Below the pieces are notes generated by a model. The model made no database searches. It saw only the letters and a program-made list of their open reading frames with translations, and was not told where the DNA came from. From Podarcis pityusensis (taxonomy: Eukaryota), in the NCBI GenBank assembly GCA_964106645.2, contig OZ067048.1: a DNA stretch of 64,000 bases; one strand, given 5' to 3'. Position 1 is the first letter of the stretch. Each line of letters opens with the position of its first letter. A program made the translations under genes and the position numbers. Shown piece after piece: positions 1 through 64,000 of this stretch.

Positions 1-267
1 CTCAGCTAAAGTTCAGGTTGTTGGTATATAAAAATTAGGGATTGTGTAAATTTGACTGCCTTCTAAAGCCTGCTTTAAGCTGTCTTAATTTTCTTCTATT
101 TCCGTTATGAAGTTGCATTTGTATTGTGCTATGGTATGTTCATGACTTGGGGATTTTGTTACAAAAAATGCTGGTGATATATAACTTCATTGAATTAGGA
201 AAACGTCACTTGTGGGTTTTTTTGTTTTGTACAAAAGGTAATCACAGATTTTGTTTCCATCCTCTAG

Positions 268-421
268 ATTTGCAGCTAAAACGGTGCATAGTGGGTCACT
301 GCTGCTAGTCACAGTGGAGATGAAAGAAGGGTCTACAGCACAGCTCATCATAAACACCGAGAAAACCGTGATTGGCTCTATTCTACTGCGGGAGCTGAAG
401 CCTGTCCTGTCCCAGGGGTAA
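268..421 (+). CDS. AP3B1: Terminal coding exon of AP-3 complex subunit beta-1
   Basis: Pyrimidine tract and acceptor (ttttgtttccatcctctag, AG at 266-267), then phase-2 frame (R)FAAKTVHSGSLLLVTVEMKEGSTAQLIINTEKTVIGSILLRELKPVLSQG with TAA at 419-421. This matches the recalled vertebrate AP3B1 C-terminus (..FAAKTVHSGSLMLVTVELKEGSTAQLIINTEKTVIGSVLLRELKPVLSQG). It is absent from the ORF track because it is a spliced exon. Confidence 0.96.
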
Positions 422-1040
422 CCTGCTTACATCTGGACTTCAGAATCTGGCACACAACAAAAGTGCCTGGCATCCACTACTGCTGCCTTTCATTTATAAT
501 AATAGCCTTTCCATCTGGCAGTGGGGGAAGAATACACTCTTGACATTCTTGTCTCCTGTTTTAGAATGCTATAGTGTGCATCTATCACACACAAGCAAGT
601 ACTTCGCATCTTTCCCCCTTGCTTTTTAACCAAAGAAACATGTACTTTACTGTCAGCTAAATTCATAAATGTTATCTACAAGGTGTTTTTCCTAGCCTCA
701 TACTCTTTCTGCTTTCCTCATTTTCATGTTTAGTTTTCTCTCATGAAAACAATAAAAGACTGAGGAATAAGGTACTGGGGAAAAATCAGCTTAATCAGAA
801 CACTAAAATAAAATTCAAGGAAATCAATATGGAAAACACCTTCACAGTGTTGATTGTACTGGAGTGTTTGAGAGAGATAAAATTTTGCAGTTTTTATATC
901 CCAGAGACTATTTGCTTCTGTACTTGAGCATATATTTGTATCTAATCGTTCCTCATGGCTGCCATAATTTTCTAAAAATTGAGATTCTAATAAAGTCATG
1001 TTATGATAAATTTGTTTTCTTCTGAGAGCTATTAAAAACA
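422..1040 (+). other. AP3B1: AP3B1 3' UTR (3' boundary uncertain)
   Basis: Follows the stop codon. Candidate poly(A) hexamers are AATAAA at 751-756, 807-812 and 989-994 and ATTAAA at 1031-1036; which one is used cannot be told from DNA. Confidence 0.6.
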
Positions 1041-1304
1041 AAATTTCTATTACAACTTGATTATTACTTGAGAACCTCAGTGTTGAAATTCTACTTTTTA
1101 GAAAGCCTCAAAAATTGCAATGAGTTTCATTAGTCAACTTATTACAGACTTAATTCTAGATTTACATCATAGGTGATGGGTTTGGGAAATGTGTCTATTC
1201 TGTCCAGTGTAACATGTAAGTGATCACACCACCTTTCTTCTGCATTATCATTTGGTTACAGAATTTAGCTTTATGCAGCAGCTTCTCTATACTAGAGAAG
1301 AAAT

Positions 1305-1380
1305 GAGGATTCTGTGGCACTTTAGGGACAGTCAATTTATTGTATCTTCCATGGTCAATAGCCTACTCATCCAATACATA
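1305..1380 (-). mobile_element. Degenerate Penelope-like terminal-repeat fragment
   Basis: tctgtggcactttagggac..aatttatt is the reverse complement of the ..taaggtgccacaaga.. motif seen at 10095-10229. Confidence 0.4.
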
Positions 1381-4099
1381 AAGTAGACTAGAGAGGTTTG
1401 TGCTCGTGTGAGTTTAAAAACTGCTTAGAGAGAGAATTTGTTTTGTATCTAAAGGTCACAGAGCTCACTCTGATCGCTGGAACACTAACAACACATATAC
1501 TGTATAGTCAGAGGAGACCGTGTAAGGTTTATTAAGAGAAAGTCACTAATATTCAAATACTATTAAATTATTTAAAAATCCCAGTTATGCAGTTCGTGTT
1601 CCAACAAGCTATCCATGGTTCAGAACTGGTTTATATATCTTGCCTTTTTAGTAGGTCTCCATTTTACTACTCTGGAACTACCCCATTTGGCCAATGTACG
1701 TTGTTCAAGGTCAGTTGATAAAGGAAGTTATATGACAATCATGAGAATGTATCCTTGATATCATGTCTGATTTTATTGGGTTCTGTAATGGTTTTGCTAA
1801 AGCACATAAATCTATATGGTATAATTCTGTTGAATGGTCCACTAGTGAGTAACTGTTTCAGTGTCTCATTTAAGGCCAGATTTAGACAACATTTTTCATA
1901 TTGACTGCAGATTATTTAAGATGCAATTTGTATATAAGCTAGAGGCATAGAAGTAAACATAGTAGTGAAGTGGGCATGGTACTGCATTCAACCAATTTTT
2001 ATAAATACAGGCATTGGCTCCATACAGGTTACATGGCAAAGTAGTCACTCCGTTATAGCACAGAACAAAGAATTACTGTAACTTCTACCCTGCGGACAGT
2101 ACCCACTCAACATATTCTGAAAATCCAACCTCAGTGCCAACTAACTATCTGGAGATCACTAAGCTTCCCTAAAAGAGGAGGTGGGTAGCTAAGACACTGC
2201 AAATATTCATTTATATATTTTATGTTGGGTTTAAAAAATGCAAAAAGAGGAGGAGGAGGAGAGAGAAGTTGGAAGAAAATGAAAAGATGCCTAGAGAAAA
2301 TATAAACATTATAATTTTGACCCAATTGGAATTACAAATATCTGGATGGAAAAGAGTCAGAGAGACTATGATAGTACTATCTCTTCTTGAGTTTAGAAAG
2401 TTTAGTTAGAAAGCCATTGGGATCACTCATGATGGTTTAGGAAGACCCACATCAAACTGAAAAATGTGGTTGCTTAAGCAATGCCCATTCATTCAATGGT
2501 CCTAGAGAGCTTCATTTATTTGCCAAGAGTTTTGACCTAACAGGTAAAATATGAAAAGTTTTTTACTCCATCTCTGGAAATTCCTAGCTATTATGCAAGC
2601 CCAAGTTACCACAATATAGAAAAGTCCTGTAAGTAAGTTTCAATTTTTATTCTGTGATAGTGATTCACAGTGATGCCTAAAAGTTCTGGTTTTGCTGAAG
2701 CTCACTTTTATTACTCGCCTAAATGTGTTTTTCAGTTTTCAAATACAAGGAAGATTGTATTCATTGCTACATAAATCACTTATTTTTTTAAGAGGTAGAA
2801 AATATTAGCAAAAGAATAATACGAATGTGGTTGAATGAGTAAAATGAATACATTTTAGATACCCTTTTCTACTCTTTTCCTTTAATGAGAGAGTATCTTT
2901 AAAAGTTCATTATCATATGCAGCTGAATGAGGTGTGTGCTGCGAGTAGTTTGCTGACCTGATTGCAATCCAATGTAAATTCAAAATACAATAATAATTTC
3001 TGTGAAGCACACATATTTCACTCAAAAGTACTGTATGCATTCAAATTACACCCTGAGGTAACATAAAATAGTTGCATCTATTATGAATCCTAATTTTTGG
3101 GAGAACTAAATTTGAATTCCCAAATCTATTATCTGCCACAGTTAAATGGGAGAAAGACTCAGATTAATCAATTTGGATAATGTGTTTTAATTAGGGCAAA
3201 TGTTTCCTGTTTTAAAAATGTGAATGTAAATGTTGATATTTTAAAACATGCTTGGCTACACTTTAATTCTTTATTGTGGTTAGTTTATTGGATAAGCAGC
3301 ACATTTAAAAATACTATTTTAAATTTCATAGTACTGTTTCATAAGCAAAACAAGATTGGTCCCTGCCCACAGACAGCTTAAAATCAGGAGTTGCAGTAAC
3401 TGACTGAATGTCCTTAGGACTAAAAAGTCTGCAAGCTATATGAATCTCACCTGATCCCAAACAAAACTATCTGTGTTCCAGCAGAAGGAGCTGGTACAGC
3501 ATTTGGAAATATGATTGGCCAATCTAATAAAAATATTAGGGCCAAGAGACTTTTGGAATTCTATATGGTGCTGCTGTTTTAGAGTTTGAAATTGAGTGAT
3601 AGAAGACAGAACAGGAACAACTGCAGTAATGAGTCTAGTATAGCCAGGTTCTTGACTAAGAGTAAGATAATGTAAAAGCATGTGGTGATTACTTGTACAT
3701 CTTGGGACTATATGCCCCAGTTGCCCAGGAGCACAAATTCTGGGCACAAGGAACTGTGTGGCTACCCCCAGGCTATAACTTCCCCTAACGCTTGCTATCT
3801 GGCCTGCCACTTTCAATCACAGGGTGAAACATTTTCTATACAACTTTAACATGCTTTCCTTGAGGTATTTCAAGCTAAGACTGAAGCCCAAAGAAGCCTC
3901 TTTTACCTTGTGCTTGATGCTTGTGCAAAGCCAAGAGCAGCAGTGGTTTGAGGGCCTACCAGCTTAGAATTGCCTAAAGGGTGCTTAAAAGAACATACAG
4001 AACACTTAATATAGGTTCTCTACACTTGTTTATTTTCTCACACAAAAAGCCAAGAATAAGCCGCAAATACCTGCACCCTCCCTTAGAATCATAGAATCA

Positions 4100-5130
4100 T
4101 ATTACATCGCCACCAAAGTACACCACATAATCCCATATATTCTAGAAGATGAGACGAAACAGTGGGTCCACTTGGAGAGAGACACCATTGAAAACACCCC
4201 CACAACAGCATAACTACTTTTCCAAAACAAACTAAATAAAATCCCCACAACACTAAACAGCTTCATGCAGTTCACGCTTAAAGCATGGAACGGAAAAGCA
4301 GGCAAACTGTGCCCAGCCCCACTAACACCCGTGGCTCACCACCCACTATTCCAACACACAGCACAAAACCTCCAGATAAAAACCTGGCAAGCCAAAGGTC
4401 TACACCATCTAAAAAACAACAAACCCATACTGACACAAGAAATACAAGACAAATTTGGGGACACCCAAATACCCTGGCTAACACCTTCTTAAACAATACA
4501 GCAGTACCTCCACATGTGGGGGAATGCTCCAAAATCCAACCCTTTGGACAGCAGTCCTACAAGAGATATGCAAAATAACTAAACAGGTATTGGGAGCCAC
4601 CCCAGAACTGGCCCTACTGAACATTTTCCAAGATCATAACGAACACTCACATTATAAAGAGCTTATAAACCACCTACTCTCAGCAGCCAGAAGCCTCATA
4701 GCCAGACAATGGAGAGACCTGTCTGAAGTGAACATGGACCACTGGTACCAAGTTGTATGGGAAACAGCTTTACCAGAAAAGCTAACCAATGGACTGAAAC
4801 TGACACACAGACAAATAGAAGAGGATGCCTTCACTCCAGTATGGCTCCCCTTTATCGCATACACAGCCCAACAAGAACCCACCAATACTATATGAATCAA
4901 TATGGCTTACTTGACCCAACAAACCCCACCCCCTCACAAATACAAACAAACCTCACTACAGCCAACCACAACCAACCAACCCCACCTTGGGCTCCTCCAA
5001 TCCCTCTCACTACCAAGGAAATGTAACAAGTGAATAGAAAGAGAACCTATCCAGTTGATGCTGACACAAAATCCCACATGTACACTATAAAAAAGAGAGT
5101 AAGTTGCACCCCCCTTCTCCCCTTTATTTT
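4100..5130 (+). mobile_element. L1-clade LINE 3' fragment (ORF2 C-terminal region plus 3' UTR), internally deleted
   Basis: A/C-rich strand. Frames encode ..QWVHLE.., ..KTWQAKGLHHL.., YLHMWGECSKIQP(F)WTAVLQEICKIT and HLLSAARSLIARQWR..W.QVVWE, typical of the L1 ORF2 Cys-rich C-terminus. Stops and frameshifts are present. Confidence 0.85.
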
Positions 5131-5464
5131 TCTTCGCTGCCTTTAGAGCATCAATACTCTGTTCCATAGTTCAGAGTGTGAACATTTTTCATGTATAGCC
5201 TGCTGCTTTATACAAGGTACTGTGAATTTGGAGGTACTAAAGCATTGGCAGAAAATTTATATCTCTGGTCCCTTTCTAAAACAACAAAGAGCTATCATTA
5301 TAATACAGCAGCAGCAAGTCTTCCTGAGTTTCCTAAATTGGAAACAAGCTATCTCCACAAATGCAATGTAGATCAGTGAGATTCTCTGCCCTACGGCATT
5401 CTAGCTACTATAAGGCTGCAGGAAAGAAGCAGGCAGTCACACTCTTGAAGTACCCCAAGACTTG

Positions 5465-5810
5465 ATTTATTACTTGTTATATTTACACCTCACTTTTCCA
5501 TTTAAAAAATGGGCAAGTCAACAATAAAATCTACAATAAAAAATAACTAATATACAAAAACAGGTAAGCCACAAGAAAATCAGATAAGAGCAGACAGATT
5601 AAGCAGCTAGTTCAAAAACTAGTTTACAAATGCATATTAAAATGCAGAGCAGCAAAACAAAGCAAGTCAGCCCAGCGGGCCAAATGTTTAAATAAAAAGC
5701 CTTTGCCTATGTGTGAAAGGCTGTCAACAAGAGGGCTAGATGAAGCTTTCTCATAAACTGCTCCAAAGATTAGGTTTGGCCACTGAGAAGGCCCTTCCTC
5801 AAGTACATTT
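5465..5810 (-). mobile_element. Old L2-like LINE 3' end (degenerate)
   Basis: tttattatt..atatttacacctcacttttcc tail-like start and ggccactgagaaggccct motif resemble the reverse strand of squamate L2 3' ends. Confidence 0.4.
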
Positions 5811-6377
5811 CAGATGATACAGAAAGAAAGGCCAATGGATGAGAATTGGGCAGATTGAAAGCTGAGCCCATGCACATGCAGTCTGGCTGTCAAAAGGCAA
5901 CCAGGAGAAGGCAATCCATTATTTTTGGAAACTTCAGTTACTCCTTTGGAAAGGTATGGAGACATTTAATCTGTTCTTCGTGTTGCTTCATCCAACTGTT
6001 GACTGCCCTACCTTTAAACCCTCTCTGGTATTTTGCTGGAGTCTTCTGAAAGTGTGAAAGCTTCCTCAGCTAGTCCAGCTCTGAAATCTTCCCTTTTTAG
6101 CACTTCATTGCTTTTTCAGAAGCCCAGCTCCACCAGCTGCTGGACTGTTTCCTCTCCATACGCTGAGTTTGTTTTAGGAGACAGAAGCACTTCTCTATAG
6201 TATAGTAAAATGTCCATTGAAAAACTAGTTTTAAGGCACCAGAATCTTGGCAGCTCAGCATCATGAGGTTTGATGCTGAAGAGCTTGAAATGGAGTTACT
6301 AGAATTTAGGACCTTTGCTTCATTTTGAAGAAAGAGTTGACTTATACGCTGAATGATTAAAAAGTGTCTTACTAGAT

Positions 6378-6490
6378 CAGCCTTCTCCAAACTGGTGCCC
6401 TCCAAATGCCTCAGACAATGTGGTCAATGGCTGGAACTAATCAGAGTTGCAGTGTAAGACACCTGGAGGGCACCAGGTTGAGGAAGTGAG
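6378..6490. mobile_element. Short palindromic hAT-type MITE (common squamate family)
   Basis: Inverted arms ctggtgccctcca / tggagggcaccag. Confidence 0.6.
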
Positions 6491-7532
6491 CTGGATAAGC
6501 AAGCACAGCTTGTACTGTGCTTCCATATACCTCAGAATACCAGAGGTGATCTCCAAAATTCATTTATACAGCAATTCTATGAAACCTTGCCAACAATCCT
6601 CTTTGGATGTATGCACTGGCAAGGAAAAGGATTATCCTATAAATTATTATGAACTCTACCTGAGCCCATTATTTCGTTAACAAGGTTTCTATATGTAATT
6701 AACTTTCCTGTTAGTGAAGAACCTTGTTACCAGTTGAGTAATAAGCTAATGTTTATTAAATATTTAATTGGCCAGTAATAGGTTATTTTCTCTGGCCAAT
6801 TGTATCACAACTGGGTAGGGTCTGTTATTATCACTGGCCCTTCTTGTGACTTCTCTTTTAAATTGTTACTTGGCCCTGAGTCTTAGGAATAGTGAAAACA
6901 ATAAAAACACTGTTTCTATGGAGACTTCTGTAGTCCTTGGTATGGAGCTATGCTGGAAGGATGCACTTGAAATTTCATTTTGCTGAGCCATCCAGGCAAA
7001 ATTATTACAGTGGCCCAAAGTTTCATGGGATAATCAAGGACTTCATGAAGTGGCAGAAGGGTGGTGATCCAACAGGAACACAAAGTGGAAGAGCATCCAT
7101 TTCTGGCAAGGGTACCAGAAATAGCTTTAATAACAGTTTGGAGGATGTAGTGGAGTCAAACTGAATCATCACTTGCCCTATATTGGGAAAGTGACTTGGG
7201 GTGGAGGAAGTGACGTGACATAAAGGATGTAAAACAGGTAATGTATCTGACATTACTGGTGACTGGTGGGCAGGGGAGGGAGTTACAGTCTTCAAGGACA
7301 GGGATAGTAAAGAGGAAGGATAGATTTAGGGAGGGACTAAGCAACCTTATATCAGGTTTTAACAAAAGCAGAAAGCTGTGAACTTCTGGAGAGCTTTATT
7401 TTAAAGCACTGAAAATGTGACCATGTATCTGGAAGGAGTATCTTTCGTCAACCAACAAATTACTACATTTTGAACATACCCAGAAGAGTGTGGACTGATG
7501 ATTTGCTGGTGTGCTTTTTTCACTCTTAAGTA

Positions 7533-7651
7533 CAGGAATGGCAAACCTCCAAACGTTGCTAGATTCCAACACCCATCATACCTGACCAGTGGACATGCTG
7601 GCTGAGGCTGACATAAGGATCAGAGGGAACATCACAGATGCCTCATCCCTG
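7533..7651. mobile_element. Short palindromic hAT-type MITE
   Basis: caggaatgg..catccctg termini with the family-typical core cccatcat..ctgacc..atgctggctg. Confidence 0.6.
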
Positions 7652-8329
7652 CTCTAGTTCAACCACCTGCTGGCATGATTCTGGAGAAACACTTGACCAT
7701 GTTGGTAATTAATTTTTGCATTTCTGTTCAGAGCCCTAAGCTAGTGTAGAGAAGTACTTTGTGTTGAAGTATTTGAGATATTTGTGTTTGAGTGTTTGAG
7801 ACAATCACCTTGTTTTCAAAATATTTAAAACATGAAATCTCAATTAGATGTTTTGAAATCAAAATTGTTGTAATAAAAGGAAAAGAACCATGCACCTTGG
7901 TTCACTACTTACAGCTTGCAATTTTGGAAGCGGATAGACAATTTCTGAATAATCTGTGACCAAAAACCTCTTTTCAGCTTGTACTTGTTATCTGCATAAG
8001 TACTTCTTTAGTTTGCCCGATTAATTTTTTTTAATCAATTTATATATCCCATTAAATATTGCAGCCCTAGTGATTAACTAGAACATACTGATGCAAGGAT
8101 GTATACATAGTTTAAAATGCATTGGTTGGTACGTGGAGCTGAACCATCCTAACTCGGAGCAAATGACTGGATTAGCTAATTGAGCATCAGTTTGTGGATC
8201 CTCAACCAGCCTTGCCTACCTAAGATGAGATGCATCACAACCCTCTTCTGAGAAACCAGCTGAAACGTCCTGATGCTAAAAGCATTATATTAACTTAAAT
8301 GTGGATTCCATATTGCAAGGTAGAGTTAA

Positions 8330-8826
8330 TCATACAATTGTAGAGTTGGAAAGGATTCCAAGGGTAATCTAGCCCAACCCCCTGCAATGCAGGAATCTCA
8401 ACTAAAGCATCCATGACAGGGGATCCAATCTCTGCTTAAAAACTTCCAAGGAACCAGACTCCACAACCTCCCGAGGGAGTCCGTTCTACTTTCTAACAGC
8501 TCTTACTGCCAGAAAGTTCTTCCTGATGTTTAGTCGGAATCTCCTTTCTTGTAACTTGAAGTCATTGGTTCGAGTTCTACCCTCAAAAGCAGGAGAAAAC
8601 AAGCTTACTGCATCTTCCATGTGACAGCCCTTGAGATATTTGAAGATGACTATCACATCTCCTCTCAGTCTCAGTCTCTTTTCCAGGATAAACATACCCA
8701 GCTCTTTCAACCGTTCCTCACAAGGCTTGGTTTCCAGACCTTTGATCATCTTGGTTGCCCTCCTCTGCACATGTTCCAGCTTGTTAACATCCTTCCTAAA
8801 CTGTGGTGCCCAGAATGGGACACAGT
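8330..8826 (-). mobile_element. CR1 LINE 3' fragment
   Basis: Minus-strand peptide [35 protein letters not shown]....FKYLKG..RTR...[15 protein letters not shown] is the CR1 ORF2 C-terminus. The 3' tail reads (revcomp) ttccaactctacaatt. Confidence 0.95.
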
Positions 8827-9238
8827 TTGGCCCTTGCTCTGGAAAAGTGGAGTAGACAAGCCTTTAGCCTCTCACTCTCAAAACAGTGGTGCCTGCCATA
8901 AGATGATATGGTGGCTTCTAGTACAGCTTTCCTGAGTCAGAAATTCATATATATTGCAAAACCCTACTATGGTGTAAGTCCCATCAAGTTCTGCTTTTCG
9001 ACTGTTGTCTCCTAAAAGCACCCTATTGTCATGCTAGTCCATATACTGCTTGTTTGTTTGTTTTGAGAAAGTTAGTTGGCAGCTTAACTTTTCATAATTG
9101 AAAGTCATTCTGATTTCTGCAGTATGGTATAATTGCCTAAAAAGTGTTATTTGGTGATTATGATTCTGGAATGAATTGTGTTCTTTGGGTTCTTGCACCG
9201 TTCCTCCATCAGGGACTTGGTTTCAGTGGTGTGCAGCT

Positions 9239-9370
9239 NNNNNNNNNNNNNNNNNNNNNNNNNNNNNNNNNNNNNNNNNNNNNNNNNNNNNNNNNNNNNN
9301 NNNNNNNNNNNNNNNNNNNNNNNNNNNNNNNNNNNNNNNNNNNNNNNNNNNNNNNNNNNNNNNNNNNNNN
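9239..9370. other. N-run, 132 nt
   Basis: Counted from sequence. Confidence 0.99.
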
Positions 9371-9398
9371 TACTTCAATCCATTTCCAACTGACTCGG

Positions 9399-9602
9399 NN
9401 NNNNNNNNNNNNNNNNNNNNNNNNNNNNNNNNNNNNNNNNNNNNNNNNNNNNNNNNNNNNNNNNNNNNNNNNNNNNNNNNNNNNNNNNNNNNNNNNNNNN
9501 NNNNNNNNNNNNNNNNNNNNNNNNNNNNNNNNNNNNNNNNNNNNNNNNNNNNNNNNNNNNNNNNNNNNNNNNNNNNNNNNNNNNNNNNNNNNNNNNNNNN
9601 NN
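9399..9602. other. N-run, 204 nt (28 nt after the previous run)
   Basis: Counted from sequence. Confidence 0.99.
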
Positions 9603-10036
9603 GCTGTCAGCTCTACGTGTGGAAATGGTCCGTTTCTTCTTTTTAGATGAGATGACATGTCTTTCAGACTTAACCGGCTTATGGCTTTGTTTCACCCATT
9701 TTATTTTATTGCCCCTTCAGAAAATCCCTTGGAGACGGCAAGAGACTAAAGAAGTAAAGCGGAATTGGAAAACACAGTAAAACATCCTGCTCTCAGTGTG
9801 TTATGTACATTTCCCACCCTTGCAATTGCTCATTTACAAACTTGGCCACAAAAATAATGGCTCTGGATATAAAATAGCCCCTAGGCTTTTAACAACAGTG
9901 TTTTAGATCACACCTCAAGAAATGGATGGACAAAAAGCAAGGCTATCTTGGATTCTGTTCTAACTCACATGCACACACCTCTAAATAATGTAAGACTGGT
10001 AGAAATACCCCCCCCCCAAAAAAGAAGCTGCTGCGT

Positions 10037-10038
<2 letters not shown>

Positions 10039-10069
<31 letters not shown>
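10039..10069. repeat. (ATT)n microsatellite
   Basis: About 10 units, direct reading. Confidence 0.95.
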
Positions 10070-10070
<1 letters not shown>

Positions 10071-10094
10071 AAAAGAAGCTCAAGTTAACAATTC

Positions 10095-10229
10095 ATGCAT
10101 CCGATGAAGTAGATTCCAGTCCACAAAACTTTATGCCATAATAGATTTGTTTATCTTGTTCACCTTTAAGGTGCCACAAGACTGTTGTTTTTCAGTGCAA
10201 AAGACTGACACGGCTACCACTCTGGAAAC
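10095..10229 (+). mobile_element. Penelope-like element terminal repeat remnant with degenerate hammerhead core
   Basis: gcatccgatgaagtag..gtccacaaaactttatgccataatag..tttaaggtgccacaagac..gactgacacggctaccactctggaa resembles the widespread reptile PLE terminal repeat. Confidence 0.7.
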
Positions 10230-10574
10230 AATAATAAAGAACAGAAATTGTGTTGCATGTCTTATCTGAAAATGTCAGATATATGATGAAAGAAACATCC
10301 TATATCTCTTTTGTTTAAATGGTATTGTATATTTTACAAAACTTTATTTAACTTGAAATGATGCTACTGTGTGCTGCTCTTAGCCTTTCGAAAAGCCTAG
10401 AATTTATAGAAAGATTGTGAACTAGATTCCAGGGAGAATCTTGAAGAAAGTAAACGTCCCTTTAGGGTTTTTTGGTTTTTTTTTAAAGGCAATGGAAGAA
10501 AATAATAAAGGAGCAGGCTAATAGAAAAAGGTTTATAGTGATATTATACTTCCAAGTTGGTTCTAATTCAAGTT

Positions 10575-10706
10575 NNNNNNNNNNNNNNNNNNNNNNNNNN
10601 NNNNNNNNNNNNNNNNNNNNNNNNNNNNNNNNNNNNNNNNNNNNNNNNNNNNNNNNNNNNNNNNNNNNNNNNNNNNNNNNNNNNNNNNNNNNNNNNNNNN
10701 NNNNNN
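10575..10706. other. N-run, 132 nt
   Basis: Counted from sequence. Confidence 0.99.
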
Positions 10707-11539
10707 GCCCATTATGTCATTAAAGTCTCTGGAGTCTGAAGGGCTCAGGCCTCTCCATTACTTATCAGTGGCATGGGGCAGCATGTGGGGCAAATGTTTA
10801 CACTTCTGCTATAGGTAGTTGTCACCATCATTTATGAATAAGCCTCTCCCCGTTCTGCGGATAAATATATTGTCTGTGTTGGGTATATAATATGAGCAGG
10901 TGTCTCATTTTTTCTCCCATGAGGTGATGATGGCCTTTTGAATTTAGCCAGGACCCCAACTGAGGAATCTTAAGATCAGTTGTCATCTCTGGATGAGTTA
11001 AAACCCCACAACGAGTATTACAGTGATGCTGTGTGTCTGCATGAAAGACAGAGTATATATAAATATATTCATATACGCATTCACAAAATCCACAAGTTGT
11101 CTGGTCCAAAAAACCTTTAAGGCTGCAATAGGTTAAATCCACCTTCATCTCTTGAGTGGCTGCTGCAGGAACTGAAAGTACCAAAACAGAACACTTAGTC
11201 CCAAAATGTTTAGTTGTCTGCAGATGTACATAAAGTTCGACAGATGTCTACAAGTGAAAACATTACATCTGAATGGATCATTCACCTTAGTCGCAGTTAA
11301 TCCTCTCAACATTTTTCAAGAAATATTACCTTAGCTCATGAGTTCACAATGGAGTAAGTTGCTTGGATGAACCACAAGCGAAATATACACATGCATGTGC
11401 ATCTATTGAAGAGCCTGTTCCTGGACAATCTATGTTGTATCAGTAGAACTTAGTGTACATCCATGTTGTTTATTCCACCTTCTGATAGTCTGGATTTTAT
11501 CTCTGTGTTATCTCTGACATACTGTTTAGTTTCTAAAAA

Positions 11540-12106
11540 TTGTTGTTGTTTAGTCATTTAGTCGTGACCGACTCTTCGTGACCCCATGGACTAGAGCACG
11601 CCAGGCACTCCTGGCTCCCACTGCCTCCCTCAGCTTGGTCAGATTCATGTTTGTAGCTTCGAGAACGCTGTCCAACCATCTCATCCTGTCGTCCCCTTCT
11701 TCTTGTGCCCTCCATCTTTCCCAACATCAGGGTCTTTTCCAGGGAGTCTTCTCTTCTCATGAGGTGGCCAAAGTATTGGAGCCTCAGCTTCACGATCTGT
11801 CCTTCCAGTGAGCACTCGGGGCTGATTTCCTTAAGAATGGATACGTTTGATCTTCTTGTAGTCCATGGGACTCTCAAGAGTCTCCTTCAGCACCATAATT
11901 CAAAAGCATCAATTCTTCGGCGATCAGCCTTCTTGATGGTCCAGCTCTCACTTCTATACATCACTACTGGGAAAACCATGGCTTTAACTATACGGACCTT
12001 TGTTGGCAAGGTGATGTCTCTGCTTTTTAAGATGCTGTCTAGGTTTGCCATCGCCTTTCTCCCAAGGAGCAGGCGTCTTTTAATTTCGTGACTGCTGTCA
12101 CCATCT
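11540..12106 (-). mobile_element. RTE-BovB LINE, 5'-truncated
   Basis: Minus-strand peptide RVPWTTRRSNVSILKEISPECSLEGQIVKLRLQYFGHLMRREDSLEKTLMLGKMEGTRRRGR, (CAA)n tail (ttgttgttg at ~11540), and probable TSD agtttctaaaa at 11528-11538 and 12113-12123. Confidence 0.95.
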
Positions 12107-14042
12107 AAAATAAGTTTCTAAAATAAGATTTATTAAAAGTCCAGGTGTTGCCAAATCCTGATACTGTGGCAGTGATTGGGAACTGAAGTTAGTTATAGAC
12201 ACCCAACGGTGAAGGAAGGAAAGGACATTCTGCACATGCTCAAAGGTAGTCCACTTTAACTGTAATTTCAGATGTACCACAGCTGAGCCCTACTACTAGC
12301 AATATGTTCCAATATCAAAATATTAATTAATGCTGACTTAAATTAAACTCTGCCTCTGAATAGTAGGGTAAGTAGTGTTGTAAAGCAATAAACTGGGAAT
12401 ACCCAGAAAGGTGCCTTTTCCTTTCTTACCTTCCTGAAGATAAGAGTCAGAAATTGGAACACCTCCCCAATTGATTGTATTGATTGCTGAAGCTATTGAG
12501 TTTAGAAATGTGACCAAAGGTAATCAACTTCAGTAATTTGCACTGTGGCACAATCTGTCACATGTAAACAGAAAAGTAGCCCTCTCAGTACCATGAAGTC
12601 ACAAATAAGTCTAGTAGTGTCAGTATTGAGAATTTTTTGAGCTGTGGAGGGTAGATTAGAGGAAGGAATTATTGTGGTTTCTTACTACTTTGGTTGTATT
12701 CATTGCTTGCGGTGTACGGGATGAAGCAAGGTAATATATATGCCCTTAAGCCTGGGCTTTTCCCAGATGTTTGTATTGTGCACAAATAACCCAAGTGGAA
12801 ATACACCAGTGCTAATTCTCTGGCCAGAATGCATCAGGGCCTTAATCTAAAGCTTCCCATCCATCCAGCTGTCTGGCATTTGCTATTATAGGGCACCCAG
12901 AGAGAAATGAGGCTTTATAGCTGCACCCTGGGTGACAACTTGATTTTCTGCTTTCACCATCAGCAGCAGCCGCCCAACATGATGGGGCTGTTAATTTGTG
13001 CATTTCATGGTGTCTGACAGGGGGGCCAAAGAGGAGGGTTACAGGAGAAGGGAATGGAGCATGTCCCAGCCTCGGAAGCACCTGTCTGCATTGATGGCAC
13101 AGAGCACTTCTTATTAGCGTGCAGGTCTCTAAATGCAGCCCTGGGATGACAGCCTGGCATTCCCAGCACCCACACAGTGTGACAGGCGCCGGCAGCCGGT
13201 CCCATTGTTTGCCCTTGATGAGCATGTCATTAATGGAAATGGAAGAAAGTGAGGGCCACATCAGTATTCAAATAGCCTCCATTCTCTCTGCCATTCATCT
13301 TGCCTGGCTGGGATGGGCTGCTGCAGATTTCCTTCAGTGGCTCCACTTGCACATTTTTACAGATTTATCCCTTGCATGGGAGGGGAGAAACCCTGTGTGT
13401 GCAGTTCGGTCTGGTTGTCCCAGGCACCCCTCCACAGGCATCCTCAAACACTGAGAACATATTTTCTGTACCTAAAAACAAAGTGGGAGCACGATCTCTT
13501 ACTCTCCTCCACTGTTGTGAATTATTATTGTTTAATTAGAGAATACTTGGTGGGCTATTCATTTGTCTAGGGGTGGCTGGTTTCTCTCCCTTGCCCTAGC
13601 CAAGATCCACAAGAACTTCAGGATTGCTTTTTGCAGCTGCATCTCCTTCCCCAGCAGCTCCCTCCCAAAAGCCTGCATCAGCGCTGTCCTTCCAACATTG
13701 ATGGGTACAATAGGAATCAAGATGGACTTAGTTAGCTGCTGTTGTGCTCAGCTCAGCTCAGTTTTGCAGACTATGCCCCACTGTGTTGATCAGGCTTGTT
13801 TTTAGTAACATATCCTTGAATACAGAAACTGCAGTTGCCCAGAGATCATATGGAATATCTCGTTCTGAGGGTTTTAAGAGATATGAGGTAGGAGTTTTCT
13901 GCCTACACAGACTTGTGCACCTTGAAATGTCAGTGTGCATACATGTGAGAATGTTTGGTTCGAATAGTTATTTACAAATGTTTAGATTAGATGCTACTGT
14001 GACATGAACCTGCCCCCAAACCCAACCTTTGATCTCTTTGAA

Positions 14043-14103
14043 CATACACACACAAACACACAAACACACATATCTATATCTTTATATCTATATATCTATA
14101 TAT
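14043..14103. repeat. Imperfect (CA)n/(TATC/TA)n microsatellite
   Basis: Direct reading. Confidence 0.85.
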
Positions 14104-14108
14104 CAGTA

Positions 14109-14334
14109 CAGTGGTACCTTGGGTTAAGAACTTAATTCGTTCCGGAGGTCCGTTCTCAACCTGAAACTGTTCTTAACCTGAAGCACCACTTTAGCTAATG
14201 GGGCTTCCCACTGCTGCCGCGCCGCCGGAGCATGATTTCTGTTCTCACCCTGAAGCAAAGTTCTTAACCCAAGATACTATTTCTGGGTTAGTGGAGTCTG
14301 TAACCTGAAGCGCCTGTAACCCGAGGTACCACTG
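14109..14334 (+). mobile_element. Tc1/mariner (Tigger/pogo-type) MITE, copy 1
   Basis: TIRs cagtggtacc(t)tgggtta / taacccgaggtaccactg, with TA duplication at 14107-14108 and 14335-14336. Confidence 0.93.
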
Positions 14335-14344
14335 TAGTTGGGGG

Positions 14345-14455
14345 GCTCAAGTGGGGAGAGTGTTGCTGCACCAAGGAACTATTTTTGGGCTTCCCATAGG
14401 CAGCTGGTTAGCCACTGCAAGAACAGGTTACTGGGCTATATGGGCCACCAGGGAT
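14345..14455 (+). mobile_element. CR1 3' UTR fragment (degenerate)
   Basis: gggcttcccataggcagctggttagccactgcaagaacagg resembles the same segment in the CR1 at 27170-27478. Confidence 0.5.
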
Positions 14456-14639
14456 CTAATTATGTTGATAGTGGTTTTACTATTATTGTTAGCCACCCTA
14501 AAGGTACTGTGAGCAGGGGCAGATGAGTGGGATATAATTTTAAAATAAAATAAAATAACAAAGTACTAAAATAATGTTACATTATGCCCTCCTTTCAGTT
14601 TGGAAAAAATATATGCGTATTCAAGACGAGAGCTTGAGA

Positions 14640-15065
14640 GAGTGGGGCTTCCCTTGAAAACTGTCTGCAAGTTTGCAGCTAGTGCAGAATGTGAATGCTG
14701 GAGTGCTGAACTATGTATCAAACTAGAGACAAAAATGCTAATTCTCCAGGATCTGCACTGGCTGTCTATATGCTACTATGCCCTAATGCTGACATAGGAA
14801 ATTGCTCAACTGCGGGAGCCTCAAATACTTAAAGGAGAACCTCTCTTTTTATCTGTCTGCCCAGACTTTGCAATCTGCAGGGGACACCCTTCTTGCCACC
14901 CTGCCAATGGGTATGACCAGTCAGGCACTGACTCAATATGGGATCTGCGGTGCTGCCACAAAGAAGGCCCCCTCTTTGGAGGTATGTCAATCAGTCTCAT
15001 TACTGAGTCTTTCTTGTCAACTCAAGATGCACCTATTCACCAAGGCCTTTTTTGGTGATATGGAT
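14640..15065 (+). mobile_element. L2 LINE 3' fragment
   Basis: Peptide remnants VGLPLKTV.K.QLVQN, ILQDLHWL.I and LK.HLFTKAF are typical of the L2 ORF2 C-terminus. Confidence 0.8.
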
Positions 15066-15114
15066 GTTGGTGGATGGGTCATCTGTATATTCATATTATT
15101 AGTTTAATGGTTAA

Positions 15115-15228
15115 TGGTGCCCTCTATATATTGTTGGACTACAGCTCCCATCACCCCTGATGACAAGCCATGCTGGCTGAGGCAAATGGGAGTTGGAGTG
15201 GCTACCACTGTACGTTGGCTATCCCTGT
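15115..15228. mobile_element. Short palindromic hAT-type MITE
   Basis: ggactacagctcccatcacccctg..atgctggctgagg..atgggagttggagt core, ending in tatccctg. Confidence 0.65.
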
Positions 15229-17419
15229 ATTAAAGGTTCTCAACTTTTCTTAACCTGATCCAGATTCTGCCCAGTACTCCAGAGCTCTGATTCTTGTTGT
15301 CTGCTGTGTGTGACTAGTCTAGTATTGGAAAGAATAAAAAGTAAAAAGAAAGAGGCAGAACTGTTGTGCTTATTTATGCAGCAAGCCTCACTGCCCTTAT
15401 ACAGTACTTCTAAAAGGAGGGGAAGGAGGAGTTCTATTCACCCAGCTCTCCCATTCATTCATTCATATTGTTTAAGGCTTACTGTGCACAATCTTTCATT
15501 TCTCCATTAATTAATGGTGAAAATAGATATAGCCAGAAAAATGGCCAACGTAAGCAGTGCATTAATTTATTTTTAATAAATAGGGAATGCCTCATCAGGG
15601 GGAAATGCAAAAGCTTGAAGTATCTCTTCATGCTCTGGTTTCTATTCTTAATCTGCCCTACATGGTCGCTCGCTATTCTCCCTTTCTCTTTAAGGCTCCC
15701 ACAATCAATTTATTATGACATTTAACAAAATATTGTAGATAAGGGCAGGGAGGAGGGAGTACTTTGGAGAAGGTATTCAGGTTGAACAGCCAGAAAGGAA
15801 AGGAAGGAGAAACAGTCAGGACAAACACCAGTCTAATTGATCTTGTTTATTACATAAAATTGGCTGGAGCCAAAGAGCAGGAAAAGGCACTCACCTCTCT
15901 ATTCTAAGCATTTGTGGCCTACGCTAAAAAGAAAGAGGTAAAATCAGCTCTCCTGAAGGCCCAGGGCATTACCGGAACATAAAAATAATTAGTTGCAGAG
16001 AAACAAAACTGCGTGAATTGTGTGAATTGTGAAGTGTTTTGCTGGGATTCCAGGAATGGCTGTTCTAATGAGGCCCCACACTTCACATTACGCCCCTGGT
16101 TTCTAAAAGCAGGTCTTCCCCTATTAAACCCAGACAAAACAAACAAACAAACCGCTTTTAATGTGGTATTTCATTTACATTCAGTGCTTTGTTCTCAAGC
16201 ACCTAGGTTCCAATAAGTGCATGTAATGTTAGTAAACTGCAACAATTCAGACCCCCCCCCCACAGCCCACATAAAGACACCAAAGAGGATAAAGAGAGGA
16301 ATTGCAAGTTACAAAACAATTGTCCCAGTGGTTTTGAACCTAAACTAAATAAGCAGGATGTAGGAGATAATTTGCATTTGCAAGGTAGAATCAGTGAACA
16401 AGAACGGCTAAGTAGCCTTACTCCCTGTTTTCCTACACACATTTCCCCCCAACATTAATGGTACCTTTGCCAACAGAGTTTGTTTGAGGAGCATGCATTC
16501 AAATTTGGGTTTCTTTCCTATGGCAGCATCTGCCCTTCTCCCATTATGCAGCCTGCACCATTAGAAGTTATTCTAATTAACAATACACTGCTTCCATTAT
16601 CCCTGAAATGATTTCCCGTAATTTTAAAAATGAGTTTGTGACAACATTACGTCAAATGTCGGGTGGATTCAACTTTTCTCTTCAAGAATCTGCTTTCAGC
16701 TTGATTTCAGACTTTAAAGAACACAAGGGCCCTGCTGGATCAGACCCAAAGCCCTTCACCATGGACTCCAGATACAGGAGGCATTTCAAGCTCAAAAAAC
16801 AAAGAATACGATGCATCACCAGCAACAAGCTGCCCCTTTCCTGATTACAAATCAGCTGTGTTATTTTTAGGCTCTGTGAATTAGCTGTGTACTGTTGGAT
16901 TCTACTTCTCAAATGATCAATGAGGGTAGTTGTAATCCAGTAAAACCCAGAGAGCCACAGGTTAGCTATCCCTGCTGTATGGATAACCCCCCCCCACACA
17001 CACACCCCTTCCTTCTTTGCCCTTGGAGTAAGAGAAACCCTGGTGCACGACTGCATGAAGAGCTCTACCAGAGATCTGTATAAAACCTTATTAATAAACT
17101 CGTCAAGTTACCAACTTCTGAATTCCATAGTCAAGCTTCAACAGACAATATACTTCTTTTTCTAAAAAGACTGACATTTCAGATGCAGTGCTGAGCATCT
17201 GCAGCTGAAAGAGCTTGCAGGGCAAGTGGCACGTGCTTGTGTGAGAGAGTATGAGACCTGCCAAGTACAAAATATATTTCTATTAATGGAAATGTTTCTG
17301 CAATAGAGAGGTTATTATGAAAAAAACTATAATCCTGTCAGTATCATGTAAAAACATGTTTTCGATAACCAATGTATTGGTTCCAGTTCAGATTGAAATT
17401 ACTGACACTGACGCCTACC

Positions 17420-17551
17420 TAGTGATGTGAGATGAGAATATTCTCTACAAACTGTAAGTTCTGTGTCCTCTACACAGCTGCTTTAAATGTACACACCTCA
17501 TTAATCGAGAATATTCTCCAAAAGATTATTCTCGAGAATTTAACATCACTA
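17420..17551. mobile_element. 132-bp putative hAT-like MITE with TAGTGATGT termini
   Basis: Perfect 9-bp inverted ends tagtgatgt (17420-17428) / acatcacta (17543-17551) and internal GAGAAT/ATTCTC repeats. No clear 8-bp TSD. Confidence 0.55.
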
Positions 17552-18519
17552 CTTTGACTAAATGAAGATGTACTCCCAAGTTCTATTCTGAGGGGGATAT
17601 TTCAACAGCAGAAAGGATAATATGCTGCTTTAGAGAATCTCCTCAGTTTCCAAAGTGGTTTGCCAAACAGTATGAAGACAGTGGGAGAAAGAACTCAAGC
17701 CCCAAAAGCTCTGGACAGCCAGAGCTACTTAAATGGCACTTTGTATCGTAGCCCTTTTTGTAGGTGGAACATACCCTGAGCAAGTCTTGATGCCACAGGA
17801 AAACAATTATTGAAGTACTCAGGAGTAGATCTAAATTGATATCAATCAGATTATTTTTCTCAACACAGTATCTCCCCCCCCCTTTTTTTTCTTTCTGCAG
17901 TGAGAGAATGAAAGACATGCAACTGTTTCCATGACAGAAATCACACTTTCATTCCTATTTGCCAGGGCCATGAATGGAATGAAGATTCTATTACTTGAAA
18001 GCAATGAAAATATGTATTATTTTCCTGCATCCATCATTTATGCCACAGAACAGATCCAGAGCAGAAACTCCTGTTTAAATCTCTATCTCTTCTGTCAAAA
18101 CAGCCACATTTTGAATACAGGTGTGCCTTTAATGTCATTGTGCACCACATAAAGTTGCATTTTCATTGACTTGAGGGAGTGCTAAGATTAATAGCTGCCA
18201 AAATCAGGATGCCATTATGATATTTTGTATTCTAATGGGAAAGGAAAGCAGTATTTGCTTTCTATTCTAGAGCCGGAGTATCAAATGTGCAGGAAATAAT
18301 CTAGTGCATTACTGTACTCTGAAATAAATTGAAGCCCTTACCAGACAATTAAAAACAATAATCTTGATTTTACTTTTAGTGCTATGCCATTACCAGCCCT
18401 AAGATAATACCAGTGGTGTGAGACTTCAGAAAGTATCAAGTCATTGTGAAATGTAGCCTAATTTTTAAATCTATCAGATATAAACAACAACAAATACTTA
18501 GCAACTGTATAACAATTCA

Positions 18520-18710
18520 AATCATTTCACATACAATAGCTTGTAATTATTACAAGAGCCTTGTAAGCTAAATGCATGGTATTACCCCCATTTTGCAGAT
18601 GAGAGCAGAAGTTAAGAAGATTGCCTAAGGCTACCAAGTGAATTCATGGTAGAGAAGAGATTCAAACTGGGAGCTTTCTGCTTTCCTGCTCAGTCTTTTA
18701 GCCACTATGA
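18520..18710 (-). mobile_element. MIR-like CORE SINE
   Basis: attacccccattttgcagatgag..ttgcctaaggctacc..gattcaaactggg is the reverse of the CORE domain and tRNA B-box. Confidence 0.75.
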
Positions 18711-21700
18711 AGATTCATATTTAAGGAACACCAAAACTTACCATATTTAAAAAATGCAAAAATAAAATGAAAAGCTCACCAGATCAGCCTCTCAGGATAT
18801 AAAACATTTTAACATTTAAAGGGCTTTTAAGTGGTGCTGTGGGATTTCCTTGCTCTCTCGAATGATATCAGTAACAGCATCCAGAAAGGGACGCATGGCA
18901 TGCACTATTGGAACAAGTGCACTTAATTGTGAGGAAGAAATTTCACATCACCAACAGTGAAACTAAAAGGCCATTTTGACTGTAGAGACTGTGGGCATTC
19001 TGCTCTTTATGATGGGCAAGCTGCCAATATAACAACTACTTTCCTGTCACATGGTAAGGAGCTATGGTCAGAGCAGCAGGCAGCGTGGGACAGGGATTCC
19101 TGGGGGGGCGGCCCTAAAAATTGTGCACCCGGGGTTCCAGCCACCCTCTCCCCCGCTTCACCCCGGCATACACATGTTCTCCAAGCCCCCCCCCGACTCA
19201 TAATCTTTCACTCTATTCAGTTCATTAAAATACACATAATGCCTGTTGCTAAGCCAGCTCAGCCAAATGCTGTGCTGGCTGGGGTCCTCGGGTAGTGGGC
19301 CATGGTGGAAACAGTGGGCTCTTGGGCCTACTGTCAGGGGCAAGGTGGATGTAGACACTGGTTAACCCAACCAGGGATTTTGAGGAGGAGCTCCACATCA
19401 CCCTCCATAACCAGGAGGTCCATTCCCACTCAACAAAGTCCACGACAAGCCTGCCCCTCCAGACACTAGCGAAGGAACGGGGTGCAGTGGGTGTGGCCTG
19501 ACCCAGGGTGACTGCTGCCCCGCCCCCCCGGGATGCTCGCCGCAGGCGGCACCCTCCTGGGGTGCCGGAGCAGCTAGCTCCGCCTCTGCCTCCAGAGCGG
19601 CTATCCTGCTGATGTGTGCTTGAATTTCTCACTCTTCTTCTTCTTGGAGGCAATATAGGTGATATATATATGTATTTGCTTTGTGGCGAGGAAATAAAGC
19701 AGTTCTGGTATGTTTCCAGGACTGTCACATCTTGATTATTGAGCTGGCATTTAGGAATGCAACAGGTCATGCTTCCCAGCCCCCATACACATCAAGCATC
19801 TTCCATGTAAAAGAGTGAGTCTTTTCCTCCTTTCCAGAATAACCTATAATTTACAACCCACTAGAGCTGAAAATTGGTGTCCCAACATCTAGAGGGTACC
19901 CTGCTGTACAGGTTCATTCTCCACTCACAAACACATTTTTAATACATATATATTATTATAGTTATATCCTGTCTTTCTATGATTACAAACCAAACAGTGG
20001 AAACCTATTCTACAGCGGAATTTTCCAGTTTTATTTGGACATCCATGTCCTAGCTCTAGGGGCAGAGAGGAGATACAATAGAAAAATGCACAGTCAGGAT
20101 TAAAATGTATTAAAGGCCTATGCTTAAAATTTGAACCCAATGAAAAGCAACTAGAAGCTGAACTAAACAGGCCTTTCACTGAAAATGTGGACTTTGGGGA
20201 GGGCATCTACCCTTTCTCCAACAAGGGATTCATAAGAGGATTCTGCATTCCCTTCACAGAGGCTTCCTGAGAAGGTAGCAGCATATAAGCAGGGAAAGTT
20301 CCTTCTCTTTGAGGAAAATAGGATGGGGTAGTAAGGTAGTGGGGAGAGAGAAAGAGAGAGATCAGGAGAAGTAAGATGAACATATAACTTGGCCCCTAGG
20401 GATTCTCCCTGCTTCCCTCTTCACTTCAACTCTATGTCCAAATGTTTAAAACTTACAAAAGAATTTTGGCAAGGCAGCCAAAAGAAAGTGTCCCTATGTG
20501 CCCCACTGCCCCTACTTGATGTATGGATGGACTATTCAAAGGAACCCTCTTAGTAAATCACAGTGGATAATGCGTTGCATGTATCCCATGATTCCATAAC
20601 TGCAGCAGGCTTAGTGTTGAAACCATTGAAACTATGGTTGTGTACACATCACCGGCTTAAAACACAGGTCATTATTTTTCTAAATCTGGATTGATTGGTC
20701 CTATGTAGGCCCAGCCTTAATGCAAAATATTAGCTTTTCTAATGCATTGTATGCCTAGCCTTGGCCATTGGGGGCAGCAAGAGAGGGGAGATAGCTCTTG
20801 ACAGAAACCAATTCTATGTTAATAGTAAAAACCTGCTTCTGACTAGAGTTGCTACGAGAAGAGATAAATATCCCTTTGTTGGCATGCAGAACAGCTGTGA
20901 TTTAGCCCATCTCCTCACCCAACAAGCAAGCAAATGATCTATTTTGAATTAATTGCTCCAAGATAGTGTGCTAGTCTGCAAAACATATCCTGGTTCCTGC
21001 CAGCTTAACATATCAGGGTGGAGATTCAGAACGCTATTATTGCAGCAGAATATTATTTAGGTTTTATGACAAGGAGTTAGGGTCAAGATGAAAACTTTTC
21101 AGATTTACATTTTTATCCTGCACTGACCTTTTAGCTCCATTCCTTAATTGAGCAAGGCATGCTAAAGAAAGTGATTATTATGAGGCGGCCACATCCCCAG
21201 GGTGTTATGAGGTACCAGGCACAGTTAAACTATCTCAAGACAACCATGTTCTCTAGAGTTGCTTTATTGCTATTATAAAAAATCTTTATATGGTGAAAAA
21301 TTTGTATTTTTATGCTGGAAGAAGATGAAGATGACAGTTTAGACTTTGAACGGTAGTTTCCGTTTGAGCTTTGTGCCCACAGAGATTGTAAAACATCTAA
21401 GACTGGGGCGGCCACTTGATTGGCTTCTTAGGATTCTAAAGGGGTAAATTAATCTCTGTGAAATTCATAGTTGGAACATTCTGCCATTAACTGGCACTTT
21501 CCAGTTATCAAGGTACTTTATGAAACTGAAAAAGTCCTATTACAGTTGCTAAATAGGCAACTTTGGGGGTGTGGTTCTCATGAAACCATCACTTCTCTAG
21601 GGTAGCTAATCTTGACTGTGCTTTGTGCTAGTTAAAGACACAATGGCAGCCTCCTTGTCAAATAACCTTATGCCATGTTGAATCATATTCCTAAAAAGGA

Positions 21701-22079
21701 TTGTAGTTTGTATGGTGCGGGCACCTAGAACTCTGGTTGTGTTTGGAAAGACTTCAACACCTTCCGAGTATTTGATCAAGGACACTGCAACATGTTGCTA
21801 ATGGTACCTCCATCTGAATTCTCCACCACCACATTTACCTAATATTTTGAAAACCTATTTCCATGATTCAAATCTGGTGCTGTGAAGCACCAGTCAGGAG
21901 CTTTGACACTTCCAATGGAGCTGTTCTGAATGATGTATCTATCAATAGCTTTTGGTTGTACACAATGCCCAAAACTTGCATCTGAATCACTTAAAGCAAA
22001 GAGAGTTCCAGGGTATCTTTAATATATACATGATGCTCTTTTACATATACACATATACTGTCCCTTAGCTGAATTACAC

Positions 22080-22162
22080 TTGTGGCCCTTCGGAGTCAGA
22101 GCCAATGGTTGGGGTGATGTAAGTTCAACAACATCTGGAGGGCCACAAGTTCCCCATCCCTG
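22080..22162. mobile_element. Short hAT-type MITE (internally deleted)
   Basis: tgtggccct..caacaacatctggagggccacaagttccccatccctg. Confidence 0.65.
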
Positions 22163-23472
22163 GTTTAATCAGGCATTTGTTTTCAGCTTCAGTCTACATG
22201 ATCAGTGCATGTCCTCGGCAACAACTATGACCCCAAGATGGGCTTTCCCCACCATGTCTGCCACACCACAGACTGCAGCAGAGAGTATTAGAGAAAAGTG
22301 AATGCATTTCCTTTTTACTAAACTTCTAGCTAATACTACACAATGTTTGCGTAGCCTCTGTCTAGTTAACTCTTCCCCTAAGAACAGACCCATTTTGTTT
22401 GTTTCTCTTTCTCCCAACTTGTTGAGACAAGATCTCTGCTATTTTCTCTGTCTCATCTGCACTCATCCTGTAAATAATTCCTGCATGAATAAAACCTTTG
22501 AACTCCAGAAACTGTAAGTGATTTTTCCAATCTAATTCACCCTAGCTGCAAGGTCTGCCAACAATGAGTGCTTTCAGTTGAATTATATCTCAGCGTTTCC
22601 CATCTATACTAATGAGGGTGGTTGGCTGCACTTGCAATGTGGGTTGTTGCTCCCTTCTCTTAAATTCCTTACCCTTCATAACTTCTGAAAAACTAAGGCC
22701 CACTGTAGGCATGTATGCAGGCATTTTTTACCCGTGTGCTCAGCCTATTATTATTTCTGAGATATAGCAGACTTGCATAAAAGAAGTGCCTGGATCCACA
22801 AACAACCCACTGAGGAGTGCCTTGCCAACAAAAGTAGGGGTGCAATGATAGACGGTACCCAGCAAAACAACACTACACACGTTTTTTTTTAAAGTCACCT
22901 ACCTATACAATGCAGTCCAGTACATCCAAAGTTGGGTAACATGCAATTTTATGTTGTTGTTTTCCTTACCGCATTATCTGCAGATGCAGAAAATCCAAAT
23001 TAAAAACAGGAACAGTCCAGGCTACCATTTGAAAGAAAACAGCATCATGTGGATGACATATAAAATACATGCACACACTGGATAAATCAAATTCACTTTA
23101 AACTGCTGTATGTACAGTACCTCAGTCTCTCCTGTTAGTAAATGCTGTCTCTGGGAAGTATAAGGCCTGCTTCTGCATAACTAGATAATATCTACATTGG
23201 TATAATTCTGCTTAGCTACACTTTATGCAACTTTTGCTTTTTACACCATGTATGTACTGATCAGCTAACTGTCCAGTCAGATGTGTTTTAAGGCTAAAAA
23301 AAACCCATATACTACACTTCATATATTTATATTCCATGATTCAGTCTTCTATTTAATTACTTGCCTGGTCGCCCCAGATGACATGCAGGCAAGCACAGAA
23401 ACCGAGCATGCTTGCAGACAAGGGACTCATTCCTCCTCTGCCAGTCTACTTGTAAAAGGCAATTGTCAGTCG

Positions 23473-23474
23473 GA

Positions 23475-23522
<48 letters not shown>
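23473..23522. repeat. (GAAA)n microsatellite
   Basis: About 12 units. Confidence 0.97.
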
Positions 23523-23908
23523 CTATTAACTTTTCTAGTCTAATATACAAGGCTGTCTTATTTATTCCTGAATAGTCTGATTATCTATACTCTACAGCAC
23601 TATTGGAAAATGGTGATGAGTTTTAGTAGCTGAAGGCCGTACATGCTTATTTCAGTATACAAGACTAAGGTGCAAATGCAAGATAATCTTAAATTCTCTA
23701 CTTACCAAGAGACAATAAAAGCTAACTAGAGTACTCTTAATATTCCTATCCAATTGATAACTAACTTTCATATGAATCCAACTACAAATATCAGACCTGA
23801 ATAATTATACATTTAAAAGCAAAGAAAGAGTCAGGGTGTTTTTAATATATTAGCCTGACACAACCATCTTGGTTGAAATGCATTTGGTAGCTTGTTCCCT
23901 ACCATGTA

Positions 23909-24138
23909 CAGTGGTACCTCAGGTTACAGACGCTTCAGGTTACAGATGCTTCAGTTACAGACTCCGCTAACCCAGAAATAGTACCTTGGGTTAAGAACTT
24001 TGCTTCAGGATGAGAACAGAAATCGTGCGGTGGCAGCAGGAGGCCCCATTAGTTAAGGTGGTACCTCAGGTTAAGAACAGTTTCAGGTTGAGAACGGACC
24101 TCCAGAACGAATTAAGTTCATAACCCAAGGTACCACTG
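23909..24138 (-). mobile_element. Tigger-type MITE, copy 2 (opposite orientation to copy 1)
   Basis: TIRs cagtggtacctcaggtta / taacccaaggtaccactg, TA TSD at 23907-23908 and 24139-24140; interior is the reverse complement of 14109-14334. Confidence 0.93.
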
Positions 24139-24266
24139 TATTCATTTCTTCTGGCGGTTACATAGCCATTTTCAGATGTCCCTTGATCCTGCTACATCCT
24201 CCCCCCACCCCCGGGAAGCTGGGCTCAGGAGTCCTATCCATGATGGGACAGAATATTATACTGTGG

Positions 24267-24533
24267 NNNNNNNNNNNNNNNNNNNNNNNNNNNNNNNNNN
24301 NNNNNNNNNNNNNNNNNNNNNNNNNNNNNNNNNNNNNNNNNNNNNNNNNNNNNNNNNNNNNNNNNNNNNNNNNNNNNNNNNNNNNNNNNNNNNNNNNNNN
24401 NNNNNNNNNNNNNNNNNNNNNNNNNNNNNNNNNNNNNNNNNNNNNNNNNNNNNNNNNNNNNNNNNNNNNNNNNNNNNNNNNNNNNNNNNNNNNNNNNNNN
24501 NNNNNNNNNNNNNNNNNNNNNNNNNNNNNNNNN
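24267..24533. other. N-run, 267 nt
   Basis: Counted from sequence. Confidence 0.99.
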
Positions 24534-25914
24534 CCCCAGCACGGAACATGCCGTTTGGTTCAGAAAGGAGTCATTTTGCACACTCGCCTCATTTACTCTC
24601 AGTTTTAATCCCTTTAATTCCACCTGAGATCCAGGCAAGAAAGGAAGAGGAAAGCGAGGTGTAAAGGCTGCCGAGCTGGCCTTTGTTTACATACTTTTTC
24701 CCTGGGGGACCCCCCACAACAGAGCCGTGGCTTCTGGCCTTTTCATTGGGCTGCAGGGCTTCAAAGCAGTTATCATATGGAAATAGTTAAACAGAGATTA
24801 GAGGGGGGAGCACTTCACAGCAATCCACCCTTTTAGCTAAGGCAAAAGAAGGGGCAGGCGGGAATTGAGAGGAGAATGTGGGTTGCAGAAGGAACTGAAG
24901 GGCTCGGTAGCCACAAGGGAGAGTGGAGGGGTTAGGTTGCAAAAGACCTAAACCTTAGGCTAGGGGGACCACAGCTGTTGCGTACCTTTCGTTTTCCTCT
25001 CACAAAACAATGATATTTCACCACACAACAACAATATCCAGGAGTTATAGAAGCATCTCATATATAGTCTAAAATCACCTAATTTTAACAACAAGACAGT
25101 TAATAGGACCAGAATTTAAGAATTGCAAGATGATGTGATATGAGCACTGGTGTTCACATGCGTGTTCCCTTTTTCTATGAGTTGGAGAATGCTTTGTGTA
25201 TGTAGTGGGAGGAAATTTCCATGTGCCACACATTCATCACCCGTACAGGTTTCCTGCACCTATGGGGTTTAAACCAAATGAAAAGTTTTTATATATGTGT
25301 TGGTTCAAGGGGAAAAAAGCTATATAAAAAGGAGAATTCCTAGATGTCAAGATCCAAGTGTGGGCCATGTACCCTTTGGTAAGAGAAAACCAGCAGAGAT
25401 TTAAAGTCTCAAAATATGCAGCAGAGTAAAGCATCGAAATATAGGTGACTCTTTAAGGTGAGTTCAAAAGTTTCCCTCTTCCTCTTAAGTTGGAAAATGG
25501 TCACACATTTGGTTTACTTACAAACTCTCCAAAGGTCAGATTCATGTGCTTTTCCATACCACATTCAGAAAAAGTGCACAGGCAGTAAAACATGGCTTAG
25601 TTACAAAGTGATGAACGTTCCTAGAGTATTGGTGGTTCACATATCTTAACACTCATGAGGTTTACTGGTTGACCTTGGACCAATCACTCTCTGAAACTAT
25701 CCATCCTAAAAAAAGGGTCATGTACCAGGCCAGACTTGTACTTTAATCCGCCAAATTTACAGCTCTAGAAAATACACCTCCACCACTCCTATTGTGAAAA
25801 GGAACTGCAATTCCCACACACCTCCACTGTTTTGGAGGAACTTTAATATATTTTTCTGAGTTATGGTCTGTGTGCTACGGAAAGTGAGTATGTAGTTCTC
25901 TCTCTAGACTTGGT

Positions 25915-26000
25915 ACCGCCTAGTCCAGCATGGCTGTACTGGAGCTGATAGGAGTTGTAGTCCAAAGTATCTGGGAGGCACCAGCTTGGGGAAGTCTGGC
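25915..26000. mobile_element. hAT-type MITE fragment
   Basis: gataggagttgtagtccaaagtatctgggaggcaccagcttggggaag, the right arm of the family. Confidence 0.55.
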
Positions 26001-27169
26001 CTAGTCCATTATAGGAGACAGTCGGCAGTTAGGTATTCCAAGAAACTGAAAAGAGAGTCACATCTAAAACCAGTTTTGCTCCATTTGGTAGAGTGCAAAC
26101 CAAAACAGCTAAGAAGGAACATTTTGGAGTATTTGACCAGGCACTACTTTAGACTTTGGGAAGTCTCAATTAAATCTAGAATAGCCTGTTCTTGCTTTTT
26201 GCACCCAGATTTATAAATAAGTTTATTATTATCAGTTTTACTATGTCCTCAGATTTTTCTTCTCCAAAGGAAATTAATATTGAGAAGAAAGAATATCTGA
26301 GACATTTGAAATAACTACTTTTTAATATGTATAATTGAATTGTGGCTAATTTCCTTTGGGAAAAGAGTTGCTTTTCAAATATAACCTGGGTAGAAGTATC
26401 AATAGGAAGGAATGGCTGGCTCAAATTATTGGCATGGTGGGAAGATCAAACTTCCAGCCGGATGTTCTTTTCCAACAACAGCCTGGTCTTCACCAGCTGC
26501 CTCCTTCTAATAAAGGCAAATTAACAGGGTTTAAAACTGGCTTTAAATAGTCAAAACTAGAATTCTGCTAGGAGAAACGTGCTAAGAATTGTTCAAACCA
26601 ATTATTTCTCATAAGGAAAGCAGTTAAGAATATTACAATACGCTAAGGAATATTTGGAAACACAATGAGGTCCAAAATAGGTCAGCCCCAACTAACATGG
26701 TTGTGCTGGTTGGAGTGGATGGGAGCTGAAGTGCAAATAGGTCACATTTACCACTGCAAATGATTTTTATTTTTGAAACTATTTATTTATACTAGTATTA
26801 CCTTGCTACTAGACTCACTTTCCAGGATCTGCATTAACAAGCAGTTCTTCAGTTCTGGGATAGCAAAGCTCAAAACTGTTCTTTGCAGACATTACTAAAT
26901 AATCATTGATCTACAGTAAAAAAATATGTGTTTATAGATTTTCCTGAACATAAAATGGACAAAAAGGAACACACAATTAGCAAAGTGTGTATGCTTCTGG
27001 CTCTGTAGAATGCAGCCTGGTTGAAGAAGCTTCGTTTTCATACTCTAAGGGAAGTTCATACTTTATCAGAAGCCATGAGTCTGACCCCACAACACTGCTG
27101 GTAATGTTTGAAGAAAGTTGATCCCTAGGAACCAGTGGCACTGCTCAAGTTGCAGTTTCTTTTAGCTAA

Positions 27170-27478
27170 AACTATGGAATTTGCTCCCCAAGATGTAATG
27201 ATGGCCACAAATATGAAGAGGTTTAAAAGAGGGTTAGAGAAAATAATGAAGGATAAGGCTATCAGTAGCTGCTAGCCATGGTGGCTGTATTTTACCCACC
27301 ATTGCTGGAGGTTGTATGCCTCTAAATACCAATTGCTGAGAATCACAAGTGTGGATGGTGATACCACACTCAATTCCTGCTTGTGGGCTTCCTGAGGGCA
27401 TCTGGTGTGGCCACTGTAAGAACAGGACCCTGGATAGATGGGCCTTTGGACTGATCCAGCTGGGTGGTTCTTATGCTC
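27170..27478 (+). mobile_element. CR1 LINE 3' end
   Basis: ctatggaatt..gatggccac..tttaaaagagggttaga (FKRGL motif), followed by a 3' UTR ending ctgatccagc..ttcttatg. Confidence 0.8.
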
Positions 27479-27669
27479 TCATCCCTGCCCATGTAGGGCT
27501 GGCATTTTTCAAACATTCTTGTGAATAGTGTTGAGCTGCCATGCTGTAGAAAATTAAGAGTTTTCTCCACCGCATGAATCTTCTTTGGATAAAGATATTC
27601 TCAGTCAAGGGCATTTTGTGACAGCAGAAGGAAATACAAGGAATTGCAGGGTTGCGGCAAAGAAGTGGA

Positions 27670-27764
27670 ACTCATGCTTTGCACATGGTTCCTCAGCAGG
27701 GTCTCAAGCTAGAGAGGTATAAAAGGTTCTAGTCTAAAACCCTGGATAGCTGTGCACAGTAAAA

Positions 27765-27815
<51 letters not shown>

Positions 27816-27817
27816 AT
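27670..27817 (+). mobile_element. Degenerate tRNA-SINE fragment with (TAAA)n tail
   Basis: atgctttgca..aaaccctggatagctg resembles the SINE at 50876; (TAAA)n runs over 27760-27817. Confidence 0.5.
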
Positions 27818-27911
27818 ACTTCTGGGCTAAATGAGGAACACAGATTCTCTTCTCTACATCAAAATACCTAAGAAAGTCTAAATATGAACTCAGATATGGA
27901 ATTAACTCACG

Positions 27912-28000
27912 TCTGCAATGCTAATCATGTCTACTCAGAAGTAAGTTCAACTGAATTCAGTGGGGCATCCTTTCGACAAGTAGGATTAGGATTTCAGTCT
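27912..28000. mobile_element. Short palindromic MITE-like repeat (..actcagaagtaag..)
   Basis: Imperfect foldback; related copies at 55192-55282 and split at 41046-41480. Confidence 0.55.
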
Positions 28001-28659
28001 GTGCCTCTATCCATTTTTTGGTAAATTTTTAAAGTTTTATTTAGAACATCTGTTCCTCTTCAGAGCACTGCAGCTCAAGTCACAGCTTCTGGTGACGTCT
28101 ACACTGATTCCCAGATGCTTTCAGGATAGATGGTGAGACGCAGCTATGTCATCCCCAACTCAGAATTCATCTGGAGCAATCTCATAATGTAGACAAACCT
28201 TCTCTTCTACTCCTCCACCCACCCACCCCGCCTCTAAAGCATCTAAATCTTGGGGGGGGGGGGGATCATCTCTCACATCCCACTTGCCAGAAGCTGCCCC
28301 CTTGTGTCAAACAAATGCCAATGTCACTGGAGTGAAATGAACAAAAGGAGGGGTAAGAAGGATTGAAAGATTATGTGAGCATGGAAAGGGGGGGGGGTGT
28401 TGCTTGTTTCTCACTTGATCCTGGTTCTGCTGGTGGCTGGTTGCCCTCCCCCGCCACCGCCTTCAGCATGGCCTGCACTCCACCGTGTAACTCTCCAGCT
28501 CATTTCTCTCCACGCGATTTACCATCTGTGAGCTCGTCTTTAACCTAATAAAAATCATCTAGCTTTTGACTAACAAGAAAAGGAAACAGTGTTCATTGTG
28601 GGGTTTGGGGAAAATGGCTTCACTAATCTGCAGGATGAGAATGGAGTGATTTATAGGCG

Positions 28660-28839
28660 NNNNNNNNNNNNNNNNNNNNNNNNNNNNNNNNNNNNNNNNN
28701 NNNNNNNNNNNNNNNNNNNNNNNNNNNNNNNNNNNNNNNNNNNNNNNNNNNNNNNNNNNNNNNNNNNNNNNNNNNNNNNNNNNNNNNNNNNNNNNNNNNN
28801 NNNNNNNNNNNNNNNNNNNNNNNNNNNNNNNNNNNNNNN
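28660..28839. other. N-run, 180 nt
   Basis: Counted from sequence. Confidence 0.99.
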
Positions 28840-29290
28840 CCCAAGGCTATCAGCGAGCAGAATCAACGCTCGCTGACACCTAATTGTCACTGGATTAATG
28901 TGCAAACAGGGACGGCAAAACAGCCACAACAAATAACCTGGTGTCAGAACTGTTGGTGGCACTGTCCACTAAATGACTGGGGGCCAAATTGAAGTTTATA
29001 TCTCAAAATCCACTGAGATCAATGCATCAGCCAAGCTGGAAATATGGCACCGGTGTGTGTTTGCTAGAAATTTGCATATTGCACACACTTGGTAGATCTA
29101 GAGAGACTGCTATGTGGCTCTCTTAGGACTGTAATTTTTTGAAGTTCTATTGGGGTTTTACAAGTTGATTTTAACTGTCTTATTTTAACAAACTGATTGA
29201 TATCTCTCAAGGTAGTGAGTATTTTCATTAATATAATTATTTTTTCCTTAACTAAATAACATGGGAAAATATGTCTTATTGGAGAAATCT

Positions 29291-29330
29291 ACACACACAC
29301 ACACACACACACACAGACAGAGAGAGAGAG
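29291..29330. repeat. (CA)n(GA)n microsatellite
   Basis: Direct reading. Confidence 0.95.
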
Positions 29331-30885
29331 CTGAATAATTTATCCATGATGGAGGCATTGAGAACAAAATGATTGGCCAGAACTGCCTTAACAGCGCAAG
29401 TAGCCCAACAAGTTTTTAGGGGCAGCATTCAAAAGATGTGCCCCAGCAGCCTCTGTGATATCAGTTGAGGAGAATGCAAATGTGTACCTCAGGATCTCTC
29501 ACAAACAATGCTGCAGCGGATTGCCTTTTTTTAATGCTGTAACTCAGAATACAAATATTGAACATTCACTAGGAAAAATTCAGGGTATTCTATTGAAATA
29601 TAAGCTCAGTATGAATGAGTGCATTGTATTCATTTGTGTACATAATGCAGATGCTTATGTATACATATTAAAAAGTAACATTATACCGTGCTATCTCTGT
29701 CTCTCTCCTTGAGTAGACAGATCTACAATCTTATGCAAATAAGAGCCCTTAACTGTCTGCAAATGCATAACATAAATAAACGTCTATCACTGCTAGTATA
29801 TGTATTGTGTAAACTTATATTTAGGATATCATTCGATTTATTTTTCTGCTTTACGCTTCACAATTCAGGCTATTAAGATAGATTTATGTGGGGGGAACGC
29901 CTTTTACTCTAGGATCTTGTAACTTCCCATTGCTCCTTGCTATTAAATTTTATCACCCTGTTTGTGAATCCAATCATTCCAACAAGTACATATTCAATCT
30001 GGGGCACCACCTGTCTGGTTTTGGACCACAGCAAGCCATTTGGGCAGCTGAGTTCTGGCCTTCCTATTTTAGAAACAGATTTGTTGTTTGCTTGCTCCAA
30101 GATACTTCTGAACATTCCTAGGCAAGAAGAGGAGGAACAGGGTGGATTACAAGAACATCTAATTCTTTCTAACCCCCCATTTCCTGTTAACTTGAAGAAA
30201 CTGGTGTGCATCTCTCGGAACAAACATAATTATAATAACATGTTCTAAAGCAAATGAAGGAATAGGTTACTAGCCAAGGAGCACATACATTCCATCATTT
30301 GTCTTTTATAATTAGCCATTTAGGAAGAAAAAGTCACAAATATATGATTTACATCTCTTAATGTATTTCTAAAGTTCTTAAGTTTTATTGAGCATGAAAG
30401 TTGGTCTTTCCCTGTGGTAAGAACTCAGGAAACTATAGAGCTGGCTAGTAGCTCAATGGTGCAAAGTCTTATGATTTACTCTTGACATTTGCAATTTTTT
30501 GCAGTAAAATACTACTTTTCTTTATTTCAGGCCTTTTAGTTGAAAACCTCGTAATTCCCTTTAAGCTCCATTTGATTGTCAATTGTACAACTCTCTCCAA
30601 ATCTTCAGGCTTATGGCTTTTCATACATATATGATTACTTTTCTATTGCAATATCACCTTAGCACAGATTCTTCTTCTTTCACAAGCATTTCTGAATCTG
30701 AGCTTCTGTGAATTTTGCAGCGCCAGTGTTTGAGCATGACAAAATTATTTTGTTTACAAAGTTAAAACAACCACGTAAATTAGCCAGCTTCTTCCTTCAG
30801 AACTGTACAGCCAGGAGTGGGGAGAGGATTTGCACGTTCATCACAGTAAAAACATCTGAATAATTCAAAATATAGGTAGTTATTT

Positions 30886-31216
30886 GGGTGGTGCTGTGGG
30901 TTAAACCACAGAGCCTAGGGCTTGCTGATCAGAAGGTCGGCGGTTCGAATCCCCGCGACGGGGTGAGCTCCCGTTGTTCGGTCCCTGTTCTTGTCAACCT
31001 AGCAGTTCGAAAGCACGTCAAAGCACAAGTAGATAAATAGGTACCGCTCCAGCGGGAAGGTAAACAGCATTTCCATGCACTGCTCTGGTTCACCAGAAGC
31101 GGCTTAGTCATGCTGGCCACATGACTCGGAAGCTGTACGCCAGCTCCCTCGGCCAGTAAAGCAACCCCAGAGTCATCTGTGACTGGACCTATCGGTCAGG
31201 AGTCTCTTTACCTTTA
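30886..31216 (+). mobile_element. Sauria SINE
   Basis: tRNA-like head with B-box ggttcgaatcc, conserved body gcagttcgaaagcac..caagtagataaataggtacc, and (ACCTTT) tail. Confidence 0.93.
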
Positions 31217-31399
31217 AATTTAGGATTTTAAAGCCTATTGTAAAAGTAGCCAGAGCTTAAGACAGCAAGGCAGGGAACCAGCATGCCATACTAACCAGGT
31301 GAAAACAGAACAGGAGAGACTCCTTTTCATAACTGCAGGAAGGCAACCATATGTTTCCTAATATCTCATGGGAACCAGAAAAATGTAGGCCCTAGAACC

Positions 31400-31720
31400 T
31401 CGTCCCTGTATACCTGAAGGAGCATATCCACTCCTATCATTCAGCCCGGACACTGAGGTCTAGTTCCAAGAGCCTTCTGGCAAAAAGTGAAATTACATGG
31501 AATCAGGGAGAGGGTCTTCTCGGTAGTGGTGCCACCTGTGAAACGCTCTCCCATCTGATGTCAAGGAGCTAAACAACTTTCTGAAGACATCTGAATACAG
31601 CCCTGTATCAGGAAGTTTTTTAATGTTTTGCTGTGTTTTTATTATGTTGAAAGCCACCGAGAGTGACTTCGGCAACCCAATCACATGGGCAAGGTATAAA
31701 TAGTAAAATAATAATAATAT
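31400..31720 (+). mobile_element. L2 LINE 3' end
   Basis: YLKE(H)..cggacactgaggtc..agggtcttctcggtagtgg..gacatctgaa.., ending in an (AAT)n tail. Confidence 0.8.
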
Positions 31721-32174
31721 GGGGTAATAACACATAGCACTTACATAGAACCCTTCCTAAGTCCATATGTTCCCTGTGCCTGAGGGCTAGGCACAGGGTA
31801 GAGGCACTGCTGGCAGTGCTCCAAGGTCAGTAGAGACAGAAATAGGATGTTCCCAGGGCATGCTGAGGAAGGGATTTAGGAAAGGCTGTTACATCCGATC
31901 TAAAGCCCCCACTCCATTATCCAAAAAAGGCCCAAGAAAGGGCAAAAAGGGTACACTGACCCTCAAGCTGGTGTACTTTTCTTCTTCCTTCCTATGAGTA
32001 TCAATTGGGAGGGTCTTAAAAGCAAAGTGGGGGAAGGAGTAAACAGAAAATATATCTCCCCTACACACAAACACACTAAGTTAAGTGGCAGTTTCTCCCC
32101 CATGAAATCAACCACCACTGTGAGATTGATGCTTCACATACATGCATAATTCTTTTAACTTTTCTGTAACATAG

Positions 32175-32320
32175 TCCAATAATTATCACCATATTAAGAA
32201 TCAGGCTTCTGACTTGGGAACAGATAATCACTCACTTAAGACCACCTTGTTTGAGTTAATGGCTGGGATTTGAACTATGGATCTTGTAACTCACAGCTCA
32301 TGCTCTTAACCAATGCTCTG
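32175..32320 (-). mobile_element. MIR-like CORE SINE (degenerate)
   Basis: aattatcaccat..ggctgggatttgaact..gctcttaacca. Confidence 0.5.
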
Positions 32321-33364
32321 TGCTTGATCTTCAGAAACATATATAAATAAGCTGCTCTGAGGATTAATGCAAAAGTGGTTCTGGATTTATTTATTTTTAA
32401 GATTGGACAACCTGCAATCCAGTACAATGCCACTAATGAACATTTCTAGCAATCTTATTACCTGAAGACTGGCAAGTAGCTTTCATGAAGAGCAACCAAA
32501 TAGTTAGCTATATGAGTGATTATGGGTCAATTTTTGCTCAAAGCAAAGGTGGCTGCTAAAGTTTCAAACACATCTGTTTGGTCTCTAATTCATTTGCTGC
32601 CAGAAAATCGGAGAACGTGGTATGCAATAGGGAAGTCCCAGGTTCATTTTACTAACAATATGCTTGATGAATCCAATGTATTTTTAATCCAAGTGTAAAA
32701 CTCTAAGGACAGCCAAGGTGCTGACTAGAGCATGAAAATCTAAATGAATATTCTGCCAGAATGACAGTACTTAAACAACCAAAGTCTCACCCCAGGCGAT
32801 AAGCCTTCTGCAAAATTCATAATCTATATATAGTTATTGTAAAAATTGTGATTTCATGGAGAAAGTAATTCACAAATCATAATTAGTGCAGTTCCCTGTA
32901 GATGACCAAATGCTAAATGTATCTCTACATTTTTGTGATTTAAAAACAAAGCTTTATAATTTGGTAATGTATTACCACAGATGTACATTACAATGATCAC
33001 ATTTTTCAATATATCAAGGAATGAATTCTTCCTTCATTGACATTATTTTAGAATCAGCCTAGCCACTAAAGACTCAGAGCAGAAAGCGGGGCAAAACTAA
33101 ACTTGAGGCTTTGGGAATTTTCAGGCAAGACGTCAGTATTTTAGACTACAGCCAGTAGCCAATGCTGGCTTGGTGGTGCTCATCTGACCTCTGTTTGGGC
33201 ACATTGCTGCTGCTTACCAGAAAATGGGGGGAAGGGCAAGATGGCAACACACCCATCTACTTTTCAGTAAGCAGTAGCAATGCAACGAACCAGAGGTCAA
33301 GTGAATGTCACCTCCCCAACTACATTGTTTGTTACCATTGCCATCATTTTTAAAAATTTATATA

Positions 33365-33580
33365 CAGTGGTACATCAGGTTAAGAACTTAATTCGTTCTG
33401 GAGGTCCATTCTTAACCTGAGGTACCACTTTACCTAATGGGGCCTCCCGCTGCCGCCGCCACGCGATTTCTGTTCTCATCCTGAAGCAAAGTTCTTAACC
33501 CGAGGTACTATTTCTGGGTTAGCGGAGTCTGTAACCTGAAGTGTCTGTAACCTGAAGCATCTGTAACCGAGGTACCACTG
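33365..33580 (+). mobile_element. Tigger-type MITE, copy 3
   Basis: TIRs cagtggtacatcaggtta / taaccgaggtaccactg, TA TSD at 33363-33364 and 33581-33582. Confidence 0.93.
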
Positions 33581-33779
33581 TACTTCCAGAATCATGCTGC
33601 TAAACCTTTCGCCTTTCTGAGAATCTGGGGGCAGCAGCTGGCAGGCTCCTTGGTGTAAGTCAATATTGCCAAACACAATGCATATTATACTAGGTGACTT
33701 TCATCTGTGATATGCAACTTTAATTTGAGTTTTCTGGATAGAGTCTCACATATGTTTTATAAACATTCATGCCATAAAG

Positions 33780-33889
33780 CAGAGATGGAGAGTCTGTGAC
33801 CCTCCAGACTACAGTCAGACTACAGTTCCAATGACCTCTGACCATTGGTCGTGCTGTCTGGGGCTGATAGTCACAATTCCCCATCCCTG
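33780..33889. mobile_element. Short hAT-type MITE
   Basis: cagagatggg..gactacagttcc..tgaccattgg..ggggctgat..ccccatccctg. Confidence 0.6.
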
Positions 33890-34335
33890 TCCTAAAAAAA
33901 TAGTAATAGCAGAGGGAAATTTTTTATCTAATATGTATTCTGGAAGGCCTAGACTACATTCTGCAAAACCTCTACTTTTCAGGAGACTCAAAGACTTCAG
34001 AGATATGATCCTGAAGAGATTTATAGAGCTAATACCTCACACAAATTGCTTCAACTCTTTGAATCAAAGAAATTTTTTCACTATAAGCCATTACCAACAT
34101 GAAGGTATGCTGCCGTTTCAGAACACCAATGAAATTATGTGCCTTCTGCTAATGTTGATGTAGAATGGATGGAGATGTCTCCCTGTCACCTTCTTTTTCT
34201 CCCCCTGCCCTAATTTAAACGGAAATGTGTGGTCAGATATTCCTTGAAGTTCTTCAGGTTCATTAACAAGGTCAAAATCAATGTTATCTTACTATTTGGA
34301 ATCATTTTTGGCAGAACAATGAAAAGAAACCATAG

Positions 34336-34523
34336 NNNNNNNNNNNNNNNNNNNNNNNNNNNNNNNNNNNNNNNNNNNNNNNNNNNNNNNNNNNNNNNNN
34401 NNNNNNNNNNNNNNNNNNNNNNNNNNNNNNNNNNNNNNNNNNNNNNNNNNNNNNNNNNNNNNNNNNNNNNNNNNNNNNNNNNNNNNNNNNNNNNNNNNNN
34501 NNNNNNNNNNNNNNNNNNNNNNN
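34336..34523. other. N-run, 188 nt
   Basis: Counted from sequence. Confidence 0.99.
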
Positions 34524-35719
34524 TTTCCTCAATATCCAGTCCATCTATACATCTATTTATAATGTATGTTTCAAACACAAGTTAGATTTTATTTTATTGA
34601 ACTTATTGATAGCGCTACAGGGACAACCACTTGACCCAGTTTCTCCCTAAAAAAAAAAAAAAAAGAATTCAAATTTAAAAGCTGGGTTTTCCTTGAAAAT
34701 AATGTAATATTTGCACCTAATATGTGCTTGCAGTTTTGAAGTATTCAATCACTTGGGCCGAACTGTGGCCTTAACAAAAGCACAACTAATGAGATACGTT
34801 GTTAGTTATGAAGGGGCATTATTAAGCAAAGTAAAATGTAATGTTAACTGGCCTAATTTGGTTCCATTTCTGTATCAAAAGTGGATAAAGAGCTTATTTG
34901 CGTGATTTTTGAGATCTTATGCACAAGTGGGTTAGTATTTTATGTCAGCCTAATTCAAATAGCTTTATTTGACATCATAAAACTAATGCTGTAGCCTCCA
35001 TAGCTAGAGGTCCAGACAGATGGTTATACTGGTAAATATAACTAACTCATATAATTAGTCAATATGGACCCATTCAAACTATGTTAAAAATGTGGGGCAT
35101 GATCCACTTGCACCAGGGACACAGTCTTGGAAAGACCATTAAAAGGCTTACCAAACCTATATTCCCTTGCCCTCCCATGAACATGCATAATTTCTGTTGA
35201 GGGAAGGCTGAATGGCAATTTGGGAAATGCATATGTATCTCACTCCTCTTATTGCACTGCAACGGACATATGCCCATGTACTGGGAGGGGGGCAGGGAAA
35301 TAGGGCTTCTCTGAGGCATGCTGGAATCCTCCATATCCTCCATGCACAAGTGCAGCACCCATAAGTGAATGAAGGGATACATAGACAGATGCTCTTCATG
35401 AATCATCAGGCTTCCAGAACTGATTGTGCTAGTTCTTGAATTAGTTCAGACAATGATTTTGACATCTGGGTGATATGCAGAGCTCAGCATGCTTAGGGAT
35501 GACTCTTTGGGCAGTCCTGTGTTTCAAGTGTACATGAGGTTGTGTCCAGATTTTACTAGCAACATATCATGAAATGACCACTTGACCTAGCTAATCATAT
35601 ATATCAGGTGGGGTGGGGGAGGGGAGGGTAATATCTTCATAAGTGTTTGGAAACAAGATTAGGTTAGTCGTCTTGTATCAAGGCATCTAAGTGGTTCTAA
35701 TTGTTCAAATTGGCCCTTA

Positions 35720-36092
35720 AAACTTGGTTTATCCAAATTTTACCTAATTTTTCCAATCATAAATTAAGTTCACCTCACTTCCGCATGTGAAAGCTCTCAC
35801 AATTCATACACATTTTCATGCAAATTTCTCCCAATACATGTTTTTAAAGCAATTTTGCATAATTCACATTTTTGCAAGAAATTTCCCAATATGAAAATCC
35901 TCGTATTTTCAGTAATATAAACATCTTTGTTCACACTTTCCCTTAAAATACATTTTATATGCATTTTTTGGGTGAGAGAAGTACAAATTTTGGAGGATAG
36001 CTGCCTTTTAGTTCATGTATTAGTTTGGAATGTGCAAGGTAGTTGTATTTTAATTTAAATGCAAGATGAAAAAAGTTCTCTCCCATTCTTAT
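35720..36092. repeat. Degenerate interspersed repeat with internal short iterations (catttt..gcaa.tt)
   Basis: Recurring acattt/gcaattt motifs; the end tctcccattcta may be a decayed TIR. Confidence 0.35.
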
Positions 36093-36904
36093 TGGGGGAA
36101 AAAATGTAAGAAAGACTTGTATTATTCTGTATCAAAAATAGCATTTATTGTCCTCAATCCATCTACATGCATGGGTGGGAAGGGACGGAGAACAATGGAT
36201 TCTGCTACCACTCTCCTCTCTAACAAGTGATCAGTATTATCACCAATGATCTGACTGGTTGGCTCCAATGCGGATGGGGCTTTTGAGCCTGGAGTATCAT
36301 ACATGCAGCAACCAATCAGCACCCATATGGGTAAATGTGCATATATAGTACTAGGCAATTGTGTTCTATAACTATTTTATGTAGTTTTATGTTCTATTTT
36401 TATTGTATATAGAGAGGCTTTGGCATTAGGACACTAACACATGCATGGAATACGTAGATAGGTTGGCAATTATTTTCTGATAAAAGCTAATGTAAACCCA
36501 TTGATGGCTGACACGGGTATAACTGAGAATGGGTTTTGGACAAGACAACCTATTATAAGAGTTTTTCTTCTCCTTTCTTAGCTGTTAAGACACAGTTGAT
36601 TAACGCCTTGGCCTTAAGCGTGTGGAGCTTTTAATATAGTGATTTCTCTTCCTTTAAATATGTGTTGAGGAGGAAAAAAACTCCTGTGTATAATTTTTTA
36701 TAACACACAGATGAGAAAGTGTATGATCCAGTAAGGTGTGATATTCCAAATCAGATATGGTGTCTGATCTTCTTCTGTCTCTCCCCACCCCCACCTCCCT
36801 CTGCTGAATGAAATAAAAATGAAGAGGCCTTTCTGAATGCTGAGAACCATTTGCAGAACTTCGAATTGGAGCTGGCCATCTGGAATAATGGACCGTGTTG
36901 GCTG

Positions 36905-36924
36905 CCTTCCACTAGAGGGAATTA
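36905..36924 (+). promoter_or_regulatory. Candidate CTCF site
   Basis: ccactagaggga (36909-36920) matches the CCASYAGRKGG core; the 3' flank is imperfect. Confidence 0.35.
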
Positions 36925-39900
36925 TTCAAAGTCATAACAGGCAGTGGTCACTGGGGAACAGGCCTAGGGAAAGCTAGTCATTCTTTCATATTTGTATGGG
37001 GTATTAGTGAAGATTTATTAAAACACTTGTCTTGTTCCGAATTGACAGTTGTGGTTATTAATATGGTTAGTTTTATTTGAAGAAGAGTCTCCTTGCTATA
37101 TTTCAAATTGGTTTACTGCGTTATATAAAATACAGCAACTCCACTGTGATACAATGGAAATAAAAAGAACAATGCCTATATAAACCTGTTTTGTATAATG
37201 TACATGGGACATTTACTAAACCCACAGATTCCAAACCACTTTTACTGGACCGCTCTCATGGCCATATGTAGAACTATATAGGACTAAGTTGTTACAGTAT
37301 TTGCAGGCTATGCTGAACTGCAAATCTACATTGTCTCTGATCATTCCAGCAATTCCAACTGAATTCAGCCTAAAAAAACTGGTTTTTGGAATGCAAGATT
37401 AAGGCCTTCCATATGAGTCTTGCACGTGCACACATGCACCTATATATACGCAGCATAATTTGTATAGAATGCATTTCTATACACTATGCATTTAACTAAT
37501 AATTATTCATATTATATATTGCAACTGTTCTGAATGCTTTTATCTAAATTTTTAATTAAACTCAGTCACTGAGTGTAAAAACAGAGTACTCCAAATAATA
37601 GCAAAATCAAAAAATGAAGTTGAAAACATTCAGTTTTTAATCATTCATTAACATATAATTGTTTTGTTCTGGGATAATTTAGAAAAATGGTTAACTACAC
37701 GAATGCAGAGTAACACAACAAATATTTCAATGCTTTTCTAAAGGACTTCCCTCCCATCTCCTTTATTTCTAGCAATTCAAGGCACCACATAAAAAAAGAG
37801 TATAAAGGCATAAGTGATAAGATGCACTTCTAGATACTGAAGCATTTGCAGATGTTAAGTGACTCTTATCTTTGTTGATGGCAGCAAAAGAAAAATTCTG
37901 TATTTGTCAGCATAATCAATTTTTAAAAATAGCACTATTATTGGTAACATAAAAATCTTATGAAGTTTACTAAGATAGTTTATAAGATCTTCAGACTTTC
38001 CATACAGGGGACTCTTGTGAGTGAAACCAATTTGGACAATAAGATTTTGAGCTTGAAGAGAATTTTCCAGTGAATTGTACCCTATTTAAGCCATAAGTAA
38101 AGAAATAGGCATAGGAGAAGGACATGTCCTTGTGACATGCACAAAATTAATGTTTGTACAATTATTTGTATTTATATGCCTCAGTACAAATTATGAACAT
38201 GCATAGTGCTATCACATAAGTGGTAACTCCACCAATCACCCCCTTTGTTCCTCTTCTCAAAGTGTATGCCACTGAGATTGAGGAACTGGAGATGCAATTC
38301 CTCTTCCAACTAGATACACACAGGTCTGTTTCTATTTGCACATGCCTCCTATTTTCTAACTACAGTGAAATCAGTAAAAACATGTGGATTAACGTAATTT
38401 TTAGCTTATTGTTTGTTACTTCTCTTATTACTAGAGCTGAAAATAAATTGGAGGGAAACATTCCCCCCCCCCCAAAAAATTATCCCTGCCTGAGAGAAGT
38501 CTAAAGCTTTCAGCGCAATTCCTAAGCGTGTCAGATCCACACAACCTTTTCCTTAAGTGTTGCCTTTCTAAGTTCTACATTAGTTACACCTACTTCTCTC
38601 TCACACAAAAGTTATCTACTTCCTCTAAGACAGAGCTTTCCAGACTTTTCATGTTGGTGACATACTTTTTAGACATGCATCATTTCGCAACACATTAATT
38701 CAGTTTTACTAGCAAACCGGAGGTTAAACAAATCCCTTTCCAGCCCCCGTAGGAGTGTGGGGAGTGTTTGTGTGACACACCTACACACTGCAGACAACAC
38801 ACTAACGTGTTGCGACACACAGTTTGGAAAGCTCTACTCAAAAGGATCAAACATGGATCTTGGTCATTATACTTTGTTTCTTCAATTGCTATAAACATTC
38901 AACATAGAGCTAGGTATTCTTCAGCCTATTGGTTTTAGGAGGCATAAACACACCAAACCCAGTGCTGGATTTAGGCCATAATTCGCCACACCTTAGATCT
39001 GCATATTCCTGCCTCACACTGCTTATGTAAGTAGACCATTCCTGTGAGGAGGAATGACAAAAGCAGTCAGACATAATGGTCTGAACCAGCCTTCTATTTT
39101 GTTGCATTATAGTCTAAGCTGTTACATTCTCCATTATCTTCGTTTGAATTCCAATCGTGCAGTTATGCATTTTTCAGAGAGATTCATCCTGAAAGGTTAA
39201 CAAATGAGAAACTAAACCAACCATACAAATAACAGCCAAAAGAACAGTTTCCAAAATGTGTTGCTGCCATGCCATTTTCAATTTGATATTCAGATGGTTA
39301 AAGCTAAAGGCCACCAAGCAGGGGTGGATTAAATAGTTCTGCCTTTTATTACTCATTCTTATACAAAATCTCTTAAATATTGCTAATGAAGCCAGTTATC
39401 CTACACAGACCTGTAGTGCCATCCTTTTCCAGGCTGGCTCAGTTACATTTCAGTGTCTGGCAATTTACCCCAGGCTCCTATTAAGTGAATTATCACGGCT
39501 ACTAAATCATCTCTGCAGGGGTTTTCTCTAATCCCATCAAGATACTTACACTCCCTTTCTTCCCTCCTAGCAGCATAATGAATTATTATTTCATGGGGAG
39601 CTGTTAAAGAGGCCCCTTTGGAAGAGTTTAACATGTAACACTGGAAAGGAGGAGGGGTGCCGGTGGCGCACAGCAAGGGGAAAAGCTGTGGTAGGTACTC
39701 TAGCCTGGGGCTGCCAAGGATCAGAACAGTGAAACAAAGGGCATCAGCAGGGCCTCTCCCTTCCCACCTCGCCACAACAGACCTCCCCTGGGATTTAAGT
39801 ACACTTTCCCCTCTTAGCCCAAGGGAAGATGGCTGTCCTCCTCCCCTTTCCCTTTTCTGTCCCTGCCCGGTGGTTACCCTCCTCGGCAAGAAAGCCAAAG

Positions 39901-41057
39901 GGAGTAGGAATATAAATGTTTTCCTTAACTGGAGGAAGCACAGCGCTCACAGACCACTTGCGGAATCCATTAGGCTAATTTATTAAATACAATTTGCCTT
40001 GTGTGGCTGAGCTGAGTAATGATAAAAAACATAAATAAGGGAGAAAAGCCACAGCACAGTGTCATAGAAACATTGGGCACGGGGGTCTTTATCATCTCCC
40101 TCAAATCCAGGCCTCTCTTCCTACCTTCTATACTTGGGGGGGTGCTGGTGGTTGTTGTGGGAAAATGGAGATAAGGCCCATATTAGGTTCAATACAGGAA
40201 CAAAGAAGGGGCAGTCTGCTTGTTGTGGCTTTTATTCCTCTTTTCTGGATATTGTATTGTTCTTTATCCCACAATTGATTCTACATGAGGTGCTCATAAA
40301 GGCTTTCATTATGGTCCTACGCATATTTATATCGCCAGACGTTTTGTCATGAGGACACCTATGGCGGCAGGGAAAACAGCTGGAACATACAATTGGGTAG
40401 TTTAATACATTAAAAAAAACTTCTGTTAAATATTAATACAATAACTTTTAATTCTATCAGTTTTTACAATAAGGGCCTTTTAAAATATATTAGTAAATTA
40501 AGGATTTATTTTTTTAAAGGGCCTTTGTACCCATTGGCAGAAAATGCTAGAAGATGTAAACAAAATTACTTATTAGTGAGAAACTAAAAGGTAAAACAAT
40601 GCTCTAATGCCTTTCCTCATAGCTCTACAACTAAACGGGGCTATATACTTTGTAAGCCACTTTGAGATACATGTGAAAGACAGAATAAATATTATTTAAA
40701 TAAATACTTGGTTTTTTTAAAAAAAGAAGTAACCCTGAAATTTGGGTAGCTGGATTATCCCTGAAGAAATACATCTCCCCAGTTTCCTCCCCAGGTGCCC
40801 CACAGTTGGAGAGGGGGCAGGGATTTATACAGATGTAAGAAAAGACTTCACACCAACATAAAATTAACACAAAATTAAAGCTGGTGCAAAAAGGTGACTA
40901 AATAATTTGATGATGAAAAAATATCAGAGACATGGTGCCTGTAGTCAGCATGTACATTAGTCCTAGGCTATAGAAGGTTCTCCATTGGGCAAAGTGGGCC
41001 ACAGGCCTTTTAGAGGTGATATAACTGCAGTTAATAATTTAAGCCTACTTACTCAGG

Positions 41058-41426
41058 GGGACGCGGGTGGCGCTATGGTCTAAACCACTGAGACTCTTGG
41101 GCTTGCCAATCAGAAGGTCGGCGGTTCGAATCCCCGCAACGGGGTGATCTCCCATTGCCCAGTCCCAGCTCCAAGTGCTCCACGTCCAAGTGCAAGTAGA
41201 TAAATAGGTACCGCTCCAGCGGGAAGGTAAATAGCATTTCCGTGCTCTGCTCTGGTTTCGGTGTTCCGTTGCGCCAGAAGCGGCTTGGTCATGCTGGCTA
41301 CATGACCCAGGAAAACTGTCTGCAGACAAACGCCGGCTCCCTTGGCCTATAAAGCGAGATGAGCACCACAACCCGAGTCGTCTGTGACTGGACTTAACTG
41401 TCAGGGGTCCTTTACTTTTACCATTT
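41058..41426 (+). mobile_element. Full-length Sauria SINE with 12-bp TSD
   Basis: gggacgcgggtggcgct head, B-box ggttcgaatcc, tail tttacttttacc; TSD tacttactcagg at 41046-41057 and 41427-41438. Confidence 0.95.
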
Positions 41427-41594
41427 TACTTACTCAGGAGTAAGCGCCATTAAATTCAATACAGCTTTCTTCAGAGCAGACAAGTAGGCACCAGACCCAA
41501 CAGAACTGACTTGTTCATGTTGCTACCTTCTCACAACCAGCTATTCTGTGTTGAACCAATTAAAAAAAGCAAACCTATTTTCATGTCATTCATG

Positions 41595-41720
41595 ATTCTC
41601 CTCTTCCGCATTTTGTCCTCATAACCTTGAGTCATAGGCTGACAGCAAATTGCCCAAGGTCACCCAGGGAGCTTCATAGACGAGTGGTGATTTTAACTTT
41701 GGTCTCCTACACCCTAGTCC
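41595..41720 (-). mobile_element. CORE SINE fragment
   Basis: cattttgtcctcataacc..gcccaaggtcaccca..gagcttcat. Confidence 0.65.
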
Positions 41721-41750
41721 AGGCATGTCCAAAGTCCATTTTGGGGGCTA

Positions 41751-41897
41751 GGTGACCTTGAGCCAGTCACAGTCTCTCAGCCTAACCTACCTCATAGGTT
41801 GTTGAGAGGATAAAATGGGGAGGAAAAGAACAATGTACACCTCCTTGAGCTCCTTGGAGAAAAGGTGGGATATAGTTGCAATAAATAAATAATAAAT
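41751..41897 (+). mobile_element. CORE SINE 3' half with (TAAA)n tail
   Basis: ggtgaccttgagccagtcac..ctcagcctaacctacctcatagg..ataaaatgg..tccttgagctccttggag..aataaataaat. Confidence 0.8.
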
Positions 41898-41910
41898 AGG
41901 TAAAGTACTT

Positions 41911-42223
41911 AGATCAAACCTATCCATTCTTAAGGAAATCAGCCCTGAGTGCTCACTGGAAGGACAGATCGTGAAGCTGAGGCTCCAATACTTTGGCCAC
42001 CTCATGAGAAGAGAAGACTCCCTGGAAAAGACCCTGATGTTGGGAAAGATAGAGGGCACAAGGAGAAGGGGATGACAGAGGACGAGATGGTTGGACAGAG
42101 TTCTTGAAAATACCAGCATGAGTTTGACCAAACTGCGGGAGGCTGTGGAAGACAGGAGTGCCTGGCGTGCTCTGGTCCATGGGGTCACGAAGAGTCAGAC
42201 ACGACTAAACGACTAAACAACAA
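41911..42223 (+). mobile_element. RTE-BovB LINE, 5'-truncated
   Basis: Encodes RSNLSILKEISPECSLEGQIVKLRLQYFGHLMRREDSLEKTLMLGKIEG; tail acgactaaacgactaaacaacaa; closely similar to the copy at 11540-12106. Confidence 0.95.
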
Positions 42224-43011
42224 GGTACGTAGAAAATTGCAATGCTTTTGTGTCCACATCTTTGCAAGGGAGGAGTATGGGAAGACGACCAGAACAACTT
42301 GGACCTGCTCATGTGACCTCCTTATTCCCACCTATGCAGTGCTTTTTTCTGGGGGGGGGGACACAGGGATATGCATACCCCTCAACATCTTTGGCAAATC
42401 TTGTCAAAGAAAGCAGGGGAGTGATTTTTACTGATTCTCTCTTTCCCCTGTATTCCCCAATGACACCTCTTGTGCTACTCTGGGAGGTCCCCCAAACCCC
42501 TGAAGCAGATTTTCAGGGGGCAGCAGGGGGAAGGAGGAATCAGGAAAATTGCCTTGCCCCGCTTCTACTGAAGTGAGCAAAACATCCACTGGGGCAAATG
42601 GACAATAAATCATAATGCTGGATGGAACCCATTAATTTCAATGCAGAACTACCTCTAAAAAGTGTTAAAGATACAGAAGCCCTATTTCAGAGGTCAATAA
42701 GCTGCTTTCCTTCAGATGGACTCCAGCTCCAAGCCATAAGGACAGATCATGCCATGGTCAATCAATATACCATCTAAAACTATAGTTCCTGGATTTTGGC
42801 CAGTAGAGATCCACTAGAAGAATTTTGCCTTTGCTTGAGAGTCCCATTTTGAATACATCTTCTGATTGTGAGCTCCTTGCCAGTTAATTCCTTAGTCCCT
42901 TGTACCACAGTGGCCCAAGGGGCTGTTGCAATGTTTTAAGCAGGTATTGATCAAGTTACTGCCTGCTGACCCAGTGTCAAAAGCTGTTGTTTTAATACCG
43001 GGGGGCATAAC

Positions 43012-43142
43012 ACTGTGCCCCTTCAGAAATTGTTGAGTTGTTGGACTCCAACACTCATCATTTCTGACCACTAGCCATGCTGGCTGGGGTTCATGGGCAC
43101 TGAAGTCAAACAACATCTGAAGAGCCACATGTTCCCCATGCT
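43012..43142. mobile_element. Short hAT-type MITE
   Basis: tgttggactccaacactcatcat..ccatgctggctgggg..caacatctgaagagccacatgttccccat. Confidence 0.6.
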
Positions 43143-43207
43143 CTACTTCAATAGCTACAAGGTAGTAAGGCATCATTTGGGAATAGTATGTTACAGTGGT
43201 TAATTTG

Positions 43208-43211
<4 letters not shown>

Positions 43212-43254
<43 letters not shown>

Positions 43255-43268
43255 GAGAGAGAGAGAGA
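43212..43268. repeat. (CA)n(GA)n microsatellite
   Basis: Direct reading. Confidence 0.97.
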
Positions 43269-43449
43269 TGCTGCATGTGCTGTTTTGGTTGGATTCCAAC
43301 AGAGCCCACTTTGCTGTTGTCAGTGATGGAGGAGAGTGAGAAAATAGGTTGCAAATAGGTGAAATACACTATTCCACGTAACACGTTTGTTTCCCAGGAA
43401 CTGTTAAAACAGGAGCTACAGTTGCTAGTAACCTTATTTATGCCTTGAA

Positions 43450-43507
43450 CGGGGTTGGACTAGATGACCCTTTTGGACCCTTCCAACTCTACAATTATAT
43501 GATTATA
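43450..43507 (+). mobile_element. CR1 extreme 3' tail
   Basis: gggttggactagatgacc..cccttccaactctacaattatatgatt. Confidence 0.85.
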
Positions 43508-43539
43508 TTCAGCAATTCCATCCCAGATTTCTCTCTTCA

Positions 43540-45588
43540 TTTTTTTTAAATGATATTTATTGAGAAATTTTTTAAAATTACACACAAAAAAAGAGACAAG
43601 ACAAAAAAAAGAAAAAGAAAAGTAAAACCATCATTCTCCAATTCTCCACTTTCAATACCTTCTTTCCTTGACCTCCTCCTCCTCCCTTTTCCTGTATCCT
43701 GATTTATAATAGTCACAGCAAATCCTTTCCATAATTCATAATATTCTGTCCTTACATTACCTTAGTCTATTTTTATCTTATCTTATATATAAAAAAAGTT
43801 TAAAATTTAAATCTTAATTTTTACCAACTTCTCCTAACCATAACATTCTTACCTAATTCTTTAAACATTTTTATAAGAGCCAAATAATTTCATTTCAACA
43901 TTTTCCTAACATTCATCAATCTTGTAAAACAGTCCTAATGATAGAAATAGAAACTTAAGCAATCCAAACTTCCTCCAGCGTCCCTTCCTCCTGGTCCCGG
44001 GTTTTGTCAGTCCTTTTTGTCCTATTAATCTAGCACATTAACCTGGCAATCTTATATCCGAGGCCCTCAAGTCTCTTCCATGTCCCTTCCACAGCTCTTC
44101 TTCATATTTTCCTTTTATTCGTGGGAACTCCAGCTTGGTAATGTTTTTGACCCTTTTCAACCAAACAGTCCCTTTTCCATAGTCCAGACTAGACTCGATG
44201 TAGTATTTAAAAACATGTTCCAGATTTCCTTCAAAGTTGAAAGCCCCCACTGCTCCAGACATCTGACGGCCCCTTTCCAGACTCGAAAAGTCCAAATCTC
44301 CCTGTATAGGGGGGGTCTATCCACCCCCCCATTTCCAAACCAAACCAAATTTTTTATTTCCAAGTCTGGTCTTTTCCAAGTTCATTTGTCAAATCCAAAA
44401 TTTTATATTCCTGCTGGGCCGCAGCTCCTTCCGTCTCTGGCGTCCAAGATTCAGCAGAATCCTCATCTCTCAGCTGTTCTGTCATGACACGCTCCTGTTT
44501 TAGTTCCTGGGTGGGCTCCATATAGTTTCCCACTACCTGTTCAAAGGTTCTGGCCGCATTCGTCATCAAATCCGTCTTCTGGCTTAACTGATCCAATAGG
44601 GCATTTATTTTGCAGAAAGCACCCAACAGTGCTTCTGCAGACATTGTCCTACAAGGTCACAAACCCTTTCCCACGGTTGTAATCAGTGACAGCTGCAAGC
44701 TCCCAGGGATTAGTTACAATTTCACAGTTCCCCTCTAGGGGGAAAAACTTCTGATTGTTCTTTCTCTTAAAAACAATAGCAACAAAGTTTCTTTTTTAAG
44801 AGATTTTGTCCATATTTGTTCTTTTAAGATGCGAAAGGGAGCAATGGAGTCACGATGTTTCTCTTCTTTTAACTATCTGTCAAAGACATTTGTTTCTGGT
44901 CAGTGAGCTTCAAACGTCAATTCTGACACCCCGCTCCAGGATCAGGACGGTGGAAAATTACTTTGCTTTAGATTCACTTCTGCAGGTTTAAACAGCTCGA
45001 AAAAAGCTCCCCCTTCTTCTCCTGCTACCGAAGGGGGATTCAGCGATTTTAAATGATGAAAGTCAATCCTTTAAGAGTGATTTTTAAAGCTCTAGTTTGC
45101 GTTGTCTTTGCTTTGTTCTGGCTACAGGGAAACGGAAGGCTGACTTCCTGTTTAAACCTTTCCGTTTCAGTACCAAATTAGGGTAAATTTTTAAGTCCAA
45201 ATTCCTTTCTATTTCTCCAGTTCTTATTTAAATTCCAGATATTCAATGTTCCAGTACTCACGGTTGGTTATTTTAGATGCCAAATTGTCCCAGGAAAAAG
45301 GCAGCGCTCTCCGGCAACGGCTATGCGGCTTCGCTCCGCAGGAAAAGCGATTGACTCACAGCACCGTGCCACTTCCCCCTCTTTACTTCGGAGCCCGTTT
45401 GTGGGTTCCTTTGCGGGTTGGGGGGGCGCTAAGGGTGCCCGCCGAGTCCCACGGTCACAGGCTTCATCCGCCTGTGATTTCCAGAAGGGTCCCCGCTTCG
45501 CCGCAGCGGAAAAGACCCGTTTCATGCGGAGCTGGTCCCTCCAGTTCGGAGGGAGTCCGCCATTGCCGATGGCGCCACCCCGGAAGTC
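43540..45588 (-). mobile_element. Complete ~2.05-kb non-autonomous L1-like retroelement (HAL1-like; no ORF2)
   Basis: Minus-strand 5' end gacttccggggtggcgccatcggcaatggcgg (CpG-rich, L1-type). 3' end has AATAAA and poly(A) (read as T-run and tttattg on +). TSD tcccag(a/c)tttctctcttca at 43521-43539 and 45589-45607 (18/19 identical). Only short broken ORFs at 44038-44644; no endonuclease or RT motifs. Confidence 0.85.
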
Positions 45589-45714
45589 TCCCAGCTTTCT
45601 CTCTTCAAAGAGTGCTGGTGTAATTGCAAAGGAAATAAACTATCAAACAAAATGAGATCTATCTTTTTTTCTTATGCATCACAGGTCAAACATGAGGGTG
45701 GGGATCCATTATTT

Positions 45715-46275
45715 CTATGATAGTAGTAACTTAAAGAGCAATGCTCTCTATGTGGGGCTACCTCTCAGGTTAGTCTGGAGCTGATGCAGAATAAGGCAAT
45801 TAGGTTTCTTGTGGGAGCAAACTACCACCAGCATATAACACTGTGCTTGCAGGATTTGCTTTGGCTGCCAATCTGCTAGCAGGTCAAGTTCAAGGTGTTG
45901 GTAGTAATATATAAGGTCCTATACAGCTAAGGACCAGGTTACTTGAGAGACCACCTCACCCCTTATACTCCAGTGGATTGCTACAATCTGTGAGAGACTC
46001 TCTCTTGCAAGTTCCAAAGATGTCAGAAGCCCACTTGGAATTAACTTGGCTGTTCTGTGGAAGAGCATTCCTGTCAAGACACCACAGGAGCCCTCTAACT
46101 GCACTTTCTAGAAACAATTGAAGGCATTTTTATTCCAGCAGGCTTTCCCAGCTGAATAAATGAGTCTTTGCCACAAGTGTCTATTTAATGTTGTTTTTGT
46201 TTTGTTTTATATGTATCGGGGTGTGTTTTTAACTGTACATTGCCTTGATACAGTTGTTTAGAATGTAATTAATAA
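45715..46275 (+). mobile_element. L2 LINE 3' fragment
   Basis: NALYVGLPL..L.QN.A.R..HIT.CLQDL.WLPI...VKFKVLV.IYK.L...GPGYLRDHL remnants and ..LKAFLFQQAF. Confidence 0.85.
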
Positions 46276-46934
46276 ATTATTGATACTAATAAGATTAAGA
46301 AAAGCTCCTCGGCATTCCAAAAGGGCCCAGCTCCCCATCCAGAGCTCAGAGGGGAGATGCGTGACACCACTGGGCTGCTGGGGAAAGCAGGATAGGGCTA
46401 GCTGAAGGCACTCCTTTTAATATATGTTGGTGTGGCTGCTTGCTTGATCGCCTCACCCTCCCCGACGGTCACAGATCCATTGCAAACACAGGACGACAAC
46501 ATAACAGTGGGCGAAGCTCCCTTTCGCTCTGCCTCTCTTAGCCCCTCACCTTCTCCCCTCCCCAAGCCTAGCGGCTGGTTATTTGAACCGTAGCTATGTA
46601 ACACACCCCTCCTCCCCGTAGGAAGGTTGCCTCACCACAAGTGGCACAGATTTGAGGAGGAAACCAAGTGGGGGAGGACGAGGGTGTCAAGAACACGGGG
46701 AGGAGAAAGAGGAGGGGCTCACAAAGGTCTGGAGCAACTCCCAAATTTGGCCAGGAGTTTGCCCTCCCCCTAATTTCCCTTCCTGTTGGGGTTCTTCAGA
46801 CCCAAAACAGTGGTGGCCCAGGTCCGTCATGCGCAAACACATGGCATGAGGACCCGAGCACATTATATCAAATTGTGACTCCTCAGCATTGCACGCCCGG
46901 GCCAAGAGACAAGCTCAACAAGTACATGGCCAAA

Positions 46935-46957
46935 TTAATAATAATAATAATAATAAT
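46935..46957. repeat. (TAA)n microsatellite
   Basis: Direct reading. Confidence 0.9.
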
Positions 46958-46999
46958 GCCTTTCGGACAGTGCTGCAAGTAATTAGGAGGTGGGCAAAA

Positions 47000-47113
47000 C
47001 TCAGTGTTACTCTGCGTAGACCCATTGAAATTAATAGACCCAAGTGACTCGTGTTCATTATTTTCAGTAGATCTACTCTGAGTGATCTAGCAAACTGGCA
47101 TTGGCTACAACCC
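47000..47113. mobile_element. Short palindromic MITE-like repeat
   Basis: ctc..gtagacccattgaaattaat / attattttcagtagatctactctgag foldback. Confidence 0.5.
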
Positions 47114-47129
47114 ATAATCTAACATTTTA

Positions 47130-47291
47130 AATATTGTATTGTTTTTCCTGTTTTTTTTGTGCACTACAAATAAAATATGTGCAGTGTGCATAGGAATTCG
47201 TTCATATATTTTTTCAAACTATAATCCGGCCACCAACAGTGTCTGAGGGACAGTGAACTGGCCCCCTGTTTTAAAAGTTTGAGGACCCCTG
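47130..47291. mobile_element. hAT (Charlie/OposCharlie1-like) terminal fragment
   Basis: Reverse complement reads caggggtcctcaaacttttaaaacagggggccagttcactgtccctcagacactgttggtggccggattatag..ttcctatgcacactgcacata, matching the recalled OC1-type end. Only one end is present. Confidence 0.75.
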
Positions 47292-47556
47292 CTCTAATTT
47301 CTTTGTCTTGTGAGGAACTATAGAGTGTGGGGCATACTAAATGTTAAACTGCAGTTGACCTTTCCCCACTACAGAATACCTTCTGGGGAAACAATTTGCA
47401 TTGGGGAAAAGATAGGGGAAGGGCATGCTTGATCCTTCCCCTAACAGATATGTTTCACTGAAATCTTCCCAGGTTTTAACCCCACCAGTGTTCCAGGGCT
47501 GTGTTTAGCATTCCTCACAAACATGAGCCTGGAACCTTAGGGCATAAGTGTCTCCT

Positions 47557-47914
47557 TAAAGGTAAAGGTACCCCTGCCCGTACGGGCCAGTCTTGACAGA
47601 CTCTAGGGTTGTGCGTTCATCTCACTCTAGAGGCCAGCAGCCAGCGCTGTCCGCAGACACTTCCGGGTCACGTGGCCAGTGTGACAAGCTGCATCTGGCG
47701 AGCCAGCGCAGCACCCGGAACCCCGTTTACCTTCCCGCTAGTAAGCAGTCCCTATTTATCTACTTGCACCCAGGGGTGCTTTCGAACTGCTAGGTTGGCA
47801 GGCGCTGGGACCGAGCGACGGGAGCGCACCCCGCCGCAGGGATTCGAACTGCCAACCTTTCGATCGGCAAGTCCTAGGCGCTGAGGCTTTTACCCACAGC
47901 GCCACCCGCGCCCC
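47557..47914 (-). mobile_element. Full-length Sauria SINE (different subfamily)
   Basis: (AAAGGT)n tail at 47557, ctatttatctacttgcac..gctttcgaactgctaggttggcagg body, ggattcgaac B-box and cagcgccacccgcgcccc head. Confidence 0.93.
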
Positions 47915-48922
47915 TTACTTTCTGGTATATTCTAGAGAGTATATTTACCATGCCTGAGACAGACTGCTTTCCCTTCTCCCTCACAGGTTTCAGTATGTGC
48001 TCTGGCAAGCCACAGCCCATTCACTGAAGTGTAATCCTATCACAGAGACTGTTGAAGGGTAAGCAAGTTGCATCCTGGATAGCTCTATCTAAGTGTCCAC
48101 TCCTGAGAGAGGCCTCACACACTTGAGAAATACTGTTTCCACTGATTATAATGGAGCTTCTAAGTAGATGTGTTTAAGGCTGTATCTATAATGTCATAAT
48201 ATTGAGAAAGGGTGCAGTAGGAAGAATACCTGAGAAGCCCAGAACTAACACTCTTATTAGCAGTGTTCTAAATGTAACCCTCTCTCCTTTTCCTGATACA
48301 AAATAGTCCTATTTCCAGTTCCATCACTGGCCTGTTAAGTAATTTGCGAAAAGCTAACAAAGTCTGGCTACATCCTCATAGCGACTGTTTAAACCCATTA
48401 CTTTTTCTTTTAATCAAATCGTTGTTGTGTCAAAATATACAATTCTCGCCATGAATCTCACTGGCTTGTTACAGTTCACCGGTTGACCTTGAAAATGTTT
48501 GCTCTCCTAAGCGTCTTTTCTCTGGCCTCCAGCTAAATTGCTCAAGACCAGGCCTGATCATTTTTCTATACACAGAGAATGCTGATTAACATAAACAAAA
48601 CAGCTACCCTAACAGCAACAAAGAAACACTCAATGGGTTTTTTTTAATGCCCTTGGCTGGGAATGCACTGTATATAGTGCATTTAATCTACTACTAGAAT
48701 TAGAAAACTTGATATTTATATCAAAATGTCAAGAAATATTCCTAGAGGAATAAATGCAAATTCTAAAAAAAAACCTACCTACTATCCTTGTGTAAGTGAT
48801 GAATCCCCATTTCCTTCCTTTTTAATGCTTCTGTGAAATATCTGAATTCGCTGGCTAACCAAGAAAGGGCAATGCAATACTGTTTGAACAAGCATCCACT
48901 CACTAATATAAGGCAGTTGCGT

Positions 48923-49317
48923 NNNNNNNNNNNNNNNNNNNNNNNNNNNNNNNNNNNNNNNNNNNNNNNNNNNNNNNNNNNNNNNNNNNNNNNNNNNNNN
49001 NNNNNNNNNNNNNNNNNNNNNNNNNNNNNNNNNNNNNNNNNNNNNNNNNNNNNNNNNNNNNNNNNNNNNNNNNNNNNNNNNNNNNNNNNNNNNNNNNNNN
49101 NNNNNNNNNNNNNNNNNNNNNNNNNNNNNNNNNNNNNNNNNNNNNNNNNNNNNNNNNNNNNNNNNNNNNNNNNNNNNNNNNNNNNNNNNNNNNNNNNNNN
49201 NNNNNNNNNNNNNNNNNNNNNNNNNNNNNNNNNNNNNNNNNNNNNNNNNNNNNNNNNNNNNNNNNNNNNNNNNNNNNNNNNNNNNNNNNNNNNNNNNNNN
49301 NNNNNNNNNNNNNNNNN
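48923..49317. other. N-run, 395 nt
   Basis: Counted from sequence. Confidence 0.99.
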
Positions 49318-50875
49318 GACTGCAAACTAGGGCACAGAATAGCAGAGGGGAAAAGGGAGGTATTAATGGAATCCTGAGCCGCAAACACTGAACTGAAAAT
49401 GAAAGAAGTTCCTAGCATTTTATCTAATGAAAATGAAAAGGCAAAAAAGAGAACAAAAACAAAACAAAGTTCCTATTCTTCTGGGTGCACAGCTATTTGT
49501 GTAGAAATTTATCCCCCATTACCCTCCTTACCACCATTTAAAACAGGTTTGAATTTGAATCAAATTCACCTTACCTCATATCAAGATAATTCAGATAGTA
49601 AAGCTTGAAATTTAAAATGTATTGTTTTATTTAGAAAACACTAAGAGAAACTCATTGGCCCCAATCTAGTTCTAGCCACACAAGTGCAATGACTGTTCTC
49701 AGATAGGGACTGTTCTGCCCATCTACATCAAAGGGCACATTAAGGTGGTTCCACGGGACCTGGGTGAACATGTCAAGGTATCAAGATATGAATCTTTATC
49801 CACCCCAGCACTAAAAATTTTCCTTACCTACATCAGAGTGACAACATGCGACTACGAAGGAAAATTAAGAGAGATGTAAATTAGCAAAAAGCGATGGGAA
49901 GGACATGCCTTACAAGCTACTGTCCAGCTCCTAGCCATACAGAAAACGGGTTCCTGGGAACTGCTTTCTATTTTGCCCTTATTAACCAGTTAACTCTTAG
50001 CCTTAGTTCAGCCAGTAAGTACAAGGTCCTATGCCAAGTTTAAAAACATAACACATCCCTGCAATTTTCTAGTTACTCCCTGATATTAGCTAGCACCTCA
50101 AGAAATAACTTACTTGTAATTAGTCTTGCTTTAGTTAGTGGTTCATTTGTTATATAAAATATTTACTTTGCAATTTGACTTTAAGAGCATTCCTTGCTGT
50201 AAAATGCTGTTTAAAAATTCATTCCTTTGACTATAGCATCCCATACAACTGCACACAATTAACAAATCCATTATCTGACTGCATGAGCCATTACACTCCC
50301 CCCCCCCAAAAGTCAAGCACTACTTTTGGAATTATTGACTTCCACTGACTGCATGGCAATTAAGGCATTGTTTCAAATCCACACATTTATTATAAGCTAT
50401 TTTATAATACCTTAATGTTAGCATATATATTCTAATAAATTCCAATTATTTCTTTATTGTTTTGAACATGCAATGCTTTTTTGGCAGAAGGTCTGAATGT
50501 TTTAAACACTTAAGGACTCTCTTGCTTGTGTACGTATCTTTTGGAAGTCAGTCCATTCTGCCTGCCATTTATTTTTCAACAGAATTTTATTCTTTGGATA
50601 TTTTATTGCATTAAGAGGGCAGAATGGGGTGACTGATTTCAAAATATTGAATTTATGGGGGGAAAGGCTTGTTTGCATAGAGTGGTGGACATTATGCTAC
50701 ACAAAGGCCATAAAATTCAAAGCAGGTGCAATAGTGGCAAAACTCAAGGGGATAACACCTATAGGCAAGCACAACTAGTCATGGGTAGCTAGTGGATCCC
50801 AGTCTTCAAACCAGAGATGCAGCTGGGTAATTTTAGACCCTGCCTACAGAATGAAAATTGAGCCTGCTCTGCTGT

Positions 50876-50990
50876 GGGAAGAGCCATGGCTCAGTGGTAG
50901 AGCACAGACTGCATGCAAAAGGTCTCAGAGCACCACTGAGAGAGAGACTATTGTCTGATATCCTGGACAGTCACTGCAAATGAGTGTAGG
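50876..50990 (+). mobile_element. tRNA-derived SINE remnant
   Basis: A-box tggctcagtggtagagc followed by tgcatgcaaaaggtc (tRNA-Ala/Cys-like); B-box deleted; non-tRNA body follows. Confidence 0.65.
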
Positions 50991-50999
50991 GTAGCCTTC

Positions 51000-51100
51000 T
51001 ATAGCCTTGGGTCCCCAGATGTTGTTGGACTGCAACTCCCATCATCCCCACCCAACTTAACCAATGGGCAGGGATAATAGTAGTTGCAGTTCAACATCCA
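51000..51100. mobile_element. Short hAT-type MITE
   Basis: ccagatgttgttggactgcaactcccatcatcccc..ccaatgggcagggata..gttgcagttcaaca. Confidence 0.6.
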
Positions 51101-51849
51101 AGAGGAAGAATACCAATGTAGACAGTTCTGAGGTGGGCGGACCAACAGACTATCCAATAAGGCAGTTTTTCTGATTCTGGAAAACCCACACCACTTGGTG
51201 GTATTTCTTGTCCCCAGTATGTAGAAATAATTTTGTTTGGGCAGGCATTCTTTGCACCCCATCTTAAACACTGATTGAGGAGGAGATATCTCAGCAAATC
51301 AATGATTACATCTGATGTAATGATTACATCTATGATATTTTATGTCTGCAATTTAATTATATATTAGTTAAGCTTCAGTATTTTATACAGCGACTTTTAT
51401 TCCCACAAATCCTATATTTATACTACAAATTTTTTGAATGGCATTTTAATTACAATGCTGAGCTGCGCATAAGCTCTCATTCCTCTACTAGAAGTATTTA
51501 TTATGCAGAAAAGCTTATCATTGCAGGGTGGGGGAGATAGAGCTGGGGCAAAGATGACATGCTACTGGGTAGGCAAAGGAATTCCTCAGTTTTGGCATCT
51601 CTCAAATATAACCATTGTACAATACTAATTCAATTGATTTTACTTCTAGAAATACCACAGAATAAACAAAGACTATATGAAAATGATAGTATTATGCCAT
51701 TACAGATCACGACAGGCCATTCCTGTACCATACAAAAGTGCCTCACTGCTTAGTATTAGATGCTGCATTTGCACCCCCCTCCTCCTGACCAGAGCAGAGT
51801 AGTCAAGCCAGCACAAGGTATAACAGAGTGGTTGGACACCAGAAAAGGA

Positions 51850-51990
51850 GTTTGACAAGGCTGTCACATCTGCTCAATATTTATACAGAAATAATAATGT
51901 GTATTGCTGTTGATGGTTTCCATAGTGGTATTAGCATTGGCAGAAGGAGATGTAATCTCAAGGATGCTGATGACATCCCTATTGCTGAGT
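51850..51990 (+). mobile_element. Ancient RTE-like RT fragment
   Basis: (R)QGC..S.LLNIYTEIIM..GISIGRRRCNLKDADD resembles RTE RT motifs (LFNIYTE..GI.IGGR..NLRYADD). Confidence 0.6.
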
Positions 51991-54528
51991 CTGTGGTTTC
52001 TTGTATCTGAAAGCAAGAGGCTGAAAAGTAGGTGCTAAGAATGACAGTCGAGAAGGAGCATATTTCAACAGCATTATTAGATGGAAATGAATATGGTAAC
52101 CATGTAAGAGAGTTTGACTGCCAAGATTCTGTGGAGAACAGAAATGGCAACCCTCTTTCTGACATTGAAGCCAATGGTTATTAGTATCTTCCATGTTTCA
52201 TTTTCAGTAACAGGGTTGCCAACAACCAATATAGAAGGATCCTAATGTGCCATGTATTTCTGCAAGGCAGGTAGATATTCATTAGGTGTAGGATATTTTA
52301 TCATTACAGTATTGTGAAAGCCACATTTTCCATTTCTCGGGGCGGGAGGGGGGACACATTTCTGTCAATGGCAACTTTAGCTTAGGGTCAGTCAACTTTC
52401 TTGGAAGGAAAGCAGATGCAAGGTGCACTTTGATTTCATTATGATGAAAGGCTTGTTGTTGCCTTGAAAAACAACAACATGTAAATGTTTTTCTTCAGAA
52501 ATGTGCCTTTGATCTTCCAAAAGAGAAAAACAAGAACTACAACTAGGGACTGTCAGTTAATAATTGGGGTGCACTACCTTTTAACAATCATTCTTTATTC
52601 CTTAATTTCCAAAAGATGGTATGTACCTGCATATCTGCGCCAGTGTGATAAAGTTAAAATATATTTACCCTATTGTTATTTATTTATTTAGAACTTACAT
52701 ATCATGTCTTATATATGCCGTTGCAGGCAGACTTACATTTTCAAAACACACCACAGAATAGGGAAGCAAAATGGTTAGAGGTCTATCAAAGTAAACTGAG
52801 GAGTAGCTGTAGAAAACTAGACTTGTTCATAATTATATGAAACTTGTTCTACTGGTTATTGACAGAGAGAGTGTGCTAGTCTGCACTATTACATATCAAT
52901 GTAAATAAAAACCAGGCTTACATCTTCTTAAGTAAAATTCAACTCTAGTCATAAGGCCAGAGTTTCATACCACTTCTGTTAATAACCTAGGTGGGTCTTG
53001 CATTAGCTTTATAGGTGGTGAAATTCACCTGATACCTGCAAGTTCTTTACTATAATTCAAGAACTGCTTATATTAGCATGTAGTTCAATCATGAATGCCT
53101 CAATGTACAGATTTCAACTCAAAGAGCTGAAGATCAACATAGAGAGATGTAGCTACTGTCAAAATGAGTTAAGCCCAGAGTGATGATGATGACAATATCT
53201 TAGCCTGTGAGAACATGACAAGTGATTGAAGGAAATATCAGCTGATTCTAGAAACTTGAAGATTTCACTCCTCCTCTATGTCTATATTTCCTGGCAGATA
53301 GAGAGAGATGTTGGTATTCACCAGGGAAATTACTATCTACTTTGTTGCTGAAATTTTGACATTGTGTTTGAAAATGAGCTAGAGCAAAGAGTTCGCTAGA
53401 ACAGGGTCAACAACCTAAGTGTGTACAGTTATAGGACAGTAGAAGTGAACTAAGGTTTCAGTTTAGACAAAGATATTAAAGAATTAAATACTGGAAAATA
53501 GATTAAAGGCTAGCCAAATTTTTTGGCAGTTGACCATATATGCCTGTCATTTACTTTTACGTTTTACAGTTTACAATGATCTGATAAAAATCCAAAAGGT
53601 AGGCAGAACCTAACATGATTGTTTACTCAACTTACACTAAAGACAAAGTACAAAAATGTTTTGGGTTATTATAGTTACTATGGGGGGGGGGAGAGCTTAT
53701 TTTCTTTATCTTCTAATGGGTTGGGGTTTTCTTTCTCTCTTTGTTATTTTGCATTTCAGAACTGTACAATAATCTTCAACATAAAATTCAAATTATGTAA
53801 CCACCCTGAGTTAAACATGGATTCTTGGAAGTAAATTTCACTTTTTTCAATGGACTAAGTACTTAGGAATGCAACATAAGGAAGGTATTCAAATCTTCTT
53901 GATTGTACAGGAACACTTATTTAATAGCTCAAATACACTGTAATATTATTAATATGCCAGGTGGTAGAATGGGATCAGTTTATTCCTTAAAGTATTATTT
54001 TATTTTGACTAATCTTGTATAAATTACAGCCCAACCCTATAATTCTGTGATGGAAAAATATTTTAGATTCGGGTACCTCTGTGTGGGTGAAATGTTACAG
54101 TGGGATTACTTATGAGTTTAAGGCTACTCCAGGATGTTGTGAGTCACTAGTACTATGACACCACTATGAAGACTTAATGTGACACCTAAATGCATGAATA
54201 AGGGAGTGAGAGAATGGTGAGACAATTCATGGAGATGAGTACCCAGCAGCCTTATAACACAACTTTATCTGAAAATACTATTTAGTAACATGTTACAAGC
54301 AACAAAACAATAAATAATTGCTTCACTTTGTCTTGCTTAGGGTACCACTGTAGCTATGCTGTGATGTTACAAATATGTACTACTATTGGGTTCAGAATAT
54401 TGGTGGGAATGCCTTCCCCTTCCTTCCTTTATAGCATTTTTTTACTACTTTTCAGCTGAAAAAGGTTCTCAGAATGGCTTACAAAGATCAATACAGACTT
54501 ACAAGCAAAAGATTTGAACCTGCCTATA

Positions 54529-54778
54529 CAGTCGTACCTTGGAAGTCATACGGAATCCGTTCTGGAAGTCCATTCGACTACCAAAACGTTCGGAAACCAA
54601 AGCACGGCTTCTGATTGGCTGCAGGAAGCTCCTGCAGTCAATCGGGAGCCATGGAAGCCACGCCAGACACTTGGCTTCTGAAAATAGTTTGAAAACCAGA
54701 ACACTCACTTCCGGGTTTCGATCGTCCGGGAGCTGATTTGTTCAGGAGCCAAGGCGTTTGAGATCCAAGGTAAGGCTG
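54529..54778. mobile_element. Tc1/mariner (Tigger-type) MITE, second family
   Basis: TIRs cagtcgtaccttgga / tccaaggtaaggctg, TA TSD at 54527-54528 and 54779-54780, internal hairpin gattggctgcaggaagctcctgcagtcaatc. Confidence 0.88.
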
Positions 54779-55191
54779 TATTCCAGAATATCTGGAAAAG
54801 ATCCGTTTCAAATGCCACTTTCTCAGAATGTTTTATGAGTGAGTGCCAAAGGCAGAGATCGCTCTCTGTTGTAGCAACACAACTGTGGAACATACTGTTC
54901 TGTTCCATTTAGAATGGCTTTATCTGTTTTTATGATTGCATATTCTGTTGTTATAACCCACCGTGGGACCTTATGGTAAAGGGCAGGTAACAAGTTTTAT
55001 GAAATAAATAAAAATGCTTCCCAATAAAGCTCACTAGACTACAGCTGTTGTAATTTCAGTGGTGTAGAGAAACCTATTTATTTCAGGGGGGGAATGTGTA
55101 GTTTGTTTACATTTTCTCTGTTATCTTAATATATGTTTAATAAAAATATTTTTATTCCTCTAGTCATTTTTTATTGTTTCCACATCAACTT

Positions 55192-55282
55192 AGGCTGAAA
55201 TCCTATATCAACTCACTTGGGAGTAAGCCCCACTGAAGACAATGGGGCTTACTTTTGAGAAGACACGTAGAGGATTGCACTG
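55192..55282. mobile_element. Short palindromic MITE-like repeat
   Basis: aatcctat..agtaagcccca / tggggcttact..aggattgc foldback. Confidence 0.65.
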
Positions 55283-57102
55283 TCAATTTTTATAGAATGA
55301 ATACTTTAACATTTTTAATATATATAAGCATTCTAAAGGGCTAAATAATTTTCTTGCATGAATTTGTGAAACAATGAAATTTTGATTTTCCACATCACAT
55401 TAATTCCACTTCAATTCAGTTCACAGAAAATTTATGCCAGTGTAGATGGAAATAGAATAAAGTTCATTTTCCCAAAAGTTATACATTTACATTGCCCAAG
55501 TTTGTTGTTTTGTAACTGACTCAGTTGTGAAATTTACGGACAGCCATTTAAATCTGGACTAGGCTGGTAATGGCTGAAAGTTGTAGCTAGCTGACAGCTG
55601 TTCAGGGACCTGTGTGCAATGAGTTGGCAATTTCAGTTGAGTCACTATCAGACAAAGTAATGGTAGAAACTGGCATCCTTTATGGCATTTTCAGCAGAAG
55701 GGCCAAAGCAGCAATGGGCATGATGACAAATGACCACCTTGCCTCTTGGCCTATAATCAAGACTAGAACCAAGCATTTAGTCTGGGCCACACTGTTCATC
55801 CAGAGCTTTCCCTGTGACTGCTGGTGTAAAAGCAAGCATGAGATCTCTAGCTTAAAGAGAGCTTACAATGTTCAATACTCCAATTTCTGAGCCTCATATG
55901 GCCCTGATTTTGTACCCCCCATTCACTTTGTCCCCTGCTCAATTACTCTCCCTTTCCCTAGACTCTCTGATATCTTGCACCAAAGCTTTCAGTAGAATTG
56001 GTCTTGGAGATTATTGTTTGTTTATTTATTTATAGACATTTATGGAACACCCATGGTATTTCTTCATTTGTGCTACACCACCAACATCAAGACCTGCTGT
56101 TTAGGATATTTGGAAATGCGTTTCTGACAGTTGTGGATTGCTGCCTCAATCCACTAGTGGCTGTATGTGTATGACAGAAGGTTTCTACATGCATGTCCCT
56201 AATGGATGGGGAATCGAATGTGCAAATAGATCACATGTGAGTGGTTCCCCTTCCTGAGTATACTGGGTAGTGCATTCAAAGCCCCTTGTGGCAAAGCTCA
56301 AAAAAATGAACATCCTGCAGATCAGCAGTACTGGAGGTGGTACAAGAGGTTTGGATTCACTCATTCCCCCTGCCAAACAGCTGATCAGCAGGATTGTAGC
56401 TTTTTAAAAGTGAGCTGTGCACACTGTGTTGGATTGGAGCCTGGATTATTAAATTGTCAAGAGTGTCAATTTGGCTTCTTCATACACCTTGACTTCCTAA
56501 ACTCACCAATCCCAACTCATTATCTCTTTTATGGAAAAATAACTTAAAACTATTTGTTTCTAGATAGGATGCCAAAACATTATACAGATTTAGTCTAGAA
56601 GGAAGCCTGTGTTTAAACACACACGCAAACAAACACATTTGTGCTTTGAGTTTAACAGCTCATTTTCAGTTTTTAAAAAAGTTTTCTGATTTATCTTGCT
56701 GTAAACTTCTTTTATTTAATTAATTCCCTCACTTCACATTTTATTGACCCTCAGTACTACAACACGGAAAACATAACTGTAGATAATACAGTCAGAACTC
56801 ATTTTACATAAATAATGTGTAAAACACATACTTAGCCAAAAAACTGCAAGAAAATACATTCTTCTCCCACAGGAGCATTGCAGAAATAGAGTACTTGACT
56901 GGTGTCTCGAAGAGCACCATTTAAACTTCCTCATAGGAATGTATAGGAATGAATAGAAGACAAAGAACAAAAATATCAGTGATAAATTGTAATGAACAAT
57001 AACGGGCAAGGAACAAGTACTACTGAAACAGATATCACAGCACTGTAGAACTGGAACCAGAAATCTTGAATGAGCCTTCCCACAGTACTTTGCCAGTCCC
57101 AC

Positions 57103-57143
57103 AGTGCGCGTGTGTGCGCGTGTGCGTGTGCACACACACACAC
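57103..57143. repeat. Alternating purine-pyrimidine tract (GT/GC/CA)
   Basis: gtgcgcgtgtgtgcgcgtgtgcgtgtgcacacacacacac. Confidence 0.9.
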
Positions 57144-57674
57144 AGTGCTTGTGGCACATACCTTGGAAAACAGATATTTTAATTCTATGATCTGTTCAAA
57201 ATGTTTTATCTCCTCTTCTTACCGTTCAAAAAGAAAATAGCCTTTGCACCACCCAATTATATATGTTGACAAGATAGAAACTATAACCAATGAAAGGGAG
57301 AAATTAAATAATTTCTTATTTACCAAATAGAATATACATTGTCTTGATAACAACACATATAAGGTAAATCACTTTGAGATGCCTCATTGGAAACACTTTA
57401 TAAATGTTGTAACAACAAAAACAATACGGTGTCAATTTTATAACTGCCCATGACAGTAAACATACTGATTCCTCTTTTGCCAAACCAGTGTGGCTTAGTT
57501 GATCGAGTGTTGTACTTGACTTGGAACTCCTGCTCTCAGATCTGTGTTTAATTATGACCTCCCTGGATGGTATTGAGCTCTTAACCACTCTCAGTTCCTT
57601 AACACTTGGAATATCTGTTAATCTGTTTGACAAGGCTGGAGTGAGAATGCAAAGCACTTTTCTTCACCTGTCCT

Positions 57675-57794
57675 TGGGTTGGGGCAGCCCAATGTTTCAT
57701 ATCAAGTGGGCCACAAGAGTACTTCAACACAGAATCCACGGGCTGCACAATGCCTTGTCACACATGCAAAGGGTGGGGAGCAAGGCCAAAATTT

Positions 57795-57833
<39 letters not shown>

Positions 57834-58083
57834 GCCCTCGTCCCAGAGCCCTCCCACCTCTTTCACAAAGCAGGGAAAGCACTAGCCAGGTTTTGGGAAG
57901 GAGGCAGGAAGACTCTAGGTCCCCGTCAGAGCCTTCACATCTCCTTCCCAAAGCCCAATTCCTCACTTACCCGGCCTTGGTAGGCAGCACGAGAGCTAGG
58001 GGCATCAAATGTTGCTGAGGGCCACAAAAAAAAAAGCCTTAGGGGCCATGTGCAGCCCTTGAACCATGTGTTTGACCACCCTG
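57675..58083. mobile_element. Degenerate hAT/Charlie-type non-autonomous element containing (CA)n at 57796-57832
   Basis: Repeated gggccac subterminal motifs near both ends; right end gtttgaccaccctg. Confidence 0.5.
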
Positions 58084-58969
58084 CCTTGGGTGTAATTGGC
58101 ATCACAGTGGAGCTGTGACAAAACTCCCACAGATATTAATTACCCTTTGGTACTTTTATATTAGTACGTCAGTGGCTGGTGTGTGTCTCTCTTCTTGTCT
58201 TTGCTGTTCATTCCCCCATTCCTTCCTACAGCACTTTGCCTTCTCCTCCGGTTTAATCTTCCAATCTCTTCTGTCCCCGTCCTCTCCCTTTGGAGTAGGC
58301 CCTTCTTAGTGCACATTAACATGTGTCATGAACATTAATGAACAACTCCAGAAGAAAGGAAAAGAGGAAAGGAAAGGGAAAAAAGCAGTTCAGCACTGCT
58401 GTCAGTTTTTAACTAATTCCTGCAGACAGCCCTGAATTCCATGGTGTTGGTTACAGCTGTGAAATCGCGATAAGCTAAGGCCCTGCTGTGTTCTCTACCT
58501 TTTCATCAGTTCGTGCATGGCCTGAATGTTGAACAGTCACACCATGTTGAGAAAGACTAAATTCTTGTCGTAGCCCTTGAAAAGAGAACCTATGTGAACA
58601 GTTCTTCTTTTTCAGGGAACAAGCTTCCCAACATAGCAGGTCTATAGTAAAACTGATTTTGCTTAATTAGCTATTCTCGAGAAGGAGGAAAGCTTTACTT
58701 AACATTGTACCAAGTTATTTTCTTGTGTGAGTCATATTTTGTAACTTGCTATTATAGAATGCCCAGGTGACATAGCAATCATCAGCTGGAAACACACATG
58801 CATTCAAATATGGGAGATAATATTTAAAAGAAACTGAAATAGTAATGTATAATTATTCTAACTAGGATTATCACTTGCTTAAAGTGATCTTAACCAACAT
58901 CATATGAATTTTAGAGGATTAGATTAAATATGCAGGTGAGAAAAACAAGTTTTTTCACCAGCACTCCAC

Positions 58970-59310
58970 ACTTTGGCATAAGTGGTAGATGATTTTATTT
59001 ACCTAGGTTCCACAATAACCAAAACCTCTCCATCGATGCTGAGCTGGACAAGCAATGGCTCACCTCTCTAAAAGGATATGGGAGAATGTGATGCTAACAT
59101 CCAATACCGAGATGAAGGTCTACCAGGCTTGCGTGTTGAGCGTGCTGCTTTATGGAAGTGAGTCGTGGGCAACTTACAACTGCCAGGAGCAATGCCTCAA
59201 TGCCTTGCACATGTGCTGTGTCAAGAAGATTTTGGGCATCACATGGCAGGACAGGGTCTCAGACAAAGAAGTGCTCTTCCAAGCTCACATTCCCAGCATG
59301 TTCACACTCG
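58970..59310 (+). mobile_element. RTE-clade LINE fragment (non-BovB)
   Basis: F.YLGS.I..NLSIDAELD..LSKRIWEN..L...T.MKVYQACVLSVLLYGSESW..ILGITWQDRVS.KEVL, typical RTE ORF downstream of RT. Confidence 0.88.
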
Positions 59311-61611
59311 TTTTGATCCACAGCCCCCTTCACGCCTGCCATATCACCCTTACTGATGTAAATCACTTCAAATTGGTATTTTTTTTTACAATTAACTGTT
59401 CTATAAATGTTATGCAATGAATAAATGTTAGTAGGCCATGGAGATTTCTGAAGTGGCGGTGAGGGTGCATCAGATGTTGCAGCTCCTGCTCTGAGTTCAA
59501 ACTTCTCTCTCAAGCTTCAGAAGTGCGATCTGATACTTTCTACGGCCCTTGGGATGCCCCATCCCCACCCCAGGGACCACAGGACTGCAGTGTTAATCAA
59601 TTTCTATGCTGCCTTTCAGTGATAACAACAATAAAAATAAACCAGTAAGTAATCAAACACAAACCAGTCTCAACAGAGACTCTTCTATAGCTCCTTCCAT
59701 CCTCTCTTGTAGGACCCATCTTTTTGGAATTAGCTCCTAAGGGAAGCATAGTTGCTGTCAACCTAGCTGTTCTTTTGTGCCAGGCAAGGATTATTTTAAA
59801 CATCCAGGCATTTAATACATTTTAGTGTCATGAATGGTTTTTAGATTTGCATTCATGCAATGAATGCCACATTTAGCTTGGCACCGAGTGCTACCACACC
59901 ATCAAGTCTGCCTTACTCAAGTTGAATGAAGTTTATAAATTTAGTAGGTAGAACTACAGGATTGAGAGTGAACTAAGTCTGTGCAGCACCCTTAATATAT
60001 TAGCCTGTATCAACAGGTTTACAAAAAGACACAAGCTGAAAGCAACAGAGCAAAGCACACCATGGTAGTAGAACCTTAAGTCAAAGAGATACCATGAATT
60101 GCTACTTGTGTGAACAAATCATAACATGGAGGGAGGGGGGACTTAAGTTTTTGATAACTATAAACTTCATTATAGTCAGCAAAAGTGCTTGTCACTGACG
60201 TTTAATTGTATTCAGTTTATCTATTAATATTATACACAGATCTGCCAGCCAGTATTCTAAATGCCTACTTTGCCTTCAGTTTTGCCGAATAAGCAATTTA
60301 GCTCCCTTCCATTGTGTTCAATGTCGCAGCGTTTGCAGTAGTATTTCAGAGCATTGATTAGTTTGTGCTATGCTAATTTTTAGCACAAAGGGAGAATTGA
60401 TTTACTTCAAGCTTGGCCTGTCTTAGCACTGAACTGGAAATAAGTCCATCGGAAATATGGAAAATGAGCAGTCACGTTAACAGCTGGATAAATGACTTGA
60501 CATTTGTGAGCTATAAAGTATTCGATGGATAAAAAGGATTTACCAATTAAAATAAAACATCAACCCTCCCATTATTTAGTAAAGGAAAAACAATACTGAT
60601 TGTGGATTTCTATATAAACCTCTGAATGGATAGTTCACATAACAGCAGGTAGCATCAACTGTATAATTCTGCCACTACTTTGGGGGCATGCAACTCTGCT
60701 TTTCTTAATGGAATACATGTTTGATACACTAATAGCTCTGTTTTTGGTTGCTAGCTATCTGAAGTGGCTGGTACCCTGATTCTATGGATAAGAATGGCTG
60801 AAAGTGGACACCAAGATGCATTGGCCATTATATCACTGTTATCTCTAGCAGCATCTTACTGCAAGAGAATTGGGACAGGTCTGTTATACCCTCCCCCCAT
60901 TTATGTGTGGGTTACATTCCAGGTCATCATGCACATCAGAGAGGCGTTGCACCCTCTTCCAGTGCTGAACATGGTGCAGATATGCACAGTTGTGAATGCA
61001 CTGAACGCAAGCAAATTGAGAATTGTCTGTACTTTGCTATGTTTCAACACAAATGCAAATTGCTACTATGTTATAAGATATATATTTGTTGGTTTTCTAG
61101 GAGAAGAGCATATAACATACTACATACATAAGTTTCCCCACTCTTGTTGTCTCTCTTAAGTACATCCCATTCCAGTTTCTGTTGTTCAACCCTTCTAGGT
61201 TTCTAGAATCTGAGCTTGAAAGAAAATTCCAGATGCATGGTCACCTGAAATGCTGCTGGACACCAAGAAAAATATAAACTCTTTGTTCAGGTTTGTGTAA
61301 AGCTGGTATCTTAAAATCCCTCGAACAGCACAGCCATGCAGAACATGGACCTAATCTACTGTCTGGCAACAGGGAAGTAGGGACCAGACTTCCTAACTGT
61401 TCAAGAAGGGATGGAAAACTCTGTCCTGTTTGTTGATAATAGTGGGGTTTGTTCTGCTGGTTCTTGTTTTGCTTTGTATTATTTGCTAAGCAACAGATTG
61501 AAGTTCTAAGCAAAGTGAAAGCAGGGCATTAATATTGTTAAGCCAGTCATTCCTCTGTGCAGCGAGATGTTTCAGAACCATGTACAAATATACAAGTTGT
61601 GTATAAATGGA

Positions 61612-61742
61612 GACAGCCAACATGTTGCCCTCCAAATGTTGCACTACATCTGCCATCAGCGCCAGCCAGCATGGCCAGTGGTGAGGCCTGATGGGAGTTG
61701 TAGGTGAACAACATCTGGAAGCCACCATATTGGCTATCACTT
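61612..61742. mobile_element. Short hAT-type MITE
   Basis: gccctccaaatgttgcactaca..gccagcatggcc..gatgggagttgtag..caacatctggaag. Confidence 0.6.
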
Positions 61743-62044
61743 GTTTAAGCACTGCAACAGACTTGAAGGAGGTGGTATAATGCTTAGTTCTTGGGCACGG
61801 TAAACCAAGGAAAAGCATTCAGTATGGAGCAAATATGCATGAATAATAAGGGGGCATTTCCTCGGGTCTTCTGGAAAAGTGAAACAGTGTAACATTTTTC
61901 GCAAGATATTATGGACAAAACTTGGATGTGTTCACACCTATTTTCTCGGAAAAAAGTAGTTTAATTTCACAACACTTTATGATAGTCAACTGTGGATGTA
62001 CAACAGTGAGCGATTTACTCCCAACTGTATCTTGAGAAGTACAG

Positions 62045-62440
62045 ACACCGTTATTTGCCTCAGTTCCTCGGACTCCTTTCCTGGGAAAATTATTTTAGGC
62101 ATAGGGATCTCTCCTACATCTCCCACAGTGAAGACTGAGGCAAATAATTCATTTAGCTTCTCTGGATTCTCCTTGTCCTTCTTTAGCACACTTGTTACTC
62201 TCTTGCCATCTGAAGGTCCAACCACCTCCCTGTCTAGTATCCTGCTACTAATGGTATTTAAACAACTTTTTGTTGTTGGTCTTTATGTGCTCCTCAATTT
62301 TATTTTTGTATCTGTTATTATCTACTTGTTTTAATGCGTTTTGTGATCTTCTTTGTTCTCATTTGAAAAAGACTTCGGTATTTTAAAGGAAGCCTTCTTG
62401 CCTCTAATAGCTTAACCATGCTGATACCTCTTGATCCTGA
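62045..62440 (-). mobile_element. CR1 LINE internal ORF2 fragment
   Basis: VGPSDGK..VLKKDKENPEKLNELFASVFTV matches the CR1 'AEKLNEFFASVFT' motif upstream of RT. Confidence 0.85.
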
Positions 62441-63090
62441 TCTGCATTATGTGAGTTTGTGTGTGTGTATTTAACAGAAGTCTTCCACAATCTTCTGCAA
62501 AACCTTCACATTGTTGTTGTTATTTTTAAAGACTGATGCATATTGTAATTATATTTCAGACTTGTCTTCAGAATGCAACAATCTGTGGAAATGGACATTC
62601 TCATATGGCATGGGCTGAAAGAAACAAAATGGCTAAATAGTGCTCACTTGAAGAGCAAACAGCAGCAGGTGGTGTGACAACAGACAACACCCACTGAAAT
62701 GTAACCACATTTGTGACAAACCACCCACCCAAACCTGGGATTTTGGTACTAACAAGTCTGCACATCAACACTGTTGATGTATAACCAATTATTTTTATTG
62801 GATTAAATGTAACAAAAGCACAGGTTGGTATTCTGATGTGGAAACACTGCATAAAACTTGCATAAAGTTCTGAGATTCTATGATAAACTTTTATCTGAAA
62901 CCATACTAAAAACATGTATTTAGTATTTCTCTCTGTGATAATCATCAACTGTGATCTACTGATGGGCAACACTCTGCACTGGGCTGTACATGTTAGACAT
63001 TTCATATGATATTGGGCTGAGCCCAGGCATTAAAAGAGGGGCTCGGGTATGTGTAACAACTCTGGCTCTAATTAAGCCATTGGTACCATA

Positions 63091-63343
63091 CCTGCTCCTG
63101 CCAACCTAGCAGTTCGAAAGCACGTCAAAGTGCAAGTAGATAAATAGGTACCACTCCGGTGGGAAGGTAAACGGCCTTTCTATGCGCTGCTCTGGTTCGC
63201 CAGAAGCGGCTTAGTCATGCTGGCCACATGACCCGGAAGCTGTACGCTGGCTCCCTCGGCCAATAAAGCGAGATGAGCGCCGCAACCCCAGAGTTGGCCA
63301 CGACTGGACCTAATGGTCAGGGGTCCCTTTACCTTTTTTTACC
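63091..63343 (+). mobile_element. Sauria SINE, 5'-truncated
   Basis: Body closely similar to 30886-31216; tail ccctttacctttt. Confidence 0.92.
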
Positions 63344-63477
63344 AAACCATATTTTCTTAATTACAGGCAGGCAACATAAGGCTTGCAGGCTGCATCCAGT
63401 TTTTCCCAACTGAGACAGCTGCTTAAGTTTAGAAATCAAAGCTGAATGAAAAGCAAAAGGTACTTACAGCATATGTA

Positions 63478-63620
63478 ATCTGTAGAGCCCGAAGGGACCC
63501 TCAGGCGTTATCTAGTCCAACCTCCTGCAATACAGGAATCACAGGTGAAGAATCCCTAGCAGGTAGACGAAGGAGGTCAATGACCTTCCAAGGGAACCCA
63601 TTTCACTGTTGAACAAGTTG
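63478..63620 (-). mobile_element. CR1 3' end (degenerate)
   Basis: tgtagag..gaagggaccc..atctagtccaacctcctgcaatacaggaatc, homologous to 8340-8400. Confidence 0.7.
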
Positions 63621-64000
63621 CCCTGTCATTTTACCAGGAAAAGCTTTAACAGTCTGGATGCAGCCATTAGGCAAATCAGTCTCCCTTGCTCTAAGGTTGC
63701 CCCAAAATCAACAAATGTTGTTTAGGATGTGAAGCTAGCCATACAATTATACTGCTTGTGGGACTCCACTTTATTGCAACAGTCCTGTAAAATCCACATT
63801 TCCAGGTACACAAGATACATCATGCAAAACGTCATTTAATAATCTAAGGTGTTTTGTGCAATCTGTCATCCTATTGTGCAGATGTTTTTGAGCAAGTGGC
63901 TGTGATAAAAAGAAAACTCACACAGAGAGAATAAAAGTATCCTTTTTGCCCAGATGCCAACAGTGGACAAAAACAGTCATATGAATTTGCCCCTAACCTG

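Follow-up and report, generated by a model that had tools for sequence, protein, structure and literature searches.

How does an L1-type retroelement with both native ends and no reverse transcriptase come to be inserted in a lizard genome? The question is raised by a 2049-bp insert on the minus strand of a 64,000-nucleotide stretch of Podarcis pityusensis DNA (hereafter, the window), at positions 43540-45588. The insert is free of N and is bracketed by a 19-bp target-site duplication with one mismatch, the 5' copy at 45589-45607 and the 3' copy at 43521-43539. These coordinates were re-measured and are the same as those in the original prediction, which was made from the letters of the window and described a half-L1 (HAL1-like) parasite. 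The target site reads TT/TGAAG on the element strand, in keeping with the predicted compatibility with L1 endonuclease. Taken as a whole, the analysis makes it probable (roughly 0.7) that the insert belongs to a family that arose once from L1, is mobilised in trans, and encodes a selected protein without RNA binding.

Anatomy of the insertion

The element begins with a 944-nt 5' UTR (44645-45588; ~0.95 kb had been predicted) that is collinear with L1 5' UTRs (65% identity over 999 columns to L060, an autonomous L1 of the same genome). Its outermost part (45262-45588) is a CpG-rich L1-type 5' end that likely acts as an internal Pol II promoter. This segment is 83% identical to L060, its sister in the 5' tree, and 77% identical to a second autonomous L1, L052; the first 340 nt of the UTR have 61% GC and a CpG observed/expected ratio of 0.89. 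A 607-nt frame follows (44644-44038), which would encode an ORF1p-derived protein of 201 aa if intact. In the window copy this frame is broken, as predicted, by a stop at codon 97 (44356-44354) and by one extra base at codon 110 (near 44315). The description does not carry over to the family, because the frame is open in 17 of 30 copies picked by DNA (16 at 201-203 aa, one reading through to 245 aa).

About 500 nt lie behind the stop, all of which had been read as 3' UTR. This reading stands for 43548-43905, which is an L1-type 3' UTR, but not for 43906-44037, where comparison with L1 identifies the last ~130 nt of ORF2 as a decayed, untranslated stub. The expected AATAAA (43561-43556) and an 8-nt poly(A) tail (A8, 43540-43547) complete the element. 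A very abundant short repeat lies at 43436-43505, just beyond the 3' duplication.

A family of full-length copies

A DNA search of the insert's own genome (1.5 Gb) gave 6781 candidates, 40 of which were scored. Thirty-six, including the window copy, are collinear and full length with 91-100% identity. First-look candidates, at 3,399-7,575 per query, are not copy numbers. The existence of at least 35 further full-length copies, 91-98% identical to the window copy, identifies a family rather than a one-off deletion. Among 30 loci examined, 26 carry a duplication of at least 10 bp (11-25 bp), each different. A looser script also finds a duplication for L020 and L025, and finds none for L007 and L022. 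The cut sites of these loci are loose and T-rich/A-rich, and mostly one to three extra G residues stand at the 5' end. Different duplications, a loose T/A-rich cut site and extra 5' G are what target-primed reverse transcription leaves when it copies capped full-length RNA.

Whether other copies contain ORF2 was tested by tblastn with this genome's L1 ORF2p (1246 aa, E<1), which matches 0 of 30 copies; the ~130-nt stub is all that is present of ORF2. The absence of endonuclease and reverse transcriptase coding noted for the window copy is therefore shared by the copies examined. The full-length copies, their L1-type ends and the missing ORF2p bear out the proposal of a non-autonomous, ORF1-only family derived from L1, and the collinear ~2-kb structure with differing duplications is the one that had been anticipated.

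L1-type ends and a candidate intron

Autonomous L1s in the same genome have an ORF1 of 351-371 aa and an ORF2 of ~1245 aa, and both ends of the short element match them. Identity is 74-83% over the first 335 nt and ~60% over the end of ORF2 together with the 3' UTR. Four of these L1s (L051, L052, L055 and L060), which unlike the short element are 6.2 kb long and encode a basic 351-371-aa ORF1p and a 1245-aa ORF2p, are placed by UTR length only in the long-5'UTR lizard L1s, clade 1 of Boissinot and Sookdeo 2016. As this clade is described in the available portion of that paper (PMC5381506), it shares with the short element a long CpG-rich 5' UTR, a 3' UTR, a short poly(A) and a homologous ORF1.

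The 5' UTRs of autonomous L1s and short elements (L051, L052, L060 and L147-L174) have donor-like and acceptor-like splice sites ~520 nt apart. In the window they delimit a candidate 5' UTR intron (44735-45261, minus strand), with a donor-like GTGAGT at 45261 and an acceptor-like pyrimidine run plus AG at 44735. The acceptor-like site occurs in all 28 UTRs compared, and a donor-like site stands at the aligned place in 22 of them. The conservation of these sites suggests a retained intron. Spliced retrocopies were seen in 0 of 117 pairs of copies chosen as best full-length matches. Low-depth raw reads of another organism (126-147 per run, mixed with L1 and other subfamilies) include no joint at the candidate intron. 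An 85-aa upstream frame in the 5' UTR was rejected as a conserved ORF, as it is not kept in L1 or in other subfamilies.

One origin and probable exchange of ends

Searches for divergent homologues revealed further subfamilies, which are represented here by 23 single copies taken from intact frames. Their proteins are 21-90% identical to the short-element protein P0001. Where both ends could be placed the elements measure 1.9-2.25 kb; they have duplications and open frames of 196-227 aa. An N-terminal loss, a deletion within the RRM and the ORF1-to-ORF2 junction are common to all 23 representatives. Because these losses and this junction are shared across such a range of identity, the short elements appear to have a single origin, through internal deletions in a lizard L1, and to have radiated widely. 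The protein tree likewise places all 23 on one side of a branch from four L1s with support of 100, subject to a long-branch warning. The G and M groups retain a CTD hairpin but are missing more of the RRM; all other subfamilies have lost the hairpin.

In a tree of the first 335 nt, the representatives interleave with L1 lineages (AU p 1.9e-6). The window's group falls beside L060, and G falls inside the L051/L160 group. The 3' ends are also non-monophyletic (p 2.2e-5), a result that is due to J. The simplest reading of these trees is that ends have repeatedly been exchanged with living L1s, in one direction or the other. Loci L180 and L176 encode the same J1 protein behind different 5' ends, that of L180 being L060-like, and they seem to record a recent promoter swap.

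A shortened ORF1p

The frame descends from L1 ORF1p. A family profile matches that of lizard L1 ORF1p end to end (hhalign, 98.7%, E 3.7e-16). On the L1 ORF1p profile, H1-H4, the least-changed subfamilies, score 72-101 bits, and the best of 460 shuffles and of 23 reversals reach 6.4 and 7.2 bits. P0001 alone scores only 9.3 bits, near the shuffles, so the case for descent of the family is carried by H1-H4. The DNA of H1-H4 aligns to L1 in collinear blocks with jumps at L052 positions 1574-1701, 1836-1888 and 1950-5715, the last of which removes 3.76 kb and creates a stop codon.

Compared to L1 ORF1p, the basic N-terminal 47 residues, RRM elements beta3-alpha2-beta4 (42 codons), the CTD hairpin (17 codons) and the tail have been lost. 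The second of these deletions could be placed on the RRM because a model of lizard L1 ORF1p matches the human ORF1p trimer (E 2.8e-10). All 87 ORFs examined in subfamilies A-E and G encode acidic products (pI 4.5-6.9, versus 7.7-9.1 in four L1 ORF1p); the deep representatives J2, H4 and M1 are basic (pI 8.5-9.0). In human ORF1p, according to an excerpt of PMC5940361, RNA is bound by the RRM and CTD, and the N-terminus must be positively charged. Given these requirements, the deleted parts and the mostly acidic product, RNA binding is predicted to have been lost in the short-element protein.

The clade is one that domain searches miss. No Pfam family reaches its cut-off for P0001 or for the pieces of the window frame, no Pfam L1 family is found for lizard L1 ORF1p itself, and database homologues are hypothetical Podarcis proteins. 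PF02994 has no match anywhere in the genome, controls included, which makes that search uninformative. A PDB sequence search with P0001 gave 0 matches, and the best ESM Atlas scores (0.83 for P0001; 0.91 for H1, with an unnamed match) are leads only. AlphaFold2 models the 201-aa protein with a mean pLDDT of 38 and a helix at residues 3-41. In two Podarcis gene models, P0008 and P0009, a TRIM RING/B-box is joined to sequence from L1 ORF1p (63%, covering 74% of the query); each fusion is either an annotation artefact or an exonisation.

Selection on the frame

The majority sequences of ten subfamilies contain 0 fixed stops, against ~13.6 expected. Most subfamilies were found by protein, a route that favours open frames; A and F, which were chosen by DNA, have open majority frames too. 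One subfamily, found by DNA with a broken copy as the starting point, has an open majority frame of 220 codons. Omega is 0.63 across A-G (2dL 12.9). For A-E and G, which are close to one another, fixed and private changes cannot be told apart (Fisher p 0.61), and the fixed ones stand at 0.72 of the neutral rate.

Across the 23 representatives, omega is 0.56 overall, 0.39 in codons 1-30, 0.65 in the middle and 0.12 in the last 11 codons, the last being a low estimate since this peptide was chosen after it was seen to be conserved and is partly required by the ORF picker. L1 ORF1, by comparison, has an omega of 0.22. HAL1 ORF1 reportedly evolves faster than L1 ORF1, a finding ascribed to Bao and Jurka in 2010.

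The N-terminal segment, about codons 1-45 (44510-44644 in the window), has a heptad pattern that persists in 23 of 23 representatives and includes the helix of the low-confidence model. Heptad proteins of the family contain 7- and 14-residue duplications, and the seemingly different N-terminus of some matches is actually a 14-residue duplication. At the other end is the peptide (D/E)LRASD(I/L/V)RxPG plus stop (44038-44073), which was made at the ORF1-to-ORF2 deletion junction and descends from the L1 ORF1p tail, where it is non-terminal. It ends exactly at the stop in all 23 representatives. Synonymous sites within it vary freely, which indicates that it is kept as protein. The last residue is Gly in 21 of 23, with an R-x-x-G or K-x-x-G ending in 21 of 23; M1 and M2 end in Asp, yet retain the core R-A-S-D upstream.

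These patterns show that purifying selection keeps the frame, acting on the heptads of the N-terminus and on the C-terminal peptide, and that this selection is weak among close subfamilies. The family would provide a natural deletion series of ORF1p, in which a parasite must keep heptads and a terminal peptide and can drop RNA binding.

Relation to known elements

HAL1 elements of mammals, as outlined in parts of PMC5753468 and PMC5786205, are likewise L1-derived, non-autonomous and amplified as families, and encode only an ORF1p derivative. The lizard family shares the following features with HAL1 and ORF1-present bipartite L1s: L1 ends, an ORF1p-derived protein, no ORF2p, amplification of the whole unit together with duplications and poly(A), and a selected frame. 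It differs in having a lizard rather than a mammalian host, one origin, at least 23 subfamilies and swapped L1 ends. HAL1b ORF1p, from an excerpt of PMC7586669, has a coiled coil, an RRM and a CTD, whereas the lizard protein is mostly acidic and has lost its basic N-terminus, half of the RRM and a portion of the CTD. The 42-codon RRM deletion is present in 23 of 23 representatives, and the CTD hairpin is lost except in G and M. The family therefore functions like HAL1 and falls within its broad definition, but lacks the three-domain ORF1p of HAL1b. Earlier annotation in repeat libraries is possible. No reptile half-L1 was found in the open-access literature searched, and the words HAL1, non-autonomous and splicing are absent from the available portion of Boissinot and Sookdeo 2016 (PMC5381506). 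ORF1-only L1 parasites are known from mammals; the clade described here, from a lacertid lizard, is young and abundant and has radiated deeply.

HeT-A (Jockey clade) and Ag-Sponge (CR1 clade) are also ORF1-only and are thought to multimerise with their helper's protein, as stated in part of PMC5786205. They belong to other LINE clades, and the lizard element is dispersed with no fixed target. L1TD1 is an ORF1p derivative that an excerpt of PMC4161310 proposes to act via its coiled coil on L1 ORF1p; it is a host gene, in contrast to a mobile selfish element. Human SpIREs (PMC5860796, in part) are similarly shortened L1s with both ends and have 5' UTR splice sites. They are dead ends, whereas the lizard family still carries its candidate intron, continues to amplify and has deletions that are not bounded by GT-AG. 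Two other assignments were rejected. An ordinary 5'-truncated L1 lacks the 5' end and keeps the 3' part of ORF2, and the lizard copies have the native 5' end; an ORF-less bipartite LINE of the RIME or Bov-A type does not fit the open frames of the DNA-picked copies.

A model for mobilisation

RNA of the element would be made by Pol II from the L1-type 5' end, translated, and then copied by L1 ORF2p in trans through target-primed reverse transcription. The duplications, the relaxed T/A-rich target and the absence of a reverse transcriptase all point to such trans-mobilisation. Promoters of current L1s would be captured repeatedly by template switching. The shrunken protein is predicted to act by protein contact instead of RNA binding. 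If a protein without RNA binding is nonetheless selected in cis, it must act near its own message, and the most economical model is co-translational coiled-coil joining with ORF1p. The heptad helix would join L1 ORF1p coiled coils on its own polysome and so bring the element RNA into L1 particles, a proposal to which we give slightly less than even odds. Multimerisation with the helper's protein has been proposed for HAL1 and HeT-A (Kojima 2018, PMC5786205, in part).

When residues 1-64 are modelled in complex with two L1 coiled coils, the score is 0.37, versus 0.00 for the best of three controls, with 88% contact agreement and a partner pLDDT of at least 70. Of solved pairs, 51 of 78 reach the mark applied to such models, as do 2 of 108 mismatched pairs; passes at or below 0.60 comprise only 5 of the 78 solved pairs and all 4 mismatches that passed, and are more often wrong than right. 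The model weakly supports coiled-coil joining and may reflect likeness to the solved ORF1p trimer; none of the controls was chosen to be a coiled coil. Studies of human ORF1p (an excerpt of PMC5940361) indicate that RRM-adjacent heptads are needed for trimers and that the N-terminal heptads are metastable and cannot trimerise alone. Subfamily A retains mainly N-terminal heptads, which counts against the coiled-coil model.

The terminal peptide may be a C-degron, an arrest peptide or a binding motif. A bolder and rather unlikely extension of coiled-coil joining pictures a self-sustaining clade of L1 parasites. Its RNA-binding-free lure protein would carry an ORF1p-joining coiled coil, the terminal peptide would hold the nascent chain to the RNA that encodes it or time its decay, and promoters would be retaken from active L1s. 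If true, this would be a third route to the L1 machinery, besides the ribosome docking of Alu and the intact ORF1p of HAL1. The deletion series of ORF1p bears on the open question of how parasites overcome the cis preference of L1 proteins.

Several other explanations deserve comparison with coiled-coil joining. Translation itself may be what matters, with an open 200-codon frame holding the RNA on ribosomes and shielding it from decay while the peptide is disposable and its C-terminal -PG marks it for destruction. Stops have been purged while most residues drift, and the 21 of 23 Gly ends resemble the -PG (KLHDC10) and RxxG (APPBP2) C-degrons described in part of PMC7458402. This account does not explain the heptads in 23 of 23 representatives, their 7- and 14-residue duplications and omega of 0.39, or the invariant R-A-S-D, which sits before the Gly end and also persists in the Asp-ended M1 and M2; we hold it to be a minority possibility. 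More doubtful is a ribosome stall at the stop caused by the C-terminal peptide, which would tether the nascent coiled coil to its own RNA and pull both into L1 particles. The peptide presumably resembles known arrest peptides ending in R-x-P/G. Its invariable position at the stop, its conservation as protein and the missing RNA-binding parts all suit a tether, but the motif comes from the tail of L1 ORF1p, where it is not terminal.

Less likely again is dominant-negative action, in which the protein poisons L1 ORF1p trimers and frees ORF2p for the RNA of the short element. Its anatomy is the same as in the model proposed for L1TD1 (PMC4161310, in part), and the complex model also lends it weak support. 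However, L1s of this genome are abundant and young, and a diffusible inhibitor would help all competing RNAs, which makes it a poor account of selection in cis. The least probable explanation by far is that an ordinary L1 suffered a single deletion, or that the element is a spliced L1 retrocopy (SpIRE). The L1-like ends speak for it, but a one-off event is refuted: there are 35 other full-length copies, and junctions are shared across subfamilies of 21-90% identity. The SpIRE identity was rejected on the junctions mapped on present-day L052, which have no GT-AG: the deleted pieces lack an initial GT and no pyrimidine tract precedes the rejoining, although the ancestral L1 may have differed.

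Empty site and age

The empty site sought in other organisms was seen in contigs of two runs. In run X10, an 856-nt contig covers 43275-43527 and resumes at 45596, skipping 2068 bases that equal the element plus one duplication. Run X13 has a matching joint of 43507 to 45589, and in both runs the duplicated sequence is present as a single copy. Contigs of runs X1 and X5 enter the 5' end of the element by 25-26 letters, which fits a filled site and is below the 31-letter threshold. Copies of the family diverge by 0.7-2.5% from their own majority sequence. This low divergence and the empty site in X10 and X13 identify the window element as a recent insertion of a young family. Relative to its flank, the element has far higher summed contig depth in X1 and X5, and the excess is much smaller in X13 and X10; depth is not copy number, and the contrast hints at a lineage-limited burst. 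Recent, lineage-limited insertions are usable markers for wall-lizard phylogeny.

Neighbouring and nested repeats

An intact H1-type element, L214, with a 227-aa frame (G000:C11:28217306-28217950), lies ~5 kb past the end of the window. Short elements are found inside L1 copies at L053, L049, L104 and L190. That in L053 is in sense orientation within ORF1, with a 15-bp duplication, and that in L049 is antisense within ORF2. Two short elements or L1-type 5' ends are adjacent or nested at L043, L075 and L108; at L075 the second 5' end directly follows the duplication. A young Gypsy/chromodomain LTR retrotransposon is present in two copies, 99.5% identical, at L036, 3' of the short element, and at L049, and one of them occupies the poly(A) position of a short element. 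The long frames beside L036 and L049 belong to this unrelated Gypsy element and were rejected as part of the short element. At L141, the sequence before a 5'-shortened F copy resembles what we take to be the start of U6 snRNA, a possible U6 chimera.

Other repeats in the window include dispersed SINE-like copies, presumably of the Sauria type, at 30903-31215, 41081-41420, 47556-47892 and 63091-63336. A family of short inverted-repeat elements is found at 14102-14341, 23902-24145 and 33358-33582, and a 310-bp repeat pair (88-97%) at 11543-11853 and 41911-42223.
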